This document shows, piece after piece, positions 1 through 64,000 of a stretch of DNA of 64,000 nucleotides; within the stretch, counting starts at the first letter, position 1; each line of letters begins with the position of its first letter. The notes beneath the pieces are model-generated. The model searched no databases and was not told the DNA's origin. It was given only the letters and a program-made list of their open reading frames with translations. Both the position numbers and the translations under genes were made by a program. The stretch comes from a virus (taxonomy: Duplodnaviria; Caudoviricetes), in IMG/VR virus record IMGVR_UViG_3300028048_000054, one strand, 5' to 3'.

Positions 1-216
1 CAATTCTTTTTCAAAATTAGCAACAAAGTCAGCCATAGTATTAAACTGTAATTCCAATACTGCATTATAATTTAATACCCTATTGTCCTCACTCATAGAG
101 AAATTTTCAGTTCTACCATAGTAAGTATAATCGGTTAGAGCAACATTTAATTCTTTCGGCTCTACTAATTCATAACTTGCTTTCACATCTACTTTTACAA
201 TACAAACTAAATTCAT
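1..216 (-). CDS. hypothetical early protein (partial, runs off window; absent from ORF track)
   Basis: ATG at 216 with GAGGTGGG SD; open frame MNLVCIVKVDVKASYELVEPK... to position 1. Confidence 0.7.
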   Translation of the reverse strand, partial: MNLVCIVKVDVKASYELVEPKELNVALTDYTYYGRTENFSMSEDNRVLNYNAVLELQFNTMADFVANFEKEL

Positions 217-256
217 AGTTCCCACCTCACACATATACTATTGTAGCATACTATAA

Positions 257-631
257 CTAATTATCAACTTGCAATTTCTTTTTCTCGTTCACTAACAATA
301 ACAACTCTTGCACTTTACCCATTGTTTCGGGGAAATTAGTGTTTGTATGTATATATGGTACACGCATTAAATAAAATCTTTCTGCTTTAACAATATACAT
401 ACTATTCAACTGCACCTCCTTACCATTTACTAATCTATATGTATGCAACCCCTCATAAGCCCTTTGACTTGTGGTATATTCAAACCAACGACTACCACCT
501 AGTCCACCACCACAAGTAACTGTCAACCTTAAAACAGTTTTATATCTCGGCTCGCCTACCCACTTGCAAGGGGTAAGAGGGTATTTAACTATATCCCCGT
601 CAAAAAATTTTATTTCGTTTTCCATAACCAC
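257..631 (-). CDS. hypothetical early protein
   Basis: ORF with GGAGGTG SD in packed operon. Confidence 0.75.
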   Translation of the reverse strand: MVMENEIKFFDGDIVKYPLTPCKWVGEPRYKTVLRLTVTCGGGLGGSRWFEYTTSQRAYEGLHTYRLVNGKEVQLNSMYIVKAERFYLMRVPYIHTNTNFPETMGKVQELLLLVNEKKKLQVDN

Positions 632-636
632 ACCTC

Positions 637-1278
637 CTAATCAACATTAGTCAAGTCAACCCCGTAGGTTTCCTGTGCCTCTTTACAAATTTTATTCCAC
701 TCGTCTAGGTCATTAGTGTTAGACCAATACTCATAACTATCAACATTTTCCTCGTGGAAATTATCATAAATCTCATACAAATCTATCGTACCTTCCCACA
801 AGTCCGTCAACATATTGCCGATAGTATGTAGTTCTAACTTACTGTCTTTTGGTACTGCAACAAAACCAACATTAGACGTGTCCCAGTTCCGTACTGTAAA
901 TTCCCCATTGTCTTTGTGTGGGCATTCAGCAACAGTAAAACTGCTACCACTATGGCGCAACTCGTGTACCCAATAGTAATTAAACTTATCCCCGTATTTA
1001 GCAATAACCTGTTTCTTAAAATCTTCAAACGGGGTATCACTATCCGTACTCACATTTATCTCGTGGATAGACCCTTTCCATTCGGGCAAACAAAAGTGTA
1101 ATCCAAGAGAGCCAACAAGATAATCATAAATCTCACTACCATTAAACCAGTAATCTGCCTGTACTTTACTTACTGTATATCGTGGTAACTCTTTAATAAT
1201 AGTTTCCACCACCACATTTTCGTTGCCTTGTTTTAATACTCTTTCGTCTTTGATAATCTTTTCCATAACACCCTCCAT
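637..1278 (-). CDS. conserved phage early protein (HSG...WD..G family)
   Basis: 213 aa acidic ORF with HSGSSF and WDTSNVGF motifs recalled from phage hypothetical proteins; own promoter upstream. Confidence 0.7.
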   Translation of the reverse strand: MEGVMEKIIKDERVLKQGNENVVVETIIKELPRYTVSKVQADYWFNGSEIYDYLVGSLGLHFCLPEWKGSIHEINVSTDSDTPFEDFKKQVIAKYGDKFNYYWVHELRHSGSSFTVAECPHKDNGEFTVRNWDTSNVGFVAVPKDSKLELHTIGNMLTDLWEGTIDLYEIYDNFHEENVDSYEYWSNTNDLDEWNKICKEAQETYGVDLTNVD

Positions 1279-1290
1279 TTCTATACTACT

Positions 1291-1319
1291 ATTCTAGCAT
1301 ATTTTAACTTACTTGTCAA
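1291..1319 (-). promoter_or_regulatory. sigma70-type promoter
   Basis: TTGACA-17-TAGAAT with extended TG. Confidence 0.85.
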
Positions 1320-1551
1320 CACCTTTCCAGTAAAACACAGTAATCTTTTTGCCTTTACTGTGCATTGTGTACTGCTTTACTTTATATCCCATAAACTCCC
1401 AATTATCTAGGATATTATTAAATGTATCTACATCTATAATTTTATGGTCATAAAGATATACAACCTTGTTATTAGTCCGTATGATTTTAAGCATATCACA
1501 CTCCCAATACCTTATACATCTTCCCCGTCTTAAAACAATACACATACTCAT
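1309..1551 (-). CDS. hypothetical protein (true start probably downstream, MLKII...)
   Basis: ORF in packed operon. Confidence 0.55.
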   Translation of the reverse strand: MSMCIVLRRGRCIRYWECDMLKIIRTNNKVVYLYDHKIIDVDTFNNILDNWEFMGYKVKQYTMHSKGKKITVFYWKGVDK

Positions 1552-1816
1552 AATCTAACGGGAAAGACATAACAATTTTATTAAAAAAGTAGTTCGTATC
1601 TCTATACACTCCGTAAGTCCACGACCTTTTAGACGGACTTAAACCACTCATACAAAACACACCCGTCTTATTCTTGCCCTCAAATATAGTGCGTAGTTTA
1701 TTTACAATATCAAACATTTCCGCACCGCACTCAACCAAATCAACACCCTCAACCTTTCCTTTTTTATTTTTCCAAATCACTCTTTTCATAACGCACCCCC
1801 GTACTGTCGTTTCCAA
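1496..1816 (-). CDS. hypothetical protein (probable start MKRVIW at 1789)
   Basis: ORF, ATGA-type overlap with upstream gene. Confidence 0.65.
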   Translation of the reverse strand: METTVRGCVMKRVIWKNKKGKVEGVDLVECGAEMFDIVNKLRTIFEGKNKTGVFCMSGLSPSKRSWTYGVYRDTNYFFNKIVMSFPLDYEYVYCFKTGKMYKVLGV

Positions 1817-2061
1817 ACCAATGTATCACTAGCATAATGTCTAGTTCTTTTACTGTTCATATAGGCAACCTGTTCGGCCTTGCTTTCGTCTTTATTTACA
1901 GTACAAGAAATAAATTTAATATCTTTAATTAAACCCCCATTTAATAGATTAGTTTTAAGAGCGCGTTTCACATCAGCAACAGACCGACCCAACATTGTAG
2001 TAGTATGTTTTTGTTTTTCCCCAAAACATTTATAGGTATAATTTACATTAAATAGTTTCAT
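1786..2061 (-). CDS. hypothetical protein
   Basis: ORF with GGGG SD. Confidence 0.7.
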   Translation of the reverse strand: MKLFNVNYTYKCFGEKQKHTTTMLGRSVADVKRALKTNLLNGGLIKDIKFISCTVNKDESKAEQVAYMNSKRTRHYASDTLVWKRQYGGAL

Positions 2062-2125
2062 AGGTTTCCCCCGTATAAATTTTAGTTATAGGGGAAGGGA
2101 ATGGAGTACCCTTCCCCCGTTCAGT

Positions 2126-3064
2126 TCACAGTAGTACATCTGCTAATGCTTGTATGTTCGCAACTGGGATAGTGTGGCAACCTATCTTCACAAACTTATC
2201 ATTGTTAGCAAGGATAGTATAACCGCCTACACTATGACCGACAATGTTATGCTTATGTTTCCAAGCCCTCAATGCGGTAGTGATAGCACTTACGGGCATT
2301 GTGATATGTTTGGTAGTGGTAATCTCGTTAGTGTCTTTTAATAGTTTCACAAAAGACGGACTAGGCACACCGAACATATTTATAAACAGTTCCCGTTCCT
2401 TCTCGTGCGTATGGTAGTAATCCCAGTTAAACATATAATCGTCAACCAAATCAAGTAAAGGTTTATTAGAAATGCTTTTCTTAAAATCGGCAATTTCTTT
2501 TTTAGTTTTCTCTGCCTTTGCTTGTGCTACTTTACGCACTCTCTCACTTGCTTTTCTAATGCTCTCTGCCGACAATGCTTTGCTCAAAAACTTATTAAAC
2601 TTTGCCAACCCTTTAATGCGTGTACCAGTAGCAACAACAAACCGATTAGCATTCGCAAGTAAAGTCAAGGCATACTCTCTGTCTTTTGCGCGTGTGTAGG
2701 TTTTTTTATCCCCTATCTCTCTCTCAAAATCTCTCGTAAAGTTCTCGGCAATAAACTTTAATACCTCTTTTTTAGTCCAATTAGAGGTATTGTACCCGTA
2801 TCTAAAGGGTACATTTATAACATCAAACGGGCAAGCCGATACTAATGCGCCATAATGTTTGCAAGTAGTGTGGGAGTAAAAACTATTATCTGCCAACAAT
2901 ACCTTGCCCTTCTTGCCCTCGTAAATATACCCGATACTCGTTCCATAACTACCAAAGGTATTTTTCTTAAACCAAGCCGACCTTGTATAGCAAGTTTCCC
3001 CGTTATTATTGTGAAAAAATGCGTGTCCTAAATCTACTACATTTCCGTATGCGTGTTTCGTCAT
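2126..3064 (-). CDS. conserved phage early protein with C-terminal KIGCHTI motif
   Basis: 312 aa ORF, GGAGG SD, own promoter, followed by GC hairpin ~2090-2120. Confidence 0.8.
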   Translation of the reverse strand: MTKHAYGNVVDLGHAFFHNNNGETCYTRSAWFKKNTFGSYGTSIGYIYEGKKGKVLLADNSFYSHTTCKHYGALVSACPFDVINVPFRYGYNTSNWTKKEVLKFIAENFTRDFEREIGDKKTYTRAKDREYALTLLANANRFVVATGTRIKGLAKFNKFLSKALSAESIRKASERVRKVAQAKAEKTKKEIADFKKSISNKPLLDLVDDYMFNWDYYHTHEKERELFINMFGVPSPSFVKLLKDTNEITTTKHITMPVSAITTALRAWKHKHNIVGHSVGGYTILANNDKFVKIGCHTIPVANIQALADVLL

Positions 3065-3110
3065 ATACTGCCTCCATTATTTTTATTTTCTACTGCCTTA
3101 CTACAATACT

Positions 3111-3139
3111 ATTGTAGCATATTATAACTAAAAAGTCAA
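3111..3139 (-). promoter_or_regulatory. sigma70-type promoter
   Basis: TTGACT-17-TACAAT with extended TG. Confidence 0.85.
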
Positions 3140-3143
3140 CACC

Positions 3144-3374
3144 TTACATTTCCAAGTAAGCACCACCAGTAATATCTGCAACAGGTACAAACTTAAAAGA
3201 GATTATTTTATTATTAGTGCCATACTTTTTATGTAGTTTCTTTTCAAACTCAACTCTATTGCAACTTGTCTTAAACTGGTAGTCATTAAAACCACCGATA
3301 GCCATACAATTAAACATACGAACGATAGCAATATACATATACACCCCCTTAAATATCGTCAAAACTATCCCCAT
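3144..3374 (-). CDS. hypothetical protein
   Basis: ORF; AGGGGGTG SD suggests start at MYIAIV. Confidence 0.6.
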   Translation of the reverse strand: MGIVLTIFKGVYMYIAIVRMFNCMAIGGFNDYQFKTSCNRVEFEKKLHKKYGTNNKIISFKFVPVADITGGAYLEM

Positions 3375-3549
3375 AAATAGAGCGCATTATACCTTGTACC
3401 ATTTTGTGTATTTCTGCCGTATCTTTGCGCCCGATACCAATGATATTTATTTTTACTATCTTTGTATGCTTACCCAGTTCATTTATACCATAGATATAAA
3501 TATCATTTTCCCCGTCAATAGTATAAGCATAGGATAGATATTTTTTCAT
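3349..3549 (-). CDS. hypothetical protein
   Basis: ORF, AGGGGG SD. Confidence 0.65.
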   Translation of the reverse strand: MKKYLSYAYTIDGENDIYIYGINELGKHTKIVKINIIGIGRKDTAEIHKMVQGIMRSIYGDSFDDI

Positions 3550-3854
3550 ACTATTGCCCCCTTATAGTTTCCAGTTTCCCAAACCCGATAAGTACCACCC
3601 AACCTATCCCACGACAACGGATAGCAAACACACATAAACCCGTACTTTTCGTAGCACTTATCCAAGTTCTTACTGGTATCTTTACAAACAAACAACCGAC
3701 TACACTTACTAGCACCCCAGTTCTTTTTGTTATGAGCGCACCATTTTGATACTACTTTTTGTGCCACAGTTTTATCTATTGTCTGCACCTTAAAAATATA
3801 CACTTGTGGCATATCCTTACCGATATAGTAGCCGACCATATAACCTTGTTTCAT
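3546..3854 (-). CDS. hypothetical protein
   Basis: ORF, AGGGGG SD. Confidence 0.7.
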   Translation of the reverse strand: MKQGYMVGYYIGKDMPQVYIFKVQTIDKTVAQKVVSKWCAHNKKNWGASKCSRLFVCKDTSKNLDKCYEKYGFMCVCYPLSWDRLGGTYRVWETGNYKGAIV

Positions 3855-3863
3855 AGTACCCCC

Positions 3864-4058
3864 TTAAAAATACTTTTCTAACTGTCTAAACTTTGCACTC
3901 TCTCTAATCAAAAAGTGTCCGTCTTTATAGAGTAGTGCGCCTTTGATTTTGTGCTTATAGACAAAATTATATGCTACTGTTTCATTTTCCAAATCGCATA
4001 CAAACACCTCTGCCATAGTTCCGTTTTTAGTTTTGCCATAGATATAAAGTGATACCAT
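3864..4058 (-). CDS. hypothetical protein
   Basis: ORF, AGGGGGTG SD. Confidence 0.65.
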   Translation of the reverse strand: MVSLYIYGKTKNGTMAEVFVCDLENETVAYNFVYKHKIKGALLYKDGHFLIRESAKFRQLEKYF

Positions 4059-4069
4059 ACTACACCCCC

Positions 4070-4516
4070 TTACTTACCACTCATAATGTTAGCCATTTTC
4101 ATTATAGCCAATGTACTCTCGGCTTGTTTTTCGTTAGTTATAGTAGTTTTTGATAAAGTTTCCTTCATAGACGGGGATAACTTATCATACTCGGCCTTAA
4201 AACTAGCCAAAAACTTATCACACTCGGCTTTAATTTTATCGGCAGTTCCGTCTATCAAAACCGCCCGTACATACTCCCTCTCATTGTTAGGCAGTTTCTC
4301 AATAGCATCCTCCAAAACACTCTCGTACTCAAACCGTTCCCAAGTACGATTATAATAACACCGCTTGCTAGTGTACCCCGTACCATAATCGTCTAAATTG
4401 TGGCAGAGATGACGGAAGCCATATCTTGTATTTTCCGTCCAACAAACAAACATAATCGTTTTGTTATTAGGTAAAGTACAACTAAAATTTTTGTAATCGT
4501 ATTTTTTGTAAGCCAT
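4070..4516 (-). CDS. conserved phage protein (GFRH...YYNRTWE motif)
   Basis: 148 aa ORF, GAGG SD, own promoter. Confidence 0.8.
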   Translation of the reverse strand: MAYKKYDYKNFSCTLPNNKTIMFVCWTENTRYGFRHLCHNLDDYGTGYTSKRCYYNRTWERFEYESVLEDAIEKLPNNEREYVRAVLIDGTADKIKAECDKFLASFKAEYDKLSPSMKETLSKTTITNEKQAESTLAIMKMANIMSGK

Positions 4517-4547
4517 AATGATACCTCACTTTATTAGTTATGCTACA

Positions 4548-4577
4548 AGTATAACATATTTTAGCATATTTTGTCAA
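4548..4577 (-). promoter_or_regulatory. sigma70-type promoter
   Basis: TTGACA-18-TATACT. Confidence 0.75.
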
Positions 4578-4621
4578 CACCTTTGATAGAATAGGGGAGT
4601 AGTAAATACCCCCCCCCCATT

Positions 4622-4897
4622 CTATGCAATAGGCCATAAATTGCACCCGTTATTTTTCAAACAACCATTTTCGGTCATAGTACAGATATAAGTATCTACT
4701 GTAATTAGTTTTTGTGGGATAGTTTTTGCCGATACATACTTAAAACCTATAAACCCCGTCCGTCCAAGATAAGCACCTAATTGTAAGGCAAATTCACGCA
4801 TAGTCATTTTATTATCGGCGCGTATAGCATACAAGTCCGTCATTGTTTCATTTTCACGCATAGGCACTTTACATTTTACAGTAATCACATAATACAT
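4622..4897 (-). CDS. hypothetical protein
   Basis: ORF, AGGGGGTG SD. Confidence 0.7.
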   Translation of the reverse strand: MYYVITVKCKVPMRENETMTDLYAIRADNKMTMREFALQLGAYLGRTGFIGFKYVSAKTIPQKLITVDTYICTMTENGCLKNNGCNLWPIA

Positions 4898-4907
4898 AAT
4901 ACACCCC

Positions 4908-5225
4908 CTATTTACTCATAGTTTTTGCCAAACTGTCCACATAATAAACCAAATTGCCATAGTTTCCGTTAGTCCAAAAGTCAGTAATAATCTTTTTATT
5001 AGTTTCCAAAAGATTATTTAATTTTTCCAGTTTTTTGCTACTTTTGCGCCCCTCAAACAAAGTAGTGATAAAGTTTCCGTCTGCAAAAGGGGTAAATTGA
5101 CGCATAATAACTCCACCCCCGTAGTCCTTTTGAAATTCCTTGTGTACTGATAATCTATACTGCCCGTTTCTATGTACTACCTCTGCAACTAGGTACTCAT
5201 TTTTATCGTTCAATTTTACTTGCAT
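4908..5225 (-). CDS. hypothetical protein
   Basis: ORF, GAGG SD. Confidence 0.75.
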   Translation of the reverse strand: MQVKLNDKNEYLVAEVVHRNGQYRLSVHKEFQKDYGGGVIMRQFTPFADGNFITTLFEGRKSSKKLEKLNNLLETNKKIITDFWTNGNYGNLVYYVDSLAKTMSK

Positions 5226-5921
5226 AGAATAAACCTCACTTTTGATAAATTATACTACTTTACGGGCATACCATAGACGGGAGGTAAGATGATACACCCA
5301 TAGAGTAGCATAATAGAGGGGGGTATTTTGGCGGTTTATAGCCGACATAGTACCCCCCCCAGTTCTCAATGTTTTTTTTGGTAATAATCTTTTTTAGCGA
5401 TTATTTTTCTATCTTATTTTGTCTTTTTAGTCAGTTATGATAATAAGCAACACAACCCAACATCACTATTCTACCCAAAAATAAAGACACTCTCACAATA
5501 CTCACAAAATAGACATACTACCTCATAAATTTTGTGATATATCCGCTTTTTGTTTATTTTTACCCATAATAAAAAATAGTATAGTATTTTTAGCATACCT
5601 ATAATATCCCATTGTTTCCCTCTATGGTATAATAACACCGCTTGTATCTTACTATTAGCGGAATGGTAGTCCATCCCTCATAAGTCAATTTCGGCTTTTG
5701 GTACTAGCAACTAATATCATTTTGTTTCGTAATAGGCGCAATATACCCGTATCATTGTTATATTGCCTTATGCTTATTAAATACCTAGCACAATTTTTCA
5801 AAGACCCGCCCTATAAGTATTTTTTGCTTTTGTATATAGTTTTTTATGTTTTGATACTATCTCATTCATAATATACTTATATACTATTGTAGCATATAGT
5901 GTTATAAGGCCACTCATTCAC

Positions 5922-6323
5922 TACACATATATTATAGCATATTTTGAAATCTTTTGCAATACCTTTGTTTCATAGTGCTAATAGTTATATAGGGAAATTA
6001 TACGATTATATCCGTATCGGTACTATATAACTAATATATTGTAATGTTTATTAAATATCGTTTGCGCCCTGTTTTTAGTAATGCGCCTTTACTGTTTCTT
6101 ACTACACTTATATTATAGCATTTTTTGGTACTTTTTGCAAGACCTTTACTATAATTTTTTTGTAAAGTTTTATTATACCACACGCGGGTTTTTATTTTCC
6201 TTACACATATATTATAGCATATTTTGAAATCTTTTGCAATACCTTACTGCTATATTTTGAAAAGGTTTTATTTTTCCTTTTCATACTTATATTATAGCAT
6301 ATTTTAGATATTTTGTAAAGACC
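5922..6323 (-). promoter_or_regulatory. array of four tandem early promoters
   Basis: Units at ~5922, ~6102, ~6202, ~6282 read TTGCAA/TTTACA-17-TATAAT with TG extension; 5922-5965 and 6202-6245 are an identical 44-mer. Confidence 0.85.
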
Positions 6324-6530
6324 TTGTATGATACCTTATTAAATTTATTATAGTATATTGTGGTATAGTGATTAAATGCTCAAAATTGACTTATAGCGCG
6401 TCTTTTGTTTGTGGTATAGATAAGATATAGGGCGCATAATAAAAATTGATTGTAGGGCATTTTTGATTGTTTCCCGTCTATTTATTATGGTATATTGTAG
6501 CATAGTATGGAAGGATATTTTTTAGAGGTC

Positions 6531-6559
6531 TTGACAATCTGCTCAAAATATGCTATAAT
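6531..6559 (+). promoter_or_regulatory. consensus sigma70 promoter with no downstream plus-strand ORF
   Basis: TTGACA-17-TATAAT with TG extension. Confidence 0.85.
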
Positions 6560-6695
6560 CCGCTATATTCCGCTTGCCGTTTTTAAGGATAGCCGACGGG
6601 AACAGCCACTATGGGATTATCAGATTCCAAAAATAATTTCTAGAATTGTGGAAAATTTTTTTTGGTAGAAAAATTTTTGGACTTTTTTATGGAAG

Positions 6696-7352
6696 TTAGT
6701 CTGTCAATTTTTTTGGAAAATTTTTTAGGGATTTATGTTTAGGCAGTCTATCTACTATATCAGTTATATCTGACCCAGCCTCTATATGTAACAATTTTAA
6801 TTTCTTACGTAGAGTATAATCTAGTACACAGGCTTCTCTTGATATATTAGTAACAGACATCAAATTGCCCTTATACACAAATTTAGGCCCCCAATGTCTT
6901 CTATTGAACTGATTAACACTTCTAGTAACCCATCGACAGTTTGATGGCTCATAATTACCGTTATTATCAATTCTATCTATTTGTAAATCATCTCTGTATC
7001 CGTTACTATAGGACCAATCATAGAACTTTTGAAACCCAGTTTTAGGGGCAGTCCACTCGTCACATATTCGTATCCCTCTTCCACCATAATTACTGTAATT
7101 CCATACTTTTGGGTTATAGCATCTTGACTTCATACCCATATAAATTCCATACAATCGAGTATATCTCTTCCCACGCAGTTTAGCACACCCACAATTCTGC
7201 TTCTTATTTAAATAATCGACTCGAGTAGTAAATACTTTTCCACACTTACACCTAACGGTAATCTTTCTTTTTGGCTCTATATTAATAACAACCAAATCAC
7301 CGATAGTTCTACCTATATAAACATTATTCATTTTTATACTGTCTTTTTCCAT
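6696..7352 (-). CDS. HNH homing endonuclease
   Basis: MKSRCYNP...YGGRGIRICDEW...IDRIDNNGNYEPSNCRW. Confidence 0.9.
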   Translation of the reverse strand: MEKDSIKMNNVYIGRTIGDLVVINIEPKRKITVRCKCGKVFTTRVDYLNKKQNCGCAKLRGKRYTRLYGIYMGMKSRCYNPKVWNYSNYGGRGIRICDEWTAPKTGFQKFYDWSYSNGYRDDLQIDRIDNNGNYEPSNCRWVTRSVNQFNRRHWGPKFVYKGNLMSVTNISREACVLDYTLRKKLKLLHIEAGSDITDIVDRLPKHKSLKNFPKKLTD

Positions 7353-7395
7353 AAATCAGTCCTTTTTATAAATTTTTGGTAGATTTTTTATAAGA

Positions 7396-7432
7396 AATAA
7401 CCCCTATTTTTATAAATTTTAGGGGTTATTTT
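7396..7432 (-). terminator. intrinsic terminator-like hairpin
   Basis: AAATAACCCCTA...TAGGGGTTATTT inverted repeat. Confidence 0.55.
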
Positions 7433-7446
7433 TATAAATTTTGACC

Positions 7447-7734
7447 TTATTTAGTGTGGGCCGTACAACCTTCTTTTAGTCTAGTTTCATATTGGTCACA
7501 CACTTTAATGACTCTAGGGACCATAGTAACTGTTCTTCCTATAGCGACTCCAGGCAGACCAGAGGCTCTTGGCATTGGGACTAGTCTGACTTCTGTATGG
7601 TGTTTGATACAGACCTGGTGGTATGGGTGCTTACAGGGATTAACCTTTATTGTGCCGAGTAACAGTAATATAAGTATAATACATACTGTTACTATTAATG
7701 TTATTGTTAAACACTTCCTATCTAATTCGTTCAT
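7447..7734 (-). CDS. membrane-anchored small protein
   Basis: N-terminal hydrophobic helix, Cys-containing C-terminus. Confidence 0.7.
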   Translation of the reverse strand: MNELDRKCLTITLIVTVCIILILLLLGTIKVNPCKHPYHQVCIKHHTEVRLVPMPRASGLPGVAIGRTVTMVPRVIKVCDQYETRLKEGCTAHTK

Positions 7735-8897
7735 TGTATATCCTCGCAGTTCTGGAATACTTGGTTTAATTGCCTGTTAACGATATAAAAGGTAGTTCTT
7801 TTTGGAATATCCTTTAATTTTGTGGCACCAATGTATGTCATAGTAGAGCGTATCCCACCTAGTATATCTTCCATTACTCTATTTGCGGGACCTGTATATG
7901 GGATTAATTTCTCTCTCCCCTCTGACGTTCTATAGTCCTTCATACCGCCAAAATGCTTCTCTTGGGCCAGTTTTGATGACATACCATAGAACTGTTTGTA
8001 CTTGTTCTCTTTATAAACATAGTGGGTATCGGTGTAATAGTCTAGGGTGTCATCGGGGTCTTTTTCATCAGTAGAATAAATATTACCGTCTGTTGATACC
8101 CAGGTGTCGTGGTCTATTTGGTTGGTTTGGTATCTCTTTGTTACCAATTTCCCTGCGGCTTCATCTGTACCTGCTAACATACCACCGAGCATTACAAAGT
8201 CGGCCCCAGCACCAAATGCTTTAGATATGTCCCCAGGATTTGTACAACCACCGTCCGCACATATCATACCACCTACACCGTGAGCAGCATCGGCACAGTC
8301 TAATATGGTAGATAATTGTGGTCTGCCTACTCCCGTTTTAAGTCTGGTCGTGCAAACTGAACCTGGTCCAATACCCACCTTTATTATATCTGCACCATTA
8401 AGGATTAAATCTTGAGTCATATCACCCGTAACTACATTGCCAGCCATAATAAGAATTTTTGGGTATCTGGTTCTTAATTCCTTTACAAATTTTAATAGGT
8501 TCGGAATATAACCATTGGCAATATCTACACATACTTTATCTATGGCGGGGTTATTATCCAGGAGTTTGAAAAATTCTTCTTTATTATCTCTTAGGCCGAT
8601 AGATACAAACTGTAGTTGTTCATACGTATAGAAGTGCTTATTTAATTGGTCGTAGGGGATATGCTTATGAAAACAAGTCATAGCCTCATACTGTTCTAAA
8701 ACTGCGGCCATATCAAATGTACCCGTGGTGGCCATATTAGACGCAATTAAACCACAGGAAACAATTTGCTCTGGGTAGTATTTGAATTTAAATACACGTC
8801 TGGCCACGGCCTCATTACGTGAGTTTAATGTGGTTCTTTTTGGTTGAAACAGTACATCACAGAAATCTAATTGTGGTTCAGTGTAAATTCTCGTCAT
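7731..8897 (-). CDS. guaC: GMP reductase
   Basis: LDFCDVLFQPKRTTLNSR, DIANGY, KVGIGPGSVCTTR, ADGGC, FYGMSS, YRTSEG motifs. Confidence 0.93.
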   Translation of the reverse strand: MTRIYTEPQLDFCDVLFQPKRTTLNSRNEAVARRVFKFKYYPEQIVSCGLIASNMATTGTFDMAAVLEQYEAMTCFHKHIPYDQLNKHFYTYEQLQFVSIGLRDNKEEFFKLLDNNPAIDKVCVDIANGYIPNLLKFVKELRTRYPKILIMAGNVVTGDMTQDLILNGADIIKVGIGPGSVCTTRLKTGVGRPQLSTILDCADAAHGVGGMICADGGCTNPGDISKAFGAGADFVMLGGMLAGTDEAAGKLVTKRYQTNQIDHDTWVSTDGNIYSTDEKDPDDTLDYYTDTHYVYKENKYKQFYGMSSKLAQEKHFGGMKDYRTSEGREKLIPYTGPANRVMEDILGGIRSTMTYIGATKLKDIPKRTTFYIVNRQLNQVFQNCEDIQ

Positions 8898-9273
8898 TTA
8901 ATATCTCCCTTCTTTTTGCCATCTGTTCTTCAATATATTGATTCCATAATTGAAACCAATTCTTTCTATATTCTTCCATCTCTATTACTAACAGTTGATA
9001 TGCTAATGATTTAGATTTTTCAATACCTCTGGTAGATAATACACTAATTATATCATTAATTGTGTTATCTATTCGCTTATCATACACTGGTGTTGGTTCG
9101 TGTAGATGAGCCATATGCCGTCTAAAACGGTTGATGGCATACTTCTCAACCGAGTTTAAGGCGTGTATGAGATGAGGTGTAGACATCTCACCAAGGAACA
9201 TACCTTTACCGTCTTTGGTTACCCATCTGCGTTTTGTGGGGTCAGTTACTTTCGTCTGTGGCCAGCGTCCCAT
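8878..9273 (-). CDS. hypothetical protein (W-x-T-x-DG...M...H family)
   Basis: ORF; N-terminus similar to 26913-27140. Confidence 0.7.
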   Translation of the reverse strand: MGRWPQTKVTDPTKRRWVTKDGKGMFLGEMSTPHLIHALNSVEKYAINRFRRHMAHLHEPTPVYDKRIDNTINDIISVLSTRGIEKSKSLAYQLLVIEMEEYRKNWFQLWNQYIEEQMAKRREILNDENLH

Positions 9274-9433
9274 CTTCTACCTCTATTACTTGTTGAGTTG
9301 CCATATAATCTTTCAGGAACTCTTCAATACTGTATGGTTGCTTAACTGTTTTAGAGCACCCAGCGATACATAATAATGCGATTAGAATCAATAGTTTTTT
9401 CATTTTATTTAGTCCACACTTACTCTTCTTCAA
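9242..9433 (-). CDS. putative small lipoprotein
   Basis: MKKLLILIALLCIAGC lipobox. Confidence 0.65.
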   Translation of the reverse strand: MKKSKCGLNKMKKLLILIALLCIAGCSKTVKQPYSIEEFLKDYMATQQVIEVEDGTLATDESN

Positions 9434-9791
9434 TTTTCACGAAAGATACACGTTCAGAATAATAGCCATTTGAAGTTCCATACCATCTTATATCTACATA
9501 TCCTTTTTGTGTAGCCAGTTTATAGAACGTCCAAGTAAAACTATAGTCATAGGTTTCTTTTGGATTTTCTCCAGAATTGCTATTTTCTTCAGCAATAAGA
9601 ATTTCACTTCCAATTAAATCTTCTACATCGCCTATTACATCATCAATATCAACAGTTTCACAACAATCCTGCTCGTGATACATTTTGTATTTTGAGCCAT
9701 CAGAACACACAAAAACAACTTCGTCAGACCCTTTTTCCAAGCCTTGTATGTCTAAAATTGTTTTCCCAACTAAGTCCTTAAATTCTGCCAT
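9420..9791 (-). CDS. conserved phage protein (HEQDCCE...WYGTSNGYYSE; DUF7448-like)
   Basis: characteristic motifs. Confidence 0.8.
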   Translation of the reverse strand: MAEFKDLVGKTILDIQGLEKGSDEVVFVCSDGSKYKMYHEQDCCETVDIDDVIGDVEDLIGSEILIAEENSNSGENPKETYDYSFTWTFYKLATQKGYVDIRWYGTSNGYYSERVSFVKIEEE

Positions 9792-9793
9792 AG

Positions 9794-10849
9794 TTAGTTC
9801 TCCGTTCCATAATTATCAAAGTATCTCTTTACATAAACAATTGGTGTTCCCTTATCACCACTACCACTTGTTAAGTCCATTAAAGATGCTAGTAAATCTA
9901 CATATCTTCTTGGAGTAGTGCCTTGACTTACCATATTGCCTTTTAAATTATTATCTTTATTTTGAATATCTGCTTTAATGGCTTCTTCTAATTCTTTACC
10001 ATTTAGATTAGCATACTTTTCATCGGCAATATTCTTTAACTTCAATTCGTTCGGAGTTCCCTCTAAACCTTTTGTATAAGCAGGTGAAGTAATTGGGTCG
10101 GCAAATTCCCAAATGCCACCTACGGGGTCTTTGAAACAGCCATCACCATAGACCATTACTTCTACTTTCTTTTGTAGTGTTCTGTTAAAGATATTTGCTT
10201 TAATTTCTTCAACGAGTTTTTGAGCGTAGTATTTAGAAGGAAATAATTTTAATTTTTCTTCACTTGCTTTATTTGAACCCAAAAGACCCCATTCACATTT
10301 ATTGCGACAAAAATCTGCCAATGTGAATTTCCCTAACTTATCACCAACAGGGTGGAGTCTACAATCAATAGCAGAGTCAAAATCATAATTAAGTGATTCA
10401 TTGGGCAATTTAATATAAGCGTCTTTACCCTCACCCTCAATGATTGATTTGTAGTATTCATCATAGTTAAGCCCTGTAAATGGGTGACAACGATACACAT
10501 TGCCGACTTCATCTACATAGTCTAGTCTAAGATGAACTCCAGATTGGGCGGCACGAGCAATTGCTTTTAGAATCATCGCAAATCTATTTCTGGAAAAAAT
10601 TGGACTAATAACAGTGATGTAGTTATGATTTCCAATTTTCTTTCTAATATCTTCGGCAACTTCATCTACTGTTACATAATTACCCTCTGCTCTTGCTACA
10701 ATAGATTCGGTAATGCCAATAACATCACCGTCTTCAATATTATCAATAGCATTTAAAACAACGTCAGTCACGATTTCTGCTAAATTATCGCCTTCTCTAA
10801 TAATTGGTGCTATTAAACCCGTAGAACTCACTCCATATTTTTTAGTCAT
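9794..10849 (-). CDS. F420-0:gamma-glutamyl ligase (CofE)-like protein
   Basis: PIIREGDNL, GITESIVARA, GDGCFKDP, DLTSGSGDKGTP. Confidence 0.8.
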   Translation of the reverse strand: MTKKYGVSSTGLIAPIIREGDNLAEIVTDVVLNAIDNIEDGDVIGITESIVARAEGNYVTVDEVAEDIRKKIGNHNYITVISPIFSRNRFAMILKAIARAAQSGVHLRLDYVDEVGNVYRCHPFTGLNYDEYYKSIIEGEGKDAYIKLPNESLNYDFDSAIDCRLHPVGDKLGKFTLADFCRNKCEWGLLGSNKASEEKLKLFPSKYYAQKLVEEIKANIFNRTLQKKVEVMVYGDGCFKDPVGGIWEFADPITSPAYTKGLEGTPNELKLKNIADEKYANLNGKELEEAIKADIQNKDNNLKGNMVSQGTTPRRYVDLLASLMDLTSGSGDKGTPIVYVKRYFDNYGTEN

Positions 10850-11060
10850 TTATGTCCTCCAAACCGCGTGATTGAAATATACCATAGGCAATATCAGACC
10901 CATATTTTTTTACCATTTTACCAAATTTAATACAATCAGTGGCACACTCGTTGTACAATTTAATATGATAAATTGGAGTGTGAAAGAACCGAGTCCACCA
11001 GTCAGATGTGGCGGTTCTATCAATGTTTAGAAATGTCCATATAAGTCTTAGTCGTGTCAT
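10842..11060 (-). CDS. hypothetical protein
   Basis: ORF, GGGAG SD. Confidence 0.65.
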   Translation of the reverse strand: MTRLRLIWTFLNIDRTATSDWWTRFFHTPIYHIKLYNECATDCIKFGKMVKKYGSDIAYGIFQSRGLEDIND

Positions 11061-11087
11061 TTTATTCTCCCTTTTTAATACAGTATC

Positions 11088-11303
11088 CTACTTATAATAC
11101 TCAGCATATTCGGAATTTCTTATATCCGATTTTATCTGTTGGTACGAATTTTTAATAATGTGTGTACTGGTCCCAAACGATACTAAACAATGTTCAGCAT
11201 CAATCTCTTTTATTAATTCAATCATATTAAGATTAATTAATATTGGTTCATACTTTAATGGACCACAACTTTGTTTAATTCCTTCTTGATATTCTACAAA
11301 CAT
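11088..11303 (-). CDS. hypothetical protein
   Basis: ORF, GAGG SD. Confidence 0.65.
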   Translation of the reverse strand: MFVEYQEGIKQSCGPLKYEPILINLNMIELIKEIDAEHCLVSFGTSTHIIKNSYQQIKSDIRNSEYAEYYK

Positions 11304-11845
11304 AATTTCCTCTTTACTTTTTGAATATAATCAATTAGTTCTTGGTCGGAAACTATTTGATAATTCCATACATCTATTCCTACATTTATGTTTAAAATTT
11401 TATTCTTCTTATCATAATAGTGTTTCCACAAATTATGAACGTGACCACACAAATGTATTGACAATCTGTTCTCTGGGTTCATAGGCGATGGGTAGTGTGA
11501 AGCACTAACCATATATGGACCCAAATGTGTTATCAATAAATCGGCAACAGTATTAACCCTGTTGTTTGTATCGTGATTTCCTTTGATACTTATAAATGTT
11601 GGTTTTATCTGGTCAAGATAATATGATTCTTTTTTCTTTTCACCAGGCACACCACGTTCACCACCATAGCACATAAAGTCACCTAAATGTACCAGAGTAT
11701 CTCTCTCACCAGCACGCATATTGATGTTGTTAATTAAAACTTCGTCCATACGCTCCGCTGATTTAAATGGTCTGTCACAATATTTAATAATATTGACGTG
11801 TTGAAAATGTAAATCAGAAGTCCAGAATCTAGCCATAGTACACAT
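11294..11845 (-). CDS. calcineurin-like metallophosphoesterase
   Basis: SDLH, LGD, GNHD, GHVH, NVGID motifs. Confidence 0.92.
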   Translation of the reverse strand: MCTMARFWTSDLHFQHVNIIKYCDRPFKSAERMDEVLINNINMRAGERDTLVHLGDFMCYGGERGVPGEKKKESYYLDQIKPTFISIKGNHDTNNRVNTVADLLITHLGPYMVSASHYPSPMNPENRLSIHLCGHVHNLWKHYYDKKNKILNINVGIDVWNYQIVSDQELIDYIQKVKRKLCL

Positions 11846-12026
11846 ACTCCCTGTTTGTATCTATGTATGAATTGATACGGACCACGGCCCCGTCATCTTC
11901 TACATCGGCAGACAAAATCAAATCTTTATACATCCAGTATTTTGTACCAACATCATCATACAAAATCTTACCAGATTTCAAAGCATCTATAATTTCATCT
12001 ACTGTAGTTACTGTAAATTTGTTCAT
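11829..12026 (-). CDS. hypothetical protein
   Basis: ORF, GAGGTG SD. Confidence 0.65.
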   Translation of the reverse strand: MNKFTVTTVDEIIDALKSGKILYDDVGTKYWMYKDLILSADVEDDGAVVRINSYIDTNREYVYYG

Positions 12027-12277
12027 TTCATCACCTCATCATAATTAATCACAATCGGTCCGTTAGTTCCCTTTTCATTAAGTAGAGTTAACAGTTTGTC
12101 CTTATGAAAATGTATAGTATCTACAAACTTTATAGCACCATTAATACTAATATACACTGGGCACGGAAACAAACTTTCTTTAGAACTCATCAAGGTCGAT
12201 GTTGTGTATTTTATCAGTATCTTTTTTGTCGCTGCTGTCATCTTTAATAACTCCATACTCATCTTCATAATGCTCAT
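12023..12277 (-). CDS. hypothetical protein (true start likely internal)
   Basis: ORF in packed operon. Confidence 0.45.
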   Translation of the reverse strand: MSIMKMSMELLKMTAATKKILIKYTTSTLMSSKESLFPCPVYISINGAIKFVDTIHFHKDKLLTLLNEKGTNGPIVINYDEVMK

Positions 12278-12635
12278 TTAACCATTTTTCAAACTCGTGT
12301 AATGGCGTATGATGTTTAATAGTATAAACACACATTTGTAATAATGTATCTAACTCACTATATTTAAAAGAACTTATTCTGTACTGAGGAAATGTATTCT
12401 CCCATCCATACGAATTTGCCCGCCTATTCTTATAGTATAGATAAACTTTGTGTGTGTCTTCATTGTGTTGCTCATATATAGTATATGAGAATAGTTCTAT
12501 ATTATCTGGATTTGCTACCAGTACGAACGCCTCAGCAAATTTTAAGACAGGAACAACTAGCCCGTCTCGTCTAACAACATAGGTGTCCTCACCACCAGCA
12601 TCTATTAATCTCTGTGTAAATTCCCTTAGTTTCAT
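12180..12635 (-). CDS. hypothetical protein
   Basis: 151 aa ORF. Confidence 0.7.
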   Translation of the reverse strand: MKLREFTQRLIDAGGEDTYVVRRDGLVVPVLKFAEAFVLVANPDNIELFSYTIYEQHNEDTHKVYLYYKNRRANSYGWENTFPQYRISSFKYSELDTLLQMCVYTIKHHTPLHEFEKWLNEHYEDEYGVIKDDSSDKKDTDKIHNIDLDEF

Positions 12636-12655
12636 AATTCTATTTTACATAATTG

Positions 12656-12925
12656 TTAATTTTTTGTCAAATTCTGTTTAATCATTTCGAGCATACCCTC
12701 TAACTCATACTCGGCTGCTTCCAATGCTTCTTTCTTTGTTAAATACATATACTTGTGGTCGGTATCATTAAACACATCAACACAACCATCATCAAATGTT
12801 ACTTCTACTTCACCCGCTTCGTTTGCTTTTACGTCTTCTACTTTACAGTCGTGAACAATATAATTTAGTCCCAAATAATAAATTACTTGTCCTTTCTCCA
12901 ATTTACCCGCATCATTTTTTGTCAT
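12656..12925 (-). CDS. hypothetical protein
   Basis: 89 aa ORF. Confidence 0.7.
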   Translation of the reverse strand: MTKNDAGKLEKGQVIYYLGLNYIVHDCKVEDVKANEAGEVEVTFDDGCVDVFNDTDHKYMYLTKKEALEAAEYELEGMLEMIKQNLTKN

Positions 12926-13775
12926 AACCTATCCTGAACCTTTCGGACATCTCATAATCATATGTATAACCCTTATAGTTCACATCTCCTTTATCTATCT
13001 CTTCTCGTTCTCTATTTCTTAACGTCTCTACATTGCGTACTATTTCCTGCGTTACTACAAACAAAAATCTTTCTGGTCCTTTTTCTTTTATTCCATATGT
13101 TTCCAGAGCACAAAATGTTTCTGGGTATAGCCTACCATAGTCAACCAAGTCTGACGATTTTTCTGGTAGTTCCCTAGTTGATTTTAATTTCAACACGCAT
13201 TTGTTTGCCTCATCTTTACGAAGACGAAATAGAGATGTCATTACTTGTTTTGTATTTGTTTCACCTCTATGTGTACGCCGTCTAACATACAATGAATTGC
13301 TGGCCACATATGCTTCTACAGAGCCTCGTTTTAGTTTAGATGCGTGGTTATCTTTTTTAAGAGGAATCGTGTACAATAAGTTTGATGGAAATTTTGTTAC
13401 ATTTAATTGATATGATGTTTCTTTAATCAGTTGAATTAAATCACAACTACCATCAGTTATACTATGCGCCCCATATCTAAAAAATAAATTCACATCGTAG
13501 TCTGCCATCTCTGGAACTATGACAACGATTCGTGAAGAAGTATTCTGTCGTAGATACCGAACACATTTGTAGTACTCACCCTTTTTCTTACCATACGCAT
13601 ACACTACTACGATGTCTGGCTTATAAATTGTCAAAAATCTTTTCATTGTTGAGTCATACGAACTGGACCCAACAAACTCTATCTCACTATGCTTCTGTAA
13701 TTCTATCGTTGTTAGTGTGCGTGGTAAATCATCATTACACACCAACAATGTTTTAATTTTGTTGCCCAACACCAT
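12912..13775 (-). CDS. protein with N-terminal degenerate response-regulator receiver domain
   Basis: IKTLLVCND...KPDIVVVYA...IVVIV...YGAHS follows REC beta/alpha pattern; phosphoacceptor Asp position appears to be Tyr. Confidence 0.6.
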   Translation of the reverse strand: MVLGNKIKTLLVCNDDLPRTLTTIELQKHSEIEFVGSSSYDSTMKRFLTIYKPDIVVVYAYGKKKGEYYKCVRYLRQNTSSRIVVIVPEMADYDVNLFFRYGAHSITDGSCDLIQLIKETSYQLNVTKFPSNLLYTIPLKKDNHASKLKRGSVEAYVASNSLYVRRRTHRGETNTKQVMTSLFRLRKDEANKCVLKLKSTRELPEKSSDLVDYGRLYPETFCALETYGIKEKGPERFLFVVTQEIVRNVETLRNREREEIDKGDVNYKGYTYDYEMSERFRIGYDKK

Positions 13776-14043
13776 ATAATTTATTTACTTCAAAATACTT
13801 AAATGCTTTGACGAAATTATAGAACAAAATAGAATTATCATTCTTAATTTTCCCATCAATATACAACTGCCAAACCTGGTTAATTGTAAAGCCAAGGTTT
13901 AACTTTTTAGCCCACTCTACAAACCAATTGTAGATATATTCAGACTGGGTAATAACTTCATCATCTTTAAGTATTTTTATCTCTGGTAATATCATACATA
14001 CATTATACAAAATATAACAAAAAAAGTCAAGAGGCAATAACAC
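13753..14043 (-). CDS. hypothetical protein (true start ~13995, downstream of promoter)
   Basis: ORF. Confidence 0.6.
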   Translation of the reverse strand: MLLPLDFFCYILYNVCMILPEIKILKDDEVITQSEYIYNWFVEWAKKLNLGFTINQVWQLYIDGKIKNDNSILFYNFVKAFKYFEVNKLYGVGQQN

Positions 14044-14052
14044 CTCTTGACC
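14002..14052 (-). promoter_or_regulatory. terminator hairpin overlapping a sigma70 promoter
   Basis: GTCAAGAGG...CCTCTTGAC + T-run; TTGACT-17-TATAAT. Confidence 0.75.
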
Positions 14053-14073
14053 CCAAACTACATACTATTAAAT

Positions 14074-14589
14074 CTATCCTAATTGTGCCGCATACATAGA
14101 TGTCAATTCAGATGAACATCTCTGTACCGTTCTGTCCCATAACCTAGTTGGGAACCCGTGATGTAACTTACCTGCTGGTCTTATCACACTCACTGGGTTA
14201 TTCCAATCTTTTCTAACTTCCATAACCCCGTATGGTGTACCCTCTACTACTCTAAAAACATCTTTAACCAAATGAGATTCTACTGCATAAAACAACTTAT
14301 TTGGCATTAATTTATACACAGGGTCTGGAAGTTTATGCCCTGGGTTAATTAATTCGTTGAGATAGGCATCGTGTTTCTTTTGTTTTGATTTGAACTCGTG
14401 CTCAAAATCAGATAACGAAACTTTAATCTCTACTTCTTGAACATCTGTACTACACGCCCCAATTACATCGGCGAAGTAGTTATTTAATACTCCTACTTCT
14501 GTTGCTACTAACGGCCAATGTCTTATGAACCGATAGTAGTACATTACTAAACCTTTTATTTCTATTGATGTTAATGGGTGCATAATCAA
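14074..14589 (-). CDS. PD-(D/E)XK nuclease, MmcB-like
   Basis: EV...ADV...EVEIKVSLSDF motif. Confidence 0.7.
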   Translation of the reverse strand: MIMHPLTSIEIKGLVMYYYRFIRHWPLVATEVGVLNNYFADVIGACSTDVQEVEIKVSLSDFEHEFKSKQKKHDAYLNELINPGHKLPDPVYKLMPNKLFYAVESHLVKDVFRVVEGTPYGVMEVRKDWNNPVSVIRPAGKLHHGFPTRLWDRTVQRCSSELTSMYAAQLG

Positions 14590-14590
14590 T

Positions 14591-14663
14591 TACCGATGGC
14601 AGGACTTGAACCCGCAATTCAGAGTTCGTAGCTCTGTGTGATGTCCATTTCACTACATCGGTA
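14591..14663 (-). tRNA. tRNA-Arg(ACG)
   Basis: cloverleaf, anticodon arm CAGAG-CTACGAA-CTCTG, T loop TTCAAGT; no encoded CCA. Confidence 0.9.
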
Positions 14664-15117
14664 TTACTTTAACTAAATACGCCGCCAATAAGCAGCAATT
14701 AAAAGCAATCAAATTAGACAAAAATACGTCTAAAAACCAATGTGCTTTAACTTTTATTCTTGTCCAGCCACACAGCCAGGCCAACAATAAGAAAGGAATA
14801 AATACATACCAAGGCTGAATGAAAAATAAACAGAAGTAAGCGGGCAAGCAAGCACTCATAGAGTGACCACTGCATAAACTTTCTCCATCCTTATGTGAGT
14901 AACCGTGTACATAAATTACGTGGTCCCCAACGGTATCACGTGGTCTTGGCTCGTCAAATATTCCTTTCAAAATCTGTACAATTAAATTTCCAATACCATA
15001 TACTACTGCAAATAATACCAATAATTTCCACCCACTTAAAAAGAATATCACGGGCAGTGCTGCTATTGGTAGTAACAAAGTTAGAACATCGCCTAATTTC
15101 TTAATAAAGTTCATCAT
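14653..15117 (-). CDS. PAP2-family membrane phosphatase
   Basis: K...RP, SGH, R...H...DV motifs, TM helices. Confidence 0.88.
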   Translation of the reverse strand: MMNFIKKLGDVLTLLLPIAALPVIFFLSGWKLLVLFAVVYGIGNLIVQILKGIFDEPRPRDTVGDHVIYVHGYSHKDGESLCSGHSMSACLPAYFCLFFIQPWYVFIPFLLLAWLCGWTRIKVKAHWFLDVFLSNLIAFNCCLLAAYLVKVIPM

Positions 15118-15241
15118 TAATCTTTTCCTTTACAAGTCTTCTCTTTGCTTTATTTCTTTGTCTTTTTGCTAACTTTCTTGCTGAAGTTTTGGTTGTTGTG
15201 TACCGCCACTCATCTTGTTTAACGTGTAAATCTCTGTCCAT
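15101..15241 (-). CDS. small basic protein (46 aa, not in ORF track)
   Basis: MDRDLHVKQDEWRYTTTKTSARKLAKRQRNKAKRRLVKEKINDELY fills the gap exactly. Confidence 0.55.
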   Translation of the reverse strand: MDRDLHVKQDEWRYTTTKTSARKLAKRQRNKAKRRLVKEKINDELY

Positions 15242-15242
15242 A

Positions 15243-15545
15243 TTACCAGATTGCGTATTTTCTTTTTTTGGTATCAGGGTCTAGAATTACAAATCTGTTG
15301 TTGACAATTAAACAGGGCACATCTTTCAATTTGCCCTTTTTATTTTTAACTGCGAACATCATTTTCTTTCCTTGATACACCTTGACCTTCGCATATTTAG
15401 GGTCCTTTTCGTGCCACTCTCTTGTTATATTCTTGAACCAATCTAAAGAGTGTTTGGATTCACCGAAGATAACAACGGTGAACCGACTTACTAATTGGCA
15501 TAGTAAGTAATACGTTTTCATCCATAATTCATATACTTTCATCAT
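15243..15545 (-). CDS. hypothetical protein
   Basis: ORF, AGGTG SD. Confidence 0.7.
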   Translation of the reverse strand: MMKVYELWMKTYYLLCQLVSRFTVVIFGESKHSLDWFKNITREWHEKDPKYAKVKVYQGKKMMFAVKNKKGKLKDVPCLIVNNRFVILDPDTKKRKYAIW

Positions 15546-15561
15546 TTAGTTCACCTTAAAA

Positions 15562-15638
15562 TGGCACGTGTCCTTGGAATTGAACCAAGAGTATTCTGGT
15601 TTTGGAGACCAGTGGTTTACCAATTAACCGAGACACGT
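15562..15638 (-). tRNA. tRNA-Trp(CCA)
   Basis: CTGGT-CTCCAAA-ACCAG, CCA end. Confidence 0.92.
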
Positions 15639-15694
15639 AAAATGGTGCGGAAGGAGGGAGTCGAACCCTCACGGACTTGCGTCCAACAGATTTT

Positions 15695-16287
15695 CGTACC
15701 ACACTTACTTTCGTAAGCAACTTTCGTTTTGTAGTCTGGACTTTATCTTTACCATAGATTTCTCTTTAGGTAGTGCCTGTTAAGTCTCTACACCTTCCAT
15801 TTCTGGATTGGCTCGGTATTCCCATAGGAAAGGGTTCACCGAATTTAAGCACATTCAGTCATAGACTTTCGTCTACGCTGCTCGTCTGTACCATATAGAC
15901 CACTACACTTTCGTGAACAAAACGGACCTCTCTTACCACGTTTTGAATCACTTGCTCTGCGTTGTTGTTGAGCACGTGTCATTGTAAATTTCTTACCACA
16001 ATACACACAAGTTGCAACAACATTATCAGAATACTTAGTAGAGTGTTGTCGTTGATGTTCACCACGAGGAATAACAGTCAAATTATCAAGACTATTATTT
16101 TTCATATTTCCATCTATATGGTGTACATCTTCATATGGTTCTAATGGCCTTCCTAATTTTTCAGCCATTAGTATTCTAGGATAAGATATGACTTTGTGTG
16201 TTACTTTGTCATAACACCGATACCTACCATCTTTATTTACATAGATATTGTATCGTTTTGTGTCTACCATAATATCTTCCTATATCC
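15695..16287 (-). mobile_element. group I intron (IC3-like) in tRNA-Leu anticodon
   Basis: exon ends in U, intron ends in G; core P AATTCGGTGAA, Q AATACCGAGC, R GTGTAGAGACTTAA, S AAGATAAAGTCC; P2 and P3 pairings present. Confidence 0.92.
15845..16270 (-). CDS. intron-encoded HNH homing endonuclease
   Basis: LGRPL...VHHIDGN..NN..DNL...H plus CxxC...CxxxC zinc motif. Confidence 0.9.
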   Translation of the reverse strand: MVDTKRYNIYVNKDGRYRCYDKVTHKVISYPRILMAEKLGRPLEPYEDVHHIDGNMKNNSLDNLTVIPRGEHQRQHSTKYSDNVVATCVYCGKKFTMTRAQQQRRASDSKRGKRGPFCSRKCSGLYGTDEQRRRKSMTECA

Positions 16288-16323
16288 AAGTCTGTCGCGT
16301 CTACCAGTTCCACCACTACCGCA

Positions 16324-16428
16324 TTATTTATTTCTATTAAGTATTTTGTATGTAATTAAATCTGCCACAACATTAATAAAAATGTTGCCTATAAACCCTA
16401 CAAGAACACCTAATAAAAAATGTATCAT
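16324..16428 (-). CDS. small membrane peptide (34 aa)
   Basis: MIHFLLGVLVGFIGNIFINVVADLITYKILNRNK fills the gap between two tRNAs; no clear SD. Confidence 0.4.
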   Translation of the reverse strand: MIHFLLGVLVGFIGNIFINVVADLITYKILNRNK

Positions 16429-16433
16429 AAATC

Positions 16434-16508
16434 TGGGTTGAACGAACGGAATTGAACCGTTGCCTCTTGAGTCACAATCAAGCGGGCTACCATTACACCA
16501 CGCCCAAC
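16434..16508 (-). tRNA. tRNA-His(GTG)
   Basis: CTTGA-TTGTGAC-TCAAG, G-1:C73, CCA. Confidence 0.92.
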
Positions 16509-16525
16509 ATAAATCTTTTAAATCC

Positions 16526-16600
16526 TACCCTCGGTGGGACTCAAACCCACAAGCCTTGGAGGTAGAAGCTCCACGTGCTATTCAATTACACCACGAGGGC
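16526..16600 (-). tRNA. tRNA-Arg(TCT)
   Basis: TGGAG-CTTCTAC-CTCCA. Confidence 0.88.
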
Positions 16601-17123
16601 GTTTAAATCCATTATCTTTTCTAGTTCGTACTGTCTTTGGGTCAATTCCATAATCTTTAACCCATTTAACAATTGTCTTGTCAGACACACCATATTTCTT
16701 TCCAACTGCTACATATGAACTAGTTTTTATTTCTTTTATTAATGTGTCTGCATCAGGTCTTTCACATCTTCTACTTCTTAATCCCCTACAATGCTTACAC
16801 ATAATAGCACCAGCACACATTTCTTTTCCACATACTGGGCATATTCGTGACCTTTTTATAGCAACAAATATATGTGGTTGAATTTCTTCCACATCACATC
16901 CCTTATGAAAAGCACTGTGGTCATTATTAGTTGCAAATATCATTAAATTCTCAGGTCTGTTATCACGTTTATTCAAATTTATATGATGTACGTGTTCTTC
17001 TGGTTTTAAATAACGCCCAATCATTTCTTCTGCAACTAATCTATGTTCTGCTACACACCCATTTGTCTTTGCGTGTGGGTGAGTTGGTACATAAACATAC
17101 TTATAGTCAATTCGTTTTGCCAT
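16578..17123 (-). CDS. free-standing HNH endonuclease with zinc ribbon and HTH
   Basis: EHRLVAE..IGRYL...VHHIN..KRDNRPENL. Confidence 0.9.
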   Translation of the reverse strand: MAKRIDYKYVYVPTHPHAKTNGCVAEHRLVAEEMIGRYLKPEEHVHHINLNKRDNRPENLMIFATNNDHSAFHKGCDVEEIQPHIFVAIKRSRICPVCGKEMCAGAIMCKHCRGLRSRRCERPDADTLIKEIKTSSYVAVGKKYGVSDKTIVKWVKDYGIDPKTVRTRKDNGFKRPRGVIE

Positions 17124-17131
17124 AAAATCTC

Positions 17132-17212
17132 TAGGGATAGTAGGAGTTGCACCTACACACCTCTCGGCACTAGTTTCTAAGACTAGCGTGTCTGCTGTTC
17201 CACCATATCCCC
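17132..17212 (-). tRNA. tRNA-Leu(TAG)
   Basis: CTAGT-CTTAGAA-ACTAG, long V arm. Confidence 0.88.
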
Positions 17213-17220
17213 ATTAAATT

Positions 17221-17295
17221 TGGAGCGAACTACGGGGCTTGAACCCGCCCACCAACATTGGCAATGTCGTATGCTACCACTAACATCAAGTTCGC
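17221..17295 (-). tRNA. tRNA-Gly(GCC)
   Basis: CGACA-TTGCCAA-TGTTG, U73 CCA. Confidence 0.92.
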
Positions 17296-17299
17296 ATTT

Positions 17300-17375
17300 T
17301 GGAGCGACTAAAGGGATTTCAACCCTTCCTCTATCGTTGGAAGCGATACGTGCTATGCTCTGACACTATAGTCGC
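17300..17375 (-). tRNA. tRNA-Gly(TCC)
   Basis: TATCG-CTTCCAA-CGATA, U73 CCA. Confidence 0.88.
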
Positions 17376-17380
17376 AAAAA

Positions 17381-17456
17381 TGGCTGCCTAGACAGGACTT
17401 GAACCTGTAACATTTCGATTAACAGTCGAACACTCTACCCATTGAGTTACTAGGCA
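17381..17456 (-). tRNA. tRNA-Asn(GTT)
   Basis: TTCGA-CTGTTAA-TCGAA, G73 CCA. Confidence 0.93.
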
Positions 17457-17956
17457 ATATTTTCAAATTGTTTATAGTATTTACGAACCGTACCACGACT
17501 TATTTTGAGTTTATCAGCAATTACATAATCAGAATTACCACAACTTTTTAATTCTATTATTTTACTAATATACTTATCATAGGTTGTTGCACTTTTCTCA
17601 ACTACAAATCGTTTTTGTTGCGCGTGTACTTCTCTGTGACAATTAGAACAAAGCAATACACACTTATCTAATTCTTTTTTAAGTTTATCCCAACTATGTG
17701 TTGTTCCATATTGAGATATACCAAAATCTTTTTGCGTTGGGTCTTTATGGTGAAACTCTAAAGCATCAACACACTTATTATACCCACAACAACTACACTT
17801 TCCACCAAGATATTCTACTGCTTTTAACTTAATTCTTCTACGCCGTAGTGTTACTGCTTCCGCTGCACATTTCTTACATCTTGTATGCCCGTCTTTTTCA
17901 AATTTATGTTCCGTAAGTCCGTGGTATTTACACTCTTTTAATACTGTTTTATTCAT
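17450..17956 (-). CDS. free-standing HNH endonuclease
   Basis: GGKCSCCGY...LEFHH.D...CVLLCSNCHREVH + C-terminal HTH. Confidence 0.9.
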   Translation of the reverse strand: MNKTVLKECKYHGLTEHKFEKDGHTRCKKCAAEAVTLRRRRIKLKAVEYLGGKCSCCGYNKCVDALEFHHKDPTQKDFGISQYGTTHSWDKLKKELDKCVLLCSNCHREVHAQQKRFVVEKSATTYDKYISKIIELKSCGNSDYVIADKLKISRGTVRKYYKQFENIA

Positions 17957-17969
17957 TGTACAAAATAAA

Positions 17970-18119
17970 ACCCACTCGATTCGTAAAAGTTGGAACTCTT
18001 TGGTAGCCGAGTGGGTATTCAGTACAAGCCTGAATAAAATCTTTGGTTATAACACTAGGTGTTGCTACCCAGGAGGTTCCAATTCCTGTCCTACACCTAA
18101 TGCAAGAGTGTAAACCAAA
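17970..18119 (-). ncRNA. structured RNA: two hairpins with mutually complementary loops
   Basis: stems GCATTAGGTGT/ACACCTAGTGT and CCCACTCG/CGAGTGGG; TTGGAAC/GTTCCAA and GGTAGC/GCTACC complementarities. Confidence 0.55.
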
Positions 18120-18138
18120 CTTTAATTTTCAAATATAT

Positions 18139-18225
18139 CGGAAGCGGAAGGATTTGAACCTTCGAACCCTTTCGGATTGCTCGTTTAGTAGACGAGTGCT
18201 TTCGACCAGACTCAGCCACGCTTCC
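18139..18225 (-). tRNA. tRNA-Ser(ACT)
   Basis: GGAAGCG acceptor, CTCGT-CTACTAA-ACGAG, long V arm, G73. Confidence 0.88.
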
Positions 18226-18228
18226 AAA

Positions 18229-18315
18229 TGGAGCCAGGTATTGGATTTACACCAATGATGTCCTTACGGAAACGGTTTTGCGGACCGCTGAGTTCGATTT
18301 CTCCCCCAACCTGGC
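18229..18315 (-). tRNA. tRNA-Cys(GCA), atypical (long V arm, C33)
   Basis: GCGGT-CCGCAAA-ACCGT, U73 CCA, TCC-GTAA-GGA variable arm. Confidence 0.8.
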
Positions 18316-18465
18316 ACTTAATCGGCTTCACGGTTTAGTCGTGGTGACTTTTTGAGGGGGAGGCGCACCACTTGACCGATTATGAGACATACTTGGTGAG
18401 GGAATAACACCTGTATGTCAACGGGGTATATTTGGTCAATACCCAACCCGTGAGTTACACTAAGT
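18316..18465 (-). ncRNA. putative multi-hairpin ncRNA with C-rich loops
   Basis: closing TCACGG/CCGTGA, three internal hairpins, TTGACC/GGTCAA pseudoknot. Confidence 0.55.
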
Positions 18466-18466
18466 A

Positions 18467-18543
18467 TGGTAGGCGTACTTGGAAGTGCGCCAAGGACCTT
18501 CATCTTATCAGGATGACGCTCTAACTAACTGAGCTATACGCCT
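18467..18543 (-). tRNA. tRNA-Ile(GAT)
   Basis: TCATC-CTGATAA-GATGA, CCA. Confidence 0.88.
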
Positions 18544-19004
18544 ATAAATCTAAATGTGTACCCTTTGTATGACTTCCGTTCCCCTCTACATACGGAACCT
18601 ATGTGATGTTTTGTAACAGGGAAATTCATATCTCTGGCACAATCAGCCATACAATCATAACACTTTCCAGTTTCAATACATATAACTTTACGTGCGTGAA
18701 TGTTGTTTCCACCACAACTTTGTTCGTTTCGTCCACCACAGTTCTTAAAAGTTCCTTTATTTAAGTGTAGTCTTCTGTGGCACGACTTACAAAGTAACAC
18801 ACATTTTTCTAATTCTTTTAGTACTTTAGACTCAGAGTAATTCATTAATTTGCCAATACTAAAATCTTTAGTACTCTCATCTAAATGATGAAACTGTAAA
18901 TTATTGACTGAACCACAGTATGCACAAACTCCACCAAGTAGTTTCTCATACTTTTGTCGGCGTTCTCTATAATAATTTCTAAAGTACTCTTTACTTGCTT
19001 TCAT
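18534..19004 (-). CDS. free-standing HNH endonuclease with NUMOD1-like DNA-binding tail
   Basis: GGVCAYCG...LQFHH...CVLLCKSCH; RKVICIETG...SVCRG.RKSYKGY. Confidence 0.9.
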   Translation of the reverse strand: MKASKEYFRNYYRERRQKYEKLLGGVCAYCGSVNNLQFHHLDESTKDFSIGKLMNYSESKVLKELEKCVLLCKSCHRRLHLNKGTFKNCGGRNEQSCGGNNIHARKVICIETGKCYDCMADCARDMNFPVTKHHIGSVCRGERKSYKGYTFRFIGV

Positions 19005-19009
19005 AAAAC

Positions 19010-19099
19010 TGGCGGAAGACGGAGGACTTGCACCCCAGTGAGTTGCCCCACCAATCTGTTTTCAAGGCAGTTCTCGCACGCTTGTCGAGTTCATCTTCC
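19010..19099 (-). tRNA. tRNA-Ser(TGA)
   Basis: loop CTTGAAA, long V arm, G73 CCA; weak anticodon stem. Confidence 0.8.
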
Positions 19100-19108
19100 A
19101 CTAAACAC

Positions 19109-19137
19109 ATTATACTAAATTTGGTTGTCGTTGTCAA
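19109..19137 (-). promoter_or_regulatory. internal sigma70 promoter of RNA operon
   Basis: TTGACA-17-TATAAT. Confidence 0.85.
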
Positions 19138-19225
19138 GCCCTTCAACTAGCCTGACACAATCTCGTCATACGTCTTTTAGAGAGACATCATCTGAACCGA
19201 TATGCTATTTTACATCAAACGACAA

Positions 19226-19299
19226 TGGTTCGTGGGCTAGGACTCGAACCTAGAATGATGGGACCAAAACCCATAGTGATACCGTTTCACCACTCACGA
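19226..19299 (-). tRNA. tRNA-Gln(TTG)
   Basis: ATGGG-TTTTGGT-CCCAT, U1-A72, CCA. Confidence 0.9.
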
Positions 19300-19307
19300 A
19301 TAAATTT

Positions 19308-19460
19308 ACCTGGTCGATTAGGATTTGCACCTAATAGTTTCCGTGAGTCCGACTTTCTTGTTACATACGGATGTTTTTGTTTATCACTACTCAGGCCACT
19401 CTCGCAGACACCTTTCAAATAAACAGACTCATACACTTTATCTTTTCCGACACGCCAGAT
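19308..19460 (-). ncRNA. tRNA-like RNA with expanded anticodon region
   Basis: acceptor-like stem, T arm ATTAGG-TGCAAAT-CCTAAT, TGAGTCTG/CGGACTCA stem enclosing ~60 nt. Confidence 0.6.
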
Positions 19461-19465
19461 ATTAC

Positions 19466-19579
19466 TTAACTCGGTAAGGATTTGCACCTTACATTGTGGT
19501 ATTATCGATATACCCTGGTGTTTCACGTCCACCAGCCAACTTCTCTTTCAAGCCTTCTACCTATTCAGCCACGAGTTAA
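19466..19579 (-). ncRNA. tRNA-like RNA with two hairpins replacing the anticodon arm
   Basis: TAACTCG/CGAGTTA acceptor, D loop GAATAGGTAGA, T arm GTAAGG-TGCAAAT-CCTTAC. Confidence 0.65.
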
Positions 19580-19582
19580 AAT

Positions 19583-19870
19583 TTATTTTTCTTTCGCAAT
19601 ATCAAAGACTAATAATGCTAAAACACCAAATAAGATGAAAGCACCAATTTTGTCAATGAAAGGTAGTGCTAACCAATTCCAAGCAAACACAGCCAATGCG
19701 ATTGCTGCTAATTTATGCCAAGAATTAAAGATTGCGAAAAAGTAATGTAACAATGCAGCAAAGAATTGTAACACTGCTTTCACTACTTCTTTTACTACTT
19801 TCCATACTTTAACATACCATTTTTCGGATGCCATAGTATTCTCCTTAACTTGCAAACACAGCAGCGGCAA
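19583..19870 (-). CDS. small membrane protein (probable start MASEKW)
   Basis: two to three hydrophobic helices, AGGAG SD. Confidence 0.7.
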   Translation of the reverse strand: MPLLCLQVKENTMASEKWYVKVWKVVKEVVKAVLQFFAALLHYFFAIFNSWHKLAAIALAVFAWNWLALPFIDKIGAFILFGVLALLVFDIAKEK

Positions 19871-20408
19871 TTACGGTAGTCCATACACCATCTGCACAAA
19901 TAGCCGACTGTGTTATATTTGTGGTCTTAACAATCTTACCACTCATTTTCCAAATCTGTTCTTTTTGGTCCCAGGTTGCTTCATTATCAAAGTCTAAACC
20001 TAAAGTTGTAGATAACATTAGTGCTGCTAAATCTTCCGCATAATCACCTGCTTGTTTATCAGTTTCACCAAAAGAGTGGTGTTCAGATAAATAGCCATAG
20101 TGTGAAGAATCTTTAGGAATAGCAACACCAACTGAAGCGGAGACTAATCTGTGTGCTTCATTACAGGTATTTCTACTGATAACACAATGCAAGATTTGTC
20201 CTGGCTTTAATAATTTCACACCTTTATCTTTTGTTATAATTTTACATTTAGGTGGGAAAATACTTGATACTGGAACAATATTGTAGCAAGCAATTTTAGC
20301 ATCTCTCAATGCTTCTTCAAAACTTGCTAATTTTTCTTTATGTCTTCCAATTCCTTTTGTCAGGAATATTTCTTTCGGTACAAATGCTTCGTACATTGTG
20401 CTCTCCAT
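19845..20408 (-). CDS. pdaD: pyruvoyl-dependent arginine decarboxylase
   Basis: SFEEALRDA.IA.YNIVPVSSIFPP (Ser-Ser self-cleavage site), YGYLSEH, WTTVIAAAV. Confidence 0.9.
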   Translation of the reverse strand: MESTMYEAFVPKEIFLTKGIGRHKEKLASFEEALRDAKIACYNIVPVSSIFPPKCKIITKDKGVKLLKPGQILHCVISRNTCNEAHRLVSASVGVAIPKDSSHYGYLSEHHSFGETDKQAGDYAEDLAALMLSTTLGLDFDNEATWDQKEQIWKMSGKIVKTTNITQSAICADGVWTTVIAAAVFAS

Positions 20409-20417
20409 TATTAAAAT

Positions 20418-20494
20418 TGGTCTACGTGGCAGGATTCGAACCTGCGGTCTCGTGAGCCCAAGTCACGCGGATTAACCATCTCTCCTACACGTAG
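20418..20494 (-). tRNA. tRNA-Pro(TGG)
   Basis: CGTGA-CTTGGGC-TCACG, C1-G72, CCA. Confidence 0.92.
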
Positions 20495-20501
20495 ATAAAT
20501 T

Positions 20502-20978
20502 GTCCACTCTTTATTATCCCAGTAAAGAGGGCGAAAACCGTATCCGCTGTTCAACTAGTGTTTCGGATAACCTCAGTAAAGCATCATCAGAGAGGCCTAG
20601 GTGGATTATAAAAGAGGTGGGTTTATTCTGTAATTATCCCACCGACCCTACAGACGGGTGATTATAAAATTTAGATGACTTACTTGCACCCTACTTTGCT
20701 CCGAACGTGCTACTAATCAGGTAGTCGCAGGGTGCATTTCAAGTGTGTTCCGAGTCGTCTATACACAAGGCGATTAACTCTTGCTCCTGGTCAACAAGTA
20801 CTTTTCAGTCACAGTGATACCTTTTTCTGTAGGTAGTATCAAAACCTAAATTATCAAAATGTGGTGAGTCAAATGTTCCACGGCTCACTCACCTAAACCG
20901 TCCAACATTACACGTGCTAGTTGGAACTCTGTTTGCGGGATTACACGGAGGTGGTATGTAATTTAACCGCGAGTTGGA
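20502..20978 (-). ncRNA. chain of ~5 compact structured RNAs between tRNA-Val and tRNA-Pro
   Basis: no ORF; successive closed stems separated by AT-rich linkers, several pseudoknots. Confidence 0.55.
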
Positions 20979-20982
20979 ATGA

Positions 20983-21058
20983 TGGTGGTCCGTGAGGAAC
21001 TCGAATCCCCGACCTTCTGTGTGTAAAACAGACGCTCTACCGACTAAGCTAACGAACC
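20983..21058 (-). tRNA. tRNA-Val(TAC)
   Basis: TCTGT-TTTACAC-ACAGA, CCA. Confidence 0.93.
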
Positions 21059-21080
21059 ATTTACTAATCTATAATAAATA

Positions 21081-21230
21081 GAGAGCAAGGGAAATGGAAT
21101 CGAACCACCACGCCTTCTAAAAATGTAACACTTGTATACAGTAATTTACACAATTAGAATATCCACTCCAGCACCAGCGTTCATTGAATATAGTCCGTAT
21201 ACAAACTATACCAACTAAGGAGTCTTGCCC
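21081..21230 (-). ncRNA. tRNA-like RNA with acceptor/T arm and enlarged core
   Basis: GGGCAAG/CTTGCTC stem, GGTGG-TTCGATT-CCATT T arm, TTGTATACGG/CTGTATACAA internal complementarity. Confidence 0.55.
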
Positions 21231-21236
21231 ATAAAT

Positions 21237-21312
21237 TGGTGGACGCGAACCGAATCGAACGGTCACAAACCATCGTGCAGGGATGGTGCACTCCCAGTTA
21301 TGCTACGCGCCC
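21237..21312 (-). tRNA. tRNA-Ala(TGC), C33
   Basis: G3:U70, CCATC-CCTGCAC-GATGG, CCA. Confidence 0.9.
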
Positions 21313-21314
21313 AA

Positions 21315-22195
21315 TAAGAAGAGATAGTTTTACACCTTATCTCCAAGGGTGGTAGGTTATGGTGAGGTGGCGTTAACAAGGAGCGATTGCCATAACTCAA
21401 ATAGACTCCAACCACCTTGATGTACATCTACTAGTTTTCTACGATAGTTAGTGTGCTGACCATCACAGCCATCTCCACATCCGAGGTGTCTTATAGAGTC
21501 TCTAACTATAGGAATAATTAGATTACTATTCTTAGACGAACTTTCCCATCGAAGTAGAAAATTACAGGTACGATTCTCCCTATATAATTCCCACACCCAT
21601 ACCAGGAAGTGCAGACCAGTTTATTGGTTTATATAAGAAAGTATATATTTTAAAGCGTCCTATACCGAGACACTAGGGACAGGTCTTTGATAAGTGCTGA
21701 GTTGCCCCCGAGACATTTGCACTAAAAATTGTGGGTGATTACCGTACACCCCTACTGACTATGTAGACGTACTTTATTTAGTGCTAAAGTATAAACTCAC
21801 AGGTTATGGTCCCTGACACCCCTTATAGGTACGTATACAAGGTCTGACGGATGCTTGCAGTCCTTGGCGCATCTACCAAGTATTCCTCACCACTTTCTTT
21901 TAGGTAATTACTCCTACTGTACTTATGGACTTCTTGGAAAAATTGTATTGAAGTTCTCCTATTCAATCCTGTAATCAGCAGAGGTGTTTTCTTTAGTCCA
22001 AAAACATAATCTCGTCAGATGTTATGAAGTGTATCTGCAAACACGCAATTGATGATGTAGCACCACCCTGCATTGTATGATTCTCGGATAATGCAGTACC
22101 GAGGGGATTAAGACCATTTTATATGAGTTGTGCAATCCCAAACCGTAATCTCATATCTTATTAAATGGTGATTGGATTCACCTACCAACCACATT
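21315..22195 (-). ncRNA. candidate large, pseudoknot-rich ncRNA
   Basis: ~870 nt without credible ORF; many hairpins and 6-8 bp long-range complementarities. Confidence 0.6.
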
Positions 22196-22196
22196 C

Positions 22197-22566
22197 AGTA
22201 GTAAGCCGAAGGGTGTGTATTTTAACTATGGGTTACACACTACCCACGAAGTACTTCCCATTTTATTGTGTTGTCCGTGACTTCTTAGCCTTTCACAAAG
22301 TTAATAAATCGGCCCAGACCGTCGTAAGGGCTTTTTGAGGTACTACTAATTGGATGTGCTCGATTTGACACCATATTTCATCAGTATTTCACTGACCTTC
22401 CAAGTTTCGTCGGGTTTCAGGTTAAATCCACCCAGTCTCCTCTATCGACTTCTGCTCTCCAGTCCACTTTCAACCTGGTACCTTGGTAGGACCCACACTT
22501 GAGCAAATCTTTTCCATTCTGAGTGGCACGATACACCCTCTGGGTAAATGCTAATGCCACTTAGAA
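22197..22566 (-). ncRNA. two to three further compact structured RNAs
   Basis: TAGTAGTA/TACTACTG-closed domain with pseudoknots (22197-22348); TGCTC/GAGCA-closed domain (~22355-22510); hairpin 22517-22566. Confidence 0.5.
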
Positions 22567-22649
22567 TGGAGCTGGAGGTGGGACTCGAACCCACGGAGCT
22601 TTCGCGACGGTTTACAAAACCGTTCCTATTGCCACTAAGGGACTCCAGC
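22567..22649 (-). tRNA. tRNA-Thr(TGT), atypical long V arm
   Basis: ACGGT-TTTGTAA-ACCGT, G1-C72, C2-G71, U73 CCA, GC-GAAA-GC V arm. Confidence 0.82.
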
Positions 22650-22653
22650 ATAA

Positions 22654-22802
22654 TTATGGAAGAATAATTATAGTGCACTCATATGCTAACCTATGCTCTA
22701 CTCGTTGAGCTACTCCTCTATATCTGGTAGAGGAGATGGGACTTGCACCCACAACCCCAGGTTCCTATTCAGCGAAGTAAGCACCACTACCGCTTTCCAT
22801 AA
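22654..22802 (-). ncRNA. yrlA: Y RNA, YrlA-type (circularly permuted tRNA-like domain)
   Basis: terminal stem AAGCGG...TATTCT; order T arm (GTGGG-TGCAAGT-CCCAT), closed acceptor (CTCCTCTA-CCAGATA-TAGAGGAG), D arm (TAGCTC-AACGAGTA-GAGC); near Ro60 gene. Confidence 0.88.
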
Positions 22803-22806
22803 AATT

Positions 22807-22928
22807 GGTTTGGTGAGAATATTTAAGTTGGGTTTATTGCAATTGGAGTCGAACCAATATTCTCTTAATCTTCAGTTAAGTGTATAACCTTTATACGATG
22901 CAGCCAACTCAACCGCTTCACCAAAATC
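22807..22928 (-). ncRNA. Y-like RNA carrying a non-permuted tRNA-Phe(GAA)-like body
   Basis: same handle (GAAGCGG...CTGCATCG...AATATTCTC); D arm, CTTAA-CTGAAGA-TTAAG, ATTGG-TTCGACT-CCAAT. Confidence 0.8.
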
Positions 22929-22964
22929 GTTTCAAATTGTCAAATATCTTTTCCTAACAAATAC

Positions 22965-22993
22965 ATTATATCATATTTAATTAGTTTTGTCAA
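22965..22993 (-). promoter_or_regulatory. sigma70 promoter upstream of Y RNAs, followed by boxA-like 17-mer (22932-22948)
   Basis: TTGACA-17-TATAAT; GATATTTGACAATTTGA. Confidence 0.85.
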
Positions 22994-22995
22994 GA

Positions 22996-23120
22996 GGGTT
23001 GGGTGTGCGTCCTAAGTTTTTCTGCTTGCAATGCGTACTTCGTTAGGCACTTAACACTAAACCACTTCCCAACCCATTTGTGTACACCCACTCCTGTCTT
23101 GACGACCTGAGCGTCCTACA
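22996..23120 (-). ncRNA. putative structured RNA
   Basis: GGGTTGGG/CCCAACCC-closed domain plus 5' hairpin; TAGGACGC repeated. Confidence 0.4.
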
Positions 23121-23125
23121 TATGT

Positions 23126-23200
23126 TGGCGGTGCTAAGGGTAATCGAAACCCTGACTCGGCATTGACAGTGCCGTATGATAACCACTTCACCATAGCACC
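23126..23200 (-). tRNA. tRNA-Asp(GTC)
   Basis: CGGCA-CTGTCAA-TGCCG, G73 CCA. Confidence 0.93.
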
Positions 23201-23209
23201 AATTAAATC

Positions 23210-23291
23210 TGCCGAAGGTAGGACTCGCACCTACGAAACCCGAAGGTGGCAGATTTACAGTCTGCTGCAATTGCTACTATGCGACTTCGGC
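23210..23291 (-). tRNA. tRNA-Tyr(GTA)
   Basis: GCAGA-CTGTAAA-TCTGC, long V arm, A73. Confidence 0.9.
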
Positions 23292-23362
23292 TTATTGCTG
23301 GGGTCCACAATTTCTTATGGTCCCCGTTACGGTACCTTACATAGTTAGGCCCGCTAAATTCA

Positions 23363-23435
23363 TAGCCCGTAGCAGAGTCGAACTGCTCTCTTATCCGTGA
23401 AAGGGATACATACTAAACCGATATACGAACGAGCC
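23363..23435 (-). tRNA. tRNA-Glu(TTC)
   Basis: TATCC-CTTTCAC-GGATA. Confidence 0.9.
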
Positions 23436-23443
23436 AATAAACT

Positions 23444-25078
23444 TTATTTATGTGTTCTAACTTTTACAATTTTGACAGGTTCTTGATGAATAACTTTTTG
23501 GTTTCCATCAATTCTATCCCAGATGTCAATCATTTGTTTGGCATACAGAGATTCTTTACCTGTCCAACCAGTTAAGATACAGGTTCTGTGTTCATTTTCA
23601 GGGAGTACAGAGTTGTCATAACCTGCTGTTTGTACGGAGAACACATTGACATTTGGATTAACCTTACGTCTATATTCCTGTACCAACTTTAGAACATCAA
23701 TATAGGCTTCATACCCACGACTACCACCATAAGTGTAGTTATGGTACTCACTACCATTTAATCCATACAACCCACCGTGTCCTGCTTGTTGGTCAGAGTA
23801 AATAAAGATGTTGTCATAGTGAATTTTATTGGTAATGGCATCACGGAAGAAAATCCAAATACCATTTTCAGTTGACCCACCTACATAGTTTGAACCACAA
23901 CGACCATAAGTATTATCCATATGTGTCATTTGATTCAAAATACCATCAGTTTTACTTACTGGGTTACCACCTAACTTATCACCAAAGTAATAAACTTCAC
24001 CTTCATCAGAATTTACCGCTGTCATAATAGAGGATAAATTATCGATGTTAGCAATTGTTACACTCCCATATTCAGAGTTAAATGTGTCCCAAGCCGAACC
24101 AGAGTTATCGGATAAGCAAGCAGTTCTTCCTTTTAATTTAGGAAAGTTTGCCATTGCATTATTAATACACATATTCAAGGCATCCATAATTACTGATTTA
24201 CCCTGAAACATCGGCATCTTATCAACAATTTGTAATGCTGTATAATAACGGAAAGGAAATTGTCTACCCTTTTCAACACCACTCAATAACAACTTGGCAA
24301 TTTGTTGTGCTAAATTATAATTGTGTGTTTGTTCCGTAAAAATACCACGCAAGTTTCTCAAGAGTGCCATATGTGGTACGTAGGTAGTTTCTAAAATATC
24401 TGCCCACGATTTTTTCTGCGCTCTTAAAGTTTCCCAAGTTTTTTCTTCGGCTTTGGTTTCAATATTACCAGTTTTCATCAATTCGTTGATGTTTTCATTG
24501 TTTGCGTGGGTAATACGAACCAAGTCAATAATAGAAGCCGTGGTTTTATATTTAGCCAATTGATAACGTGAAAAACCTTCTAATTCTTTTGCCCACACAC
24601 GTTTTAAGATAGTAGGTAAGTGGTTTTTGGTTTTATTGAACATCATCCAGGCTTCAAATTGATTCCAAATGTCGGTGGGGATATTAATAACATCCCGAAT
24701 ACATTTAGACATTAAACCTTTATAATCTTCATTAAATCCTTTGCGGTTTTTGTGCATAGCCGCCCGAATACAAATAATAGCAGGATTTAAGCGCATATTA
24801 TATTCGTTTCTTAATTTAACGGCTAATTCAATGGTTGCTTTAAAATTAAAATCTAATGACACATCAATTGCGGCAATAAATTTTTGTGCGTTTTCATTAA
24901 TACCACCTTTTTCGTAGTATTTAGGTTCCCCAAAGATTGCTGACGCTGCAATCATCTCCAAGTTTAATAATGGATTAACGGTATAACTAATACCATCCAT
25001 ATAATTAACTACTTGTTCCCCTTCGTGTTTTCTGTAATCTGCTTCCGATTTTTTTGCATATGTTTTTAGTCTGCTCAT
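23444..25078 (-). CDS. rsr: Ro60/Rsr TROVE-domain RNA-binding protein
   Basis: YQLAKY, DLVRITH, TWE, MALLRNLR, FPFRY TROVE motifs; vWA MIDAS DNSGS and SDQQ. Confidence 0.92.
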   Translation of the reverse strand: MSRLKTYAKKSEADYRKHEGEQVVNYMDGISYTVNPLLNLEMIAASAIFGEPKYYEKGGINENAQKFIAAIDVSLDFNFKATIELAVKLRNEYNMRLNPAIICIRAAMHKNRKGFNEDYKGLMSKCIRDVINIPTDIWNQFEAWMMFNKTKNHLPTILKRVWAKELEGFSRYQLAKYKTTASIIDLVRITHANNENINELMKTGNIETKAEEKTWETLRAQKKSWADILETTYVPHMALLRNLRGIFTEQTHNYNLAQQIAKLLLSGVEKGRQFPFRYYTALQIVDKMPMFQGKSVIMDALNMCINNAMANFPKLKGRTACLSDNSGSAWDTFNSEYGSVTIANIDNLSSIMTAVNSDEGEVYYFGDKLGGNPVSKTDGILNQMTHMDNTYGRCGSNYVGGSTENGIWIFFRDAITNKIHYDNIFIYSDQQAGHGGLYGLNGSEYHNYTYGGSRGYEAYIDVLKLVQEYRRKVNPNVNVFSVQTAGYDNSVLPENEHRTCILTGWTGKESLYAKQMIDIWDRIDGNQKVIHQEPVKIVKVRTHK

Positions 25079-25092
25079 TTCTAATCTCCTAA

Positions 25093-25180
25093 GTCCGAGA
25101 ATATTGATGACGATTGTTTGTTATTGGTTTTAATGTTTAACATACATTTCCACGATGTAATCGTCAAGGCCGCTTCGTAC
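25093..25180 (-). ncRNA. short Y-like RNA immediately 5' of the Ro60 gene
   Basis: GAAGCGG-stem-TTACATCG...stem-AATATTCTC handle with A-rich insert. Confidence 0.78.
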
Positions 25181-25203
25181 AAAAATCGTTGGCCTTTTAA
25201 ATT

Positions 25204-25275
25204 TGCCGACTGATGGAATTGAACCACCTACGCTTGCCTCTTCAGGGCAACGCTCTACCGATGAGCTAAGTCGGC
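25204..25275 (-). tRNA. tRNA-Phe(GAA)
   Basis: TTGCC-CTGAAGA-GGCAA. Confidence 0.92.
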
Positions 25276-25284
25276 TTCAAAATG

Positions 25285-25379
25285 TACCACCCCTACGCCG
25301 ATGCTCGCGGCTTTATGAGTCCATCCTCACATTATCGGGACCTTAACCCGATGCTCTCATCTCGAGCACAAGGAGTGGT
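25285..25379 (-). ncRNA. non-canonical tRNA-like RNA (9 bp acceptor, 4 bp T stem, AAG anticodon)
   Basis: ACCACTCCT/AGGGGTGGT; GCTC/GAGC; ATCGGG-TTAAGGT-CCCGAT; long V arm; GCCG-CGAGCAT-CGGC. Confidence 0.6.
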
Positions 25380-25387
25380 TTAAAAAG

Positions 25388-25460
25388 TAGCAGGGACAGG
25401 AATCGAACACTGTTTTTTCTTGGTTATGGGCCAAGCAAGATACCTTACCTTCCCCCTGCG
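25388..25460 (-). tRNA. tRNA-Met(CAT), initiator-like, C33
   Basis: C1 x U72 mismatch, CTTGG-CCCATAA-CCAAG. Confidence 0.8.
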
Positions 25461-25668
25461 GTCAAATTGTCAAATATCAAAATAACTGCCCATTTTAGGG
25501 GGCTATATAATGTTTGAGTGTATACCATTTTAACTTTTGGTGGGGACTTGTTTCTTATGTTACCATCCCCACCTAACCCTAAAATGTACCAGAAATCAAA
25601 CCCTGTTCAATAATAGTATGTTTTAGTTTGTATGGTACAAATGTTGATTGGTCACTCTCAACAAAAAC

Positions 25669-25766
25669 ATTATATCAAATTTCTTCATTTTTGTCAAGTC
25701 CCCTGGGTTCTAAACCAGTTTCCCTTGACTTACTACTATTATACCATTTTTACTTATTTTTGTCAA
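25669..25766 (-). promoter_or_regulatory. tandem consensus promoters heading the RNA operon
   Basis: TTGACA-17-TATAAT at 25669-25697 and 25738-25766; boxA-like 17-mer at 25462-25478. Confidence 0.88.
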
Positions 25767-26115
25767 GCCAGTCCCAGTCAAACTGATATGGGTGTGTTAA
25801 GTCAAAGTGTTCAATTATACTCTTTACATCTCTGTGGCGTGTTTCATAGCATTCTTTTAATAAATCAGATAATTTTTCTAAACTAGATTCTAAATCCCTA
25901 ATATGGTATTCCGCATTATCTAATTCCTCCTCATAACTATCACGCTCTTCTCTTAATTCTTCTGTAGCCCTCTCTACCTCTTTTTCTACCTCATCTACAC
26001 GATTTACCATTTCGGCAATCTTAACCAGGGTCCAATAATCTAATTTTTCGAACTCATCAACTTTTTTTAAACTATTTACGTCCCACATATTAAATCTCCT
26101 CAAACCCAGCACCAA
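25750..26115 (-). CDS. coiled-coil hypothetical protein
   Basis: acidic heptad-rich ORF, AGGAG SD before MWDV. Confidence 0.7.
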   Translation of the reverse strand: MVLGLRRFNMWDVNSLKKVDEFEKLDYWTLVKIAEMVNRVDEVEKEVERATEELREERDSYEEELDNAEYHIRDLESSLEKLSDLLKECYETRHRDVKSIIEHFDLTHPYQFDWDWLDKNK

Positions 26116-26299
26116 GCATTTCTAATCGCAGTGCTTGATTACAGTGTGCTATATCGACACGAAAGAAACTTGTTGCCTCATCAAAATAAACACAAATGCC
26201 TTTTGGGTGTTCGTCCATTAGTTTTTTAATGAAGTCATAGTTTTCCGCATACAACGAGTCTTCTTTAATAAATGTTGCTGGTTTTCTGAATTTCGCCAT
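26090..26299 (-). CDS. hypothetical protein
   Basis: ORF, GAGG SD. Confidence 0.65.
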   Translation of the reverse strand: MAKFRKPATFIKEDSLYAENYDFIKKLMDEHPKGICVYFDEATSFFRVDIAHCNQALRLEMLGAGFEEI

Positions 26300-26307
26300 A
26301 TTAACCT

Positions 26308-26511
26308 CTACTTATTTACAATTAATCCTAGAATTACTGATGCTAAACCTACTAGTACGGTGGCGAATAACAAAATAAAAAGTGCTAGTCCAATACTAAT
26401 AAAAATAGGGCTAACTACCCACCACCAAGACCAATTTATAACACCACAGAGTTTTAACGTAATAAATACTACCGTCAGTAATGTCGCAAAACTGCCCAAT
26501 TTAATTTCCAT
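26308..26511 (-). CDS. small phage membrane protein (LKLCGVINWSWWWV.SP family)
   Basis: widely recurring phage TM motif. Confidence 0.8.
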   Translation of the reverse strand: MEIKLGSFATLLTVVFITLKLCGVINWSWWWVVSPIFISIGLALFILLFATVLVGLASVILGLIVNK

Positions 26512-26929
26512 ATTCTGTCTCCTTTTCGTCTACCCATTTACAATACAGGTCCCAATCTTTGTTTGTAGGAAGCAACTTACCATAATGTGCTATATCTCTA
26601 ATAAAACATTTATGATATTCCATCTTTGTTACTACTTCCATATAATGTTCTGGGTCATTGTCGTTCCACTTAATATTTATTATAGTCTTTTTAGTTTTTG
26701 GGTTGTATTCTGCTACTAACCCAAAATCTGGAATAACAACTCTAATTCCTTTCTTCGCACTATATTCCTCTACACGTGCTGCTTGACTTATACCTTTAGC
26801 CCAACGAAGAAATTCATTATACTTATATGCCCAATACGGTTCCTCATTACAATTTAACCAGTGCATCCAGGCTGTTACCTTAACTTCATCTGGGTAATTA
26901 AATTTATCGTACTTACTTTCCAAGTCCAT
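26501..26929 (-). CDS. hypothetical protein
   Basis: ORF in packed operon. Confidence 0.7.
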   Translation of the reverse strand: MDLESKYDKFNYPDEVKVTAWMHWLNCNEEPYWAYKYNEFLRWAKGISQAARVEEYSAKKGIRVVIPDFGLVAEYNPKTKKTIINIKWNDNDPEHYMEVVTKMEYHKCFIRDIAHYGKLLPTNKDWDLYCKWVDEKETEYGN

Positions 26930-27140
26930 TTTTTATCCTTTTATTGTACTCATTAACCAGTGCTTCATATGTTAGCACCCATTTTTCTGGTGGTTCAGCA
27001 TAACACTCGTCATTTCTATTCATAGCCATATTCATAGCCCGTACCATTTGTCGGTCCATCATTCTGATACAGTTATAAATATGAGTTGTTTCCATATCTT
27101 CTATAACTAATTTTCTTCCATCTCTTGTAGTCCAATACAT
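26913..27140 (-). CDS. hypothetical protein (paralogue of 8878-9273)
   Basis: WTTRDGRK..IEDMETTHI motif. Confidence 0.7.
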   Translation of the reverse strand: MYWTTRDGRKLVIEDMETTHIYNCIRMMDRQMVRAMNMAMNRNDECYAEPPEKWVLTYEALVNEYNKRIKNGLGK

Positions 27141-27143
27141 AAC

Positions 27144-27686
27144 TCACCACGGAAAATCATTAAAATATTTTCTATAAAATCTTAATATTGCTTGATTCGG
27201 CTTTACTCCTGGATTTAATCGTCCTTGAATATATCGGCACAACCCAGTAGAATTTATATCATCAACCTTATCAGAACACCAATCTTTTCTAGCATCAATT
27301 ATTGCTCGTAAATACAACTCATATGGGTCTTGTTGAAAAATATTTGAACTAATATTCCACAACACACCTAATGCTATTGCAGAACTACGAGAAATCCCAG
27401 CATCACAATGAATTAAAAGATTAAATGGTGTATGTTCTCGTAAACACTTTTCCCACCGTCTTTCAGCCCATTGGATTGCTAAAATACACTCCCCATCGCC
27501 TGGTGGATAGTATTTACGAAACTGATTTACTAATACCTTATCTACATCCCACATTTTTAATATAAGGTGGTTGTCGTGTATATGCTTAGTTAATTCCTTT
27601 TCATCTGGGCACACAATAGAAATAATATGTGTGTACTCGTCTTTACAATGATTATAAAATTGTCTGTCAGATTGTGTTACTATCAT
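27144..27686 (-). CDS. Cys-dependent (PTP/dual-specificity) phosphatase
   Basis: HCDAGISRS P-loop, MWD acid loop, PN motif. Confidence 0.88.
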   Translation of the reverse strand: MIVTQSDRQFYNHCKDEYTHIISIVCPDEKELTKHIHDNHLILKMWDVDKVLVNQFRKYYPPGDGECILAIQWAERRWEKCLREHTPFNLLIHCDAGISRSSAIALGVLWNISSNIFQQDPYELYLRAIIDARKDWCSDKVDDINSTGLCRYIQGRLNPGVKPNQAILRFYRKYFNDFPW

Positions 27687-27770
27687 AAATCCATCAACTC
27701 CTTAATAGCAAACAGTGTACACATAAAAGCAATTCCTAAAAAGAATCCTGCACATAGACCTGCACTTAAA

Positions 27771-28181
27771 TCAGTCCACATTAATTCCTAAACCCCATTT
27801 CTCTGCAAACGCTTTTTGTTTAGGCAAAAAGTAGTCATATATTTTAATTAATTCTTTTTCTTTGATTATATATTCTACTTCTTTTGGCATATAGATATTT
27901 AACTCTTTTCGTTCTATCATTCCACATATTCCGTCATAGAAATCGTCTTTGAGTTTTTGTAAATCTGAAACAAACTCATCTTGACGTTCTCCATATGTCT
28001 TTGATACTTTATAGGCTTCTTCAAAATAAATACGGAAGAAGTGTTCAAGATGTGATTCAGTGTGTTTATAATCGTCCCACCAAATTTCAAATTCCGTAAA
28101 TCTGTACTTTCTGTCTTTCGTTTCTAAATTATAAAATGCCATATTATTTACCTCTAATACCAATTTTATTATATAACTCAT
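27771..28181 (-). CDS. hypothetical protein
   Basis: ORF, GAGG SD before MAFY. Confidence 0.7.
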   Translation of the reverse strand: MSYIIKLVLEVNNMAFYNLETKDRKYRFTEFEIWWDDYKHTESHLEHFFRIYFEEAYKVSKTYGERQDEFVSDLQKLKDDFYDGICGMIERKELNIYMPKEVEYIIKEKELIKIYDYFLPKQKAFAEKWGLGINVD

Positions 28182-28791
28182 TATCCCGTTGTTTGCGGAA
28201 TTTATTTAGTTTATCTTCTTCTGCTTTTATATCTCTAACAAATGTTCTAAAGTTTTTACCATATATTTTATCATACATTATATCCACAAACTTTTCAATA
28301 GTTTTCCAGTCTGTAACTTCTACTTCGTCTTCATCTTTATATGTATGTGGGCTTAATTTAACATAAATAAATGGGTTTTCTTGTTTATAAAAGTATTGTG
28401 CACAACTATGAAGCATACTGACTTCTGTATCACTTTCCCACCTACAAGGACCCTCAACAAATATTCTTACAGATACATCTTGTAATTGTAAGAAAAAATG
28501 AAATTTATGGCTCGAAAATGAACTACCTACATCCGTATGAAAATTAGATAATTCTGGTTTTTCATAGGAATATTTCATTTGTTTTAATGCAAACTTTACA
28601 ACTTTATTTTCATCTTCTTCTGATAGACTCACTGATTCCTCTTCCTCTTTATCTTCTATTTGTTCATCAGAAGATTGTTGGTCATACACTAAATCGTGTT
28701 TACCACAATAATCATACATCCATATGCCTATAACCATACCCAAGGCAAATATTACTACTAATCCTGCGATTGTAATTGCTATATTCATCAT
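28144..28791 (-). CDS. membrane-anchored hypothetical protein
   Basis: N-terminal TM helix, AGGAG SD, own promoter. Confidence 0.75.
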   Translation of the reverse strand: MMNIAITIAGLVVIFALGMVIGIWMYDYCGKHDLVYDQQSSDEQIEDKEEEESVSLSEEDENKVVKFALKQMKYSYEKPELSNFHTDVGSSFSSHKFHFFLQLQDVSVRIFVEGPCRWESDTEVSMLHSCAQYFYKQENPFIYVKLSPHTYKDEDEVEVTDWKTIEKFVDIMYDKIYGKNFRTFVRDIKAEEDKLNKFRKQRDNELYNKIGIRGK

Positions 28792-28940
28792 ATTCTCCTA
28801 TTATACTAAAAATATTTTTGTTTGTCAATCCTGATAATATCACGCACACATTCACAAATACACCAGAATGCTAACACCATAAAAAATATTACAACTAATA
28901 TTTTGATTGCTTCCATACTGCCTCCTAACTGTAATATAAC

Positions 28941-28970
28941 AAAAAAACGGCCACTTTGTCAAGTAGCCGT
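28941..28970 (-). terminator. intrinsic terminator containing a -35 box
   Basis: ACGGCTACTT-GAC-AAAGTGGCCGT + T7; TTGACA-17-TATATT. Confidence 0.7.
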
Positions 28971-29004
28971 CAAATAACCTAATAAAATCACGTCAAATAA
29001 CAGA

Positions 29005-29772
29005 TTATTTAATCCAATCTAATCCAAAGTGTTCACTCCATAATTCGGCTTCCAGGTATGTTCCTTTGATAACATCTTCTGGTATTGGTTCAAATCTATT
29101 ATCAATCTGTATTTTTCTGATATTACTAAAAAAATCATCTAAAATTGCTTTTATTCCACCAGTATCATATAATTCTAATTGTACTTTAGAATTATGGAAT
29201 ATATTCCTATATACAGGATTATTATGTAATTGATGAAATAATCCTGGGGCATTTGATACCATTTCATTAAAAAAAGGGAAAAGACTAATCTTCCCTTCTT
29301 CATATGCTAATAAACTTTCTTTGTGTAATACTTTTAATGTTTGAACTGTTATTATATGATGCACTCCATTATACGACTTGTTTTTATTAATGCCTTCCCA
29401 CTCTTTTCCTTTTATTGCATTAGTGCATACCTTTAAATAATTATATCCACCATAAATCTGTTCTGGTCTGCATTTTAATTGATTTATGTCTTGTACCATA
29501 TAGGACACTCTAATATTTGGATATGCTTTCATAGCAGTCTGATGCAACTCTAACTGTTGTCTTCTCATACTTTGTAATGTTGCAACTCTAACTGCTCTTT
29601 CAATATTTCTTGTTTCCACTACTGTTACTCTCTGTATTGTAGCGGGCATTGTGTGTACGGAAAAAGGCTTTCTTGCAACTGGTCTAATTAGTCTAAACAA
29701 ATTTTGTGAAAACAAATTAGACGATAAACAAAATACTACTACTGTAATTATTAATTTTACGATTTGTTTCAT
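29005..29772 (-). CDS. signal-peptide protein with possible HNH/AHH-like His motifs
   Basis: N-terminal signal peptide; GVHHII...FHQLHN...FHN. Confidence 0.55.
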   Translation of the reverse strand: MKQIVKLIITVVVFCLSSNLFSQNLFRLIRPVARKPFSVHTMPATIQRVTVVETRNIERAVRVATLQSMRRQQLELHQTAMKAYPNIRVSYMVQDINQLKCRPEQIYGGYNYLKVCTNAIKGKEWEGINKNKSYNGVHHIITVQTLKVLHKESLLAYEEGKISLFPFFNEMVSNAPGLFHQLHNNPVYRNIFHNSKVQLELYDTGGIKAILDDFFSNIRKIQIDNRFEPIPEDVIKGTYLEAELWSEHFGLDWIK

Positions 29773-29843
29773 ATTATAATAAAAAATAGTCCCATATATT
29801 TTTATATGAGACTAAATCTGTTAAATAAGTTTTTTCATAAGAA

Positions 29844-30290
29844 TTATTGTGCTAACCACCCACACGCATACCACATAAAACTATTTGTTCCGTTCGTGTT
29901 ATTTTTTATAACAGCAGATGAAGTATTTAATGTAATCACTCTCCAACCATTAACATATTGGTCAATTCCTTGATTACCATAAGCCAAACCGACTAGTGTA
30001 TAATTAATGTCCAAAAATTCTTTTAAAAAACTTACTGTTGTTGAACTACCGTCAGAACTTTCAAATCTTCCGCCTTGTTCACACCATCCGTCTGACCATA
30101 CACGATACCAAGAAGTTCCGTTGGAATAGGTTTCCACAACATACTTAACACCAGCATTATTTAATAAACTTTTTACAGTTTCACTACTTTGAGTCGCATT
30201 TATTAAATCAGTATCTGCTTTTAAATTTAAATCTGTTGCAATTTGATTAATATCTACGTCTATATTTGCTGCACTACTTGATTGAGGCAT
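29844..30290 (-). CDS. tail fibre-associated protein (WYRVWSDGWCEQGG, gp53-like)
   Basis: motif typical of tail fibre C-termini. Confidence 0.75.
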   Translation of the reverse strand: MPQSSSAANIDVDINQIATDLNLKADTDLINATQSSETVKSLLNNAGVKYVVETYSNGTSWYRVWSDGWCEQGGRFESSDGSSTTVSFLKEFLDINYTLVGLAYGNQGIDQYVNGWRVITLNTSSAVIKNNTNGTNSFMWYACGWLAQ

Positions 30291-30300
30291 AAATTACTCC

Positions 30301-31980
30301 TTAATAAGCACCTTTAAATGGGTAGAAAAACATTTGGTCATATTGGTTATTATCAATACCAGAGTGCGTAACAACATCGTTTCTATCAAGAATTATATGT
30401 AGACTCATAACATAAGTATCCCCACCCCATACCATATGACCATTTACATACACTCTACCAGATACACTTCCTGCTGGGTCTATCATACCACAAATAATTC
30501 CAGCAGATGGTGCTTTAAAATTTTGTAATGTATCATAGTTTAATATGATTCCACGATTATAATCTGGTATTCCCCAACTAATTGATTTTTGAATAAAATT
30601 TTGATTGGGTAATACAACATTACTAAAATCCTTATCTGCTTTTAAAGAATTATCAATAATATTTTTTTCAGTGCTTACATCAATTTCTTTTCTCGATGAG
30701 TTTGCAATTACAATATATAGCAAAACCTTAATTGATTGTGGCTGTACTGTATTAGAGTTACCATAGATTGAGGATGAACGAGAAGCATCAAACTTCCAAT
30801 AAGCATAAGTTGCAAAGTTACCTGCTGTAGTACCTCTATCTGGTGTTGATGCACCATTACTAGAAAGGTCAAATGCACCAAATTGACCCCTTAATAAATT
30901 TGGAGCATATACAGTTTCTGAATTAATAGTCCCACCAGTAATATTGGGCAACCCAGCTTCTACTAAATCGCCTAGTGTATTTATACTGTGTGTACCTTCT
31001 ACAAATCCACTAATCTTAGGTAGTCTGACTGTATTTAATCCTGTATTATAAACAAACTTACCACAAGAACCATAAGTAGTTAATGTGTGCTGCCAAGAAT
31101 CCTCTGCTGTACCTTGTGATTTTTGGGTGGCGGTGAATACCAAATGACTCATAGTCCAATATCCACCAGTACCACAAGCTGTACTTTCCCATCTATAATA
31201 TTTATAATAACCTGTGTTAGAACTTAAATTAATATCCCAAGATGATGAGTGTGCTTGTTGTGTATTTGTATATGTGGAAATAGGGGTCCAATTTGTATAA
31301 TCATTAGAACCATAGATGGTGCCAGCCGTACTTTGTCTATTTGAACCACCAGTATCGATTTGGGTATATACTTTAATATTTGTAATATTCAAAGGAATTG
31401 GGTTATACCAATAAATATTTCCTGTTACATTTCCTTGGGAACTATGAAAACCATTATTTTGGGAAATATTATTAAATAAGTTCCAATACATATCTGTTCC
31501 AGTGTTCTGTGGAACATCTGAATAACAAGCAAATGTTGAACCACCCATAGTTCCTTTTGATGTGATGTAAGGTTGTGTCCACTCACTAATTATATCACCT
31601 GGTTGAGCAAAATAACTCGCAGTTGGGTCTTCTTCATATAATTCAGCAATATAATCTACAAACTCACCATAAATACCATTACCATCAATGAGTGAGCCAT
31701 CTAATAAGTGAAGACCAGCATCTGTAAGTGGTAATACAGATGGAACAATCTCACCAATATTTCTAGCATTAATTGTGGGAGCACTTATAACATTATTATT
31801 AATTACAATGTTATCTCCCGCTGTTAACTTGTCTTGTTTATCATTCCCTGCTTTCTTTAATAAATCTGATACATATACGGAATTTGATTCGGTTCCACCA
31901 TTATCAACAACAAGTAGACTGTCATCTCTAACTGAGGTGACTCTAGCCAATTCTGAAATTTGCTTTCCATCTAATGACAT
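30301..31980 (-). CDS. tail fibre/collar protein with discoidin-like insert
   Basis: KQDKLTAG, AGLPNITG, FDASRSSSIYGNSNTVQP motifs. Confidence 0.82.
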   Translation of the reverse strand: MSLDGKQISELARVTSVRDDSLLVVDNGGTESNSVYVSDLLKKAGNDKQDKLTAGDNIVINNNVISAPTINARNIGEIVPSVLPLTDAGLHLLDGSLIDGNGIYGEFVDYIAELYEEDPTASYFAQPGDIISEWTQPYITSKGTMGGSTFACYSDVPQNTGTDMYWNLFNNISQNNGFHSSQGNVTGNIYWYNPIPLNITNIKVYTQIDTGGSNRQSTAGTIYGSNDYTNWTPISTYTNTQQAHSSSWDINLSSNTGYYKYYRWESTACGTGGYWTMSHLVFTATQKSQGTAEDSWQHTLTTYGSCGKFVYNTGLNTVRLPKISGFVEGTHSINTLGDLVEAGLPNITGGTINSETVYAPNLLRGQFGAFDLSSNGASTPDRGTTAGNFATYAYWKFDASRSSSIYGNSNTVQPQSIKVLLYIVIANSSRKEIDVSTEKNIIDNSLKADKDFSNVVLPNQNFIQKSISWGIPDYNRGIILNYDTLQNFKAPSAGIICGMIDPAGSVSGRVYVNGHMVWGGDTYVMSLHIILDRNDVVTHSGIDNNQYDQMFFYPFKGAY

Positions 31981-32310
31981 AACTTAATATTCTCCTCGGC
32001 CCGACTCTGGTAGGGGATACGCCCCACTTCAAACCAGAACCGATTCCGCATTATCATAACAACCCTTTACTTTTAAGGACAAGTTCGTTGTATTTTACCA
32101 CGCCATTAACAAACTTATCCATAAGTGTTGTTGTCTTTTTTACCATCTTTTTCATTATTTACTTCACTCCCTAATTAAGTTAAAACTTATGAGGATTAGA
32201 TGGAACCTCTATACAATAGGTAAGTGCCGACCTAATAATTTTGGTGAGTAGGGAATTACACCATACTCAATATAAATTACCATACAGAAACATTTACATT
32301 AACATCGTTG

Positions 32311-32874
32311 TTATTCTTGTGTTATAAAAAAGTTACCATATTGTTGTAATTCTACTTCTTCTGGTTTGTCATCATATTTTATACGAACTTCATACCAATA
32401 ATCCGCAATGTTTTTTAAATAGTCAGCAGTTATTAAATAATCTACAACATTTGATTTAAAACCATCAGATGGGTATGGGTCAACTTCTGGAGCAACCCAT
32501 CTTTTTGTTTCATTAAATATTGCTATGGAATCATCAGCATTTTGATAAGGTAAAATAATAAACTGAACGTGCAGTCCTTCTAGATTGAGAGGTTCACCAT
32601 CATCATCAATTAATTCCACACTTATAAGAGATGGTGTATTTTGAACAACGGTGATGTCTTTGTGGTCTACCCCATCCCAACTTACAGTTACTTGAGTTGC
32701 GCCCTCCACATAACTTTGAAGAGCCAAAACTAAAAATGTATTATTTGGAGATAACTTGGCCCGTTTTTCAGCCTCATCTAATGCTTCTTGATAAGAGTAG
32801 AACCTCTCATTCATCATATGGGCCACACCATTAACTGCAATAATCCAAAACTTTCTCATATACCACCTTAACAA
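32311..32874 (-). CDS. BppU-like baseplate/tail protein
   Basis: D.DGEPLNLEG...YWYEVRI pattern. Confidence 0.5.
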   Translation of the reverse strand: MLRWYMRKFWIIAVNGVAHMMNERFYSYQEALDEAEKRAKLSPNNTFLVLALQSYVEGATQVTVSWDGVDHKDITVVQNTPSLISVELIDDDGEPLNLEGLHVQFIILPYQNADDSIAIFNETKRWVAPEVDPYPSDGFKSNVVDYLITADYLKNIADYWYEVRIKYDDKPEEVELQQYGNFFITQE

Positions 32875-33113
32875 TTATCTTCTGTTATAATTGACTTATC
32901 TTCTTCACTTTCACAACCAATATTTTCGGCATTTAAATAAGTGACCAAATCATTTAATTCACCTTCAGTGAGGGGCTCTGACAAATTAAATTTCCTTCCA
33001 CACCCACCATAATAACAAATCTTGATATAATCATCACCAATCTCTACGCTTTTTACAACGTCCTTGGTCATAATTAAATTTTTGATTTGTAAATAGTGGT
33101 TTGAGTATGTCAT
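32868..33113 (-). CDS. hypothetical protein
   Basis: ORF; weakly similar to N-terminus of 36546-37070. Confidence 0.6.
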   Translation of the reverse strand: MTYSNHYLQIKNLIMTKDVVKSVEIGDDYIKICYYGGCGRKFNLSEPLTEGELNDLVTYLNAENIGCESEEDKSIITEDNC

Positions 33114-33168
33114 AATTTATTTTGTAATTGATTTGAATTGATTTTTGTTTCAGTTATATTTATTAAAA

Positions 33169-34221
33169 TTATTCAGTCGCAGGTAAATCGAACAATACAG
33201 TTGTATTAGTTCCACCAAAACCTTCGGTTACATCTGCCCACGAACCTATTACACTTTGTAAGTTTGACGGGAAATGTACTGTACAACCTGTTACACCTGG
33301 TAACATACGACTAAACTGATTTGTATAAGTACCAAAAGATGTAGATTTAAGAGCTGGAAATGAAACACTAGTTAATGATGGGCAATTATAAAAACAATAA
33401 TAAAAACACTCTCTTGCATCTATTGTATCTAATGAAGGAAATGTCATACTAGTTAAAGCAGTATTTGAAAAAGCACTATTTAATCCACGATATGCTACTT
33501 TCTTTAATGCTGGTAAAGACACGCTAGTTAAATTAACATTATCAGCAAGAACAACCTGAAACCCTTGACTATAGATATTAACTAAAGAAGGAAATCTAGC
33601 TTCTGTTATGTTACAAAATCTAAAAGCATAAGACATGCCTTGAGAAGAAACATTTTGTAAAGAATCAAAATTAATACTGGTTAGAGTTGAACAATTGTTA
33701 CAGACAGAATTTAATCCATTATCTTCTATATCAGTGACACGACCAAGATTTAAAGACGTTATTGATGTAAGTGCTAACATATCTTTCATCCCGCTATAGG
33801 CACTGACTGTTGTTAGTTTAGGAAAAGAGACGGAAGTTAAATTAGAACAACCGAGAAATGCTGCCTCTAAACATTCTCTTTTATTAACATCTTCTAAATC
33901 TGGAAAAGATACTGTGCGAATATCTGGATGACGAGCAAATTCGTACATCATACAATATTCATCAGCAAAACTTTTTAGTCCAGTAAAAATAATGTCGGCT
34001 TGAGTTGCTGGTTCATGATAGGCACCATTCTCATCAATATTGCCAAGTATATCATCTATAGTTATATTGTACTTTTTTCCGCCGCTAGGAATTGAATTAA
34101 TAGCAGTAGGCAAATTACTTAAATCTTGAGTTTGAGGTAAAGTGCCACCTTTACTACTTAATGCTGTATAAGCATCAGCCACCTTTTGTTGAGCATTTTG
34201 AATTGCAGTCGCTATACTCAT
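33169..34221 (-). CDS. BspA-like leucine-rich repeat protein (putative adhesin)
   Basis: repeated AF..C..LTSVSFP.L units. Confidence 0.85.
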   Translation of the reverse strand: MSIATAIQNAQQKVADAYTALSSKGGTLPQTQDLSNLPTAINSIPSGGKKYNITIDDILGNIDENGAYHEPATQADIIFTGLKSFADEYCMMYEFARHPDIRTVSFPDLEDVNKRECLEAAFLGCSNLTSVSFPKLTTVSAYSGMKDMLALTSITSLNLGRVTDIEDNGLNSVCNNCSTLTSINFDSLQNVSSQGMSYAFRFCNITEARFPSLVNIYSQGFQVVLADNVNLTSVSLPALKKVAYRGLNSAFSNTALTSMTFPSLDTIDARECFYYCFYNCPSLTSVSFPALKSTSFGTYTNQFSRMLPGVTGCTVHFPSNLQSVIGSWADVTEGFGGTNTTVLFDLPATE

Positions 34222-34229
34222 AAATTCTC

Positions 34230-36254
34230 CTATAACGCATTAATAAGTGCTTCTATATTTCCACAAGTATCATAGAATAATTTTGCACTTACATATTCTA
34301 CATCTGTACTAGTATTAGAAACAGATGTTACTAATGATGATTTCCAATCTGGCCAAGTACTTCCTAATTGTTTTAATCTATACAAAGTAACATTTATACC
34401 TTTATCACCATTTAAACTTGGGTAAAAAACCTGAAGTGTTTGAAAATATCCTATAACTGTTCCACTAGCACTAATTGCGCTAACTTGACATAAATAATCT
34501 AAATTTAAATCTACACTTTGCATAGAATAATTAAATTTTACTCTATATAGTCCAGAATCAGTTAAATCATCTACATTAGGTAGTGGTAATGTTCTATTAG
34601 GAAATAATGTTGTATTTTCTGACCAAGATGGAGCATTATATACTTTAATTTCACTGCTTTCTTGAACGAGTAATGGTACCCATTTATAAGATTCTACAGT
34701 ACCAGAAAAACAAGTAAAATTGATTACATCTCCATCAACAAGATTATTGAATGTAATACCTAGGGAACTTAGTGTTCCTACATCAGCGGGAAGTTCTCCT
34801 AATACGTTGCCATTTGCATCTTTAAATGTGAATGTAACTAAATTATCACTTTCATTATACGTTAGATAACCATTAGTTACATTAGCATATGTTTCTGGTA
34901 CAACAGATTTTACTACCAGCCAAAACATTTCTGGAGTTGCAACAACTTTATCTGAATCAAATGTTACAGTTTCACTTGTTGTAGACTCTAATTTACATTG
35001 ATATAAATATCCATTTGTAAAATCAGATGTTGTAGTACCAGAATATAGTTTTACTTGACCTACATTAGAACTACTAGGTGTAGGCATCGTATCTGTTACT
35101 TCTACACTATTTCCAGAAGGTAATCTTTCTGAAAATATTTTGCCAGTATTTCCGTCTAATAAAGGCCATTCATATACTTGTAGCGTTTTGGCGGTGGCGT
35201 TAGTTAGTAACGCGGATGAAGTATTACCGATTTGTATAGCACCTACAGCGTTTGCAGACGTTCCTGCACCTATAGCTATAGCATAATTGGCCTCTGCCTG
35301 CGAATTGTAACCTACTAAAGTACATCTTTCGTGGTAGTGGTCATTGGCACTTGCGCCTAAACACACGGAACGCTGACCGCGAGCCAATGAACTCTTACCT
35401 ATAGACGTGCTATATGAGCCGCCCGCTTCGGCACTTGACCCAATGGCGGTGCTAGCGTAAGCGGTGGCACTCGCCGAATTATTAGACGCATTACCACCGC
35501 CGACAGCGGTCCCATACTCTCCAGCGCGAGCGTTTGCACCAACTGCTGTACTCCCGTTAATGCCGACAGAAGTATTTGCTCCAATGTTCAAACCATAATC
35601 GCTAGTCGCAGGCGTTCCCAAAATAGTAAGCGAGTTTGTGCCCGTAGCAGTATTTTCTAGCTTGTTATCAGTTACCCATTTAATAGCACCATCGGAATTA
35701 TCTTTTTGAATTAATTGTTTATTTCCAGTAGACCCTTTGTGAAAATTGGGTAACATAGCTTCTAATGGATAAATAGTATCTTCCATTAATATATCTTCAA
35801 TTTCAGCATCTCTTTCTATGCAGAACACCATATCTGTACCAATTAGATGATACCAAGCTTCATTAGCCTTATATTGCACTATTTCATATTCCCAAGTAGT
35901 ACCACTATCTGCATATTCTGCTGGTAAAATACCTATAAAATGTAATGGTGCTGTCGGTTCTTCAGACAAACTATCAAAATATGGTGCTTCTAATTCTATT
36001 TCACTTTCATCAATAGTTATTGTTGCATAAACAACATTATCTTCTTCGCAAGTAATTTTTTCCAACGGGTTAGTATTTTGCGGCGCACCACCTGCTTGAG
36101 CATTTAATGTTCCATCAGCTTCAACAGTAAGATTTTCACCAACTTTTATACCACCAAGTCTGTTGGCAGTAGCAGTAGGCAAAACGTAACTTCCGCCACC
36201 ACCAGAATTAGAAATAGAAAATGCACCTAAACTTTTAATATTATTTATTTTCAT
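34230..36254 (-). CDS. tail fibre/adhesin with YadA-like head repeats
   Basis: LPTAT..RLGGIKVG; ~14 aa STAVG/STAIG/AIAIG repeats. Confidence 0.82.
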   Translation of the reverse strand: MKINNIKSLGAFSISNSGGGGSYVLPTATANRLGGIKVGENLTVEADGTLNAQAGGAPQNTNPLEKITCEEDNVVYATITIDESEIELEAPYFDSLSEEPTAPLHFIGILPAEYADSGTTWEYEIVQYKANEAWYHLIGTDMVFCIERDAEIEDILMEDTIYPLEAMLPNFHKGSTGNKQLIQKDNSDGAIKWVTDNKLENTATGTNSLTILGTPATSDYGLNIGANTSVGINGSTAVGANARAGEYGTAVGGGNASNNSASATAYASTAIGSSAEAGGSYSTSIGKSSLARGQRSVCLGASANDHYHERCTLVGYNSQAEANYAIAIGAGTSANAVGAIQIGNTSSALLTNATAKTLQVYEWPLLDGNTGKIFSERLPSGNSVEVTDTMPTPSSSNVGQVKLYSGTTTSDFTNGYLYQCKLESTTSETVTFDSDKVVATPEMFWLVVKSVVPETYANVTNGYLTYNESDNLVTFTFKDANGNVLGELPADVGTLSSLGITFNNLVDGDVINFTCFSGTVESYKWVPLLVQESSEIKVYNAPSWSENTTLFPNRTLPLPNVDDLTDSGLYRVKFNYSMQSVDLNLDYLCQVSAISASGTVIGYFQTLQVFYPSLNGDKGINVTLYRLKQLGSTWPDWKSSLVTSVSNTSTDVEYVSAKLFYDTCGNIEALINAL

Positions 36255-36257
36255 ATG

Positions 36258-36536
36258 TTACTCCTGTTCTTCAATATGTAAGGAGCCATTTTCACATTTA
36301 ACATACAAATCATTTGCACCCTTTTTATAGCCACATTGTTCTTTTGTAACTAATAAAAGACCTTCGTCTTCAATAGGGTTTTGGTCTGTATCAATCAAAT
36401 TTACTGTAAAACCGCCTACATTTGTGATATAGTAATTTGTGTCTGCTTTAAAGGTAAATGTTGAACCTTTAGCAGCAGAAATTAAGTCTTCTACTTTTCT
36501 CCATTCTTTTTCTGTTTTAATATTTGCTATGTGCAT
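36258..36536 (-). CDS. hypothetical virion protein
   Basis: ORF within tail module. Confidence 0.65.
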   Translation of the reverse strand: MHIANIKTEKEWRKVEDLISAAKGSTFTFKADTNYYITNVGGFTVNLIDTDQNPIEDEGLLLVTKEQCGYKKGANDLYVKCENGSLHIEEQE

Positions 36537-36545
36537 ATTTAATTC

Positions 36546-37070
36546 CTATAATATATCTAATAAAATTTTTTTCCAAGTTGTACCGTCTGAAAAAGCGATA
36601 CAATCTCTATCTGTAACATACACCAATTTAAAAGCATATTCAACTGGGTCTGGTAATTCATCAAAGATATAAGTTTCAAGTGCTTTAGGTGCATTAATTA
36701 AATTTTCGAGAGTTTGGTGCTCGGCTTCATTTTCTTCTAATTTTTCTAGAAGACCATTGATGGCTGCAATAGGGTGTTGGTTTTCTACATCTAGGTTAAT
36801 AAGTTTTGAATGGTCATCTGTAGTCATATCTACTTGCTGGTCATCACAAGTATTTAATTCCAACAAATATTCTGCAATTTGTGCTGTTGACTTAACTTCT
36901 TTCATTTTGTACTTGTAAGCACAGCAGTCACCCTTTCTATATAAGTAAAGGATGTCACCCTCAAAATCTAGTTTTGAAACATATTTTTTATCAAAAATTA
37001 ACCCATCAATCCTCATATATCTTCTAGGAATATAAGTACTAGAGGATGACGTAGAACAGGAACAAGCCAT
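36546..37070 (-). CDS. tail fibre-associated protein
   Basis: DHSKL.N...NQHPI.AI.GL motif. Confidence 0.65.
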   Translation of the reverse strand: MACSCSTSSSSTYIPRRYMRIDGLIFDKKYVSKLDFEGDILYLYRKGDCCAYKYKMKEVKSTAQIAEYLLELNTCDDQQVDMTTDDHSKLINLDVENQHPIAAINGLLEKLEENEAEHQTLENLINAPKALETYIFDELPDPVEYAFKLVYVTDRDCIAFSDGTTWKKILLDIL

Positions 37071-37081
37071 TATTAGACCTC

Positions 37082-37234
37082 TTAAATTTCTTCAATCGTA
37101 ACTTTATATTTCTTTGTTTTTTTATTTCCCGATTCCAAGTCTGCGGTTTCGGCAAACATTTCAAAGAGTGCTGGGGTATTGTTAATATCCTCTACACAAA
37201 AGTTAGACTCAAGTTCAAATTTGAATTTTGCCAT
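37082..37234 (-). CDS. small protein (50 aa, not in ORF track)
   Basis: MAKFKFELESNFCVEDINNTPALFEMFAETADLESGNKKTKKYKVTIEEI fills the gap. Confidence 0.55.
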   Translation of the reverse strand: MAKFKFELESNFCVEDINNTPALFEMFAETADLESGNKKTKKYKVTIEEI

Positions 37235-37673
37235 ATCGTCTCTTAAAGTTTTTATTTTGGGTCACTATTTTAACAATCTCATCATAGTCAACTTCACACG
37301 ACCCTCTCTGATAAATATAGAAGTGTAAACCTATGTTCTCCAATTCAGATAATTGGACAGTGTGGTCATAAAAAACAGTAAAACCACAATCCAACGCACG
37401 TCTTAAATATACATCAGATTTATTGTCTGAAACCATTACTTTTAGCCCAGGAAGTGGCTGTATTTTATATAAATCGTCGTATGATGGGTTAAAAACTATG
37501 TAAACGTCTTTATTTTTATATAAATTTTCCATATTTGTTGTGTATATAAACAAAGAGTCGTCTCGGCCCAAGTAATTTTTGAGCATAGACGACATATAGG
37601 AATCATTACTTATAATACAAACTTTAATGCAGGATGGTTTCATACCTATAATATATACCCTTTTGCCTCCCAA
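37215..37673 (-). CDS. stand-alone degenerate receiver-like protein
   Basis: IKVCIISND...RRALDCGF..F pattern resembles REC; no phosphoacceptor Asp. Confidence 0.5.
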   Translation of the reverse strand: MGGKRVYIIGMKPSCIKVCIISNDSYMSSMLKNYLGRDDSLFIYTTNMENLYKNKDVYIVFNPSYDDLYKIQPLPGLKVMVSDNKSDVYLRRALDCGFTVFYDHTVQLSELENIGLHFYIYQRGSCEVDYDEIVKIVTQNKNFKRRYGKIQI

Positions 37674-38920
37674 TAAATACCAATAGCGCTTGCGGAACCT
37701 GCAAAGATTTGGAAACTAGAAGTTGTTTTGTTTGCGTTATTTATTGTCCTTCTGTCGCCTAATGTAGTGGTGTACGACTCAGTTAAACTTAAACTGTAAT
37801 TTGTGTCTAAAAATGGCTTCGCGAGGGTGATTGTTTGTGTACCCGTAACATTAGTAAAAAAGTTACCCTGTTCACACCAACCATCACTGTAAAGTCTATA
37901 CCAGGCGGTTCCATTAGACCAAGTTTCTACAATATGTGGTATGGTTTTAAATGTGTTTGTATCCAGTAATCTAAGTGGTTCACTACACTCAAATACTGTT
38001 ATTTTGCCATTTACAGCAGAATATTTGCACACGCCACATAAAACACTAATTTCTTCCCAAACACTATCTACTTCACTAAAATTACGAATATAGAATTTAT
38101 TTTTTGTTGTATTAAACCATAGTGTATAACCAACTTTATTAGATGGTTCCCTGTCAGATTCAACAAAATATTTTATAAATCCCAGACCTGTTTGGGTAAG
38201 GTATGCATAATATTCCCCACTTTCATTAGTTGAATTTGATACAGTATATACAGAGGGTGTTGTATATTCTAAGTTTTTTAAAACACCACTGTCAGTTCTG
38301 CCGTTTGGAATTTCATAAGTAATTCCAGGAAAAGAAAAAATAGATGCACCGTGATAACTAAATCCATCAAATACTTGTAGAATTTCAACTATATTAGACC
38401 CATCTGTTCTGAAATATGCAAACGGAATAGACATATTTGTTGTCCAAGTTGTCCCAGTATCACCTGTAAATCGTATTGCATTTTCGGTAGTATTATAAAT
38501 TACTTCATATTGGTCATCAGGTGTCCAAGAACTTTTTGTTGTACAATCCCAAGATGCACTTATAAAAATAGTACCAGAATCAGGTATATAATGTAAAAAA
38601 CCATTTCCAGTCCACTCAACACCTGTATCACACGTTACATCATTAATAATTGTAATTTCATCAAAAACACCAACACCATTGGGAACATACACTTTACTGC
38701 CAGATTTTAATGTAATGGTGTGGTTAGATGTATTTAATTCAACATCTGCTTTTTTTGTAATTGATTTAATATAATTTGAAATGTATTGACCAATAATGTG
38801 AGTGTTCAGTGTAGATGAACTGACTTTACCAAGTGTTTTACCATCTTCACTTAGAGCCATCAAACTTGAATCACTAACGCTTGTTATTTCTGGTAATTCA
38901 TTTATTGATTTTCCAGCCAT
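37646..38920 (-). CDS. tail fibre protein with C-terminal WYRLYSDGWCEQG domain
   Basis: KSINELP N-terminus; C-terminal domain shared with 29844-30290. Confidence 0.78.
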   Translation of the reverse strand: MAGKSINELPEITSVSDSSLMALSEDGKTLGKVSSSTLNTHIIGQYISNYIKSITKKADVELNTSNHTITLKSGSKVYVPNGVGVFDEITIINDVTCDTGVEWTGNGFLHYIPDSGTIFISASWDCTTKSSWTPDDQYEVIYNTTENAIRFTGDTGTTWTTNMSIPFAYFRTDGSNIVEILQVFDGFSYHGASIFSFPGITYEIPNGRTDSGVLKNLEYTTPSVYTVSNSTNESGEYYAYLTQTGLGFIKYFVESDREPSNKVGYTLWFNTTKNKFYIRNFSEVDSVWEEISVLCGVCKYSAVNGKITVFECSEPLRLLDTNTFKTIPHIVETWSNGTAWYRLYSDGWCEQGNFFTNVTGTQTITLAKPFLDTNYSLSLTESYTTTLGDRRTINNANKTTSSFQIFAGSASAIGIYWEAKGYIL

Positions 38921-38922
38921 AT

Positions 38923-39288
38923 TTACTTACCTTGTTGTTCTTCAGTGTCTCTTCTTATTTCTTCAGCCAAATCTTCTAGTTCCTGTGCTCTTGCTTTAGT
39001 GAAGTCAGAGTATTCAGAATTTTCAGCCAAAATACCCTCACGTTGCCAACGATTCATACCATACTCAAATTCTTTTTTGGAAAGTATCTCTTGTTTAGTA
39101 GGAACGTGAATTTCATTTTTTACAATTTTATAAACACGAATACCGTCTTTACTAGCAACTTCTTCAATATGGCACCCATTTTCATTACACCAAATTGCAG
39201 CCTCAGGGGGGTATTTTCCTTCAAAAATCTGTCCCTCTTCGTATGTTAAATTTGTCATAAATAATTCTCCTATAAATTGTGGGGACAC
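38923..39288 (-). CDS. tail fibre assembly chaperone-like protein (probable start 39258)
   Basis: YPPEAAIWCNEN motif; adjacent to tail fibre; AGGAG SD. Confidence 0.6.
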   Translation of the reverse strand: MSPQFIGELFMTNLTYEEGQIFEGKYPPEAAIWCNENGCHIEEVASKDGIRVYKIVKNEIHVPTKQEILSKKEFEYGMNRWQREGILAENSEYSDFTKARAQELEDLAEEIRRDTEEQQGK

Positions 39289-39367
39289 TGGGTAGTCCCC
39301 TTCACCGTGCTTTCTTTAGCCAAGCATTCAGATAGCTACTGGAACCATTCGCCCAGTCGAATCGAAG
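39279..39367 (-). ncRNA. compact RNA with two kissing loops
   Basis: loops ACTGGG/CCCAGT and TAGCTA/TGGCTA on four hairpins. Confidence 0.55.
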
Positions 39368-39661
39368 TTATTTCAACTTCATTAAAATGTCTTCTAATTT
39401 AAGTACAACTACTTTCTGGTCTTCGATTTCAATTTCTACACCCAAAGTAGAGGGCCACACAACTTTATCACCCTTTTGTACTTTGTCACTTACATCATGA
39501 CTGACTTCTAAAACTGTACCAATGTAAGGTTTTTTCTTTGCTGTATCAGGAACGATGAAGCCATCTTTTTCTTGTTCAACTGTGCCTTCATCGACTTTTA
39601 CTACAATATACTCATTTAGTGGAATCATCATTTTGTTCTTCTCCTTTCTTATCAATTCCAT
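39368..39661 (-). CDS. groES: co-chaperonin GroES (probable start MIPL)
   Basis: PLNEYIVVK...GFIVPDTAKKKP..G.V..V...V.KGDKV. Confidence 0.9.
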   Translation of the reverse strand: MELIRKEKNKMMIPLNEYIVVKVDEGTVEQEKDGFIVPDTAKKKPYIGTVLEVSHDVSDKVQKGDKVVWPSTLGVEIEIEDQKVVVLKLEDILMKLK

Positions 39662-41891
39662 TCAAGTCAACAAATGTACGTCTATCAAATTCCCAAGTTC
39701 TTCTTACTTTATTCCACGAAGAAACTGGTACGAAGAAACCAACCACACGTGTAAAGTTTGTTACATTTTCACTGTTACATTTTGGGCAGTGATGTGTTTT
39801 GTCTTTTACTACTTCACCACAATCTTCACATTTAGTATATACGGCGTTAAGAGCAAAGTGTTCACAACCACATTTTACAGCATAGTTAATAATTGCTTTT
39901 GCTTGGGTTGGAGTTACATCACTGTTGATTTGAATATGTACGATACCACCACCAGTTAATAAGCGGTTGTATCTACCATCTGCTTCCATTTTTTCATAGA
40001 TGGTAGCGTCTTTCCACAGAGGCACGAATTGATTACTGTAAAGTGGGTCTAAGTTGTAAGGATTGCCATAAATCAAGGCATCTGAACTTGCCAACCGTAC
40101 CGCAAATGACTCACCTGGAATTTCTTCAATATTCCAAATAAAACCATACTTATCACCCATTTCTTTACAGAACGTGTTGTAGGTTGTTAAGATGTCACCA
40201 ATGTAATCAAAGTCAGCCTTACCAAATTTTTCTGTTAATATTTGTTCGGCTTCTACAACACCCATCATACCAAAGGTTGAAAACATACGGGACAGATTAA
40301 TCCAGTAGTTTTTGAGGAAAGGGTGCATACCCATATTGTTTAATTTTTTAAGCAATACACGGTGTGCTTTTAACACTTTTGCAGCACTTTCTGTTCTATC
40401 GTGTAAGCGTTTCAAGTAGTCGTTATAACTCGATGCTTCATACGCCAAACGAGCCAAGTTAACGGTTACTACACGGTGAGAACCCAAACTAATTGAGGAA
40501 CCACCAAACGAGTTAACTGAACTTGCCAAGTCAAGCATATCTTTATCAGAAATCAGACGGCAGCAGGAAGCAACCTTTGTTCCCTCAGACGTAAAAATGT
40601 TGTAACGAGCAATATCTTTTTTGGTAATGTAGTTCAATAATTCATTGTCTTTTTCAATGTAATATTCGCCCGTTTCTTCATTTTTGTGTTTAGACAAGTT
40701 GACCGTTGTAACAGGGAAACGATACTGTAACCCATTGTTCATCGGGTCACCTTTGTCAAAAAATTCAATAAAAACTTTTTGTGCTTCAAAGATGTAGTCA
40801 ATGATAAATTTTTTATAGTCTTCTTCGGTAAGTTTGTAATCTTCTCCACCCAAGTCATTGTCTACTAAAACTTTTGTGTTCTTCGGGAAATACCAACCAT
40901 AATTGTCATCATCAATCAATGCGGTTAATTTTTCTTTATCAAAAATAGACACGTTGGTGAAAGGTGATTCAGAGCCATTGCGTGATAAAAAGTTCACCGA
41001 GTGTACAAATTGTTGGAACTCATTTTCAAGTTGTTTTCTAATGCGTTTATCTTCACGTAAATCTTTTAATGAAATACGTTGTTTATACACCATCAAGTGA
41101 GTAATATCCAAGAAGAAACTACCAATGGCAATAGCACCAGCCAAGTGAGAGGCCATTTGGTGAATAGTTTCGCACAACGCAGAAATGTAAGATGCTACAC
41201 TTTTGCAAGGTTTAGATGGCAACACACCGAAGTTACGACCACTGGTTACCAATTTTGAAGCATCTAAAGCCCAGCAGTAAGGTAATAAAATGTTTGAACT
41301 ATCGGCTAAACCTAATGAAAAATCATACATTTCACCCGATAAGAACTTGGCTTCATCTTGACCATACAGTTCTTTCATTGTACGGTAAAGCATATCGTAA
41401 CCAATGATTTTATCGGCACTTAACTCACAGTCTTTTAACAAACCCTTAATACTTTTTTCGTTTTTATTTGAGTTATCATCAATGGAAACGTCATTTAATT
41501 TTTCGGCCATAAACGTAGAAAATGATTTAATAAAGTCAAATTTTTCTTCGTTCAAACCGTGAATTTTTAATAACTCATTGGCTATATTTGTTAATTTTTC
41601 TTTGTCGGTAATTTTATATTTTTTCTTTAATGTTTTAACGAGTACTTCACGAATATTTTTAATGGTTTTTGTAGTTGCCGCATTAGCAAAGGTGTCATCT
41701 GTAATTTTATTTAATTCTTCGTGATATAAATTATCATCTTCAAATTCAAAAGGTTTATAGTTAATTTTAATCGGTTTTTTAATTTCGTTTACGTCTTGAG
41801 TCATATCAGTTTCCCTCGTTAAAGTAATAAGTTCCGTCTTTCGACAGTAAGTTAAAGTTTGAATCGTACAAGGATTGGTTGGTTGTTGCAA
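39612..41891 (-). CDS. nrdD: anaerobic (class III) ribonucleotide reductase (probable start MTQDV)
   Basis: PYC, SPFTN, SCCRL, PGES, CxxC...CxxC, TRVVGF glycyl-radical motif. Confidence 0.93.
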   Translation of the reverse strand: MQQPTNPCTIQTLTYCRKTELITLTRETDMTQDVNEIKKPIKINYKPFEFEDDNLYHEELNKITDDTFANAATTKTIKNIREVLVKTLKKKYKITDKEKLTNIANELLKIHGLNEEKFDFIKSFSTFMAEKLNDVSIDDNSNKNEKSIKGLLKDCELSADKIIGYDMLYRTMKELYGQDEAKFLSGEMYDFSLGLADSSNILLPYCWALDASKLVTSGRNFGVLPSKPCKSVASYISALCETIHQMASHLAGAIAIGSFFLDITHLMVYKQRISLKDLREDKRIRKQLENEFQQFVHSVNFLSRNGSESPFTNVSIFDKEKLTALIDDDNYGWYFPKNTKVLVDNDLGGEDYKLTEEDYKKFIIDYIFEAQKVFIEFFDKGDPMNNGLQYRFPVTTVNLSKHKNEETGEYYIEKDNELLNYITKKDIARYNIFTSEGTKVASCCRLISDKDMLDLASSVNSFGGSSISLGSHRVVTVNLARLAYEASSYNDYLKRLHDRTESAAKVLKAHRVLLKKLNNMGMHPFLKNYWINLSRMFSTFGMMGVVEAEQILTEKFGKADFDYIGDILTTYNTFCKEMGDKYGFIWNIEEIPGESFAVRLASSDALIYGNPYNLDPLYSNQFVPLWKDATIYEKMEADGRYNRLLTGGGIVHIQINSDVTPTQAKAIINYAVKCGCEHFALNAVYTKCEDCGEVVKDKTHHCPKCNSENVTNFTRVVGFFVPVSSWNKVRRTWEFDRRTFVDLNGIDKKGEEQNDDSTK

Positions 41892-42303
41892 ATCTTATGT
41901 ACTCATCGGTTTTGGTAGCCCCCACAAACTTAGAGGCATCGAATATACCACATTTTACAAATTTAAAGCCCACAATGTCAAGTGCTTTTACTTCATCAAT
42001 TTCTGCCCCAGTGTAGATACAAATGTCATAATCTGAACCTAAGTTAGAGCAAATATACTTTGTGAGTTCAATATTTTTGCTATACAATGGGTCTCCACCA
42101 CATAAAACTATTTTGTTTGTTTTTACACGTTCACAGTACTCCACTAACAGAGCAACTATGAGTTTGTGATTAAACTTAATGTAGTTTTGAAGTTCCGTAT
42201 TGTGGCAACCAGGACAATTTCTATCACAACCACCACAGTAGAAAATAACCGCCAAACTGCTGTTATCTGGGTATTCTAAAAAAGTTTCGGTAATGTATTT
42301 CAA
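41806..42303 (-). CDS. nrdG: NrdD activating radical-SAM enzyme
   Basis: GCDRNCPGCHN, GGDP, IYTG, TTNQ. Confidence 0.92.
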   Translation of the reverse strand: MKYITETFLEYPDNSSLAVIFYCGGCDRNCPGCHNTELQNYIKFNHKLIVALLVEYCERVKTNKIVLCGGDPLYSKNIELTKYICSNLGSDYDICIYTGAEIDEVKALDIVGFKFVKCGIFDASKFVGATKTDEYIRFATTNQSLYDSNFNLLSKDGTYYFNEGN

Positions 42304-42782
42304 TTTGCCAACTCCTCAACAATGACGTTATGTGGGTAGCAGGTCTGGTCTTTTGTTTCCGTAACTGCGTTATCAATGTCTTTTTTGTGTGTCTGGCAAA
42401 CTTGAGTCGTAATCCGTAACTTTCTATCTTTGGTTTTAATCAAGAAAGAAGACCTAGTAGGATTTGGAACACCTTGATTTCCGATGGGTTTAGGCAGGTC
42501 TTTCAATTCCTCTTTTGGCTTATCAAACTCAATTTTTAGGTTATTTTCCAGATTTTTTACGTATAATTCACACTTTTCAAGGAAAATATTAACTTTTGAC
42601 TCATCTACAGTTTCAAACTCGTTCTCGGAAAAGAAAGGGAAACAAGAACTGTTGAAAGTGTAAATAGCCCTACCATCTGAGCCAACTAAGACGTTAACTC
42701 TAGGTTCGTTGTTATTTTCAATCTTGAGAAGCACTTTGGCTTTATTCCCAAGAAGTATGAATCGTTTTATATTGTCCTGCAT
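42300..42782 (-). CDS. hypothetical protein
   Basis: first ORF after leftward promoter. Confidence 0.7.
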   Translation of the reverse strand: MQDNIKRFILLGNKAKVLLKIENNNEPRVNVLVGSDGRAIYTFNSSCFPFFSENEFETVDESKVNIFLEKCELYVKNLENNLKIEFDKPKEELKDLPKPIGNQGVPNPTRSSFLIKTKDRKLRITTQVCQTHKKDIDNAVTETKDQTCYPHNVIVEELAN

Positions 42783-42822
42783 ATATGCCTAAATGTAAAC
42801 TTATCTGTCTGTATCTACAAGT

Positions 42823-43004
42823 ATTATACCAAATTCGAAGAAATTTGTCAATACCTACCGAACGCATACGGAGCCTAAAGGGGATTCCTAGGGGTTTAAA
42901 TACAGATTTTAAGGGTGAAATGTTAAGATTCTGTATTGCTGATGTTAAGATTAGGTGTTAAGGTAGTTCTGGTACTTGACAAAATGCTCTAAAAATGGTA
43001 CAAT
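42823..43004. promoter_or_regulatory. divergent sigma70 promoters
   Basis: minus TTGACA-17-TATAAT (42823-42851); plus TTGACA-17-TACAAT (42976-43004). Confidence 0.85.
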
Positions 43005-43172
43005 GTTAATGGAAGAGATGGTATAGCAGGTACAAAGAAGGGATGTGTCTATGTGCGAAGCACCCTTTGCGAAGCAAAGGTTATTGTAGTATTCTTCCGA
43101 GACTGCTTGTGTCTCACATATTGTTACTTCTAACGAAGTAACAATATATGATACTACAAATATTCTTTTTTA

Positions 43173-43294
43173 TTCTACTAGCTAGCTAGTATAATGGTAG
43201 AATCTACTAGAATTTTACAAGCTAGTATAATATTATAATATTATAATATTCTGGTATGCAAAAATTTTTAAAATTCTACTAGACATTCTACTAG
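43173..43294. repeat. TCTACTAG x4 and tandem TATAATAT repeats
   Basis: direct repeats in AT-rich intergenic region at strand switch. Confidence 0.7.
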
Positions 43295-43411
43295 CGCGGT
43301 GGAATTTTAGCAAAATTTGGTCATTTTAGGCATTTTAGACAGAGTTAGGTTTACACTTTAGTATTAGGTGATGGGTATTGATATTACAATTCTTTCGGAG
43401 ATTTATAACAA

Positions 43412-46378
43412 ATGAAACTTTTAAACCAAATTTTGAACAAGATTAGTTCTAAAAAATTTAACCAAGTACACGATTCTTTAGGGGCTTTGAAATTAATTGC
43501 CTCAGCATTAACATCAGATTCAGACATTTTAAGTTCTTTTTGTGTACTAGCATTTGATGAAGTACCAAACAGAAACTTTACCACAAAAGAATACATTAAC
43601 AGAAAAGCAGATGCTAAAAATGGCTTAAATTTAGTACAAAAACACTTAATCGCCAAGGAAGTATCTAAATTACTTAAAGATGCTTCCGCTTTTTATGACT
43701 CAGAACTGCCAAATTTAATTAAAACCCAAGCAGATTTCAAAAGACCTGAAAATGTAAAAGTATTCAAAACAGCAAAATTTGGTGATGTGGCCTTGATTGA
43801 CAATAAATACCATCTTGTAAACCCATTAACAAAAACAGTAACAGCCGAATACATTGTTTTAGCAGCAGATGCTAATTTCGCTAAATTACACGAACTTATT
43901 GCTAAATACAGAGACGAAAAAGATGTAAAATTAACCGAATTAGACGGTCAAATGGTTTTAACAGGGGCTCCAGAAGTAATTAACGAACTTGAACACCTGA
44001 TTAAAGACATTGGTTACTACTGTGAAGCCGTAGATGAATCAACTGGTGTAGAAGGTGAAATTCCAGAATATTCATTAAAAATTTTTACAGATATGAAACA
44101 AGCAGAACCTGAATTTGATATTGAAAAAGCAGCGGCAAAACATAAACAGGTTGGTGAAGATTCTAAATTTTCATACTGGTTACAATTAGAAGACAACTAT
44201 GAAGATGAGGGGTATTTAGATAGTAAAAAGGTTGGTGACCACGTAGGTTTCTTCTATGTAACAGAAAAAGGAACTCAAGCACCAGCACTATTGGTTTCAC
44301 AATTAGGTTTTTCTGGTGATGGTTTAACAGCACAACGAACCTATCCTATGAAGAGCAAGGAACCAGGAAAGACATATTTGTATGAAGAATATGGTTATAC
44401 CGATGATGATTTTGCCGAAGTATATAATTTCTTAAATGATGGGTTAAAAAGTGTATCTCCTGAAATGAATAAGAAAAATTTAGATGGGTTGACCGTAGAT
44501 AATATTGATGCCACAAACCCAAATTTGGAAAAAGACAATCCAATGTTAAATTCAGAATCCGCAAAGGAAGACGTTGTGGAAAAAACAACATCGGCTCAAG
44601 AAGATATTGATAAATCTGCTGAAGAAAAAATTGATTTTGAAAAAGAATTAATGGACGCTGGAGAATCTGAAGGTGCCAAAGATAAAGTTAATGAAACACA
44701 ATTGGCAATGGGAAAAGAAGTAGAAAAAGAACATACAACCAACCCAGAAATTGCCGAAAAAATCACCAGAGACCACCTTGAAGAAATTCCTGATTATTAC
44801 ACTCACTTAAAAGAAATGGAAGATAATGCGAAGAAAAATGATGCAGTTAAATCTTCCTATGCCCCATTTATGACAGTGGATGCAACAATGAAAGAAGAAA
44901 TTAAAATTTATTCTGGTGACCATTTTATTGGTACTTGTAAAACTATTCAAGCGGCATTTGAAAAGAGTTCTAACGAATTTGCATATGACGGGAATGAGGG
45001 TGCAAGAACTACACATAAAATCTATGAAGATGAAAAAATTACTATCACAGCAGAAGACCAAACAGATGAGTACTTTGTAACACTCTATGTAGGTGGTTTA
45101 GACCAATATCCAGTTCACGGTAAATCAATTAATAAAGAAAAATTAATGGCCGATGCTGATAAAGTAAATTTTGCCGAAACTGAAAGTGAAGAAAATCCTA
45201 GATTAAAAGAGTTTGGTGTAACACTTGCAATGTTGGCAAAAGCAGACGAAGAAGCAACAAAAGTATTAAAAGGCGGTACAGACCCAGAAGGAAAAGCAGA
45301 AGCACCTGTAGAAGCAGCAACAAAAACAGAAGTAACAAAAACAGCAGAAGATGTGGAAGACAATGTTTGGGTTGTTGAAAAAACAAGTGCACCTACAATT
45401 GATGACCAATTAACATTAGATATTTTCTATGTTGTAAATAAAAATACACACGTAGTTGCTCACGATGCAGGTTTTGAACCTTTCCTTTTTCCAACACAGG
45501 AAGATGCACAGAAACACGCAGATAAATTAAATAGTCAAAAAGAAGCATCAGCAAAACCAGAAGTAAAAAAAGAAGCAGGTGAATCTTATGGTTGGGTAGT
45601 TAATTCCGAAGATGCCTGGAATAAACTTATGCTTTGGGAAGAAACCGTTGGTGCCGAACAAGCATTAAGAGATGTAGCAAAGGCAATGGGTGACGAAGAG
45701 TTATCAGAGTGTCTCGCTTATATTTTTAGAATGAATGATTTTAAAGAAGGTTGCTCTGATACTGATGATAGTGATGTAGAATCTGCTAAAAAAGAAAACA
45801 TTGAAAAGAAAGCAGATGATGAACTTAAACAATTCGATATGAAACAAGAGTTAGATGGTCAGAAAGAGTTTGAAAAACAAGATGACTTTTCTCAAGTTTC
45901 AGTTCCAGAAGAAAAAGAAGATACATCAGAAGTAACAGAAACAATGGAAGCCAAACCAGAAGAAACAAAGGGTGAATCATTTTCAGCGTCAGAATTTGGA
46001 AATAATATGGCTTATATTCAACAAAATAAACCAGAAGAATTTAAGTCAATTATGAACAATTTGAAACAACTAATGGTAGGTGACCAACAACCAATTTATG
46101 ACTTTTTAGAGAACTGGGCTTCTCATAATTTCCAAGATTTTACAGCAATGACCAGAGAAGACCCCACCTACGCAAGACACTCACAGTATCAAGAACAATT
46201 AAAAAATAATGTTCTTCCAAAATTAAAAGAAATGTCTGAATATAAACAGGCAATGGAAGAAAAAGTGTCTGCGGAAAAAGGTAATGTAGAGGCTTCTGTA
46301 AGAGAATATGATTCTTCTGACCCAGAAGATGCCGCTGTATACAACCATAATGGAGAAGACGAAGGGGAAGAGGATTAA
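43412..46378 (+). CDS. large acidic multi-domain putative internal virion protein with DUF5661-like domain
   Basis: QLAMGKEVEKEHT.NPEIAEKI..DHL.E.PDYY motif; K-x-A linkers. Confidence 0.75.
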   Translation: MKLLNQILNKISSKKFNQVHDSLGALKLIASALTSDSDILSSFCVLAFDEVPNRNFTTKEYINRKADAKNGLNLVQKHLIAKEVSKLLKDASAFYDSELPNLIKTQADFKRPENVKVFKTAKFGDVALIDNKYHLVNPLTKTVTAEYIVLAADANFAKLHELIAKYRDEKDVKLTELDGQMVLTGAPEVINELEHLIKDIGYYCEAVDESTGVEGEIPEYSLKIFTDMKQAEPEFDIEKAAAKHKQVGEDSKFSYWLQLEDNYEDEGYLDSKKVGDHVGFFYVTEKGTQAPALLVSQLGFSGDGLTAQRTYPMKSKEPGKTYLYEEYGYTDDDFAEVYNFLNDGLKSVSPEMNKKNLDGLTVDNIDATNPNLEKDNPMLNSESAKEDVVEKTTSAQEDIDKSAEEKIDFEKELMDAGESEGAKDKVNETQLAMGKEVEKEHTTNPEIAEKITRDHLEEIPDYYTHLKEMEDNAKKNDAVKSSYAPFMTVDATMKEEIKIYSGDHFIGTCKTIQAAFEKSSNEFAYDGNEGARTTHKIYEDEKITITAEDQTDEYFVTLYVGGLDQYPVHGKSINKEKLMADADKVNFAETESEENPRLKEFGVTLAMLAKADEEATKVLKGGTDPEGKAEAPVEAATKTEVTKTAEDVEDNVWVVEKTSAPTIDDQLTLDIFYVVNKNTHVVAHDAGFEPFLFPTQEDAQKHADKLNSQKEASAKPEVKKEAGESYGWVVNSEDAWNKLMLWEETVGAEQALRDVAKAMGDEELSECLAYIFRMNDFKEGCSDTDDSDVESAKKENIEKKADDELKQFDMKQELDGQKEFEKQDDFSQVSVPEEKEDTSEVTETMEAKPEETKGESFSASEFGNNMAYIQQNKPEEFKSIMNNLKQLMVGDQQPIYDFLENWASHNFQDFTAMTREDPTYARHSQYQEQLKNNVLPKLKEMSEYKQAMEEKVSAEKGNVEASVREYDSSDPEDAAVYNHNGEDEGEED

Positions 46379-47079
46379 TGGAAGTAATTAAAGTAAAGAC
46401 AATTCAAGAATTGCCAGATGCAGTAAGAGATGAGATTAGAAGGCTTTATCTCGAAGACGGGATGAGCCCAATTCTCATTATCAAACAAATCGAAAAGAAT
46501 TTTGGATATGCTTTACCAGGTCTTCATACTTTAGTTCAATATATCAAAACATTGAAACCAGAGTTGTCAAAGGAACCAGAATTATCAGTAGAACTTCCAG
46601 ACGACAATGAAGAACCAAAACCAACAGAATTAGCCCCATTTACAGGTAAGTCAACAACAATCGACATCTCATCAGTTAAATCTCAAAATGAAACACTTAA
46701 AGAATTATTAAAACATAAAATTGAATACTTACAAAATAAATCATTAAGTGAAGAGTTTGATAAAGATTCAGAACAGATTTTACAGAGATACATTGTTGAG
46801 TTCTCAAAATTAACACAGAACGAAGTCAAAATTAAAGACGAGTTCAAAGATTCAGATAAAGTAGCACTTACTGATGTAAAATACTATATCAACAAAATAA
46901 TGTCCAGTGTTAGAATTTGTCTATCAAAACACTGCCCAAAAGAAGTTGATAGTATATTTAAAGATTTAAAAATACAATTAGATTATGCGCTCCGTGATAT
47001 AGTGGACCCGCACATATATTCAAGTCAGGCCAGTATAGATTACGAGCAAAATTTAAAGGAAAAGGAAAATGAAAAATAA
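46378..47079 (+). CDS. hypothetical protein with N-terminal HTH-like segment (terminase small subunit candidate)
   Basis: IRRLYLEDGMSPILII...; position in packaging operon; function speculative. Confidence 0.5.
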   Translation: MEVIKVKTIQELPDAVRDEIRRLYLEDGMSPILIIKQIEKNFGYALPGLHTLVQYIKTLKPELSKEPELSVELPDDNEEPKPTELAPFTGKSTTIDISSVKSQNETLKELLKHKIEYLQNKSLSEEFDKDSEQILQRYIVEFSKLTQNEVKIKDEFKDSDKVALTDVKYYINKIMSSVRICLSKHCPKEVDSIFKDLKIQLDYALRDIVDPHIYSSQASIDYEQNLKEKENEK

Positions 47080-48526
47080 ATTTGATGTAAGATACCAATT
47101 CACAAAAATTGCACGTGACTTATACAACGTGTATGATTCCACCACAAATACTGGTGCGTTTCTTAACACAAAAGACTTATGTGACGATTTAGTCCAAAAG
47201 CGTGGTGGTGTAGCCCTCACACAAGACATTTATGATATGCTTGAAGGTGCTGGCAATGGTCATACTTTTGGCATTACAGAAAGTGCGTTAGAAATTAATA
47301 AAGCAGCAAGTGCAGACGGTATTGAACCTTGGAAATTGGCAGAAGTAGATGGCAAAGAAGTATTTGTATCTGCTTCAACTGGTTTAGAAGTAGAAGATGA
47401 TGATAAACTAACAAAAAAAGCATCATTAAATAAACCCGTTCATACATATAAGGTAGCAATTCATACAGGTACATTAGCAAAAACAGCCAGAGCGCACGAT
47501 ATTCTAATTGGTGCTGGGTATACTGATGAAAATATGTATATTAATCCAGCCAACCCAGATACTGTAGTAGTAACGGTACAAGATGATAAATGCCCATCAC
47601 AAGTTCAAAAAGCAATGTGTGATAAAATGAACGGCGGTTATGTAGATGTAACAGCAGATGACATTGAGTGCTGCCACGATTTCTGCCCTTGTGGTTGTGA
47701 GCCTTTTGACTACCCAGATATGAAAGCAGATGAGTTTGTGTTGATTATTCCTAACAACAAACCTATGTTCGCAACAAGTGCAGATTCATTAAGAGATTAT
47801 GCTACAGCAAACAATTTTGATAATTTTAAAGTATGTGCTGCCGATGGTTCTTCAGTATATGATTCAGCAATGAGAGATGCTATTAAAGAAATTGATGAAG
47901 CAATGCCACAAAATCAAAAAACAGCAGAACAGACATACAAAATTCGCCTTAAAAAAGAGCACGAACAAGATGCCCCAGAATTGGCTGGTAAAGTATTAGA
48001 ATGGACTATGCCACAAATTTTAGAGGAAATTAATAAGGACCACAGTGACCAATGGACTAATTATGATGCTTCAGATTGGCAAGAAGGGTTAAATGAGTGG
48101 ACTTGGTATGAACCAGTAGAAGAAAAAACAGCAGACTTAACAACTGATAAAACTGTGTTTGAAGACGAAAATACTGGAGAAGTTTTTACCAAAGAACAAT
48201 TGGACGCGGACCCAAATAAAGCAAACAGAACACTGAAAACTCACGAAGTAAATTCTCAATACATTAATGATATGTTCAAAGAAGCATCAACAATTGAACT
48301 TTCTTTAGCACAAAAGAATTTATTAAGAGCAGCATTTCACTACTGTGGTTTTGAAAAAGTAGCCTACTTATCTGAAGATTCTTTCTCAATTAAAGCAGGT
48401 GACGCAGTAATTACAGTAGATAATGACAAAGCATCATCTTTACCATTTGCCTTATTCAATGATGTGGCATTAGGTGAAGATAGCAAAGAAAAAGAAGATT
48501 TAAAATCCGATTCAATTTTGGGGTAG
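47069..48526 (+). CDS. acidic putative virion protein
   Basis: 485 aa ORF with K-x-A linkers and a Trp-rich ILEEIN.D.S..W module. Confidence 0.7.
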   Translation: MKNKFDVRYQFTKIARDLYNVYDSTTNTGAFLNTKDLCDDLVQKRGGVALTQDIYDMLEGAGNGHTFGITESALEINKAASADGIEPWKLAEVDGKEVFVSASTGLEVEDDDKLTKKASLNKPVHTYKVAIHTGTLAKTARAHDILIGAGYTDENMYINPANPDTVVVTVQDDKCPSQVQKAMCDKMNGGYVDVTADDIECCHDFCPCGCEPFDYPDMKADEFVLIIPNNKPMFATSADSLRDYATANNFDNFKVCAADGSSVYDSAMRDAIKEIDEAMPQNQKTAEQTYKIRLKKEHEQDAPELAGKVLEWTMPQILEEINKDHSDQWTNYDASDWQEGLNEWTWYEPVEEKTADLTTDKTVFEDENTGEVFTKEQLDADPNKANRTLKTHEVNSQYINDMFKEASTIELSLAQKNLLRAAFHYCGFEKVAYLSEDSFSIKAGDAVITVDNDKASSLPFALFNDVALGEDSKEKEDLKSDSILG

Positions 48527-48530
48527 TAAA

Positions 48531-49265
48531 ATGCCAGAAGAAAGAAAAAACCAAGACACCTATTCAAATGGTGACACAAGTTTTAAAGAAGATAACCAAA
48601 ATAAACGCTGGAAGGGTATTAAGCAAGACCCGAGAAGTGGTAAATTCATCGTTTATATTACAGAATCTTCTGAACGCTTATTTGATGATATTAATAGTGC
48701 TGTAGACTTTATGGTACAGGCATCATATGGTTATGCAATTGAAAAGACAGCAGGTGCCCCAGAATTTGGTGGTGTTGAGCGTGGTCAAGATAATTTAGAG
48801 GGTGTAAAACAAGTAACTATTAAAAGAAAATTGGTGTTAGATAAAGCAACTGGGAAATGGAAAGTTAAAGAAAGTACCAGAACTGATATGGTTGAGAATG
48901 ACCAAGAAGCAGCAAAAAATACTTATACCAATATTGAAGATGCTAAAGACCAGGCTGAAGCAGTTGTTCCAGTAGACCAATACTTAGAGGAACAACAAGA
49001 GGAAGCAAAACAAAAACAGGAACAACAAAAAGATACAAAAGATAAACCTGTTGAAGAAAATGTTGAAGTAGAATCAGCATTGAAAGACTTCCAGCCAGTA
49101 GCAAAATGTGGTCATTGTGGTTGTGCAATTTACCCATATTCAATCAGTGATGAGGCATTTGACAGACAACAATTGGCTGATGCATATTGCCCTGCTTGTG
49201 GTTATGGTTTAGGTGAAGCACAATCTAATGAGCAATCAGTAGACAATTTAATCAAAGGCTATTAA
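48531..49265 (+). CDS. putative virion protein with C-terminal zinc ribbon
   Basis: CGHCG...CPACG. Confidence 0.7.
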   Translation: MPEERKNQDTYSNGDTSFKEDNQNKRWKGIKQDPRSGKFIVYITESSERLFDDINSAVDFMVQASYGYAIEKTAGAPEFGGVERGQDNLEGVKQVTIKRKLVLDKATGKWKVKESTRTDMVENDQEAAKNTYTNIEDAKDQAEAVVPVDQYLEEQQEEAKQKQEQQKDTKDKPVEENVEVESALKDFQPVAKCGHCGCAIYPYSISDEAFDRQQLADAYCPACGYGLGEAQSNEQSVDNLIKGY

Positions 49266-49267
49266 TA

Positions 49268-49573
49268 ATGAATAGAGACTATTTTGAAATCTTATCACTC
49301 CTAGCGGGTGGAAATGCAGAGAAGATGGCTGATATGTTTTTAATGTACAAAGCATATACTGGCAGAGATTATGAGCATTTCAAGAAAGCGGTGCATACAG
49401 TAGTTATGTATGGGTTAGTGGAAAGATTAGATATGTCTCTTCCTTTATTTACAGGTAGTGCACGAGTCAAACTTACCAAAAGAGGTTTTGATTCATTAGA
49501 TACATATGAAGAAGGATTCTATAAGGGCACCGAAGAGGGATTATTTATAGACTCCGAATTTTTAGGTGTGTAA
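49268..49573 (+). CDS. small winged-helix-like protein
   Basis: GLVER...VKLTKRG pattern. Confidence 0.55.
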   Translation: MNRDYFEILSLLAGGNAEKMADMFLMYKAYTGRDYEHFKKAVHTVVMYGLVERLDMSLPLFTGSARVKLTKRGFDSLDTYEEGFYKGTEEGLFIDSEFLGV

Positions 49574-52424
49574 AATGGATTTATATGATGTTTCTGATAT
49601 TGTTTCAACATCACTGGATGATTTAGGTGTTCAGTTAGATACGAACAATCCATCAAAACAAGTTTCAAAAGACAAGAGTGAACAGTACAATGATAAACCA
49701 ATTGTACCACAAGTTCGCGCTGGTGAATTTGATGAAGATGTGGATGAAACATTAACACAGATTGAAAATGCTAAATATGCATCTGTGAAAGACCCTATTA
49801 CTCGTGATAATTTCTACCAATCTACCGCTTGTAACTGGAAAGAAACAAAAGAATTATTACAAGAAGACCCAGATTATACAAGTGATAGTGGGTCGATGTA
49901 CTGGTACACAGATGAAGGTGTTTATAGAACTTCCAATCATTGGGGTTTTGGCGTAGGTAGTTGTGATTGGACATTAAACTCAAACCCAGAATTATCACAC
50001 AGAGATGATGAGGGTTTAAGAACTGGTTTTGCCAAATGGACTGATTTTACTCATACAGATGAAAAAACATTTCCACAAATCGTAGAAATGCTCACCCCCA
50101 AAGAAGCAGGTTTAATTGGTGAAACAGACCAAGATACTGAAGTTTATTATGATAACTATCGGTCACGTCAGTTAGAGCCCAAAGAAGATTTTGTAGAAGA
50201 TGTAACTTACCCAGCAGGTATTGAAACCAGACTTTATACTCAATGCGCCGCAGATGGTGAGGGAGCACAACCAACTAATGTGGTAAATAAAGTAGAAGAA
50301 AACCCAGTTGATAATGTGTCTAATAATATTGTGGACCCAGTAAGCGGACAAAATGGTACACCTAGAAATTATGGTAGTAAGAAACCAGGTGCTACATCAT
50401 TTAAGAATTATGCATTTGAATTAACTACCATTGAAAAGATTGCTGAAGAAATGGTTGTAGAAGCAGATTTGGAAAGTAAGAAACCTTATTTATTACAACA
50501 ATTAAATAAGGCGAAAATTACTGGTGATGAAGCGGAAAAAATTATCACACAAATTAATGAGGCCGACCCAACTGGTAATTATGCTACTTATACTCAATGG
50601 TTATTAGGCCAGTATTTAAAAGGTAATTTTAAGTTGGAAGACAAAGATGAAGCAAAAGAATTATTAAAAACTTTCAACGAAGAGACAAAGTCAAAAAGAT
50701 TAAAAGGTGTTAATATTAATCAAAGTAAGTACCAAGACTTAAAAGCAATTTTGGAAGACCATTTGGGTACAAGTGATAAGGCTTCTGATAAGTTGAGTAA
50801 AGAATTAGAAGATACGGACGCAAAATTTATTTCGTCTTATACAAACCCAAATACAGGTGACAAATACGACTTAATTGAAGTTTCAACTCCAGAAGATGCA
50901 GAAAAGTTATTCTCTGGTTCTGATTGGTGTGTACGGCACCCTGATACCGCTGAACGGTATTTAGAGTCTGGTAATTTCTTATTAATTAGAAAAAATGGTG
51001 AAAACTACTTGTTGAAACACCCAGAAGATTTTAAATGTGTTGATGACACAGACCCAAGTGATGAGGAACGAAAAGAAGTACAAGAAATTTTTTCTGATGA
51101 AAAAATAGTAGATAAATTACCGCCTGAGATAACAATTTCTTTTTTAGAATCAGGTGAGATAGAATTAACAGATAAAGTTATATCTGGTTTATTGAATAAT
51201 AAGGATTATTCTGATTATTCAGGTAGACAGTTATTACAACGGGGTATTATCACATATAGTAGTGACCCAGAATTATTTACAAAAATAGTTGAAAAGTTAT
51301 TAAGTAATGGGCATCAATATTTTCTAATTGAAGACAATATTGTTAAACGAGGAGAAACACCTGAACTATTTCATAAAATTTTGCAACAATATATAAATAG
51401 AGACCCATTTTTTGCTAAAATGGTTATCAGAGATAATATTTTAAAGAAAGATGAAGAACCTCAATTATATCAAGATGCGATTAATAGTATTATTAATGAT
51501 AATTATAGAACTAAGAGAGATATTCTTTTTACTTTAAAATTGGTTGGCTATCTTAAAGAAGATGAAGATAGAGAAGATGTGTTGGAATACCTTGTGTCAA
51601 AAGGATTTTTACCTGATTTACTTTTATCTAAATTTTTAAAACCTGAAAATCTGTCAGATGAATTATACAATAAAATTTTAGAGAGAAATGATGACAGAGA
51701 CTTATCCTGGTTAATGGTAGAGCATATTTTAACTCAAGAAAAAAGCCCAGAGGCTTTTAATAGAATTATTGAGAAAGTAATAGATGCAAAAAATACACAT
51801 AAACTTTTACTTACTCAAGTTGTAACAGAGACAACTAATAAAGAGTTATTTAAAGAGTTAATTCATAAATCAATTGACCAGGGTCATCTATGTGACTTAG
51901 TTGACGCAAATATTATAACACGGTCTATGGACCAAGGGATTTTTAATTCTGTACTTGAACAGTGTAATGATAAGGATACTTTAGATTATTTATTACGACA
52001 GGAACTTATTACAGAAGAAGAGTATAACAATCTATTACATAGTGAATCTAGTAATGAAAATATAGATGAAAATGAAACTTCAGAGTCTACATCTATGGAC
52101 GAATCAACCAATGATGATACCAACAAAGAATCTGCTTTTGAGTTTACAGATATTAATAAGTTAGCAGATTTTGTACAAGAATTTAATAGGCAGGATGAAT
52201 TAACAGATGAACAGAAAAATAAATTTGTAAATCATCTGCCAGTAGAAGAAGCAAATAAAGACCTGAAAGATGAACTGAAAGAAGATGCAAAACAAACTGG
52301 AAAGGTTATCACACATATTCCAAAAAGTTTAAACTATCCATACATTGAAGATGAAATGGCTGGAAATCAGTTATTTTATAGTGATATGGATTGGATGGAA
52401 ATGAGCGACCTGTCCGAAATGTAA
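49566..52424 (+). CDS. large multi-domain acidic protein
   Basis: SGSMYWY...GVYRTSNHW, DPT..Y..W, DWC modules plus helical repeats. Confidence 0.72.
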   Translation: MCKMDLYDVSDIVSTSLDDLGVQLDTNNPSKQVSKDKSEQYNDKPIVPQVRAGEFDEDVDETLTQIENAKYASVKDPITRDNFYQSTACNWKETKELLQEDPDYTSDSGSMYWYTDEGVYRTSNHWGFGVGSCDWTLNSNPELSHRDDEGLRTGFAKWTDFTHTDEKTFPQIVEMLTPKEAGLIGETDQDTEVYYDNYRSRQLEPKEDFVEDVTYPAGIETRLYTQCAADGEGAQPTNVVNKVEENPVDNVSNNIVDPVSGQNGTPRNYGSKKPGATSFKNYAFELTTIEKIAEEMVVEADLESKKPYLLQQLNKAKITGDEAEKIITQINEADPTGNYATYTQWLLGQYLKGNFKLEDKDEAKELLKTFNEETKSKRLKGVNINQSKYQDLKAILEDHLGTSDKASDKLSKELEDTDAKFISSYTNPNTGDKYDLIEVSTPEDAEKLFSGSDWCVRHPDTAERYLESGNFLLIRKNGENYLLKHPEDFKCVDDTDPSDEERKEVQEIFSDEKIVDKLPPEITISFLESGEIELTDKVISGLLNNKDYSDYSGRQLLQRGIITYSSDPELFTKIVEKLLSNGHQYFLIEDNIVKRGETPELFHKILQQYINRDPFFAKMVIRDNILKKDEEPQLYQDAINSIINDNYRTKRDILFTLKLVGYLKEDEDREDVLEYLVSKGFLPDLLLSKFLKPENLSDELYNKILERNDDRDLSWLMVEHILTQEKSPEAFNRIIEKVIDAKNTHKLLLTQVVTETTNKELFKELIHKSIDQGHLCDLVDANIITRSMDQGIFNSVLEQCNDKDTLDYLLRQELITEEEYNNLLHSESSNENIDENETSESTSMDESTNDDTNKESAFEFTDINKLADFVQEFNRQDELTDEQKNKFVNHLPVEEANKDLKDELKEDAKQTGKVITHIPKSLNYPYIEDEMAGNQLFYSDMDWMEMSDLSEM

Positions 52425-52449
52425 GAGAAGAATTAATACGAGGAAAATT

Positions 52450-54717
52450 ATGGACTTAAACGAATTATTTAAAGATGTAACTTCATTTAACAAAGAAGCA
52501 GCAATGAAAGAAAATATGCGTATGGGTGAATTAAAAGATAGTGTAACTGCTCAAGCATTTCGTGATGCACAAAGAAAATTAGCATCACACGTCAATATTA
52601 TTAAAATTGACTCACCAGAATCAAATTTAACAGAATTTTCGCGCAATAAATTAAGTGGTAAAATGAAAGCAATGTTGTCAGTATCAACGACAGCGGGCTT
52701 AAAAAGATTACCAATTCACTTTGTTGTAAAAGCATCTGTTCCTTCATTGGTAGAAACTCCAGAACAAGTTGTGGCCGCCTTGGATAATGTAGAAGGTAGT
52801 ATCGACAAAGAAGTAAAAGAAATTTTAGAAAAACAAAAACAAATGGCTGCTTATCATAACGAAGATATTGAAGTAAAAGCAGAAGATAAAAAATTTCATA
52901 TTCATTTACCTGGAAATTTTTATACACAAGAAATTTATGGTAAAACTATTGAAGAAGCCTTAGAAAATTATGGATATAAGATGGAAGACATTGTTGAGTG
53001 GTATGACGATGAAGGTAATGGAGAGTATGTAAAAAAAGACTCTTCAGCAAACTCAAACATCACAGTACAAGCCAAGAAGAAAGAAATTGATTTAGGTGTA
53101 AGAGAAAATTCATCAGCCTCACAATTTCCAGTAAAATTATTGGTCTATCCTAAAACCTACTTACCTGAATTAAAGAAAGGTGATATTTTAAACGTAGGTG
53201 GTTTCAAATACAGATACATCGGGGACGAACCAACAATCAGTGGTGATACAGAAAACGGTATTAATGCCCGCTTTGAATTAGTGGTAAATACTAAAAAAGC
53301 ATCATTAAATGTAGTCGCTGATGATACTCAAAACAGTGACCGTTCAGAAAAAACAAAACAAGGTATTGAACAAGCAAAAAAAGATAAGGCCGAGTATGAT
53401 GAAGCACAAGAATATTTAAAAGGATTAACCCCAGAAGATATTGAAAAGATGAGTGAGGATGAATTAGCATTGACTGCTATTCAATGCCGTGACTATGGTG
53501 TTACAAAACCTACTGCACTGACAAAGGCACTAGCAGCACATCCAAATGCCCTGTTGAAATTTTTAAGTATTCCAGATATTTCCTTATTTAATATTGATGA
53601 AGAAGCAACTCCAGCGATGTTAAAGGTTATTGAAGACAGCCCAAAAAATGCACTAGAAGTTTTAAAGACACATAAAAATGAGGTGGAAAAAGTCCCTAAT
53701 TTTGATGGATTACCAGAGTTCTTTAAAAAACCATTGAAGTCAGATTTGGGTGTACAAATTGAAATTGCGAAAACAATGCCCAGTATTTTTGATGAAGAAA
53801 TGGCTAACAATATTATTAGTGGTTCCGAATCTGATGCTGTTGATATTGGGTTAGGTGATGCAACTAATTCTAAAAATCCAGCATACAATCTATTAACTGA
53901 GTTTGCAAAGTCAAAAGATTATAGTAATCAAACTAAGAATGATAAGGAATTGGATATAGAAGATGTTGAATTAGACAATGATACATTCCACACTCCTACA
54001 CACGAAGAAATTAATAATGATTTTCGTGAAGTATATGAAGATTCAAAAACCAAAACAAAAAATCAAGACGGTGCTAGATTGGACAGCCAAGAGTTAGAAG
54101 GACTTGGCAACAATGTTTCTGATGCTATTAGAGAAGAAGAACAGAGACAGCAACAAGAAAATGAAGAGGGTGACAAAGAAGACATCTTAGATGATAATCA
54201 AGAAGCACCAAAAGATGATGATAAAGATGTAAAAAAAAAGACTGAAAGTGAACCAGTAATTGAGAAGGATGCTGCAACCACGGAAGACCTGTCATTTAGA
54301 GCATCTTTAAATCAAGACAACTTTGTTGATTTTACGGCTGGTGAAGATGAAAAGATTCAGTTATTTAAAAATAAATATTCTGAACTTAAAGACATTCCTA
54401 ATGATTGGATTACTGTAAAAGATGAAAAGTGGTCTGGATATATTGAGTGGGCAGTAGATATGGATGCTAGAGAGTGGGGATTATCATCTTTTTCCATTGT
54501 TTGTAAGCCAACTAAAGTAACATATAGTGCAAATTTGGAGTATTTTCCAAACTCAGAATCTGCTGATTTAGGTGAAAGCACAGATGATTGGTTCGAAGTA
54601 GAAATTGATTTAACAAAAATAGATACACAGGTTGAAAGTGTACTAAATGAAGGTTCACAACTTCTAATGCAAAAGATTGAAATTGGCTCGGATAACACAG
54701 CCCTAGCCTACTTCTAA
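52450..54717 (+). CDS. large acidic putative virion protein
   Basis: 755 aa ORF, GAGG SD, K-x-A linkers. Confidence 0.72.
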   Translation: MDLNELFKDVTSFNKEAAMKENMRMGELKDSVTAQAFRDAQRKLASHVNIIKIDSPESNLTEFSRNKLSGKMKAMLSVSTTAGLKRLPIHFVVKASVPSLVETPEQVVAALDNVEGSIDKEVKEILEKQKQMAAYHNEDIEVKAEDKKFHIHLPGNFYTQEIYGKTIEEALENYGYKMEDIVEWYDDEGNGEYVKKDSSANSNITVQAKKKEIDLGVRENSSASQFPVKLLVYPKTYLPELKKGDILNVGGFKYRYIGDEPTISGDTENGINARFELVVNTKKASLNVVADDTQNSDRSEKTKQGIEQAKKDKAEYDEAQEYLKGLTPEDIEKMSEDELALTAIQCRDYGVTKPTALTKALAAHPNALLKFLSIPDISLFNIDEEATPAMLKVIEDSPKNALEVLKTHKNEVEKVPNFDGLPEFFKKPLKSDLGVQIEIAKTMPSIFDEEMANNIISGSESDAVDIGLGDATNSKNPAYNLLTEFAKSKDYSNQTKNDKELDIEDVELDNDTFHTPTHEEINNDFREVYEDSKTKTKNQDGARLDSQELEGLGNNVSDAIREEEQRQQQENEEGDKEDILDDNQEAPKDDDKDVKKKTESEPVIEKDAATTEDLSFRASLNQDNFVDFTAGEDEKIQLFKNKYSELKDIPNDWITVKDEKWSGYIEWAVDMDAREWGLSSFSIVCKPTKVTYSANLEYFPNSESADLGESTDDWFEVEIDLTKIDTQVESVLNEGSQLLMQKIEIGSDNTALAYF

Positions 54718-54735
54718 TTTGGAGATTTAACACAT

Positions 54736-55857
54736 ATGATTAATTATAAACAAGCAGGTTATAACACATTAAATGAGATGTTTGATGCTATGCTCAAAAA
54801 GCAAGCAGACGGGGACCACATTGGTTTTATTAAAATGAGTTCCTTATTAACATCAAATCAAAAAGTAGCATTTATTGAACACAGTAAAGGACACGAAGTA
54901 TTTGCTGGTGCTATGAAAGATTTAGTAACAGAATCTTGTGGTGACTATCGTGTAGGTAAAGACTACGCAGAATACATCAAAATGGCATTAGCAAAAGGTG
55001 GTTATATTGTAACTCCCAAACCAGAAGATGGTTGTTGCTGTGGTGACAACTGGTCATACCCAGAAGTATATTTCACTGATGGTCAACTAATTGAAGGGTA
55101 TGTAGCATTGTTCCAAAAAGAAGTACACTTGAAAGCAGTAGATGCGAAAGAACGTATTTATAATAAATCAATTACTTACTTGGACGAAACAGACTTAATT
55201 GAAAGTATTGACCACTTCAAACACGATATTGAAGAAACTTTTAATGAAGTAGGTGCTCCTGAAATTTCTGCCGATGCTTCTATTGAAACAAAAGCAGAGG
55301 GTCAAGATACAGAGTGGGCCAAAAATGAATTACAAATGTGCATTGAAAATGACCCACAATTATACTATCAACAAATTGAACCTATTTGTAAAAATTTAGC
55401 ACGTAAAAAACAAAAAGGTGTGTATGACCCAGAATTAGCTATTAAATTATGGTACTACTGCGTACAAAATGGTTATAAAAAATATCGTCAAGAAATTGAT
55501 TCAAATTTCAAGTTATCTACAGCAGATAGACGTGAAGTAGCCGAAAATTTACGTGACCATTATGATGAAGAAGTAGATGCTTGGGTAGCAGAGTTATTTG
55601 GACCCCAAAATGAACAAGAAGAACAAGTAAATGCTGCATTAGATAAGGCAGCGGAAGCGGGTGATTCTTCAGATGGTGTTGCTACATTATCACAGTATTT
55701 ACAAGTAGACCCAACTGAAGTAACAACTGAAGATGGTGAAAATTATTCAGTAAATGGTAAAACTGAAACATATAAAGTAAGTGATACAGCATTAGATTTA
55801 GCCGAACAAGGTTATCAAAATGCTATGCACGATAACAAATATATTTATTGGAAATAA
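54736..55857 (+). CDS. putative virion protein
   Basis: contains ELQMCIEND..LY...PI.KNLARK..KG.YD module. Confidence 0.72.
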   Translation: MINYKQAGYNTLNEMFDAMLKKQADGDHIGFIKMSSLLTSNQKVAFIEHSKGHEVFAGAMKDLVTESCGDYRVGKDYAEYIKMALAKGGYIVTPKPEDGCCCGDNWSYPEVYFTDGQLIEGYVALFQKEVHLKAVDAKERIYNKSITYLDETDLIESIDHFKHDIEETFNEVGAPEISADASIETKAEGQDTEWAKNELQMCIENDPQLYYQQIEPICKNLARKKQKGVYDPELAIKLWYYCVQNGYKKYRQEIDSNFKLSTADRREVAENLRDHYDEEVDAWVAELFGPQNEQEEQVNAALDKAAEAGDSSDGVATLSQYLQVDPTEVTTEDGENYSVNGKTETYKVSDTALDLAEQGYQNAMHDNKYIYWK

Positions 55858-56213
55858 CTATGGCAGACTTTGAGATTGAAAATGTGAACCCAGAAGATGT
55901 TTACTCCAACAAGGAACTCCAAGATAACTACACAAAACTGTCTATTAATGGTGAAACTGTTGCGGTAATTATTCCTTTTCACAAATCTCAAGCACCACAA
56001 TCTGATGAAAAAGTGGTAAATATTTCAGAGTTAATTCGTGAAGAAGAAAGTAACAACGAAGTAGTGCCAGAAGAGCAGGATACAGAAAACAAAGAACGTG
56101 GTGATTTCAGAAAGAGATTACTTGAAAAAGGACATACGGTGGACGTTCCAGATGATGGTAATCAAGTTTATACTAATTCCTCGTTTGAATTAACCACCAT
56201 TGATAAATTATAA
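55848..56213 (+). CDS. acidic hypothetical protein
   Basis: ORF ending in FELTTIDKL motif. Confidence 0.65.
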   Translation: MEITMADFEIENVNPEDVYSNKELQDNYTKLSINGETVAVIIPFHKSQAPQSDEKVVNISELIREEESNNEVVPEEQDTENKERGDFRKRLLEKGHTVDVPDDGNQVYTNSSFELTTIDKL

Positions 56214-56224
56214 GGTGAATTGAT

Positions 56225-57055
56225 ATGGATACGAAAAAGAGCAGAAGTTGTTATAATTTAGCCATTGTAAAGAAAGGAAGTAGATTTGATATTGTCAGAT
56301 ACAACAATGGTTTTGACAGAGAACCAGTTACTATTTTACGTAACGTGGACAAAAATGAAATTAATTCCAAATTCCAAAGAGCAATTAAACTTATTGGAAG
56401 TACAATGAGTTTATTTAGTGTCTTTATTCGCCCATTTGATAAAAATCAATTGGTTGAGTTGGTATTAATGTTGGAAGATTCTGGAATCGCACAGGGTGAT
56501 ATTAAAATACAGGCCAATGGAACCGTGTATTTTAAGATGCAAGGCGAAGATGATAAATATGTGCGTGATAATATTGAATCATTATTAAGAGAGAATAACT
56601 TTGATTTTGATTCAGATATGATTACAGTGGCCCGTGGTGATGCTATGGAACCAACACCAGTTAAAAAAGCATCAGTACAACCTATGGAACCAGTTAAAAA
56701 AGAAGTAGTAAAAACTTCAAATTTAACGGCAGAGGAACAAGAAGAACTGGAAACAATTCAAATGTACCCAGAACTTATGGCCAATCCAGAATTGAAAGCA
56801 AAGTATGAAGAATTGATGAAGAAGTCTGGTTCTACCGTACAACCCTCTCCATCGATGGATGAAAATGACATTGACCCTATTAATACTGTTACTCCTAAAG
56901 TTAATAAGGCAGAACAATTTCTAACTTCAACACCAAACAAATATGACAGTGGTGAGAAGTTAGTACAGGCAATGTTGGACAATGGAATTTCTGTAGAAGA
57001 AATTAAAGAGTGCTATAAAAATAAACCTGAATTGTTAAAATCAGCACTCCAATAG
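56225..57055 (+). CDS. hypothetical protein
   Basis: ORF, AGGTG SD. Confidence 0.7.
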   Translation: MDTKKSRSCYNLAIVKKGSRFDIVRYNNGFDREPVTILRNVDKNEINSKFQRAIKLIGSTMSLFSVFIRPFDKNQLVELVLMLEDSGIAQGDIKIQANGTVYFKMQGEDDKYVRDNIESLLRENNFDFDSDMITVARGDAMEPTPVKKASVQPMEPVKKEVVKTSNLTAEEQEELETIQMYPELMANPELKAKYEELMKKSGSTVQPSPSMDENDIDPINTVTPKVNKAEQFLTSTPNKYDSGEKLVQAMLDNGISVEEIKECYKNKPELLKSALQ

Positions 57056-57083
57056 TTTACAGTTTAGTATTTAGTAGGATGAT

Positions 57084-58712
57084 ATGATAGAAGGACAAGA
57101 ACTGAGAGACTATATCATCAAAGTTACTGATGAGGCGGTTATAACCAATTCGTCATTACAGAATTGGGCAGAGAGTATTGGTGTTCACTTGTGGGACAAC
57201 CAACTTGAAATTCTTGATACTATATTGAATCCTTCTATTAGAAATATATGCGTCACGGCTGCTCGTGGTGCTGGTAAAACATTTATTATCTCTATTGCTG
57301 TTATTAAGCAGTGTATAGAGAATAAAAATTACCGTGTTCTTTTATTCGGTCCAAAAGCAGAGTTGGCAGCCCGTATATTGGCTGATGGTGTTAGACCACT
57401 GTGTATGAACAACGCAATTCTATCGGCAGAGGTAGATTGGGACGTTTGTAAACAGAAAGAGTTTAGATTCAAAAATGGTTCGTGGATAAGATGTTTGGGT
57501 GCTAATGATAATACCCAAATCGAAGGTTATCACTGCGATATGATAGTGCTGGACGAAAGCCACCAAATTTCTACGCAGTTTTATAACTTACGTATCTCTC
57601 CAATGAACTCTGATTCTAAAAACCCAAAAAACATCAAAATTGGTATTACTTTGTATGATAATCACTTCAGACAATCAGCAAAGTCACCAAAGTGGACTTG
57701 GTTAAATTACCCTTGGTATAAATGTCAAAACATTTATAATCCAAATGATTTAATTGAGATTAATGGGGTTAAATATCCTAATGATATTGTAGAAAAGATG
57801 CCACTTTCAATGAAAATGAAAAGATGGCCAAATAACCCAGAAGTTCACTATGAGTCTTCCGTAGGTATGTCCGAAGAAGATTTTAAAACACAGTATGAGA
57901 TGGAGTGGGTAGACTCAATTTCAGGTCTATTAACAGGGGAAGACCAGGATAAATTAGAGGGATTTCACGATTATCTGTATCGTGGGCTTCCAGACGAGAA
58001 ATATTATTTTGGTCTAGATTGTGCAGGAGGCTCACTAGTTAAAGAGGGGAACGACCGTGACTTTACTGAACTAGTTATTGGTCGTATTACACCAGAACAC
58101 CAGAAGCAAATTGTGGCTCTTTACCAATGGCAGGGTGACTTAACAGTTCAAGCAGAAGAAATTATGCACATCATTACAGATGTGTTTCCTTGCCAGTTTG
58201 GGTGTGCTGACTATTCGACAATGGGAACAGCAATTGTCGACCAGTTTTTAAGTAAAAAGATACCAATAGCAGGTATCGCTTATAAGAAAACAGACCCAGT
58301 GTCTGGTAAAAATTATAAGAACTCAATCTTCGACCAGTTCGTGTATGAGTTAAGACACGATAGGGTAAAATATCCTTCATTGAAGTCGTTATTAGACGAA
58401 GATGGAAAGATAACAACCAATGAAGCACAACTTCTCAATAAGCATTTAATTGAGTGGGGTGCTGTGGAAAGAAGAAAGAAAGCAGTAGGTATTAATGATG
58501 ACATTTCCGCACCAAAAGGCGGTGGTTATCACGATGATTGTGTAAATGCGGCGGCCCTCTTTGTCTGGGCTTGTGACAAGTGTGATGAAGACAAAAAGAG
58601 GGTTGGTTTATTTACAAAAAATTTTAAATTTGTAATGCCAAAATTCGGTTCTACAACGGCACAGGCAAGAAGTTCGTTAGGTAAACCGATAAGTTCAGGG
58701 TGGATGAGATGA
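57084..58712 (+). CDS. terL: terminase large subunit
   Basis: Q motif, Walker A ARGAGKT, Walker B VLDE, nuclease GLD...D...D...HDD. Confidence 0.93.
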   Translation: MIEGQELRDYIIKVTDEAVITNSSLQNWAESIGVHLWDNQLEILDTILNPSIRNICVTAARGAGKTFIISIAVIKQCIENKNYRVLLFGPKAELAARILADGVRPLCMNNAILSAEVDWDVCKQKEFRFKNGSWIRCLGANDNTQIEGYHCDMIVLDESHQISTQFYNLRISPMNSDSKNPKNIKIGITLYDNHFRQSAKSPKWTWLNYPWYKCQNIYNPNDLIEINGVKYPNDIVEKMPLSMKMKRWPNNPEVHYESSVGMSEEDFKTQYEMEWVDSISGLLTGEDQDKLEGFHDYLYRGLPDEKYYFGLDCAGGSLVKEGNDRDFTELVIGRITPEHQKQIVALYQWQGDLTVQAEEIMHIITDVFPCQFGCADYSTMGTAIVDQFLSKKIPIAGIAYKKTDPVSGKNYKNSIFDQFVYELRHDRVKYPSLKSLLDEDGKITTNEAQLLNKHLIEWGAVERRKKAVGINDDISAPKGGGYHDDCVNAAALFVWACDKCDEDKKRVGLFTKNFKFVMPKFGSTTAQARSSLGKPISSGWMR

Positions 58713-58939
58713 GCACTATATCACACATTAAACACGTAGTAAGAACTGTTCAACCAGTTTTAGAAGAAGTAACACAAGCAACAATGAACTGCCTAGAAGA
58801 GTTGCGTGCCTGTGGCATTTTTACCGAAGAAATGCAAGATTTAGCGAACGCAATTGAGTGTTTGGAAAATACACACAGTAATTTAAACGACAGATTAATT
58901 GCTTTCAGAGAATATGAAGATTTGAACGAGGATGACTAA
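58700..58939 (+). CDS. hypothetical protein
   Basis: ORF bridging terL and portal. Confidence 0.65.
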   Translation: MDEMSTISHIKHVVRTVQPVLEEVTQATMNCLEELRACGIFTEEMQDLANAIECLENTHSNLNDRLIAFREYEDLNEDD

Positions 58940-60651
58940 TGCCTAAGAATTTAATTACGGGTAAAAAGAGTACACCTATTAGTAAAAAATTTAGTAAGTT
59001 TGCTAACCCTACATTTATTACAAAACATAATAATATTTTAAGTGGAACTGGTTTTGGTAAAGAAGCTTTTTACGATACAGAGTCCACGATTCCTAATTTT
59101 TACACACCAGAATTAACACCTGATACTTGGTTACTGCCTCGTTCCAGAGCCGAGATTTTAAGATGGTGTCGTTTATTCTTTAACTTAGACCCGTACATTA
59201 ACTCGATTTTAACAATGCACGCTCAATATCCAGTGTGCAACTTCAGATTAAAATATAAAGACAAAGAAACTGAAGCATTTTTTAATAGAAAACTTTTTGA
59301 TAATAAAGAGTTCAGTTGGATTGATTTCTTGGAACAAGTAATGCTCTCATACTGGAAACTTGGTGAAGCAGTGGTATGGGGTGATTTTAACGAAGCCAAA
59401 GGAACCTGGAATAGTTTCTCATTAATTGACCCATCTTTAATTGAATATAAAGAAGACCCGATGTCTGGTGAAGTAGAGATGTCAATTATTCCTACAAGAG
59501 AATTGAAACAGATGCTCGCCGAGGGGTTAAAACAGGGTAGAAGTGATATTCCAGTAGAATATATTCGGTGTGTACAAGAAAACCAAAAGATTCCATTAGA
59601 CGCAACTGGAACAGAAGCAAACTACTTAACTGGTAAAAAATATTCTCCTGCCAAAGTATTTATGCTTGCTCGTAAAACAGACCCAGGTGCTACTCGTGGT
59701 ACTCCAATTATTCAATCACTTTTCAAAACACTTATCTATTCTGATAAGATTAGACTTGCTCAAATTGCTATCGCCGACAGACTTCACTTGCCAATGGAAA
59801 TTTGGTCAATTGGTGAATATACAGGCGACCCAAATACATCAATTATTCCAGATGATGGGATGATTGCTAATGTCCGTGAAGCAATTAGAGAAGCCACAAT
59901 GCAACCTCCATTTTCAATTTTCGTTCCACCTTACATTAAATATGAAGCAGTAGGTGTGAACGGTAAATTATTGTCAGTCTATGAAGATTTAGGATATGTT
60001 GAGAACTGTATCTTCGTAGCATTGGGTGTAAATAAGAATTTAATTTTAGGTCAAGGTCCCTCTTTCTCATCAAGTAAACAGACATCATTATTCAAATTGA
60101 TTAAGATGTATAAAATGATGCGCTTGAAATTGGAAGCCTTTATTAAACGGTATATTATTCTTCCAATTGCTAAAGCCAATGATGTTAAAGATGAGTATGG
60201 TGACTATGTAGTACCAGACATCGATTGGGAAGAAAGTTTAAACCCAGAACAAGATGTAGAGAAATTTAACAATATCCTCAAATTGTGGGATAAAGGTTTG
60301 GTTTCCACTACTACATTATATGAATACTTCCCTGGCAAATTAGATATTAACCTTGAAAAACAAAGACTGGAAGAAGAAAAATTAACAGTATTTGATAAAG
60401 GTACAGATAGATTAGGAAGTAAAGCACAACGCGCTGATTTGAAGAATAATGATGCAAATAAGGGTAAGAATCCAACTCCAAGTGATGGCTCTAAACCAGC
60501 CGAAAACTTACCACCCCCATTGGAAGGTGGTGTAAAGGACGAGGGTGAAGGCCCAGCAGGTCCAGATGCTCCTGGTGGTGAAGATAAAGCACCAGAGGGT
60601 GGTGAAGGACCAGAAGCCCCTGATACGAACGCAGGACCAGAAGGAGAATAA
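58939..60651 (+). CDS. portal protein
   Basis: after TerL; YWKLGEA, RGTPIIQS, LGV..NLI.G patterns; low-complexity C-terminus. Confidence 0.85.
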   Translation: MPKNLITGKKSTPISKKFSKFANPTFITKHNNILSGTGFGKEAFYDTESTIPNFYTPELTPDTWLLPRSRAEILRWCRLFFNLDPYINSILTMHAQYPVCNFRLKYKDKETEAFFNRKLFDNKEFSWIDFLEQVMLSYWKLGEAVVWGDFNEAKGTWNSFSLIDPSLIEYKEDPMSGEVEMSIIPTRELKQMLAEGLKQGRSDIPVEYIRCVQENQKIPLDATGTEANYLTGKKYSPAKVFMLARKTDPGATRGTPIIQSLFKTLIYSDKIRLAQIAIADRLHLPMEIWSIGEYTGDPNTSIIPDDGMIANVREAIREATMQPPFSIFVPPYIKYEAVGVNGKLLSVYEDLGYVENCIFVALGVNKNLILGQGPSFSSSKQTSLFKLIKMYKMMRLKLEAFIKRYIILPIAKANDVKDEYGDYVVPDIDWEESLNPEQDVEKFNNILKLWDKGLVSTTTLYEYFPGKLDINLEKQRLEEEKLTVFDKGTDRLGSKAQRADLKNNDANKGKNPTPSDGSKPAENLPPPLEGGVKDEGEGPAGPDAPGGEDKAPEGGEGPEAPDTNAGPEGE

Positions 60652-60652
60652 T

Positions 60653-60781
60653 ATGTTTAAAATTACAGGTTCAGTTAAAAAAATTGAAGTAGTAACACCT
60701 AAACAAGCAGAAGAATTTAACAAAGAGGCTGAAGTAAAAGAAGCCCCAAAAGCAAAAAAAGGTAAAAAACAAGCCAAATAA
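60653..60781 (+). CDS. small basic protein (42 aa)
   Basis: AGGAG SD; MFKITGSVKK... Confidence 0.55.
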   Translation: MFKITGSVKKIEVVTPKQAEEFNKEAEVKEAPKAKKGKKQAK

Positions 60782-60784
60782 GTT

Positions 60785-61087
60785 TTGAAATTGGTATACA
60801 CTTTTATATTAGGTGTAAGGGTAAATATGGCTAATAAGGTAAATTTAAGTTCTGCGATTAAGCAAGTAGTGTTGAAAGAACTTTTAGGCAGTGTAATTGA
60901 TTTAACTCGTATTTCAGAAATGAGTGAAAGAGCACACCGCCAATTCTGCATTACTATTAAAAAAGAGTTCTTTGAAAAAGTAGAACTATTAAATACCTTA
61001 TTTGAAAAGGCCGATGGATTCGAAGTTACTCCCACCGAAGAAGTGATGAACTCTTTACGGAGTAAGAAAGATGATACCCACAACTAA
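60785..61087 (+). CDS. hypothetical protein (probable start 60827)
   Basis: ORF. Confidence 0.65.
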   Translation: MKLVYTFILGVRVNMANKVNLSSAIKQVVLKELLGSVIDLTRISEMSERAHRQFCITIKKEFFEKVELLNTLFEKADGFEVTPTEEVMNSLRSKKDDTHN

Positions 61088-61856
61088 ACATTGGCTAAAT
61101 GGTTTAAATGTTACTGCTGTTGGAAATGAAAATAGTGGTGACCGAAAAACTGTTAAACCACAAGATATGAGTTTGGACACTCTGATAATGCTCTTAAATG
61201 AGGGGTATGATAGAGTGACCTGGATTGGAAGTGACAGAGATAAAGCAGAAAATGAAATCTGTCAGCGTTATGATTCAAACCAAACAACGTGGTCTTTGGA
61301 AGCCTTTATAAATGTTAACGCAGACTATTTAGGTGGTATTCAAAAAACTGCTGCATTATCGAAAGAAGACTATTCAATTGATGAGTGGCAGGAATTATTA
61401 ACCAGTCCTGGAAGAGCATTAAAGTATGCACAACAACATAACTTTCAGGATTTACCACAGGAAGTAATAGATAGTATAGCGGAAGATGGTCTTTCATCAT
61501 ATAGGTTTGTAAATAGATTTTTAAAAGTAAATCAAACAGACCCAATTCCACAATCAATCGTGGATGCTACATTAAGTGATGAAGACCAACTTGACTATCT
61601 ATATGAAATTTATAAAGACCAACCAAACTTCCCAGATACATACAGAGATATGTATGAGGGTATAGCGAGAGATAGACAACGTGAAGTGCATTATCATAAC
61701 AATCAAAAAGGTACAAAATTTGATAAAAGTAATGCAAAAATTCCTTTTGATGCCCCAATCTTTTCACACTCTCACGTTGGGTGTCAGTGTTATTTAAAAG
61801 TGTGGAAATCTACAGACCCAGATGATTGTGTGTTTGTAGATGCAAATGGATGGTAA
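61071..61856 (+). CDS. MuF-like minor head protein with inserted module
   Basis: W...IC...; HSHVGCQC resembles MuF HPNCRC; lies between portal and protease. Confidence 0.5.
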   Translation: MIPTTKHWLNGLNVTAVGNENSGDRKTVKPQDMSLDTLIMLLNEGYDRVTWIGSDRDKAENEICQRYDSNQTTWSLEAFINVNADYLGGIQKTAALSKEDYSIDEWQELLTSPGRALKYAQQHNFQDLPQEVIDSIAEDGLSSYRFVNRFLKVNQTDPIPQSIVDATLSDEDQLDYLYEIYKDQPNFPDTYRDMYEGIARDRQREVHYHNNQKGTKFDKSNAKIPFDAPIFSHSHVGCQCYLKVWKSTDPDDCVFVDANGW

Positions 61857-61865
61857 TTAACTAAA

Positions 61866-64000
61866 ATGGCATTTTTAAAATTAGGTTCAACTTTACAGAT
61901 TTTACAACCAAATCAAGTGTTGTATAAAACTGCTTCTAAAGAATTAGATAATGTCGTGGCTGAAAAGAACGACAACTTTACCTATTTCCAAACTATTGCT
62001 CTACACTCTGATGTCCCAAATCTTAATGGGGACATCTTTCCTTTAGATGAATTAAAAAAGTCTTACAAATCATTTATTGGTCGTGGGTTATATTTAGACC
62101 ACAATGCCCAATCAGTGGCAAATGCAGTAGGTAAAGTATTTGATGCTAAGTTAATTGAAATTCCAGGGGCTACAGAAGAAGAGGGGAAATATGGTGTTGT
62201 ATGTCTCTGTGGTGTTGATAAAACAACACACCCAGACATCGCCAAAAAAGTAGCAAGTGGGGTAATTGATAGTGTTTCAATGGGTGCGTCCGTAGGTTCT
62301 TGTACTTGTGGAATTTGTGGTGTAAAATGCTCAACCCCAGAAGAATTTTGTGTACACTTACAACATCAAGGGCAAGTAGACCCAGATACTGGTAAGAAAT
62401 GTACATCAATCAACCACGATGTATCTTTCACCGAATTATCATTAGTAGGTGTTCCAGCAGACCCATACGCCAAAATGCAAAAAGTATTCGCAGACTTCGT
62501 AGGTGGTATAACAAAAATTGCTGGTGAAGAAAAACAATTTTTAGAAAAGTTCTCATTTAGTATTCCTTGTGGTAATGAGAAACTTTGCGAAATGATTTAT
62601 AACCTTTTAGACGGTTATAAAAAACAAGGAATTATGGACTTGTCGGCTGATGGGTCTATATTAAAACTTTCTGTAGAAGCCAAAAGCGAAGCAGAAGCAT
62701 TAAAAAAATTAGAGTCAATCAGCCAAGAACAGGGGTTGGACGTTGAAAAACCTCTGAAAAAAGAGGAGAAATCAATGTCAGAAGAAATTAAACCTGTTGA
62801 AGAACAAGTAGAAAAAACTGCTGATGTAGATGAAGCAGCAGCGACCGAAGAAGCACAAAAAATTATCGACAATTTTGAACCAGTTCGTCTTGAGATGGAT
62901 GGTGGTGATGGTACATATGCATCAGTTTTAGTTGGAGATAAAAATTCAGATTTTACAGCCTGGATTGATGTTACAATTAAAAATGATGATGTAGAGTGCG
63001 ACTGGAACCAATTTATTACAAACTTACGTGATACAAACGAAGTAATTAATAAAAAAGTTCGTGATGATAATAAAGTATTTGAATTAGCAACAAGTGAAGC
63101 AATTCAAACTTTACAAGATAAAAATATTATTACTCAAGATGAGAAAGGTTTTTGGCATTGGGCAACCAAACAAGCCGAAGTAAACCCAGATTTGCAAGAA
63201 GTACAATCTTCAAATACTCAATCAAATGAGGTAAAAGACGTGAAAGCAGAAGAAAAGAAAGAAGAAGTAAAACAGGAAAAAACTGCTGCTATGGTCCCAC
63301 CATTCACTGACACAAAAGCACCTGCTGCTCCTGTAGCAGACCCCATTGTGGCCCCAGTGAAAGAACCAGAAGCCAAGCCAGAAATTCCTGCTCCTGCCCC
63401 AGAAGTGAAACCTCTGAAAGATGCTCCATTGGCTGATGCTCCTATGGGTGATAAACCTTTAGGTGACAAACCTATGGCAGATAAACCAGCGGTCCCACCA
63501 ATGGCAGACGGAAAAGAGAAATTTGAAGAAGTTAAACCAGAAGCACCTGCCGACAAAATTAAGACAACACAAGATGCTGCTAAAGCATTATTAGATGCCT
63601 TAAAAGCAGGTGAAAATGCGGACCTCAAAGCCCTTGAAGATGTCATTAATTTCTTAAAAGCAGATAAAAAAGAAGCACCTGCTAAAGAAGAAAAGAAAGA
63701 CGATAAAAAGGACGAAAAGAAAGACGACAAAAAAGAGGACGCTCCTAAAGCAGAAGAAAAGAAAGACGCTCTTAAAGAAGATAAAAAGGACGATAAAGAA
63801 CCTGCTAAGGAAGAAAAGAAAGACGACAAACCTGCTGAAGAAAAGAAAGCGGAAGCCGAACCTGCTCAAGAAGTAGTGGCCGAACCTACAACCGAAGAAA
63901 TTCCTGTAGAAGCCAAAGAAGAGAAGGAAGAAGCAAAAGAAGTGGAATCTGAAGCCAAACCCGCTGAAGAAGTGAAAGAAGTAGAAGCGGCAGCAGATAC
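61866..64000 (+). CDS. prohead maturation protease fused to scaffold-like region (partial; absent from ORF track)
   Basis: MAFLKLG...NGDIF..DEL..SY.SFIG..LYLDH...AVG...SVSMG...CxCxIC...ELSLVGVPAD, then E/K/P/A-rich tail open to window end. Confidence 0.88.
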   Translation, partial: MAFLKLGSTLQILQPNQVLYKTASKELDNVVAEKNDNFTYFQTIALHSDVPNLNGDIFPLDELKKSYKSFIGRGLYLDHNAQSVANAVGKVFDAKLIEIPGATEEEGKYGVVCLCGVDKTTHPDIAKKVASGVIDSVSMGASVGSCTCGICGVKCSTPEEFCVHLQHQGQVDPDTGKKCTSINHDVSFTELSLVGVPADPYAKMQKVFADFVGGITKIAGEEKQFLEKFSFSIPCGNEKLCEMIYNLLDGYKKQGIMDLSADGSILKLSVEAKSEAEALKKLESISQEQGLDVEKPLKKEEKSMSEEIKPVEEQVEKTADVDEAAATEEAQKIIDNFEPVRLEMDGGDGTYASVLVGDKNSDFTAWIDVTIKNDDVECDWNQFITNLRDTNEVINKKVRDDNKVFELATSEAIQTLQDKNIITQDEKGFWHWATKQAEVNPDLQEVQSSNTQSNEVKDVKAEEKKEEVKQEKTAAMVPPFTDTKAPAAPVADPIVAPVKEPEAKPEIPAPAPEVKPLKDAPLADAPMGDKPLGDKPMADKPAVPPMADGKEKFEEVKPEAPADKIKTTQDAAKALLDALKAGENADLKALEDVINFLKADKKEAPAKEEKKDDKKDEKKDDKKEDAPKAEEKKDALKEDKKDDKEPAKEEKKDDKPAEEKKAEAEPAQEVVAEPTTEEIPVEAKEEKEEAKEVESEAKPAEEVKEVEAAAD

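Follow-up and report, generated by a model that had tools for sequence, protein, structure and literature searches.

Introduction

The tRNA cluster of a gut phage contains one long interval without evident genes, which raises the question of whether it encodes a single large RNA, several smaller RNAs or no RNA at all. The window analysed here is a 64,000-nt stretch of a Caudoviricetes genome (IMG/VR record IMGVR_UViG_3300028048_000054), and the source phage, with a genome of ~171 kb, was found in bovine and goat gut samples. To our knowledge, very few large structured RNA classes of phage tRNA islands have been described. Two of them, GOLLD and ROOL, are large RNAs of unknown function that have reportedly been shown to form RNA-only cages. 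An earlier note, made from the sequence of this DNA, had proposed that positions 21315–22195 encode one ~870-nt RNA held together by long-range pairings. Here we compare the interval with its homologues in related phages, with known RNA families and with metatranscriptome data.

Results

A non-coding interval in a phage tRNA cluster

All 20 tRNA genes in the window lie on the minus strand, which also carries all genes from position 1 to ~43,000. Elsewhere in the island they are mostly spaced 5–20 nt apart, without structured spacers of the kind described below. Between tRNA-Thr and tRNA-Ala lies a gap of 1,254 nt (21313–22566, minus strand) that abuts both genes and has a GC content of 0.39–0.46 vs. 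0.31–0.36 in the flanking coding DNA. The elements that frame it, all on the minus strand, are as follows.

22965–22993, minus strand: sigma-70-type promoter of consensus sequence (TTGACA-17-TATAAT with TG; 12 of 12 hexamer matches)
22567–22649, minus strand: tRNA-Thr(UGU), 5′ boundary of the array (ARAGORN and Rfam tRNA model, 54.3 bits)
21237–21312, minus strand: tRNA-Ala(UGC), 3′ boundary of the array (ARAGORN and Rfam tRNA model, 48.3 bits)

The same operon-like block encodes, ~0.9 kb upstream of the gap, a Ro60/TROVE protein of 544 aa (23444–25078) that shares 45% identity with gp540 of Bacillus phage G, while a pyruvoyl arginine decarboxylase gene lies downstream of the gap. No ORF longer than 79 aa occurs in 21313–22566, which bears out the description of the region as ORF-free. 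The longest stop-to-stop frame spans 87 codons (shuffle mean, 90 ± 21), and among homologues the open frames sit at differing positions and indels are not multiples of three. The previously proposed boundaries, 21315–22195, were wrong on the 5′ side: the conserved ORF-free block runs from 22566 to 21313, adding two modules (A and B, below).

The promoter (22993–22965) is ~400 nt upstream of the array, and neither a terminator-like site nor an internal promoter was found within 21313–22566. Judged by its sequence, this promoter is the likely start of a transcript through tRNA-Phe, tRNA-Thr and the module array; its perfect match, together with the absence of a terminator-like site in the gap, fits co-transcription with the tRNAs.

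The gap consists of blocks that fold locally

Relatives were gathered via contigs encoding Ro60 homologues, along with the complete IMG/VR phage G001 (170.5 kb), which is locus L107 and carries a homologous gap with all modules. Homologous gaps were recovered in six further phage lineages at 73–92% DNA identity, equal to or above the identity of the Ro60 gene (78–79%). At the protein level, the Ro60 homologues share with the window sequence 82% identity in L010 and in L011, 81% in L004–L007 and L008, 74% in L009, and 72% in L115 and L116, and those of L118, L119, L122, and L123 fall in the same 90% cluster as L008. In alignments of the homologues the gap resolves into blocks, each of which a locus either has or lacks as a whole. 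Every block folds into closed local domains by itself, with A/U-rich single-stranded linkers between modules. From 5′ to 3′ on the minus strand, these blocks are the following, with the basis of each in brackets.

22517–22566, minus strand: hairpin 0, a strong stem-loop right after tRNA-Thr (MFE hairpin)
22305–22512, minus strand: module A, ~205 nt, nine helices (covariation)
22164–22304, minus strand: module B, ~140 nt, optional (alignment, nhmmer)
21940–22165, minus strand: module C, ~225 nt (covariation)
21728–21936, minus strand: module D, ~210 nt, made up of a hairpin domain and a closed multibranch domain (alifold, alignment)
21679–21726, minus strand: D2, a short segment found only in the window and L107 (alignment)
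21564–21678, minus strand: module E1, ~115 nt, Y-shaped, with an A/U-rich 12-bp closing helix (alignment, alifold, nhmmer)
21435–21561, minus strand: module E2a, a closed domain of ~127 nt (covariation in alignment A5)
21321–21431, minus strand: module E2b, ~110 nt, with covarying inner helices (covariation in alignment A5)

Hairpin 0 is 98% identical in L008 and L118, and its site in L010, L011, L004, and L115 is taken by a tRNA-like element whose anticodon loop carries CAU and which gives weak tRNA-type Rfam matches of ~25 bits in L010 and L011. Module B is absent in L004–L007, and L118 keeps only a scrap of its 5′ end. Module C contains an H-type pseudoknot (stem 1, 22103–22099 with 22087–22083; stem 2, 22096–22091 with 22073–22068), and compensatory changes occur in both of its stems. 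Module D is found in the window, L008, and L107, and its core is also found in L118; at its position L010 and L004 carry an unrelated 59 nt, and L011 carries nothing. D2 and E1 together behave as an indel of 167 nt with an AATTTT repeat at its flanks, and a strain represented in RNA run X22 joins 21557 to 21725, the same junction as in L008 DNA. E1 hardly differs among the window, L107, L010, and L004 and is absent in L008, L011, and L118. In E2a, three hairpins are enclosed within an invariant 8-bp helix (UUUUCUAC with GUAGAAAA). The last ~40 nt of E2b are invariant and stop 9 nt before tRNA-Ala; a single compensatory change, in L010, speaks for a local 3′ hairpin (CACC with GGUG) and against the closing helix drawn by alifold, and E2b probably contains a pseudoknot.

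Covariation supports local helices

The earlier description of dense hairpins holds in one sense and not in another. Single-sequence folding energy is slightly better than that of shuffles (minus strand, z = −1.85; plus strand, z = −1.10), while the local helices covary strongly. Across seven sequences of module A, 93.7% of cells in the helices are paired, compared with 37–48% in slid controls, and 23 of 46 pairs are doubly changed, compared with 4–9 after sliding; none of 500 shuffles reached the observed values. For module C (six sequences) the paired fraction is 96.8% vs. 35–46% in slid controls, with 11 doubly changed pairs vs. 0–1, and for E2 (six sequences) it is likewise 96.8%, vs. 37–48%, with 11 doubly changed pairs vs. 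0–3. The alifold structure of module D (three sequences) has 51 pairs, five of them doubly changed. That of module B has 33 pairs with two doubly changed and little variation among sequences, and E1 similarly varies too little for a covariation test. These counts are drawn from 6–9 distinct sequences, several of which are mosaics of each other, so they are not counts of independent events, and with so few sequences tertiary or long-range contacts could be missed.

A covariance model of module A built from seven copies (R1) scores the L115 copy, which was not used in training, at 202.7 bits, and it finds one copy per phage genome. The conserved helices contain 93 G·U cells that would be mismatches if read on the opposite strand, which identifies the minus strand as the RNA strand.

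Proposed long-range pairings are not supported

Six pairs of complementary words had been put forward as the contacts that hold the RNA together. All of them are present on the minus strand where they had been placed; they are not in excess of chance. Distant exact complements within the 881 nt numbered 107 at k = 6 (98.8 ± 12 in dinucleotide shuffles), 22 at k = 7 (25.4), 6 at k = 8 (6.6 expected), and 0 at k ≥ 9 (1.7). The proposal itself had cautioned that some 6–8 nt matches may be chance.

None of the six pairs survives in related phages, and an RNA held together by long-range pairings is not supported. Each would connect blocks inherited separately (C–D, C–E1/E2, D–E1, and D–E2). L107 has all modules, and there changes in one arm are uncompensated, leaving 4 of 7, 6 of 8, 4 of 8, and 5 of 8 positions paired, and in one case an arm is deleted. 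Bases of the proposed pairs are already engaged in conserved local helices, including the CAGAU/AUCUG hairpin of module C, the closing helix of E1, and a helix of E2b (GGUGG/CCACC) that covaries to GUCGG/CCGAC.

A de novo search for helices kept in all sequences with at least two covarying pairs returned seven local helices (spanning up to ~110 nt) and one long-range candidate, a weak helix of 5 bp that includes G·U pairs and involves the optional block B. Local and long-range helices were set against each other in this way because a column-shuffle null breaks ungapped column runs and is unusable for long-range helices. The pairings first proposed are chance matches.

Modules assort independently among rumen phages

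The homologous loci differ in which modules they carry. L009 has the order tRNA-Thr, A, Ala-like tRNA, tRNA-Val. L115 and L116 have tRNA-Thr, a tRNA-like element, A, and tRNA-Asp, with module A ending 2 nt short of tRNA-Asp and the rest of the array absent. L118, L119, L122, and L123 present the converse case, a Thr–Ala gap of 511 nt with hairpin 0, the scrap of B, the D core, and E2, and with neither A nor C. Further losses are seen in L004 (no B), L011 (no D, D2, or E1), and L008 (no D2 or E1), and in L010 and L004 E1 is present and D missing. The short form of the L011 type measures 934 nt. Wherever A, C, and E2 co-occur, their order is constant.

The separate occurrence of A, and of the D core with E2, indicates that no module needs another, and this independent assortment decides between the reading of the gap as a single RNA and its reading as a set of cassettes. 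The ~870-nt RNA proposed earlier is therefore not supported as an obligate unit, as its parts also occur apart (E2 and the D core without C or A; A alone). The constant order of A, C, and E2 is also compatible with one RNA that has optional domains.

A blastn search of the region against 50,697 GenBank phages gave no match, a relaxed pattern scan for module A across IMG/VR found only G001, and two JGI metagenome scans found no copy. More distant Ro60 phages (L012, L108–L113, L117, and Bacillus phage G) have no module by nhmmer or covariance models. In two IMG/VR loci found via the arginine decarboxylase gene (L002 and L003), the gene is shared and the RNA region is absent. Short-pattern scans of IMG/VR yielded 94 loci that were rejected as chance matches, except L052, which is G001. 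The host is probably a member of the rumen Elusimicrobiaceae, and 145 genomes of this family contained neither A nor B to E2 and so gave no sign of a host origin, an empty answer that carries little weight; a single Elusimicrobiaceae match was set aside as a 25-nt chance match. The array family is narrow and so far known from the ruminant gut.

No match to known RNA families

The modules were compared with Rfam, as the earlier note had suggested, and GOLLD, ROOL, OLE, tmRNA, and RNase P all lacked a match. Cmscan of the window at the gathering score gave no GOLLD or ROOL match. At E ≤ 10, positions 20900–22700 returned only the flanking tRNAs and no Y RNA, intron, or ribozyme match, and within the gap neither ARAGORN nor the Rfam tRNA model identified a tRNA cloverleaf. 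GOLLD and ROOL were also without a match at E ≤ 1 in L107, L011, L010, and L008, and six more distant loci gave the same outcome. Of the two earlier suggestions, a divergent GOLLD/ROOL member or a new class, the first is contradicted by the lack of a GOLLD or ROOL match even at E ≤ 10, and the second stands: none of the modules matches Rfam 15, and several covariation-supported RNA modules are new. A large catalogue of structured phage RNAs from 2023 called for three IMG/VR occurrences and reported motifs of ~67 nt; the array family, with one IMG/VR copy, is unlikely to be included. Separately, L008 contains a weak YrlA-like match outside the array.

A palindrome-switching loop in module A

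In each of its nine copies, module A has a perfectly palindromic apical loop, and four different sequences occur.

GGUACC: window, 22477–22482
GACUAGUC: L008, L011, L004, and L107
UCCUAGGA: L010
GUGUACAC: L009 and L115

The helix closing this loop has one compensatory change in L009. A palindrome of this kind cannot self-pair within one chain, and changes that preserve it are as predicted by a symmetric loop–loop contact between two copies. The shuffle probability of the four variants is ~0.26 × 0.08 × 0.08 × 0.09, near 1.5 × 10⁻⁴ before correction for the ~50 segments looked at. Palindrome switching of this type has served as an argument for symmetric kissing loops in OLE (L9.3) and GOLLD (L21a) (10.1101/2024.12.08.627333), and the loop sequences are suggestive of self-association of module A via a symmetric kissing loop. 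Cofold energies of an A homodimer, for which there was no control, were left out of this case.

Palindromes as such are not enriched in the region (16 vs. a shuffle mean of 20.8), and other candidates were rejected. The invariant 10-nt palindromes GAAGUACUUC and GAUGUACAUC were discarded as dimerisation evidence because ~1.2 per sequence are expected by chance. Variants of the A loop and of the E2 linker are uncorrelated across phages, so a possible kissing contact of the two was dismissed. An E2a hairpin in which UAAUUA changes to CAUAUG was also set aside, since this palindrome does not always fall within the loop.

The array is present in rumen RNA libraries

Four bovine-gut metatranscriptome runs from three studies contain 29–92% of the sampled words, and ~17 further assemblies from bovine and goat gut (X7–X23) share 29–43% of them. 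In run X22, which holds a close relative, contig depth is 153–223 over 20610–22139 and 48 over 22148–22506, falling to 0 across most of the Ro60 gene and to <2 over 25748–27883. The module contigs are at least as deep as the contig bearing the tRNAs. This pattern is not what even DNA carry-over would give, and part of the RNA signal could be precursor or DNA. Differences in X22 depth among the contigs of A and B, of C, and of D to E2 are not interpretable. In runs X3, X4, and X5, single contigs of 1.05–1.5 kb run from A to E2 and cross module borders. The RNA evidence consists of assembled contigs, from which RNA ends and sizes are not readable; what they do give is a high depth of the array relative to neighbouring genes. 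Contigs in four runs end at 22489–22507, at the start of module A and also in a strain-variable segment, and these stops were discounted as RNA ends, as they may be assembly branches. The more general part of the earlier interpretation, an ORF-free structured RNA, is supported; the region lies inside a phage tRNA cluster and is conserved and expressed as well as non-coding.

Discussion

The gap is probably best read as an array of cassettes, with seven or more RNA modules of ~50–225 nt that each fold independently. They would be stable accessory RNAs of the tRNA island and not parts of one obligate giant RNA. The modules would be co-transcribed with the phage tRNAs from the consensus promoter. 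The array may then be freed by tRNA-processing enzymes, with RNase P acting at tRNA-Ala and 3′-end processing at tRNA-Thr, and additional cleavage is possible in the A/U-rich single-stranded linkers, which would yield the modules as separate stable species. As separate evolutionary and probably functional units, the modules are gained, lost, and exchanged among related rumen phages in the manner of tRNA genes.

Instead of a cassette array, the gap may encode one multi-domain ornate RNA of 0.9–1.25 kb with a core of A, C, and E2, optional domains B, D, D2, and E1, and an assembly that relies on tertiary or quaternary contacts in place of long Watson–Crick helices. In the window phage the modules follow one another with no intervening tRNA or known cleavage signal, and with contigs that cross module borders this means that they may physically remain on one 1.25-kb molecule. 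The niche is that of GOLLD and ROOL, a phage tRNA island, and optional domains have a counterpart in the variable half of GOLLD and the variable linker of ROOL. A single RNA would also suit the constant module order, the contigs unbroken from A to E2, the lack of an internal promoter or terminator, the pseudoknots in C and probably E2b, and the palindrome-switching A loop, which has the signature of a symmetric kissing loop. Against it stand the lineages that do without the supposed core (A alone in two, the D core and E2 alone in another), the lack of supported covariation between modules, and the failure of the GOLLD and ROOL models to match. We regard a single RNA as a minority possibility of real weight, because of the module order, the border-spanning contigs, and the kissing-loop signature.

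Self-association could also take place at the scale of the whole array. A concatemer of 0.5–1.25 kb whose modules self-associate by symmetric kissing loops into RNA-only assemblies, chaperoned or quality-controlled by the co-encoded Ro60 protein, would be a third, modular and recombining class akin to GOLLD and ROOL; we consider this rather unlikely. Self-complementary elements in B and E2 possibly join the switching palindrome of A in such a concatemer.

It is improbable that the modules act in cis as spacers within the tRNA operon, guiding or timing RNase processing, protecting the precursor from host nucleases, or serving as a decoy for host RNA-targeting defences, and have no existence of their own once processing is over. 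In favour of this, they always lie between tRNAs and are separated by A/U-rich linkers, their borders carry tRNA-like elements and hairpin 0, and the Ro60 gene and Y-like RNAs nearby suggest RNA quality control. A processing guide, however, rarely needs >200 nt of multibranched and pseudoknotted structure maintained by compensatory changes, most tRNAs of the island are 5–20 nt apart without such spacers, and in X22 the modules are at least as deep as the tRNA-bearing contig. That the gap holds no RNA feature at all, being instead a set of decayed genes, small-protein genes, DNA sites, or recombination scars, is very improbable: several conserved 6–10-nt palindromes and the repeat-flanked 167-nt indel of D2 and E1 would suit it, but no open frame exceeds chance, indels do not come in threes, compensatory changes and G·U pairs are strand-specific, RNA depth is high, and the palindrome count (16 vs. 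20.8) is not above chance.

Taken as a cassette array, the locus appears nearest in behaviour to RNAC and RNAD of phage T4, and nearest in niche and complexity to GOLLD and ROOL. RNAC and RNAD are structured non-coding RNAs among phage tRNA genes, co-transcribed with them and of unknown role (PMC3014915). The array likewise is structured non-coding RNA within, and co-oriented with, a phage tRNA cluster, and module A of L115 is flanked on both sides by a tRNA or tRNA-like structure. It differs in having no sequence relation to RNAC and RNAD (no Rfam or phage-database match), in placing at least seven modules in series with no tRNAs between them, and in modules that are larger, more branched, strain-shuffled, and beside a Ro60 gene.

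GOLLD (RF01998) resembles the array in being encoded by phages or prophages, often beside tRNA islands, in its very large size, in combining conserved and variable parts, and in symmetric kissing loops with switching palindromes, comparable to the palindrome-switching loop of A. However, its model matches neither the window nor four homologous loci, there is no common conserved 3′ domain, and the array modules are found separately in other phages. ROOL (RF03087) shares a rumen origin and a location near the tRNA islands of phages and prophages, and it has a variable linker and several pseudoknots. Unlike the array, whose pieces assort independently, ROOL is one ~580-nt RNA that forms an octameric cage; its covariance model gives no match, and the array family lacks a single unit of ~580 nt whose conserved pseudoknotted core is common to all members.

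With Y RNAs and YrlA the array shares a nearby Ro60 gene, and phage Ro60 proteins bind phage-encoded Y-like RNAs. The models of these RNAs (RF02553 and RF00019), however, have no match in 21313–22566 at E ≤ 10, and no module combines a terminal Ro-binding stem with a tRNA-like domain, the defining features of YrlA. By analogy with the known activities of phage and bacterial Ro60 proteins, a link between the neighbouring Ro60 and the array RNAs is plausible.

This locus adds RNA modules that have no match among known families, are supported by covariation, and have expression evidence from rumen metatranscriptomes. Its organisation also differs from that of the classes above, in that structured RNAs shuffle as cassettes between tRNAs. 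The natural variants (A alone, E2 alone, and every combination) form a ready deletion series for experiments, and module A, at ~205 nt, is predicted to dimerise, which is directly testable. The adjoining Ro60 gene offers a route to asking what phage Ro60 proteins act on.

A possible recently spread segment within the RNA array

One part of the structured RNA array, comprising modules D2 and E1, behaves as an insertion/deletion, and its position is listed here with those of the neighboring elements.

Elements in and around the array of the window
21059-21236 (-): spacer of 178 nt between tRNA-Ala and tRNA-Val, containing the canonical T-arm sequence GGTTCGATTCC
21564-21726 (-): D2 plus E1, an indel of 167 nt with an AATTTT repeat at its borders
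22965-22993 (-): extended sigma-70 promoter upstream of tRNA-Phe, a perfect match to TTGACA-17-TG-TATAAT
23444-25078 (-): phage Ro60/TROVE protein, within the tRNA island

D2 plus E1 is almost 100% identical across phages whose surrounding DNA differs by 10-20%, and a strain lacking it is visible in the bovine-gut metatranscriptome run X22 as a joint of 21557 to 21725. The segment looks like a mobile one that has spread recently.

tRNA-shaped elements near the array

No tRNA was called in the spacer at 21059-21236 despite its T-arm sequence. It is conserved in loci of related Ro60-encoding phages (88% in L010, 73% in L008, and partially in L009) and is probably one more tRNA-shaped RNA. In three such loci, a tRNA-like element lies immediately 5′ of the structured RNA module A.

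tRNA-like elements in related phages
L010:4944-5006
L011:3432-3501
L115:12310-12388

Each has a T arm and an anticodon loop reading CAU, but its D region is odd; they were missed by ARAGORN and score just ~25 bits against Rfam. Their position is taken by an unrelated hairpin in the window (22517-22566) and in L008.

Ro60 and the tRNA islands of related phages

The window Ro60 has >3,400 homologs, many from phage-sized contigs, and its nearest relative from an isolate is gp540 of Bacillus phage G (45%). A weak YrlA-like match was found downstream of the Ro60 gene in L008. In L004 and L010, this gene is preceded by a 39-nt element similar to the promoter that lies upstream of tRNA-Phe in the window. 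The tRNA islands of related phages (L012, L111, L112, and L115) contain IS605-type TnpB/OrfB and Y1 transposase genes, and one related phage carries a group I intron (L113:5094-5305; 64 bits). In two Ro60-encoding phages that are less closely related, tRNAs are separated by other gaps that measure 0.8-1.0 kb and lack ORFs.

ORF-free inter-tRNA gaps
L108:3443-4252
L113:3289-4333

Neither gap matched the array modules or Rfam, and both may hold additional unknown RNAs.

A possible captured host gene and the likely host

The phage also encodes a pyruvoyl arginine decarboxylase.

19845-20408 (-): pyruvoyl arginine decarboxylase

Because this enzyme is 81-85% identical to counterparts in many rumen and gut Elusimicrobiaceae genomes, the sequence comparison suggests recent capture of a host gene and an Elusimicrobiaceae host for the phage. 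Certain long “MAG” contigs, such as a 177.5-kb one, may represent genomes of phages that were mis-binned.

What the first reader, a model, noticed from the sequence alone, without database searches (positions are those of the whole stretch)
22807..22928. 'Inverted' Y RNA: Ro handle grafted on the acceptor end, displaying a Phe anticodon
Seen: D arm, anticodon arm CTTAA-CTGAAGA-TTAAG and canonical T arm in normal tRNA order. The acceptor stem is only 4 bp (TGCA/TGCA) and continues into the Y RNA handle, with no CCA end. The loop CTGAAGA is identical to that of the real phage tRNA-Phe (25204-25275). This is the topological opposite of YrlA, where the handle replaces the anticodon arm. I do not recall this architecture being described. 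Inference: an unchargeable anticodon decoy for an anticodon nuclease, modification enzyme or synthetase. It is the first RNA after its own promoter.
Basis: partly seen in the sequence, partly recalled or inferred. Interest (0 to 1): 0.9.

Follow-up and report, generated by a model that had tools for sequence, protein, structure and literature searches.

The report
Phage Y RNA carrying whole tRNA body
A 117-base RNA gene next to a phage Ro60-type gene is a complete tRNA shape whose amino-acid-accepting end is replaced by the stem that Ro60 partner RNAs (Y RNAs) share, so it is most likely a non-decoding tRNA look-alike docked on Ro60, a form of Y RNA I found described in no paper.

Summary
On the minus strand, 22925..22809 folds into a two-helix handle that closes a complete D / anticodon / T cloverleaf. 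The acceptor stem is only 4 bp and no CCA is encoded. A consensus promoter lies just upstream.

The handle is shared with the neighbouring YrlA-like RNA and with a third RNA in the Ro60 leader. Its motif occurs 3 times in the window against 0.00 expected.

I found 15 distinct homologues in uncultured phage contigs whose Ro60 is 60-81% identical. All lie just downstream of a Ro60 gene on the same strand. Covariation supports every helix: 96% of cells pair and 23 of 35 pairs show compensatory changes.

It is not a working tRNA:
- The anticodon changes between near-identical relatives (GAA to UAA, UUU to UGU, UGA to CAA).
- Three relatives have a non-canonical anticodon loop.
- In at least 5 cases the same locus also carries an ordinary tRNA with that anticodon.

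The Y-RNA reading is therefore well supported, although Ro60 binding is inferred. The "anticodon decoy" function is untested, and a Phe-specific version is weakened.

The architecture has a partial precedent in the published model of Deinococcus Yrn1. Earlier unchecked notes of this scan report similar RNAs in other phages. I class it as a new variant of a known kind.

The parts
22965..22993 (-). Sigma-70-type promoter: TTGACA (22993-22988), 17-nt spacer with TG, TATAAT (22970-22965)
   Evidence: 12 of 12 consensus match. The same TTGACA-17-TATAAT lies upstream of the orthologous RNA in L002, L005 and L006. No RNA data are available.
22932..22948 (-). Conserved leader motif GATATTTGACAATTTGA between the promoter and the handle
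   Evidence: Its first 15 nt recur at 25478-25464, upstream of a weak tRNA-like hit. It is conserved in L002 and L005. Function unknown.
22918..22925 (-). Handle helix 1, 5' strand (TTTGGTGA); pairs with 22816-22809
   Evidence: 6 of 8 pairs show compensatory changes and 100% of cells pair.
22913..22917 (-). Invariant AGCGG, the 5' side of the 5x6 internal loop; with the preceding GA it forms GAAGCGG, the presumed Ro60 contact
   Evidence: Invariant in all 15 homologues. It resembles the published Rsr motif GNCGAAN0-1G and cgaAUGC of the Rfam YrlA consensus.
22904..22912 (-). Handle helix 2, 5' strand (TTGAGTTGG); pairs with 22831-22823
   Evidence: 6 of 9 pairs show compensatory changes. RNAalifold also predicts it on the model-free alignment.
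22838..22902 (-). tRNA body: 4-bp acceptor TGCA/TGCA, U8, D arm, anticodon arm (loop CTGAAGA, anticodon GAA at 22873-22871), 5-nt variable loop, T arm
   Evidence: Rfam tRNA model 46.5 bits and ARAGORN tRNA-Phe. The D, anticodon and T stems covary. U8, A14, A15:U48, G18G19 and the TTC of the T loop are kept in all homologues.
22832..22837 (-). Conserved single-stranded junction ATAAAC on the 3' side, where the top of an acceptor stem and the CCA end would be
   Evidence: AATAAA follows the acceptor strand in 14 of 15 homologues; L011 Y4 lacks the U.
22823..22831 (-). Handle helix 2, 3' strand (CCAACTTAA)
22809..22822 (-). 3' side of the internal loop (ATATTC) and handle helix 1, 3' strand (TCACCAAA)
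   Evidence: A (A/T)TTCTC motif is conserved in all Y-type RNAs of the family.
22654..22802 (-). Neighbouring YrlA-like RNA with the same handle type and a permuted tRNA-like module (T arm, closed acceptor-like hairpin with ACCA in its loop, D arm)
   Evidence: Rfam YrlA 27.1 bits, below the gathering score of 69, model positions 23-85. Handle found.
23444..25078 (-). Ro60/TROVE-type protein gene, 544 aa
   Evidence: Pfam TROVE 30.7 bits against a cut-off of 23. 45% identical to Bacillus phage G gp540, annotated as a TROVE ribonucleoprotein. Nearest solved structures are TROVE-domain proteins 9l5y and 9kop.
25090..25182 (-). Third Y-type RNA with the same handle motif, in the leader of the Ro60 gene, without a tRNA body
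   Evidence: The orthologues in L002, L005 and L006 have a perfect 8-bp helix 1.
25204..25275 (-). Ordinary tRNA-Phe(GAA) with a 7-bp acceptor stem and the same anticodon loop
   Evidence: Rfam tRNA 63.6 bits; 7 of 7 Watson-Crick acceptor pairs.

Best explanation
This is a phage Y RNA, a partner RNA of the phage's Ro60-type protein. Its variable module is a complete, non-permuted tRNA mimic. It is not a decoding tRNA.

**Proposed course of events**
1. It is transcribed from its own strong promoter. This rests on the promoter match only.
2. The 5' and 3' ends pair into the family's handle: helix 1, an AGCGG / AUAUUC internal loop, then helix 2. The handle continues through a 1x6 junction into a 4-bp remnant of the acceptor stem. 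The covariation analysis supports this structure.
3. Ro60 docks on the handle through the GAAGCGG strand. This is inferred from gene linkage and from likeness to the known Rsr motif.
4. The tRNA body folds into an L shape, because all elbow-forming nucleotides are kept. It presents its elbow and anticodon arm, while the acceptor end is buried in the handle and cannot be aminoacylated.
5. The body serves as the effector module. It either tethers Ro60, and whatever exonuclease works with it, to a protein that recognises tRNA by its elbow and anticodon arm, or it occupies that protein as a mimic. This is inferred by analogy with the Y RNA that tethers Rsr to PNPase in Deinococcus and with phage phiLo Ro60-Yrl-PNPase.

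The partner is unknown. Different phages and different paralogues display different anticodon arms.
For: **Handle**
- The motif AAGCGG-N8-11-TRCWTCG occurs 3 times in the 64-kb window. All three are on the minus strand between 22773 and 25175, flanking the Ro60 gene. The chance expectation is 0.00.
- Every Y-type RNA beside Ro60 in 14 related loci, including Bacillus phage G, carries the same helix-GCGG-helix-UUACAUCG / AUUCUC frame.
- The layout matches the Rfam YrlA consensus handle, which is a helix, a 5-nt 5' loop, a helix, a small loop and a 4-bp helix.
- GGUGAAG resembles the published Rsr motif GNCGAAN0-1G and the CGAA motif of the phiLo Yrls.

**Linkage to Ro60**
- A pattern scan of viral and metagenome contigs made no use of Ro60. 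Every true member it found has a Ro60 gene directly upstream on the same strand.

**Structure**
- 15 distinct homologues score 88-136 bits with the model, against 46 bits or less for ordinary tRNAs.
- 96.1% of cells pair and 23 of 35 pairs show compensatory changes. A model-free alignment supports the main helices.
- The innermost pair of helix 2 that varies switches between A-U and G-C. In the alternative 7-bp acceptor reading the same base would face an A in every sequence.

**Not decoding**
- The acceptor has 5 of 7 pairs and no CCA, unlike the other 19 tRNAs of the window.
- The anticodon is GAA in the window and UAA in L005, on a body with a short variable loop. By established knowledge, bacterial tRNA-Leu has a long variable arm and PheRS reads G34.
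- UUU changes to UGU on a body that is closest to tRNA-Lys.
- L010, L016 and L029 have an 18-nt anticodon arm whose loop cannot be a canonical 7-nt loop.
- An ordinary tRNA with the same anticodon lies in the same locus for the window (Phe), L008 (Thr and Ser), L012 and L020 (Lys), and L016 (Ser).
Against: - No binding, expression or processing data exist.
- The handle motif has U where the published Rsr motif has C.
- The Rfam YrlA and Deinococcus Y RNA models do not hit this element.
- The 15 homologues fall into three clades, so independent compensatory events are fewer than the cell counts suggest. The alignment used for counting was also fitted to the model.
- The single-sequence fold is unremarkable (z = -1.59).
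- The effector is unknown, so step 5 rests on analogy only.
Confidence: 0.72

Rival explanations
1. Anticodon decoy, the first reader's reading and a special case of the best explanation. The Ro60-bound RNA displays an uncleavable or expendable anticodon arm. This arm soaks up or senses a host tRNA-targeting defence, such as an anticodon nuclease, or an anticodon-reading enzyme. The arm evolves quickly in an arms race.
For: - The anticodon arm is the variable hotspot in one clade. L008 and L010 differ at 12 columns, all inside the arm. Across the clade 11 of 17 arm columns vary against 19 of 102 elsewhere (p = 2e-4).
- The displayed anticodons mostly duplicate those of the phage's own ordinary tRNAs.
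- The loop is identical to that of the real tRNA-Phe in the window.
- The element sits in a large phage tRNA array, a setting linked in the literature to tRNA-targeting defences. I recall this and did not test it here.
Against: - No nuclease, toxin or defence gene is tied to it.
- In the window's own clade the excess of change in the arm is not significant (2 of 17 against 7 of 101, p = 0.38).
- Three members have loops that no longer resemble any anticodon loop.
- Relaxed constraint explains the variability equally well.
Confidence: 0.2
2. Ordinary tRNA-Phe gene whose leader and trailer happen to pair. RNase P and a 3' nuclease would release a roughly 73-nt tRNA that is CCA-tailed and charged.
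For: - Both ARAGORN and the Rfam tRNA model call it.
- The score of 46.5 bits is within the range of other tRNAs of the array.
- 7 of the other 19 tRNAs in the window also lack an encoded CCA.
- M. smegmatis YrlA is cleaved by RNase P and receives CCA in vivo (PMC4201824).
Against: - Acceptor positions 1-72 and 3-70 are mismatched in the window, L002 and L005.
- Helix 2 covaries at positions that a 7-bp acceptor stem would need.
- The anticodon changes are incompatible with the identity of the body, and some loops are non-canonical.
- A proper tRNA-Phe lies 2.3 kb away.
- In Chen et al. 2014, Y RNAs lacking a 7-bp acceptor stem were not cleaved by RNase P.
Confidence: 0.05
3. A real structured RNA whose conserved stem is not a Ro60 site. 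The stem could be a processing or stability clamp, or the binding site of another phage protein. Linkage to Ro60 would then be synteny within the tRNA island.
For: - Ro60 binding is inferred only.
- The motif departs from the published consensus.
- The RNAs are embedded in tRNA operons, where processing signals are expected.
Against: - The same handle frames a YrlA-type module, the hallmark Ro60 partner, in the window, L002, L005, L032 and phage G.
- The handle RNAs keep their place next to Ro60 although the surrounding tRNA genes differ between loci.
- Ordinary tRNAs of the same arrays lack the handle.
Confidence: 0.08

Closest known systems
YrlA, the tRNA-like Y RNA of bacteria and mycobacteriophages (Rfam RF02553; Chen et al. 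2014, PMC4201824)
   Same: - It is encoded beside Ro60 on the same strand.
- The handle has the same layout: helix, 5-nt 5' loop with a YGAA(N)GC motif, helix, small loop, and a 4-bp helix closing a multiloop.
- The module carries tRNA-type T and D arms and elbow nucleotides.
   Different: - In YrlA the order is T arm, closed acceptor-like hairpin, D arm, with the handle in place of the anticodon arm.
- Here the order is D, anticodon, T as in a real tRNA. The handle replaces the acceptor end and a full anticodon arm is displayed.
- The RF02553 model does not hit this element.
Deinococcus radiodurans Yrn1 as modelled by Chen et al. 2014 (PMC4201824)
   Same: The T and D-like elements have the opposite orientation to YrlA, and the stem-loop between them takes the place of an anticodon arm. 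This is the same general topology as here.
   Different: - Yrn1 has no full D arm and no variable region, and its loop has 6 nt.
- The paper offers the tRNA likeness as a model only.
- Here the cloverleaf is complete, scores 46.5 bits with the tRNA model and has a canonical 7-nt loop.
- There is no sequence or Rfam RF01053 match.
Thermus phage phiLo Ro60 with Yrl1 and Yrl2 (PMC12135203)
   Same: A phage-encoded Ro60 has adjacent Y-like RNAs with a stem, bulge and stem carrying a CGAA-type motif. Binding and a complex with host PNPase were shown there.
   Different: - As described in the passages I read, the phiLo Yrls are simple hairpins with no tRNA body.
- The protein is only distantly related (PDB match E = 2e-8).
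Ordinary phage tRNA genes of the same array (Rfam RF00005)
   Same: Cloverleaf, conserved tertiary nucleotides, and an anticodon loop identical to that of the phage's tRNA-Phe.
   Different: - The acceptor stem has 4 bp, with no free end and no CCA.
- The conserved handle is present.
- The anticodon is unstable among close relatives.

Membership tests
Y RNA (Ro60/Rsr partner RNA) | Encoded within a few kb of a Ro60 orthologue, on the same strand | tested here: met
   The Ro60 ORF lies at 23444-25078 (-) and the RNA at 22809-22925 (-), about 520 nt downstream. The same holds in all related loci, including those found by an RNA pattern alone.
Y RNA (Ro60/Rsr partner RNA) | The 5' and 3' ends pair into a long stem interrupted by an internal loop or bulge | tested here: met
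   Helix 1 has 8 bp, the internal loop is 5x6 and helix 2 has 9 bp. 12 of these 17 pairs show compensatory changes.
Y RNA (Ro60/Rsr partner RNA) | Conserved Ro60-recognition motif near the 5' end (GNCGAAN0-1G, or the CGAA motif) | tested here: inconclusive
   GGUGAAGCGG is invariant from GAAGCGG onward. It matches the motif except for U in place of C. It aligns with cgaAUGC of the Rfam YrlA consensus with one base fewer.
Y RNA (Ro60/Rsr partner RNA) | Physically bound by Ro60 | not testable with these tools
   This needs co-immunoprecipitation or a gel-shift assay. No RNA-protein predictor or expression data were available.
YrlA (Rfam RF02553) | Scores with the family covariance model | tested here: not met
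   A sensitive scan of 22640-22960 gave no YrlA hit on this element at E up to 10. Only the neighbour at 22691-22760 hits, at 27.1 bits against a gathering score of 69.
YrlA (Rfam RF02553) | Permuted module: T arm, closed acceptor-like hairpin, D arm, with the handle at the anticodon position | tested here: not met
   The order here is D arm, anticodon arm, T arm, with the handle at the acceptor position.
Elongator tRNA (Rfam RF00005) | Cloverleaf scoring above the gathering score | tested here: met
   46.5 bits against a gathering score of 29.
Elongator tRNA (Rfam RF00005) | 7-bp acceptor stem with a free end | tested here: not met
   4 Watson-Crick pairs plus 1 G-U out of 7. The other 19 tRNAs of the window have 6-7. 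Covariation favours helix 2 over an extended acceptor stem.
Elongator tRNA (Rfam RF00005) | 3' CCA, encoded or added | tested here: inconclusive
   CCA is not encoded here, whereas 12 of the other 19 tRNAs encode it. Addition after processing cannot be tested with these tools.
Elongator tRNA (Rfam RF00005) | Anticodon stable among orthologues and consistent with the identity of the body | tested here: not met
   The changes seen are GAA to UAA, UUU to UGU and UGA to CAA, plus an 18-nt non-canonical arm in three members.
Deinococcus Y RNA (Rfam RF01053) | Scores with the family covariance model | tested here: not met
   No hit in the window scans. The likeness is in topology only, as described in PMC4201824.

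The most novel reading that the evidence does not exclude
These phages carry a small set of Ro60-docked "anticodon displays". They are complete tRNA bodies locked by the handle, and their anticodon arms are exchanged or mutated between closely related phages under conflict with the host. They would act as specificity modules that aim the Ro60 particle at tRNA-targeting defence enzymes, or bait those enzymes. A more speculative version is that they capture particular tRNAs by anticodon-anticodon pairing.
Probability: 0.2. Interest if true: 0.85.

Novelty: new variant of a known kind. Interest (0 to 1): 0.62.

Why it matters
- **Open question.** Y RNAs are known to mimic tRNA, but what the tRNA-like module binds has stayed open since 2014.
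- **A sharper experimental handle.** This form leaves the whole anticodon arm and elbow exposed and buries the acceptor end. Natural variants exist that differ only in the anticodon arm (L008 against L010).
- **Practical consequence for annotation.** tRNA finders call these RNAs tRNA-Phe, Leu, Thr, Lys or Ser. Phage tRNA inventories and codon-usage arguments will therefore count mimics as decoding tRNAs.
- **Evolution.** The family shows Y RNA modules arising repeatedly from the phage's own tRNA genes. One clade's body is closest to tRNA-Lys and another's to long-arm Ser and Leu tRNAs.

Tried and rejected
**Searches that found nothing or could not run**
- blastn of 22600-23100 against 50,697 cultured-phage records gave no match.
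- A protein-seeded scan of viral contigs with Ro60 gave nothing. I used the protein-cluster search and contig look-ups instead.
- No whole genome is held for the window.
- No DNA was available for the contig of P0081.
- A scan of the whole Bacillus phage G genome with model R1 gave a best hit of 40 bits, which is an ordinary tRNA. The only cultured relative therefore lacks this class.

**Hits judged to be chance**
- All 7 pattern hits in genome contigs, and 5 of the 9 in metagenomes (L013-L015, L017, L021), lie in GC-rich sequence that looks coding. They have no cloverleaf and no handle pairing.
- Model R1 hits of 30-46 bits that span the full model are ordinary tRNAs with 7-bp acceptor stems, usually with CCA and without the handle.

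**Readings considered and set aside**
- Pseudogene: rejected because of the compensatory changes across phages whose Ro60 is 60-81% identical to the window's.
- Intron-containing or split tRNA: rejected because the cloverleaf is uninterrupted.
- tmRNA-like RNA: rejected because there is no coding part and no Rfam hit.

**Context and literature**
- Pfam and PHROGs scans of 30 window ORFs found no RNA ligase, kinase-phosphatase or nuclease beside the locus that would point to a partner.
- Literature searches found no description of a Y RNA carrying a complete non-permuted tRNA. The 2020 Annual Review on bacterial Ro60 is not held.

Full report
**1. What is there**

The window is part of a tailed phage. 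It encodes a terminase, a portal and a head protease. The contig that carries its Ro60 protein is about 171 kb long. A long minus-strand tRNA array runs from 14.5 to 25.3 kb, with 20 ARAGORN calls.

A 544-aa TROVE/Ro60-type gene sits inside the array at 23444-25078 (-). It scores 30.7 bits with Pfam TROVE against a cut-off of 23. It is 45% identical to Bacillus phage G gp540. Its nearest solved structures are TROVE-domain proteins.

The finding lies on the minus strand, about 520 nt downstream of that gene. ARAGORN calls tRNA-Phe(gaa) at 22831-22906 and the Rfam tRNA model gives 46.5 bits. Rfam itself marks acceptor pairs 1-72 and 3-70 as non-standard.

The minimum-energy fold of 22935..22800 has the following parts, in order:
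- helix 1 of 8 bp
- a 5x6 internal loop (AGCGG facing AUAUUC)
- helix 2 of 9 bp
- a 1x6 junction (C facing AUAAAC)
- a 4-bp UGCA/UGCA stem that closes a normal D / anticodon / T cloverleaf

A 12-of-12 consensus promoter lies at 22993..22965. The same promoter precedes the orthologous RNA in three relatives.

**2. Is it an ordinary tRNA?**

The other 19 tRNA-model hits in the window have 6-7 of 7 acceptor pairs, and 12 of them encode CCA. This element has 4 Watson-Crick pairs plus one G-U, and no CCA. An ordinary tRNA-Phe(GAA) with a perfect acceptor stem and the identical loop CUGAAGA lies at 25204-25275.

**3. The handle**

The motif AAGCGG-N8-11-TRCWTCG occurs three times in the window. All three are on the minus strand around the Ro60 gene, against 0.00 expected by chance. 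The three carriers are:
- this element
- the adjacent RNA at 22802..22654, whose core is a YrlA-type permuted tRNA-like module (Rfam YrlA 27.1 bits, below the gathering score)
- an RNA in the Ro60 leader at 25182..25090

Bacillus phage G has the same GAAGCGG...ACAGUUACUUC frame in five repeats upstream of its Ro60 gene, and in a YrlA-like RNA.

The Rfam YrlA consensus handle has the same layout: a helix, a 5-nt 5' loop (cgaAUGCu), a helix, a small loop and a 4-bp helix. The published Rsr-recognition motif GNCGAAN0-1G (PMC4201824) resembles GGUGAAG here, with U for C. The phiLo phage Ro60 binds RNAs with a CGAA motif in a stem-bulge-stem (PMC12135203).

**4. Relatives**

The Ro60 protein has thousands of homologues in assemblies. 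I fetched contigs at 81%, 81%, 74%, 63%, 62%, 61%, 60%, 58% and 54% identity to the window's Ro60.

A pattern for handle plus tRNA body, written without reference to Ro60, was scanned over viral, metagenome and genome contigs. The true hits (L011/L020, L012/L018/L019, L016) all have a Ro60 gene directly upstream on the same strand. The remaining hits are chance matches in GC-rich sequence.

A covariance model built from 11 sequences separates two groups cleanly. There are 15 distinct full-length members at 88-136 bits, and everything else scores 46 bits or less. The intermediate hits are ordinary tRNAs with 7-bp acceptor stems, usually with CCA and without the handle.

**5. Covariation**

On the 15 sequences, 96.1% of cells pair and 23 of 35 pairs carry changes on both sides. 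None of 500 shuffles reaches the observed values, and slid controls give at most 7 such pairs.

| Helix | Pairs with compensatory changes |
|---|---|
| Helix 1 | 6 of 8 |
| Helix 2 | 6 of 9 |
| Acceptor | 1 of 4 (G-C to A-U) |
| D stem | 3 of 4 |
| Anticodon stem | 4 of 5 |
| T stem | 3 of 5 |

Two caveats apply. The alignment was fitted to the model, and the sequences form three clades. As an independent check, RNAalifold on the MAFFT alignment predicts helix 1, helix 2, the 4-bp acceptor and the T arm, with 14 of 26 pairs compensatory.

The pair next to the innermost pair of helix 2 switches between A-U and G-C. In a 7-bp acceptor reading the same 5' base would face an A in every sequence. 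The data therefore favour the handle over an extended acceptor stem.

U8, A14, A15:U48, G18G19, the TTC of the T loop and G53-C61 are kept throughout. An L-shaped body is therefore expected.

**6. The anticodon arm**

The loops are as follows.

| Member | Anticodon loop | Reading |
|---|---|---|
| window | CUGAAGA | GAA |
| L002 | CUGAAAA | GAA |
| L005 | CUUAAAA | UAA, on the same short-variable-loop body |
| second clade, L008 | UUUGUAA | UGU |
| second clade, L011 and L012 | UUUUUAA | UUU |
| second clade, L010, L016, L029 | 18-nt arm | cannot form a canonical 7-nt loop |
| third clade (long variable arm) | CUUGAAA | UGA |
| third clade, L011 | CUCAAAA | CAA |

L008 and L010 differ at 12 alignment columns, all inside the anticodon arm, and at none elsewhere. 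In that clade the arm is a hotspot, with 11 of 17 columns variable against 19 of 102 elsewhere (p = 2e-4). In the window's own clade it is not (p = 0.38).

The second-clade body is closest to the phage's real tRNA-Lys even where its anticodon reads UGU.

An ordinary tRNA with the same anticodon is present in the same locus in these cases:
- window: Phe
- L008: Thr and Ser
- L012 and L020: Lys
- L016: Ser

By established knowledge, PheRS uses G34-A35-A36 as identity elements, and bacterial tRNA-Leu has a long variable arm. A G34-to-U change on this body would therefore be harmful in a decoding tRNA, yet it separates two RNAs that differ at only 7 aligned columns. Together these points make a translational role very unlikely.

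**7. Mechanism**

- *Shown by computation:* the structure, its conservation, its linkage to Ro60 and its departure from working tRNAs.
- *Predicted only:* transcription from the promoter.
- *Inferred by analogy:* Ro60 docks on the GAAGCGG strand and internal loop of the handle, as Ro60 and Rsr do on Y RNAs. The tRNA body acts as the effector module, as the loop of Deinococcus Yrn1 does for PNPase and as proposed for YrlA.

Because the acceptor end is buried, the accessible surfaces are the elbow and the anticodon arm. A partner would be something that reads those surfaces. Which partner is open.

The decoy idea fits the arm turnover and the duplication of the phage's own anticodons. It has no direct support, and the non-canonical loops and the non-significant signal in the window's clade count against a simple version of it.

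**8. Comparison with what is known**

YrlA has the same handle logic but the reverse module order, and its model does not hit this element.

Chen et al. 2014 already drew Deinococcus Yrn1 with its D-like and T arms in the opposite orientation to YrlA and with a potential anticodon arm. That arm has a 5-bp stem and a 6-nt loop, and the model has no full D arm and no V arm. The topology therefore has a partial precedent.

I found no paper describing a Y RNA with a complete, tRNA-model-scoring cloverleaf and a canonical anticodon loop.

Earlier unchecked notes of this scan report similar handle-mounted tRNA bodies beside Ro60-like genes in other phage genomes. I did not test those.

**9. Verdict**

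- The element is real and conserved.
- It is most likely a Ro60 partner RNA with a non-permuted tRNA mimic.
- It is a new variant of a known kind.
- Its function beyond "Ro60-docked tRNA mimic" is open.

Noticed in passing
window 21313-22566 (-): A 1.25-kb stretch between tRNA-Thr and tRNA-Ala has no ORF of 90 aa or more and no Rfam family. It is conserved at 90% over 852 nt in L005, and in blocks of 92%, 82% and 73% in L002-L004. It may be a large structured RNA.
   Followed up: partly
window 22654-22802 (-): The YrlA-like neighbour has a 7-bp acceptor-like hairpin whose loop begins with ACCA. In L005 the orthologue has a different T arm and acceptor hairpin on the same handle.
   Followed up: partly
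window 25090-25182 (-): A third handle-bearing RNA without a tRNA body sits in the leader of the Ro60 gene and ends a few bases before its ribosome-binding site. It could couple Ro60 binding to Ro60 translation.
   Followed up: no
window 25464-25478 and 22934-22948 (-): The 15-nt motif GATATTTGACAATTT occurs twice. One copy lies upstream of this RNA and the other upstream of a weak tRNA-like hit at 25389-25459 (26 bits, below the gathering score). It is conserved in L002 and L005.
   Followed up: partly
L008 7849-7966 and L010 7847-7965: Two orthologous handle-tRNA RNAs are identical except for a wholesale replacement of the anticodon stem-loop, 17 nt against 18 nt.
   Followed up: yes
L006 7911-8063: A relative whose Ro60 is 74% identical has a hybrid at the same place, behind the same kind of promoter. 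It consists of the handle, a hairpin with a 7-nt loop (AUGAGAA), a T arm, a closed acceptor-like hairpin and a D-like segment.
   Followed up: partly
L008 7648-8105; L012 3579-4040; L016 4446-3988 (-): In the clade whose Ro60 is about 60% identical, four handle RNAs follow the Ro60 stop codon in tandem. Two are simple and two carry tRNA bodies. No promoter is evident, so they are probably co-transcribed with Ro60.
   Followed up: partly
window 14.6-20.4 kb (-): The tRNA array is interspersed with protein genes: HNH endonucleases (15845-16270, 16578-17123), a PAP2 phosphatase (14653-15117) and a pyruvoyl-dependent arginine decarboxylase (19845-20408).
   Followed up: no
L031 3505-3597 and 4361-4453; L007 9982-11241; L031 901-2097: L031 holds two identical copies of a 93-nt handle RNA. 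TnpB/Cas12f-like genes lie near the Ro60 gene in L007 and L031. ARAGORN also calls a tRNA-SeC(tca) at L031 7893-7967.
   Followed up: no
window 18138-18226 (-): ARAGORN calls a tRNA-Ser with anticodon ACU, which has an unmodified-looking A34. This is unusual for bacteria and phages.
   Followed up: no
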